The notes beneath the pieces are model-generated. The model was not told the DNA's origin. It saw only the letters and a program-made list of their open reading frames with translations, and ran no database searches. Below, piece after piece: positions 1-22,019 of a DNA stretch of 22,019 bases (the first letter of the stretch is position 1; every line of letters starts with the position of its first letter). The position numbers and the translations under genes are program-made. The stretch comes from Octopus sinensis (Eukaryota). The DNA is taken from assembly GCF_006345805.1 (NCBI RefSeq), contig NW_021823584.1, positions 1 to 22,019 on the forward strand, written 5' to 3'.

Positions 1-10545: not shown

Positions 10546-10800
10546 GTTTAAATGTTTGACAACTCAGCACCGTCCATTGGACGGGGGGCGTTTTACTCGT
10601 GTATATATATATATGTATAGAGAGAGAGAGAGAGAGAGGGGGGAGATATGCATATATGTAAATATGTATAGATGCTTATATGTATAAGCAGTTAAAGATT
10701 ATTGCTCTAATTACTATATCCATAAAAGAGAACAAGTTCAATTACATTTCTGTAATTACGTTGTGAGATTCCAATCCGTTACTTCTTTGAAACTTCTGTT

Positions 10801-10972
10801 CATCATTAGTCATCATCATTCATCATCATTCATGATCATTCGTCATCACTTAACGTCCGGCTCCCATGTCGGCATGGATTGGACGGTTCAACAGGATCTG
10901 ACTCGTCGGAGAACTGCGTCATGTTCTAATGTCTGTTTTGGTAGGATTTCTACGGTTAAACACCACTCCGAG
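10801..10972 (-). mobile_element. 3' end of an unclassified retroposon with (ATG)n tail
   Basis: (CAT)n tract followed by TAACGTCCG...CCATG..GGCATGG.TTGGACGGTT, recalled as a common interspersed repeat. No second copy in the window. Confidence 0.45.
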
Positions 10973-11469
10973 CTGGTCCCTTTTTTTTCTTTATGTGACA
11001 TCAGCATTAGTTTAGGTCACCTTGCGCGACAACAATTACAACTACAACAAACACTTTGACCAGCTACTAATTTACACACATTTTCTTCTTATCACTAACT
11101 ACTAAATCAAAAGAAATTCAATTTATTGCATCTTTAGCGACTTCAGATATTGCTTATGAGAAAACAGAAAAGGTGGCGGCGACAATGTAATTATTTCAAA
11201 AGTGGATGATGAAACAAATTCTCATACTGGGGTGGAGGGGCTGAGATTCTAACTAGGGGTGCTGAGCACCCTATAGCTCCCCTCCCCCTCCGTAGCTACG
11301 TGCCTAGTAGGATGACAGTGGAGAGAATAACAGAATAGTAGAGGAGGTTAGGAGCGGCGGGGGTATGACAAGGGGCAAGGGAAATCGAAAGCTTTAGTGC
11401 CAGGGATTATTGAGAAAAGGGAGAACAGAATAGAAAGGTGATGCGATGTGTTTGTGTCATGAGTGGTGA

Positions 11470-12376
11470 TTTAGGGTTAGCCTACACTGTAAACAATATC
11501 CGTAGAGTTATACCGGAGAAGTAAAGATACAGGCCGCAAAACGACGCTGGAGCTGTGCGAGACATTGGCCTTACTCTACGGGTGTGAAAACTGGAAAGTG
11601 AAAGAAAAAAAGGGAAAGAAAGACAATGGACAGATTCCAGAAGTGGCTGCAAAATGTTCGAAATGACACAATTTAGACAATGATGGGTTGTGACGAAATG
11701 TGGAGGCGCAATGGCCCAGTGGTTAGGGCAGCGGACTCGCGGTCATAGGATCGCGGTTTCGATTCCCAGACTGGGCGTTGAGAGTGTTTATTGAGCGAAA
11801 ACACCTAAAGCTCCACGAGGCTCCGGCAGGGGATGGTGGTGATCCCTGCTGTACTCTTTCACCACAACTTTCTCTCACTCTTACTTCCTGTTTCTGTTGT
11901 ACCTGTATTTCAAAGGGCCGGTCTTGTCACTCTCTGTGTCACGCTGAATATCTCCGAGAACTATGTTAAGGGTACACGTGTCTGTGGAGTGCTCAGCCAC
12001 TTACGCGTTAATTTCACGAGCAGGCTGTTCCGTTGATTCGGATCAACCGGAACCCTCATCGTCGTAACCGACGGAGTGCTTCCTACTCCTACTGTGACGA
12101 AATAAGGATCAGTGACGAAATAGGATGCAGATGTTGGAACTGGGTCGGAAGCGTCGTCAGGAAAGACCGAAAAAGCGGTTGTATGGTGGCACTAAGATGG
12201 TAGCTTGAGGGGAAAAGAACAGCAGGGCAGCCTAAAACCACATGCCAAAGGACCGTTGATAAGGAAAGGAAAAGGGGTAGAGGAGGTGGGATTAGACCAG
12301 AACAGTAGCAGAAAACAGAGCTGGTTGGAGAGATTGTGATGCGGCCTTATCTGCCCCATGGTTCGGAGGGAACTTA
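11470..12376 (+). mobile_element. RTE-clade LINE 3' fragment (dead), interrupted by SINE-B
   Basis: LLYGCENWKV at 11571-11600. After the SINE: ISDEIGCRCWNWVGSVVRK...VALRW*LEGKRTAGQPKTT. Matches RTE C-terminal motifs LLYG.E.W, RRW.W.GHV.R and W.P.GKR..GRP..TW. The left boundary is approximate. Confidence 0.75.
11700..12092 (+). mobile_element. Full-length SINE-B with 11-bp TSD
   Basis: A-box-like TGGCCCAGTGG and B-box-like GGTTTCGATTCCC. Tail ...CTTCCTACTCCTAC. TSD TGTGACGAAAT at 11689-11699 and 12093-12103. Confidence 0.92.
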
Positions 12377-12660
12377 TTGACCGAGGTTACCGTGGTCTTT
12401 TCCGTAGGCTTTTCTTTCCACGGATAAACCCTATCTGCTTCCCCCTTTACACTTTACACCATGACATTTCAAATTGATAATTTTTTTCTTTTTCTTTTTC
12501 TTTCCCTTTTACGATCCCTTTTGATCGAAAACCTACCCTACATTTTCGTTTTCTTTTCTCCCCATAAAGAAAAGCTCTACTTTGTAATCTGTCTCGTCTG
12601 TGTGCAGCTCTGTGTGGCTAATAAAGAAACATATCTATCTTTCTATCTATCTATCTATCT
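12376..12660 (+). mobile_element. Tx1-like 3'UTR-only copy with AATAAA and (TATC)n tail
   Basis: First ~90 bp match the reverse complement of 6350-6439. The remainder matches the reverse complement of 6460-6625. AATAAA at 12620-12625, TATC repeats from 12632. Confidence 0.8.
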
Positions 12661-12914
12661 TCTTTATGTTGCATGTCTCGTTTCTCTGTTGTTGTTTTTA
12701 TGTTGTTCGAAAAAAATTTCGTTTTCCATGTTTTTGTTTTTATGTTTTCGTTTCTCATTGTGTTCAACGTTTTTTTAACGTCCTGTACCCATATATGCAT
12801 GTATATATACATATCTATGTAGGTACGTACATATATGTATGTATACATGCATATATTTATATATTATTTATATTGTTATATGATCGAACACCACGCATCC
12901 TTATCCAAGTAGTT

Positions 12915-12915
<1 letters not shown>

Positions 12916-12962
<47 letters not shown>

Positions 12963-13024
12963 ATATATATATATCTATCTATCTATCTATCTATCTCTCT
13001 CCTCTCTCTCTCTATATATATATA

Positions 13025-13060
<36 letters not shown>
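12916..13060. repeat. (TATC)n-(TC)n-(TA)n microsatellite
   Basis: Direct reading. Confidence 0.95.
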
Positions 13061-13571
13061 GTTTGTGTGTCTATCAAACTAACTACTCTGTAAGAACGAG
13101 CATGGACAGAAGATCCAAGGCAAAGGAGACGGCAGGGGAGCAATGCACCAGGATGGAGAGGAACCCTGACTGAGAGCCTTTAAGGGAAAGAAAAATTAGG
13201 AATTCCTGAAGCGAGGATAGCAGGGGTGGGAGAACGATGAAAGGATGGATGTTGAGGGAACGGAGTACGAAGTATCATTATCTGTCAATTAGTTTTTTTA
13301 GAGGTATAATAAAATGTAGCCATTAGCTAAAATCCTAATTAAAATAATTAAACAATATATGAGACCAAAGTGAATCAATACCGTTATTGTATATTATTGT
13401 AAATTAAACGGTTGATTCAATCACGGAGCAGGTATTCAAGCAAAGATGATTAAATTTCCGTTGTAATATCTACGACGCATTGGTTTGTTCTTACTTTTAA
13501 CTAAGATCGTATATACAAGAAGCAGTGTGTGCATTACGTGTGGGTCTGTCTGTGTGTTTATATAGTTTCAA

Positions 13572-13737
13572 GTTCTGGGTTCTATCCCAGTAGTTATAGG
13601 TGCATTGGGAACTATCCTTAAAGATCTGAACGGATGGATATAGGAAATAGGCATGAAACCCAGTTTAGTTCAGCTCCAGAAAACAGTGTTATTAGGGACA
13701 GCTAGGATACTGAGGAGGGTTCTTGGCATCTAAGGTT

Positions 13738-13768
<31 letters not shown>

Positions 13769-13970
13769 TAATAATAATAATAATAATAATAATAACAGTG
13801 GCTCCAGTGGCTTCTAATTTTAACTGACTGGAAGTTCCATCATGTACAATGCTTTGTCTTTGTATATAAGATGGGCTCCAACAAATATTCTGCTCAAAAC
13901 CACAAATTTCCTTGTCAGTTGCTTGACATTAACCAGTTGAACACGTCCTTTGGACAAGTGTCTTCTACTA
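13572..13970 (+). mobile_element. SINE-A remnant split by a 369-bp insertion
   Basis: GTTCTGGGTTC (13572-13582) and TTGGACAAGTGTCTTCTACTA (13950-13970) match pieces that lie only 19 bp apart in the intact copy (18966-18976 and 18996-19016). Confidence 0.65.
13583..13951 (+). repeat. Inverted duplicate of 15444-15870 (R4 3' end + (TAA)n + flank)
   Basis: About 4 differences in ~156 bp of the LINE part and ~10 in ~157 bp of the flank. Shares the same in-frame TAG. Lacks the ~47-bp 3'UTR. Confidence 0.92.
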
Positions 13971-13991
13971 GACCCTCCTTATACTGAACTC

Positions 13992-14453
13992 CTTATGCTC
14001 TTTTACTATTTTACTAGTTTCAGTCATTTGACTGTGGCCATGCTGGAGCACCGCGTTTAGTCGAGCAAATCGATCCCCTGGACTTATTCTATGTAAACCT
14101 AGTACTTATTCTATCGGTCTCTCTTGCCGAACCGCTAAGTTACGGGGACGTAAACACACCAGCATCGGTTACCAAGCGATGCTGGAGGACAGACACAGAC
14201 ACACAAGCATACACTCACACACACACACACACACGCATACACACACACCACACACAGCACACACACACACATATATATATACATGTATACGACGGGCTTC
14301 TTTCAGTTTCCAACTACCAAATCCACTCACAAGGCTTTGGCCGGCCCGAGGCTATAGTAGAAGACACTTGCCCAAGGTGCCACGCAGTGGGACTGAACCC
14401 AGAATCATGTGGTTGGTAAGCAAGCTACTTACCACACAGCCACTCCTGCGCAT
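13992..14453 (-). mobile_element. Full-length SINE-A with internal (CA)n and ~11-bp TSD
   Basis: Homologous to 2493-2889 over its full length. Flanks ATACTGAACTC (13981-13991) and ATATTGAACTC (14454-14464) match at 10 of 11. Confidence 0.9.
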
Positions 14454-14460
14454 ATATTGA

Positions 14461-14740
14461 ACTCTACTATTTCCCTCTAGTTATCTCTCTCACATCGTCT
14501 CTGATGAAGGGATATCCCTAATATCTCAGAAACAGCTGCAAGACTACCTTTTTTGTTATAAATGTCCTATAAATTGCACACAGTTTTGGCTTTGTTGTCT
14601 CATTTTATTTAACATATACATGCTCACGCAAGACCTGCATTAGACTCCTCACTCGTAATATTATCGAACTGAGAGTCTAACTACAGTCCTCTCGTAGCAC
14701 TTACATAGCCTTACCTAACATGTTGGGTCTTCTGGCTACC
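14461..14740 (+). mobile_element. Penelope-like terminal-repeat fragment (second family)
   Basis: Contains a type I hammerhead motif. Boundaries are approximate, set by the flanking SINE TSD and the (TA)n tract. Confidence 0.45.
14497..14544 (+). ncRNA. Type I hammerhead ribozyme motif, probably inactivated
   Basis: Stem I GTCT/AGAC, core CTGATGA, 7-bp stem II GGGATAT/ATATCTC, GAAA, palindrome CAGCTG. The cleavage triplet reads GCA rather than GTA. Confidence 0.62.
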
Positions 14741-14749
14741 AATACCTCT

Positions 14750-14779
14750 TATATATATATATATAATATATATATATAT

Positions 14780-14827
<48 letters not shown>

Positions 14828-14830
14828 TAA
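14750..14830. repeat. (TA)n microsatellite
   Basis: Direct reading. Confidence 0.95.
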
Positions 14831-14897
14831 TGGCGGTGATCCAGCATGGCCACTGTCAAATGACTGAAACAAGTAAAAGTATAAAAGAATAAAAAAG
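14831..14897 (+). mobile_element. SINE-A 3' tail fragment
   Basis: GGCGGTG.TCCAGCATGGCCAC.GTCAAATGACTGAAAC is the reverse complement of ~14018-14056, followed by an AAAAG-type tail. Confidence 0.85.
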
Positions 14898-15080
14898 ATG
14901 TGTGTGTAATGTAGACAGATTTTTATCTTAGTGTAATAAATTTAGCAGATTATAATCTTAGAGTAATAACTTTAGCAGAGAATTCAGATCAATGAGAGAA
15001 GTATTCATATTTATTTGTATTTTGAATATTAAAGAAAGAACAGATAACAGCTTGTTACTCAAATAAAACAAGTCAGATTA

Positions 15081-15122
<42 letters not shown>

Positions 15123-15132
15123 TATATATTAT

Positions 15133-15172
15133 TGTGTCTGAGGAAAGTCATTCTCTTTTAGTGCCTTATTAA
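15133..15172 (+). mobile_element. Short fragment of the same family as 5289-5468
   Basis: AGTCATTCTCTTTTAGTGC.TTATTA shared with 5295-5320. Confidence 0.65.
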
Positions 15173-15263
15173 TTACAAAAATGATATATATATATATATG
15201 TATATATACGCTGAAACAAAATTATATATTCCATATATATATCTTTCCTAGACGAGACGCTTT

Positions 15264-15326
15264 TGTTTTAGTGAAGACGTGGCAGTTTCGTTCATATCTC
15301 TGGCCTTCATCAGCAGAGCTAAAACA
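15264..15326 (-). ncRNA. Decayed hammerhead-like motif
   Basis: Minus strand reads TGTTTTAG-CTCTG-CTGATGA-AGGCCAGAGATATGAAC-GAAAC-TGCCAC-GTC-TTCA-CTAAAACA. The core, GUC triplet and an outer 8-bp stem are present, but inner stem I and stem II are mismatched. Confidence 0.4.
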
Positions 15327-15597
15327 GAAACGATGTGCGCCGGTGCAAAGGGACAGAAAATTTCGTCCAATCTCGATAGGCTGTAAACAATAAATAAAGA
15401 AGACATCTGCTCGCTATCAGATATACACATATCGTCATTCATTAAAGGACGTGTTCAACTGGTTAATGTCAAGCAACTGACAAGGAAAGATGTGGTATTG
15501 AGCAGAATATTTGTTGTAGCCCATCTTTTACACAAAAACAAAGCATTATACATGATAGCACTTCCAGTCAGTTAAAATTAGAAGCCACTGGAGCCAC

Positions 15598-15599
<2 letters not shown>

Positions 15600-15650
<51 letters not shown>

Positions 15651-15672
15651 TATTATTATTATTATTATTATT
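15600..15672. repeat. (TTA)n/(TAA)n tract at the 3' end of the R4/Dong element
   Basis: Direct reading. Confidence 0.97.
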
Positions 15673-18320
15673 TTCATGTACACACAACAGATTAAACTGA
15701 CATCTGGCTACAGGTAACCTTAGATGCCAAGAACCCTCCTCAGTATCCTAGCTGTCCCTAATAACACTGTTTTCTGGAGCTGTACTAAACTGGGTTTTAT
15801 GCCTATTTCCTATATCCATCCGTTCACATCTTTAGGGATAGTTCCCAATGCACCTATAACTACTGGGATACACTTTACCCCCATTTTCCATAGTCCCTGT
15901 AATTCAATGGTTAGGTTCTGGTACTTTGCTATTTTTTCTATACCTCTCATATTAATTTTTCATCATTCGGGATTATAAAGTCAATTACCTGGTACTTTCT
16001 ATTCTTTTCGTTTGCTACTACTAAATCAGGCCTTCTCGCTTCTATTACTCTGTATGTCTGAATGTTAATTTAGCTTTGATTTCATTAACTTCCTTACCCT
16101 TCTAATGTACTCGTCAATTTTCGTTTTCATTTCTGTAGTTAGTACTCTGACAGATTCTAATACTCCTAGATACTTATAACTTTCTCCTTTTCTTAATGAT
16201 TTTAATGATTGGCCATCTGGTAATTGGATGCCTTCGCTGTTGACTACCTGTCTCCTTTACAGGCCTAATATTGCACACTTATCTATGCCAAATTCCATGT
16301 CTATATCTTTGCAGGAGAGTCTTACAGTCTGTGTTAAGGAATCTCCTTTTTCACTAAAAAGCTTCAGATCATCCATGTAGAGCAAATGGTTAATTTTTCT
16401 CCTACTATTTCTGAACTGTTACCCTGCTTTTTCCTTCCTTAATACTAAACTGAGGGGGATGAAGCATAAGGTAAATATTAATGGGGACAACGAGTCTCCC
16501 TGGAAAATTCCTTTTTTGATATTAACTTTCTCTAAGAGTGTGTCACCTGAGTAGAGATCTACTTTCCATTTCTTCATGCTAAAGCAGGTTTTATGTTGTC
16601 TGCTATACTGAATATACTCAAACATTCACTTATCCATGAGTGTGGGATCATGCCATAGGCTTTCATGTCATAATCTATCCATACTCTTGTTGGATTTCCC
16701 TTTCTAGCTTTTACTTAATTTAAAACTGTTTTATCTATGTATAATAGATCATGCGTTCCTCTAGCCTTCTTCTTGCATCCTTTTTGTTCTTCTGGCAGTA
16801 AATTCTGGTTGTCAAGGTGCTCGTAAATGCTTTCCTGTTAACAGCTTCCACACTAATGGGAAGCAAGTGATTGGTCTATAGTTGCTAGCTGTATTACCCT
16901 TGCTCTTATCTTTCATAATGAGTATTGTCCTCCCTCTAGTCATCCAATTTGGTATTATTCCTCCATTAATGCAATCCTGAAGTTGTTCCCTCAGCCTCCA
17001 ATGTAAACTACTAAATTTCTCTAGCTATTACCCTTGAAATAAATCTGGTCCTCAGCTCTTCTAATTGGGCATTTTTTCCTAATACTTTATCCATAAATGT
17101 ACTAGTTAATCTTAGATCTGGCTGCTTCTCACTCATTATTTCTTCCCTCACTTTCTTTAACCATACTGCATCTCCATTATGATTGACTGGCTTATCCCAA
17201 ATATTACTCCAGAACTTTCTAGATTCTTCTGCATTAGTTTTCTCATCTTCAAGACTTCGTTCTCCACTATCTATTTGGTTATAAAATCTCCTCTGATCTG
17301 TCTCAAATAATCTATTCTATAGATACTGATCTATTCTTTTCTGATATCTGGAGATCTTGCCTGCTACTGCTGTGATACGCTCTTATCCTTTCTCTTTGAC
17401 TAAATATCTTTTCTCAAGGGAAGATTTGCATCTTGTGTTTCCTAACTTGTTTTGTTTTCTAGGCTTCTGTTCTGCTCAGATCTTGTCTTAAAGTCTTCAT
17501 TTTATTTTGCAGTCTCCTTTTTCACATTTGCTCTTTTTTAATCTTTCTCTGTGAGATATCTAATCTTCTAGTGACTACTGCCCCTCCTGCATAGATCAAT
17601 AAGATAGTGTCTCCTATATTTTTAGTATCTATCCTCCTGATAACAGAATCTACTTTCCTGGTCATTTCTAGCAGCTTCCTTCTGTTGGTGCCTTTTAATG
17701 CTGGCAATTTTTTCCTTACTTCTTTACTCATTACTTCCTGCAACCCATCTAAAATCTTCTAACTTTCCTCACTTAAATCCCTTAAGTCGCTGGTGCCAGT
17801 TGTCCATTCCTTATTGGTAACGCTATCATTTTTTTCCTTTAGGTTCTTCTTTGGTTTGAGCAGTATCCCTTATGTTGTTTTTTTCTTTCCTACTGTCTGG
17901 CTTTTCTTTTCCAGTTCCTTTGTGGTCTTTTCTACTCCCAATTCTATCATCCTTCTTCTCTTAATAGGATTAGGTTGATCTACTAATCTCTGCGCAGTCA
18001 CTTTAAACATACCCTTCTCTACCCAAAGTGTTAACATCCGTTTTCTATAACCCCTTCTTTTAGGTTCAATTTCTAAGTAGCACTGCATCACAATCCTGAT
18101 TTGTTCGCTGGTCCACTTCCTCCTCCCTACTCCATTATCTGCTGATGTTGTATTAGGATAACAACTGCGATCAGTCTGCATCTATACTGAACCACTGCCG
18201 AACGAGAGGCCTTCCCTTTAAGGCCCAGCTTCATTTTCGATGTTACAACCAGAGTGTCTTCGGAAACTCCTGTCTCTCATAAACTGAGGTAAGGCAACGT
18301 TCATCACCAACGTCATCACC
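15673..18320 (-). mobile_element. R4/Dong-clade non-LTR retrotransposon (RT + RLE endonuclease), inactivated, internally deleted
   Basis: N-terminal RRKWT...GYRKRM..LW segment, FWSNIWD, NYRPITC (~16864-16883), QGDSLSP (~16482-16502), YMDD (16368-16379). RLE motifs RPDLVV..VIDF..EKIAKY..IPVVIGALG..LLGTARILRRVL* with the stop at 15720-15722. Many stops and frameshifts. The 5' boundary is inferred from a TAA remnant at 18323-18331. Confidence 0.9.
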
Positions 18321-18927
18321 ACTATTATTTATCGACATCTGATAGTTTCAAGCAAGTTTCAATTGCATCATTTGTTGCACTTTTGTACTAGTGGAGTGGA
18401 GTGTACCGCACTTTTTGTGGGGGTTGGGGAGGATATTATACCAGCATGTTTTGTTATGTGGTTTGGTTTGAGTCTTATATTAGTTTTTGTATTGTGTGTT
18501 GTCTGTGCAGTGAAGGTTGTGTTCTTCTGTTGGGTTTCGGCTTTCTATGTCACATGTTGAGAGCTTTGTTCATTTTGTTGGGTAATTACGGTATGAGTTT
18601 ACCCCTGTATATTTTTTGGAAGAGGGTTGCATAGTAGTCTGTGTAAATTATAAATCAAATATTTCATAGTATTTATAGTTATCTCTCTACCACCGTTCTT
18701 TCTCTCTTGGTTGGTTTTGTTATGGGTTCGTTTTTATTACCTTTACCTTTTTAAACCGAACATCACTCATGGACATGTGTTGATGTTTCTTTCGTAGTTA
18801 TAATTATTGTTGATATATCAGCAAGAGACCGAGAAGAAACTCATAAGTTTGCAGTTTTCATATAGAAATATTTCAGTGCTTACATTTTTACGCACATCTA
18901 GCTGTCTAAGGGGAAGCTATTTTTTGT

Positions 18928-19090
18928 ATGGCTGTGTGGTAAGTAACTTGCTTACCAGCCACATGGTTCTGGGTTCAGTCCCACTGCGCGACACCTTGGG
19001 CAAGTGTCTTCTACTATAGCCTCGGGCTGACCAAAGCCTTACGAGTGGATTTGGTAAACAGAAAGAAGCCCGTTGTATATATATATACGT
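18928..19090 (+). mobile_element. SINE-A 5' half, ending in its internal microsatellite
   Basis: TGGCTGTGTGGTAAG...GGTTCAGTCCC...CCTTGGGCAAGTGTCTT...GAAAGAAGCCCGT. Confidence 0.88.
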
Positions 19091-19175
19091 ATGTATGTAT
19101 GTATGTATGTATGTGTATGTATGTATGTATGTATGTATGTATGTATGTATGTATGTATGAATGTATGTATGTATA
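19075..19175. repeat. (TA)/(TATG)n microsatellite
   Basis: Direct reading. Confidence 0.95.
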
Positions 19176-19459
19176 AGCATGTATGAGTGCGGTGCACTGG
19201 TCTGTTATTGGTTGGATCAGCAAAAAGGAAGTATTCCAAGCAGTAGGAGTTGAATATCATTTAATACACTTGGAAGTAATTTAATGTAAATTCGAACTAC
19301 TATAAGTTTCATGCCTCTGATAATACAATGGTCGGATGAGCTTGTATAGCATGTCCTGTGTTACCAGGCAGTCATGTAGGCTCACGCCTGAAATCGTGCA
19401 TTCCTCTGTATATTAATGCACACGTATGTATGTATTCATGAATGTGAATAGATATAGAT

Positions 19460-19490
19460 AAGTGTGTGTGTGTGTGTATGTGCGTGTGTG

Positions 19491-19537
<47 letters not shown>
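19460..19537. repeat. (TG)n microsatellite
   Basis: Direct reading. Confidence 0.96.
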
Positions 19538-19704
19538 ATATGGCAAATATTCTCTCTGCCAGTCGCCCACTGCTTTCTGTAATAAAACATATTTTCTCAT
19601 CATGATAATTGAAAAATAGTTTTGTAACCTTCACAAGGGAAAAAAAAACTTATTTTCCACAATACTTGAAAGTATGTACGTGTGCATATGTATAAATGCA
19701 TACG

Positions 19705-19719
19705 TATAAACACACACAC

Positions 19720-19764
<45 letters not shown>

Positions 19765-19820
19765 TATAATATATATATTATATATATATAATATTGTAAA
19801 TGTATATATGTGTGTGTGTA
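19705..19820. repeat. (CA)/(TA)/(TG) compound microsatellite
   Basis: Direct reading. Confidence 0.92.
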
Positions 19821-20059
19821 AGTGTATCTCAAGCATGACATCATTATTTAGTGAGATATAAATTTCGCGCTAGTTGCGAGGTTTTTGACATTTGCATAAT
19901 TCCTACGAGCATCTCGCTTCAAACATTTTGTCTTCGTTCATTTGTTCCGTCTCTGCTTTCCGGCAATTGTTTTCTTCCTACTCAAAATACATTCACATTT
20001 AGTTTTACACCGTGCGTGCGTGTGTGTGTGTGTGGTGTGTGTGTGTGTGTTTGTGCTTT

Positions 20060-20263
20060 AATATCGATTTCAAATTTTGGAACAAAGCCAGCAATTTCGG
20101 GGGTGGGATAAAGTCGATTACATCGGCTCCAGTATTCAGCTGGTGCTTAATTTATCGACCCCGAAAGGATGAAATATAAAGTCGACTTCGGCAGCATTCG
20201 AACTCCGAACGTAAAGACAGACGAAATGCCGTGAGCATTTATGTCCGGCGCGCTAACGATTCT
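20060..20263 (-). mobile_element. SINE-C copy with tail 1, head slightly truncated
   Basis: Reverse complement AGAATCGTTAGCGCGCCGG...AAATTGCTGGCTTTGTTCCAAAATTTGAAATC matches 1540-1720 and 5110-5280. Confidence 0.87.
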
Positions 20264-21021
20264 TATTTCTTTATTGCCCACAAGGGGCTACACACAGAGG
20301 GGACAAACAAGGACAGACAAACGGATTAAGTCGATTATATCGACTCCAGTGCATAACTGGTACTTATTTAATCGATTTAATCGACCCTGAAAGGATGAAA
20401 GGCAAAGTCGACCTCGGCGGAATTTGTACTCAGAACGTAACGGCAGACGAAATACCTATTTCTATACTATCCACAAGGGGCTAAACACAGAGAGGACAAA
20501 CAAGGACAAACAAACGGATTATGTCGATTATATCGATCCCAGTGCGTAACTGGTACTTAATTTATCAACCCCGAAAGGATGAAAGGCAAAGTCGACCTCG
20601 GCGGAATTTGAAATCAGAAGGTAAGGACAGACAAAATACCTATTTCTTTACTACCCACAAGGGTCTACACACAGAGGGGACAAACAAGGATAGACAAACG
20701 GATTAAGTCGATTACGTCGACCCCAGTGCGTAACTGGTACTTAATTTATCGACCCTGAAAGGATAAAAGGCAAAGTCGACATCGGCGGAATTTGAACTCA
20801 GAACGTATCGGCAAACGAAATACCTATTTCGTTACTGCCCACAGAGGGGACAAACAAGGACAGACAAACGGATTAAGTCGATTATATCGACCTCAGAGCG
20901 TAACTGGTATTTATTTAATCGACCCCGAAAGAATGAAAGGCAAAGTCGGCCTCGGCGGAATTTGAACTCAGAACGTAACGGCAGACGAAATACCGCTACG
21001 CATTTCGCCCGGCGTGCTAAC
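20264..21021 (-). repeat. Tandem array of 4 SINE-C body + tail-2 units (193, 184, 184, 170 bp) behind one partial head
   Basis: Unit starts on the plus strand at 20264, 20457, 20641 and 20825. Head remnant at 20995-21021. Confidence 0.93.
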
Positions 21022-21734
21022 ATCCCTGTCTGCACACTGCCTTTCGTTGCGTACTCTAATATTAATCGTTGTTGACTTGTAGTCTTGTCCCGTTTTGTTA
21101 TACATTTTTTAAAATTTTGTAATTGTTGATTTATCAACGAAAGAAAAGAAACGAGCAAGAAAAAAAAAACCATATAACCTGTGCCAACGTCAGAAACGAA
21201 CATAAATCCGAAAATAATAGACTACAAAAGAAAAAAAAAAACTAATAAAAGACAACGGTGACGAGAGTTTTCAGATGGATAATCTTTCCGGGTTATTCAT
21301 TTCGTCTTTCATGTATGTAGTTTTAATAGCACTACATTTCTTTTGGTGATGGCCTTCCCTCGTATCATCATCATCAGGCGTATTGGTGTATTATTACTGA
21401 TCATGTACATAGAAACATAGTACAACATTTTCATCTAATGAGGTTAGTGAGTCCGTAAAATTTTCGTACGACGAATATCAATGGCGCTTCACTGAGCGTT
21501 TGAAACTTTATCAACGCGAACTTTTATTACAAAATTAATGGTTTCCGATGTACGCACAAGGACAGCAATTTAAAGAAAGCAGGGCAGCAGGGCAGCCACC
21601 TTGAACTTGTCTTAGCTGTCATTGCTATTCCTGTGTCTCTTGTGGCTTTCTTTAACTGTTTGGGTTCCAAGCCAATCTTCTGCGAGAAATAGCGCAGTGA
21701 TCTGTTCTGTTGTTTCATGGCTGTGTAATTAAAA

Positions 21735-21808
21735 AGGTCTGATTGCAACCATGTAGCTTTGAGTTCAGTCTCATTGCACGGTACTTTGAAAACATGTATT
21801 CTACATAG
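21735..21808 (+). mobile_element. Highly decayed SINE-A head
   Basis: CAACCATG...GAGTTCAGTCTCATTGCACGGTACTTTG....ATGTATTCTAC aligns loosely with 18955-19016. Confidence 0.45.
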
Positions 21809-21857
21809 GTGTCGGGCTTCAATTCGTTATGATTGAATTCCGTGAATGGAAACTCTG

Positions 21858-21926
21858 TAGACAGACAGACAGACAGACAGGCAGGCAGGCAGGCAGGCAG
21901 ACAGGCAGACAGGCAGACAGACAGAC

Positions 21927-22000
<74 letters not shown>

Positions 22001-22019
22001 GTGGATAGATGGATGGATG
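21858..22019. repeat. (GACA)n-(GGCA)n-(GATA)n-(GGAT)n compound microsatellite
   Basis: Direct reading. Confidence 0.97.

What the first reader, a model, noticed from the sequence alone, without database searches (positions are those of the whole stretch)
20267..20312. A SINE whose 3' tail is shared with a Tx1/L1-clade LINE in the same window
Seen: SINE-C tail 2 (TTCTTTATTGCCCACAAGGGGCTACACACAGAGGGGACAA---ACAAGG) aligns with the extreme 3' end of the Tx1-like LINE at 6462-6510 (TTCTTTATTGGCCACACAGGGCTGCACACTGATTGGACAAGTTACAAGG). The match is 39 of 46 aligned bases plus one 3-nt gap, and includes AATAAA. The LINE end recurs at 12590-12630. Established: a shared 3' end is the hallmark of a SINE mobilised by a stringent-type LINE (CR1, L2, RTE), whereas L1-clade partners usually need only poly(A). 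Inference: this is a SINE-Tx1 partnership made by tail capture. I cannot check whether it has been described.
Basis: partly seen in the sequence, partly recalled or inferred. Interest (0 to 1): 0.75.

Follow-up and report, generated by a model that had tools for sequence, protein, structure and literature searches.

The report
Octopus SINE sharing a LINE tail
A short non-coding mobile element in this octopus-like genome ends in the same ~45-base sequence as an L1/Tx1-type LINE in the same window, the usual sign that the LINE's enzyme copies the short element; the match is real and recurs in two other octopod genomes, but it is a new example of a known kind of partnership.

Summary
SINE "tail 2" (20264-20312, sense on the minus strand) aligns 39/46 plus one 3-nt gap with the extreme 3' end of a LINE at 6462-6510. 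It also aligns with a second LINE end at 12580-12629. These are the two best matches in the window (scores 27.5 and 23.0; shuffles 13.4 ± 1.3, maximum 18.5).

The same box, ...GTCCCCTCTRTGT..GCCCTTGTGGCYAATAAAGAA, ends about ten further LINE copies in Octopus bimaculoides, Argonauta hians and a metagenome contig. Most of them are contiguous with ORF2 and its 3'UTR. It also ends stand-alone SINEs there. In Argonauta several SINE families carry it, and six copies show 13-17 bp target-site duplications.

Full-length relatives of the LINE have the layout APE + RT + zf-RVT. Their best solved relative is human L1 ORF2p. I did not resolve Tx1 versus L1 myself; published trees place Octopus L1-superfamily LINEs in Tx1.

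Caveats: the window's own tail-2 copies sit in a 184-bp tandem array fused to a tail-1 SINE and have no visible duplications. Tail 2 is the minority tail in Octopus. Mobilisation by the LINE is inferred, not shown.

SINEs with L1-clade tails and a Tx1-SINE partnership are already published, so this is a new member of a known kind.

The parts
20264..20312 (-). LINE-derived 3' box ('tail 2') of SINE unit u4; this is the finding itself
   Evidence: 39/46 identities plus a 3-nt gap to 6462-6510. It is the best hit in the masked window.
20264..20456 (-). SINE-C unit u4: 5'-truncated, starts at GGTATTTCG, complete tail 2
20457..20640 (-). SINE-C unit u3: same 5' truncation, tail 2
20641..20824 (-). 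SINE-C unit u2: same 5' truncation, tail 2
20825..21041 (-). SINE-C unit u1: full-length head with a B-box-like GAGTTCAAATTCC; tail 2 has an internal ~14-nt deletion
20056..20263 (-). SINE-C copy u5 with the alternative tail 1 followed by (AC)n. It is joined directly to the end of u4 and starts at internal position ~14 (AGAATCGTTAGCG)
   Evidence: The same junction occurs in O. bimaculoides L007 at 29951.
6462..6510 (-). 3'-terminal box of LINE copy 1
6462..6892 (-). 3'UTR of LINE copy 1, contiguous from the ORF2 stop codon to the box
6893..7247 (-). C-terminal 118 codons of LINE ORF2 plus the stop (5'-truncated copy)
   Evidence: 70% identical to residues 994-1103 of the 1111-aa ORF2 protein P0157. 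A 73%-identical relative has zf-RVT immediately upstream of this stretch.
6439..6460 (-). (TATC)n repeat directly after the LINE end
7248..7339 (-). (TATC)23 directly upstream of the truncated LINE, so the same repeat lies on both sides
12375..12629 (+). LINE copy 2: 3'UTR only, ending in the box (12580-12629)
12632..12665 (+). (TATC)n-like repeat after LINE copy 2
6268..6438 (-). A second copy of the proximal LINE 3'UTR block, continuing into a different ~75-nt end followed by (TAAC)n(TATC)n. This is a LINE relative with another terminus.
5113..5288 (+). SINE-C copy with the start of a tail-1-type tail, cut short
1335..1726 (+). Two adjacent SINE-C copies with tail 1 (1335-1501 and 1541-1726)

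Best explanation
SINE-C is a CORE-like SINE with pol III A- and B-box-like motifs in its head, found in an octopus-type genome. It exists with two alternative 3' modules. Tail 2 is a copy of the last ~40-45 nt of the 3'UTR of an octopod LINE lineage. That lineage has an ORF1 with a CCHC knuckle and an ORF2 of 1111-1160 aa with the layout APE endonuclease, reverse transcriptase, then a C-terminal zf-RVT CCHC motif. It belongs to the L1 superfamily and is very probably Tx1.

The most likely mechanism is stringent-type trans-mobilisation. The LINE's ORF2 protein recognises this terminal box on its own RNA to start target-primed reverse transcription. A pol III SINE transcript that carries the same box is taken as a template instead and is inserted with ~15-bp target-site duplications. 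The box has been joined to several unrelated SINE bodies, which is tail exchange or 'mosaic' SINE evolution.

Shown here: the homology, its position at the termini of both elements, its link to ORF2, its conservation across octopods, the duplications, and the LINE's domain layout.

Inferred: that the box is the recognition signal and that this LINE is the enzyme source.

The particular tail-2 copies in the window are probably not four clean insertions. They are three equal 5'-truncated units behind one full unit. The junction lies in a GAAATA microhomology between the tail end and the head. The array is fused to a tail-1 SINE.
For: - Chance is excluded in the window and in Argonauta (score 23 against shuffles 12.7 ± 1.2, maximum 17).
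- The homology is limited to the termini.
- The box ends about twelve LINE copies: two in the window; three in O. bimaculoides L007; one in the JGI contig L005 after an intact 1111-aa ORF2; four in Argonauta L006, including an intact 1160-aa ORF2; and two in Argonauta L027.
- SINEs ending in the box: window u1-u4; a stand-alone copy on L004; O. bimaculoides 29720-29950; four copies in Argonauta L006; and ten or more copies of several different SINE bodies in L027.
- Six Argonauta copies show 13-17 bp duplications, among them a perfect 15-bp ATTTATCGACTCAAA and a 17-bp example.
- LINE class: RVT_1 + Exo_endo_phos + zf-RVT. Best PDB match is human L1 ORF2p at 175 bits over residues 38-829; R2 gives 81 bits over the RT only.
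- Martelossi et al. 2023 supplementary data class Octopus L1-superfamily LINEs as Tx1, next to Tx1_XT and Koshi.
Against: - There is no functional test.
- In Octopus, tail 2 is a minority: 1 of ~14 SINE-C copies in 58 kb of O. bimaculoides. In the window it occurs only in an array.
- I found no clear target-site duplication for any Octopus tail-2 copy.
- In both the window and L007, tail 2 is followed by a SINE that starts at the same internal point. There tail 2 may be an internal linker of a dimer rather than an active terminus.
- The SINE copies lack the long (TATC)n or (ATT)n repeat that follows the LINE copies.
- A small GCCC/GGGC hairpin upstream of AATAAA is not supported beyond shuffles, and folding energies are unremarkable.
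- My own comparison does not separate Tx1 from L1: 205 bits to a labelled bivalve L1-Tx1 against 175 bits to human L1.
Confidence: 0.82

Rival explanations
1. The window's tail-2 segments are a local structural product. One SINE insertion was followed by tandem duplication of a 184-bp segment between two GAAATA motifs and by fusion to a neighbouring tail-1 SINE. Alternatively it is a dimeric SINE whose real terminus is tail 1. On this view tail 2 is not an active 3' end in this genome, even though it descends from a LINE end.
For: - Units u2-u4 share exactly the same 5' break, and the period is 184 bp.
- The junction from tail 2 to AGAATCGTTAGCG recurs in O. bimaculoides.
- No duplications are visible around the array.
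- Tail 1 predominates in Octopus.
Against: - A stand-alone full-length tail-2 copy with unrelated flanks exists on L004.
- Homologous SINEs in Argonauta end exactly at the box and have duplications.
- The array units are only 85-92% alike over the last 40 nt. That is no closer than to copies in other genomes, so the array is old or built from separate insertions.
- This rival concerns the local copies only. It does not explain away the homology.
Confidence: 0.12
2. The direction of transfer is reversed, or a third party is involved. Either the LINE copies picked up a SINE tail (or a SINE inserted at their 3' ends), or both took the box from another element. In that case the box would not be the LINE's own recognition signal.
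For: Sequence alone does not give direction. A SINE fragment lies directly upstream of one LINE 3' fragment in L027, near 4700-4830.
Against: - The box ends LINE subfamilies whose ORF2 C-termini are only ~50-70% identical and whose 3'UTRs otherwise do not align. These are the window copies, the three O. bimaculoides copies, L005 and the Argonauta copies. This points to an old LINE feature.
- No SINE body sequence lies upstream of the box in any LINE copy.
- The box is attached to several unrelated SINE bodies.
Confidence: 0.04
3. The similarity arises by chance or from low complexity: a TG-rich stretch plus an AATAAA signal.
For: The region is TG-rich and the window is full of microsatellites.
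Against: - Shuffle tests in two genomes reject chance.
- Both in-window hits are in the same register and at the same terminal position.
- The same box recurs at element termini in three further sequence sources.
Confidence: 0.01

Closest known systems
UnaL2 / UnaSINE1 of the eel and other stringent-type SINE/LINE pairs (Kajikawa & Okada 2002; cited in PMC3472496 and PMC4494074)
   Same: The SINE and LINE share only the last tens of nucleotides. The LINE box lies at the very end of the 3'UTR. The implied mechanism is recognition of the 3' end by the LINE's RT.
   Different: The partner there belongs to the L2 clade, and the partnership was proven by retrotransposition assay. The terminal repeat is shared by SINE and LINE there. 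Here the SINE copies lack the long (TATC)n or (ATT)n repeat, and nothing has been tested functionally.
L1-clade LINEs with SINEs sharing their tails: LINE1-1_ZM with ZmSINE2/ZmSINE3, and L1-1_CR with SINEX-3_CR (Ohshima 2012, PMC3472496)
   Same: An L1-superfamily LINE whose 3' end (~45-80 nt) is shared with SINEs, implying stringent recognition in a clade usually regarded as poly(A)-dependent.
   Different: Those cases are in plants and a green alga. [quoted passage not shown] Here the host is an animal (octopods), the elements end in microsatellite repeats, and no supported structure was found. [quoted passage not shown]
Tx1-Mar LINEs and SINEU in crocodilians (Kojima 2015, PMC4494074)
   Same: A Tx1-clade LINE proposed as the mobiliser of SINE families. 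Tx1 relatives there are also associated with microsatellites.
   Different: That partnership was inferred from shared target preference and shared snRNA-derived 5' heads, not from a shared 3' tail. The SINE heads there are U1/U2, whereas here they are tRNA-like.
Mosaic HCD-SINEs of bivalves with several LINE partners (Martelossi et al. 2024, PMC11481361)
   Same: One SINE body carries alternative LINE-derived tails, and the same tail appears on different SINE bodies. SINE-LINE homology spans 35-61 bp in molluscs.
   Different: Four partner clades are reported there, and the term Tx1 does not occur in that paper. Cephalopods were not its subject.
Octopus CORE-SINE OR2 (Ohshima & Okada 1994; mentioned in PMC4758252)
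   Same: A tRNA-derived octopus SINE with a CORE-type central domain. The body of SINE-C (TTTCATCCTTTCGGGGTCGATAAATTAAGTACC) resembles the MIR/CORE segment as I recall it.
   Different: I could not obtain the OR2 consensus, so identity with SINE-C and the nature of OR2's tail are untested.

Membership tests
SINE (pol III-transcribed, LINE-dependent retroposon) | Internal pol III promoter (A and B boxes) in a small-RNA-derived head | tested here: inconclusive
   B-box-like GAGTTCAAATTCC and A-box-like TTAGCACGCCGGG can be read in the head. Argonauta SINE-D has AGCTCAATTGGTAGAGCG and GGTTCAATCCC. ARAGORN and Rfam call no tRNA in any copy.
SINE (pol III-transcribed, LINE-dependent retroposon) | Dispersed copies flanked by target-site duplications | tested here: met
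   Met for the box-bearing SINEs of Argonauta: 13-17 bp duplications at six copies. Not seen for the window's array or for the O. bimaculoides copy.
Stringent-type SINE/LINE pair (shared 3' tail) | Homology restricted to the 3' termini of both elements, within the same genome | tested here: met
Stringent-type SINE/LINE pair (shared 3' tail) | The shared segment is the LINE's own 3'UTR end and is linked to ORF2 in most copies | tested here: met
   Contiguous ORF2, 3'UTR and box in the window copy 1, L005, L006 (several copies), L007 (two copies) and L027.
Stringent-type SINE/LINE pair (shared 3' tail) | Conserved stem-loop in the shared tail | tested here: inconclusive
   A 4-bp GCCC/GGGC helix is 84.6% paired, but 84 of 500 shuffles do as well. 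Folding z-scores range from -1.3 to +0.6.
Stringent-type SINE/LINE pair (shared 3' tail) | Shared terminal repeat | tested here: not met
   LINE copies end in (TATC)n or (ATT)n. SINE copies end at GAAATA or GAAATCTATT with at most one repeat unit.
Stringent-type SINE/LINE pair (shared 3' tail) | LINE-dependent mobilisation that requires the tail | not testable with these tools
   This needs a retrotransposition assay.
L1 superfamily LINE | ORF2 with N-terminal APE endonuclease, RT and a C-terminal CCHC (zf-RVT) motif, closest to L1 ORF2p | tested here: met
   Pfam results. PDB search: L1 ORF2p at E = 1e-50 over endonuclease and RT, R2 much weaker. The window itself retains only the last 118 codons.
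Tx1 clade | RT phylogeny groups the element with Tx1, Keno, Koshi and relatives | not tested
   No reference RT set could be loaded. As a proxy, P0157 scores 205 bits to a labelled bivalve L1-Tx1 ORF2 and 175 bits to human L1, while that bivalve element scores 330 bits to human L1, so the proxy is uninformative. The published RTclass1 result and tree place Octopus L1-superfamily LINEs in Tx1, but I did not show that this family is among them.
Tx1 clade | Sequence-specific insertion (microsatellites, multicopy genes, transposons) | tested here: inconclusive
   Window copy 1 has (TATC)n on both sides. LINEs in Argonauta L006, SINE-D in L027 and SINE-C in the window form head-to-tail arrays. Against this, Argonauta SINE copies sit in unrelated AT-rich sites with ordinary duplications.
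CORE-SINE superfamily | Central CORE domain | not tested
   The resemblance to the MIR/CORE segment comes from memory only. Published annotations call most octopus SINEs tRNA-Core or tRNA-Deu.

The most novel reading that the evidence does not exclude
An animal Tx1-clade LINE lineage, conserved across Octopoda, uses stringent recognition of a ~45-nt terminal box. It thereby drives many unrelated SINE families, dominantly in Argonauta and as a minority subfamily in Octopus. Its integration favours the tails of earlier copies, which produces head-to-tail arrays of LINEs and SINEs. This would be the first tail-defined SINE partnership for Tx1 and would identify one engine of the octopod SINE expansion.
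Probability: 0.4. Interest if true: 0.55.

Novelty: new member of a known kind. Interest (0 to 1): 0.42.

Why it matters
SINEs make up roughly a tenth of Octopus genomes, and in the latest O. vulgaris annotation nearly all recently active SINE families are 'unclassified' (PMC13282606). Naming a LINE partner for at least one tail class gives a handle on how these elements spread. It also adds an animal case to the few L1-superfamily LINEs that appear to need a specific 3' sequence rather than only a terminal repeat. That bears on whether stringent recognition is ancestral in the L1/Tx1 group (Ohshima 2012). An intact Argonauta copy (ORF1 plus a 1160-aa ORF2, L006 13670-19667) would make the idea testable in a retrotransposition assay.

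Tried and rejected
- I scanned JGI metagenome contigs for a degenerate tail-2 pattern and got 0 hits. A scan for a SINE-body pattern gave 18 hits, none related to the SINE.
- A protein-database search with an antisense translation of the SINE gave a single hit, L004. The collection holds little octopus DNA.
- The contigs L001, L002, L003 and L026 end before the LINE tail and were of no use for 3' ends.
- Exact SINE and tail strings are not found in the paper library.
- Supplements of the Kojima 2015 and SINEBase papers are not held, and the Albertin 2015 paper is not held.
- Rfam hits in the window are all sub-threshold miRNA models lying on microsatellites, so they are artefacts.
- ARAGORN finds no tRNA in any SINE head.
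- A conserved hairpin in the box is not supported.
- I tried to label the LINE as Tx1 by similarity to a published bivalve 'L1-Tx1' consensus. That element is closer to human L1 than to the octopod LINE, so the test was uninformative.
- Cluster look-ups gave no clade names.

Full report
**What is at the coordinates**

The window is extremely rich in microsatellites and SINEs. The finding lies in a block on the minus strand, 21041-20056, made of five head-to-tail copies of one SINE.
- Unit u1 (21041-20825) has a full head. It carries an A-box-like TTAGCACGCCGGG and a B-box-like GAGTTCAAATTCC.
- Units u2-u4 (20824-20264) all begin at the same internal point, GGTATTTCG, immediately after the preceding unit's end ...AAAGAAATA. 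This produces the 184-bp tandem repeat that TRF reports.
- All four units end in 'tail 2': ...CCGTTTGTCTGTCCTTGTTTGTCCCCTCTGTGTGTAGCCCCTTGTGGGCAATAAAGAAATA. In u1 the tail has an internal deletion.
- The fifth copy (20263-20056) and three other copies in the window (1335-1501, 1541-1726, 5113-5288) share the head and body. After ...GTAATCGACTT they switch to a different 'tail 1'...CCCCGAAATTGCTGGCTTTGTTCCAAAATTTGAAATCGATATTAAAG.

In this window, however, tail 2 is seen only inside the array.

**The LINE in the window**

On the minus strand, a (TATC)23 repeat (7339-7248) is followed by the last 118 codons of an ORF (7247-6893). A 431-nt 3'UTR follows and ends in ...CCTTGTAACTTGTCCAATCAGTGTGCAGCCCTGTGTGGCCAATAAAGAA at 6462. 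Then comes (TATC)5. A second, ORF-less copy of the 3'UTR lies on the plus strand at 12375-12629. It has the same end and is followed by a (TATC)n-like repeat. The tail is therefore physically continuous with the ORF2 C-terminus in copy 1.

**Is the match more than chance?**

The alignment is 39/46 plus a 3-nt gap, as stated. I masked all SINE-C copies and searched tail 2 against the window. The two best local alignments are exactly the two LINE ends (27.5 and 23.0), and the next best scores 15.5. Three hundred dinucleotide shuffles gave 13.4 ± 1.3 with a maximum of 18.5. Both hits are in the same register and end at AATAAAGAA.

**What the LINE is**

- The 118-residue fragment has few relatives in the word-indexed protein search. 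One of them (P0002, 73% identical) carries Pfam zf-RVT directly upstream of the part retained in the window.
- An exhaustive search with P0002 found 524 relatives. The long ones have the layout Exo_endo_phos + RVT_1 + zf-RVT in 1100-1150 aa.
- Cluster look-up led to P0157 (1111 aa, JGI metagenome contig) and P0161 (Argonauta hians). The window fragment is 70% identical to P0157 residues 994-1103.
- The best solved relative of P0157 is human L1 ORF2p: 175 bits, aligned over residues 38-829, which covers endonuclease and RT. R2 proteins match only the RT, at 81 bits or less.
- The Argonauta element is intact. It has an ORF1 with a CCHC knuckle and a 1160-aa ORF2.

This establishes an L1-superfamily LINE. 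I could not separate Tx1 from L1 myself. A bivalve consensus labelled L1-Tx1 (PMC10294476 Data S4) scores 205 bits to P0157 but 330 bits to human L1. The published RTclass1 calls and ML tree of that paper place all Octopus L1-superfamily LINE clusters in Tx1, sister to Tx1_XT and Koshi. O. vulgaris annotations list L1-Tx1 as the only L1-type class. Tx1 is therefore likely but rests on inference.

**Evidence from elsewhere: LINE ends**

DNA could be fetched around several relatives. The same terminal box ends the following copies, most of them contiguous with ORF2 and 3'UTR:
- The metagenome LINE L005...GTCCTAGGCCCTAGTGGCCAATAAATGAAATC(ATT)n, 315 nt after an intact ORF2.
- Four LINE ends in Argonauta L006 and two in L027...CGTCCCCTCTATGTTTTGCCCTTGTGGCTAATAAAAGAATTA(ATT)n.
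- Three O. bimaculoides copies in L007. One has (TATC)n, one has (ATT)n, and one is decayed.

These LINEs are only ~50-70% identical in the ORF2 C-terminus, and their 3'UTRs otherwise do not align. The box is nevertheless always at the extreme end. It is therefore an old property of the LINE lineage, not a SINE fragment inserted into some copies.

**Evidence from elsewhere: SINEs**

- A stand-alone full-length tail-2 SINE with unrelated flanks sits on an ENA metagenome contig, L004.
- In 58 kb of O. bimaculoides, one of ~14 SINE-C copies has tail 2 and the rest have tail 1.
- In Argonauta the homologous SINE ends in ...TGTCCTTCTATGTTCGGCCCTTGTGGCTAATAGAGAAATCT.
- In Argonauta the box is also carried by several other SINE bodies, including a ~150-nt tRNA-like SINE. 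There are four copies in L006 and ten or more in the 20.8 kb of L027.
- Six of these copies show 13-17 bp target-site duplications. Examples are TATAACTTATAATA, A(T/A)TTTTAGTGATATTT, a perfect ATTTATCGACTCAAA and a 17-bp TTATTTGCTAGCTGG.CC.
- A shuffle test in Argonauta again singles out the LINE end: score 23 against 12.7 ± 1.2, maximum 17.
- Over the last 40 nt, SINE-LINE identity is 55-78%, similar to LINE-LINE identity between subfamilies (52-80%). Just upstream, SINE-LINE identity is 16-46%.
- The Octopus SINE tail aligns best with the Argonauta (ATT)n LINE end (26.5-30.5). That is at least as good as its match to the (TATC)n LINE in the window. The exact partner subfamily in Octopus is therefore open.

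**Mechanism**

The anatomy matches a stringent-type SINE/LINE pair. The LINE RT would recognise the terminal box on its own RNA, and a SINE RNA carrying the box would be used in trans. The ~15-bp duplications in AT-rich sites fit an APE-type nick followed by target-primed reverse transcription. Several Argonauta duplications begin with ATT or AAT, directly after ...GAAATCT. This would fit priming by microhomology with an (AUU)n-type RNA end; that step is inference.

The same body with two tails (Octopus), and the same tail on several bodies (Argonauta), indicate tail exchange. The direction of exchange for SINE-C is unknown. I found only the LINE-type tail on its Argonauta homologue.

I looked for a conserved structure. 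A 4-bp helix (GCCC...GGGC) before AATAAA is possible, with C-G in Octopus SINEs and G-C in Argonauta elements. It does not beat shuffles, and predicted energies are ordinary.

**Local complications**

- The junction between array units lies in a GAAATA microhomology. The tail ends ...AAGAAATA, and the head has GAAAT(G/A) 7-12 nt before GGTATTTCG. Tandem duplication of one truncated insertion is as likely as repeated insertion.
- The unit tails are 85-92% alike over the last 40 nt, no closer than to copies in other genomes.
- In both the window and O. bimaculoides, tail 2 is followed at once by a SINE that starts at the same internal position, (A/G)AGAATCGTTAGCG. This suggests either a dimeric family or site-specific insertion into SINE heads.
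- Head-to-tail arrays also occur for the LINE in Argonauta: a 6.0-kb period, 99% identity, units separated only by (ATT)n. They also occur for SINE-D in L027.
- Together with (TATC)n on both sides of window LINE copy 1, this hints at a preference for the elements' own tails or for microsatellites, as is known for Tx1 relatives. However, the ordinary duplications of the Argonauta SINEs show that insertion is not strictly site-specific.

**Comparison with what is known**

- Shared 3' ends define some 58 SINE/LINE pairs. [quoted passage not shown]
- A Tx1-SINE partnership (SINEU with Tx1-Mar) was proposed from shared targets, not shared tails.
- Mosaic tails are well documented in bivalve SINEs, with 35-61-bp homologies. 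Tx1 is not named there as a partner.
- I found no description of this octopod pair. I had no access to Repbase, Dfam or SINEBase.

**Verdict**

The finding is a new member of a known kind and is of moderate interest.

Noticed in passing
window 20264-20994 (minus strand): The SINE units form a 184-bp tandem array. The unit boundary lies in a GAAATA microhomology between the tail end and the SINE head. Units u2-u4 share one truncation point.
   Followed up: partly
window 20263; L007 29951: Tail 2 is followed directly by a SINE-C copy starting at the same internal point, (A/G)AGAATCGTTAGCG(C/T)GC(C/T)GGAC. This occurs at two unrelated loci. It may be a dimeric SINE family or site-specific insertion into SINE heads.
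   Followed up: partly
L006 1649-19667 (Argonauta hians): At least three full-length LINEs and one 3' fragment lie head to tail with a ~6.0-kb period. They are 99% identical and are separated only by (ATT)n. The first copy has a divergent 5' third (73% identity).
   Followed up: partly
L027 ~5000-5350 (Argonauta hians): Three full-length copies of a ~150-nt tRNA-like SINE lie in direct head-to-tail tandem. Each ends in the LINE box. In all, twelve or more box-bearing elements of several families lie in 20.8 kb.
   Followed up: partly
window 5695-5769 and 6268-6342: A 75-nt inverted repeat (88% complementary) flanks 498 nt of compound microsatellite. The right arm continues from a second copy of the LINE's proximal 3'UTR block (6438-6343). 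It looks like two tail-to-tail 3' ends of a LINE relative with a different terminus.
   Followed up: partly
window 11700-12090 and 71-227: A different SINE family with a clear tRNA-like head (GGCGCAATGGCCCAGTGGTTAGGGC...GGTTTCGATTCCC) and a long conserved body. Two copies are 86% alike. It lies directly upstream of LINE copy 2.
   Followed up: no
window 16356-16967 (minus strand): Weak RT-like similarity (39-43% over ~44 aa) to the LINE ORF2 queries. This is probably a decayed fragment of another LINE family.
   Followed up: no
window 17870-18181 (minus strand): A 103-aa basic ORF (MQTDRSCYPNTT...RRKWTSEQIRIVMQCY...) with no Pfam family. It may be a fragment of a transposon protein.
   Followed up: no
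L002, L003, L004, L005 (ENA and JGI 'metagenome' contigs): Octopod LINE and SINE sequences occur in assemblies deposited as metagenomes. These are presumably host or prey DNA in those samples.
   Followed up: no
PMC10294476 Data S4, LINE_T.granosa_5_cons: A bivalve consensus labelled L1-Tx1 is closer to human L1 ORF2p (330 bits) than to the octopod LINE (205 bits). The 'L1-Tx1' label therefore covers very divergent lineages. The stored file captioned 'SINE library' begins with LINE entries.
   Followed up: partly
window 12791-12856, 8912-9011, 19125-19196 and others: Sub-threshold Rfam miRNA hits (mir-297, mir-3149, mir-1277) all lie on TA/TG microsatellites and are artefacts.
   Followed up: yes
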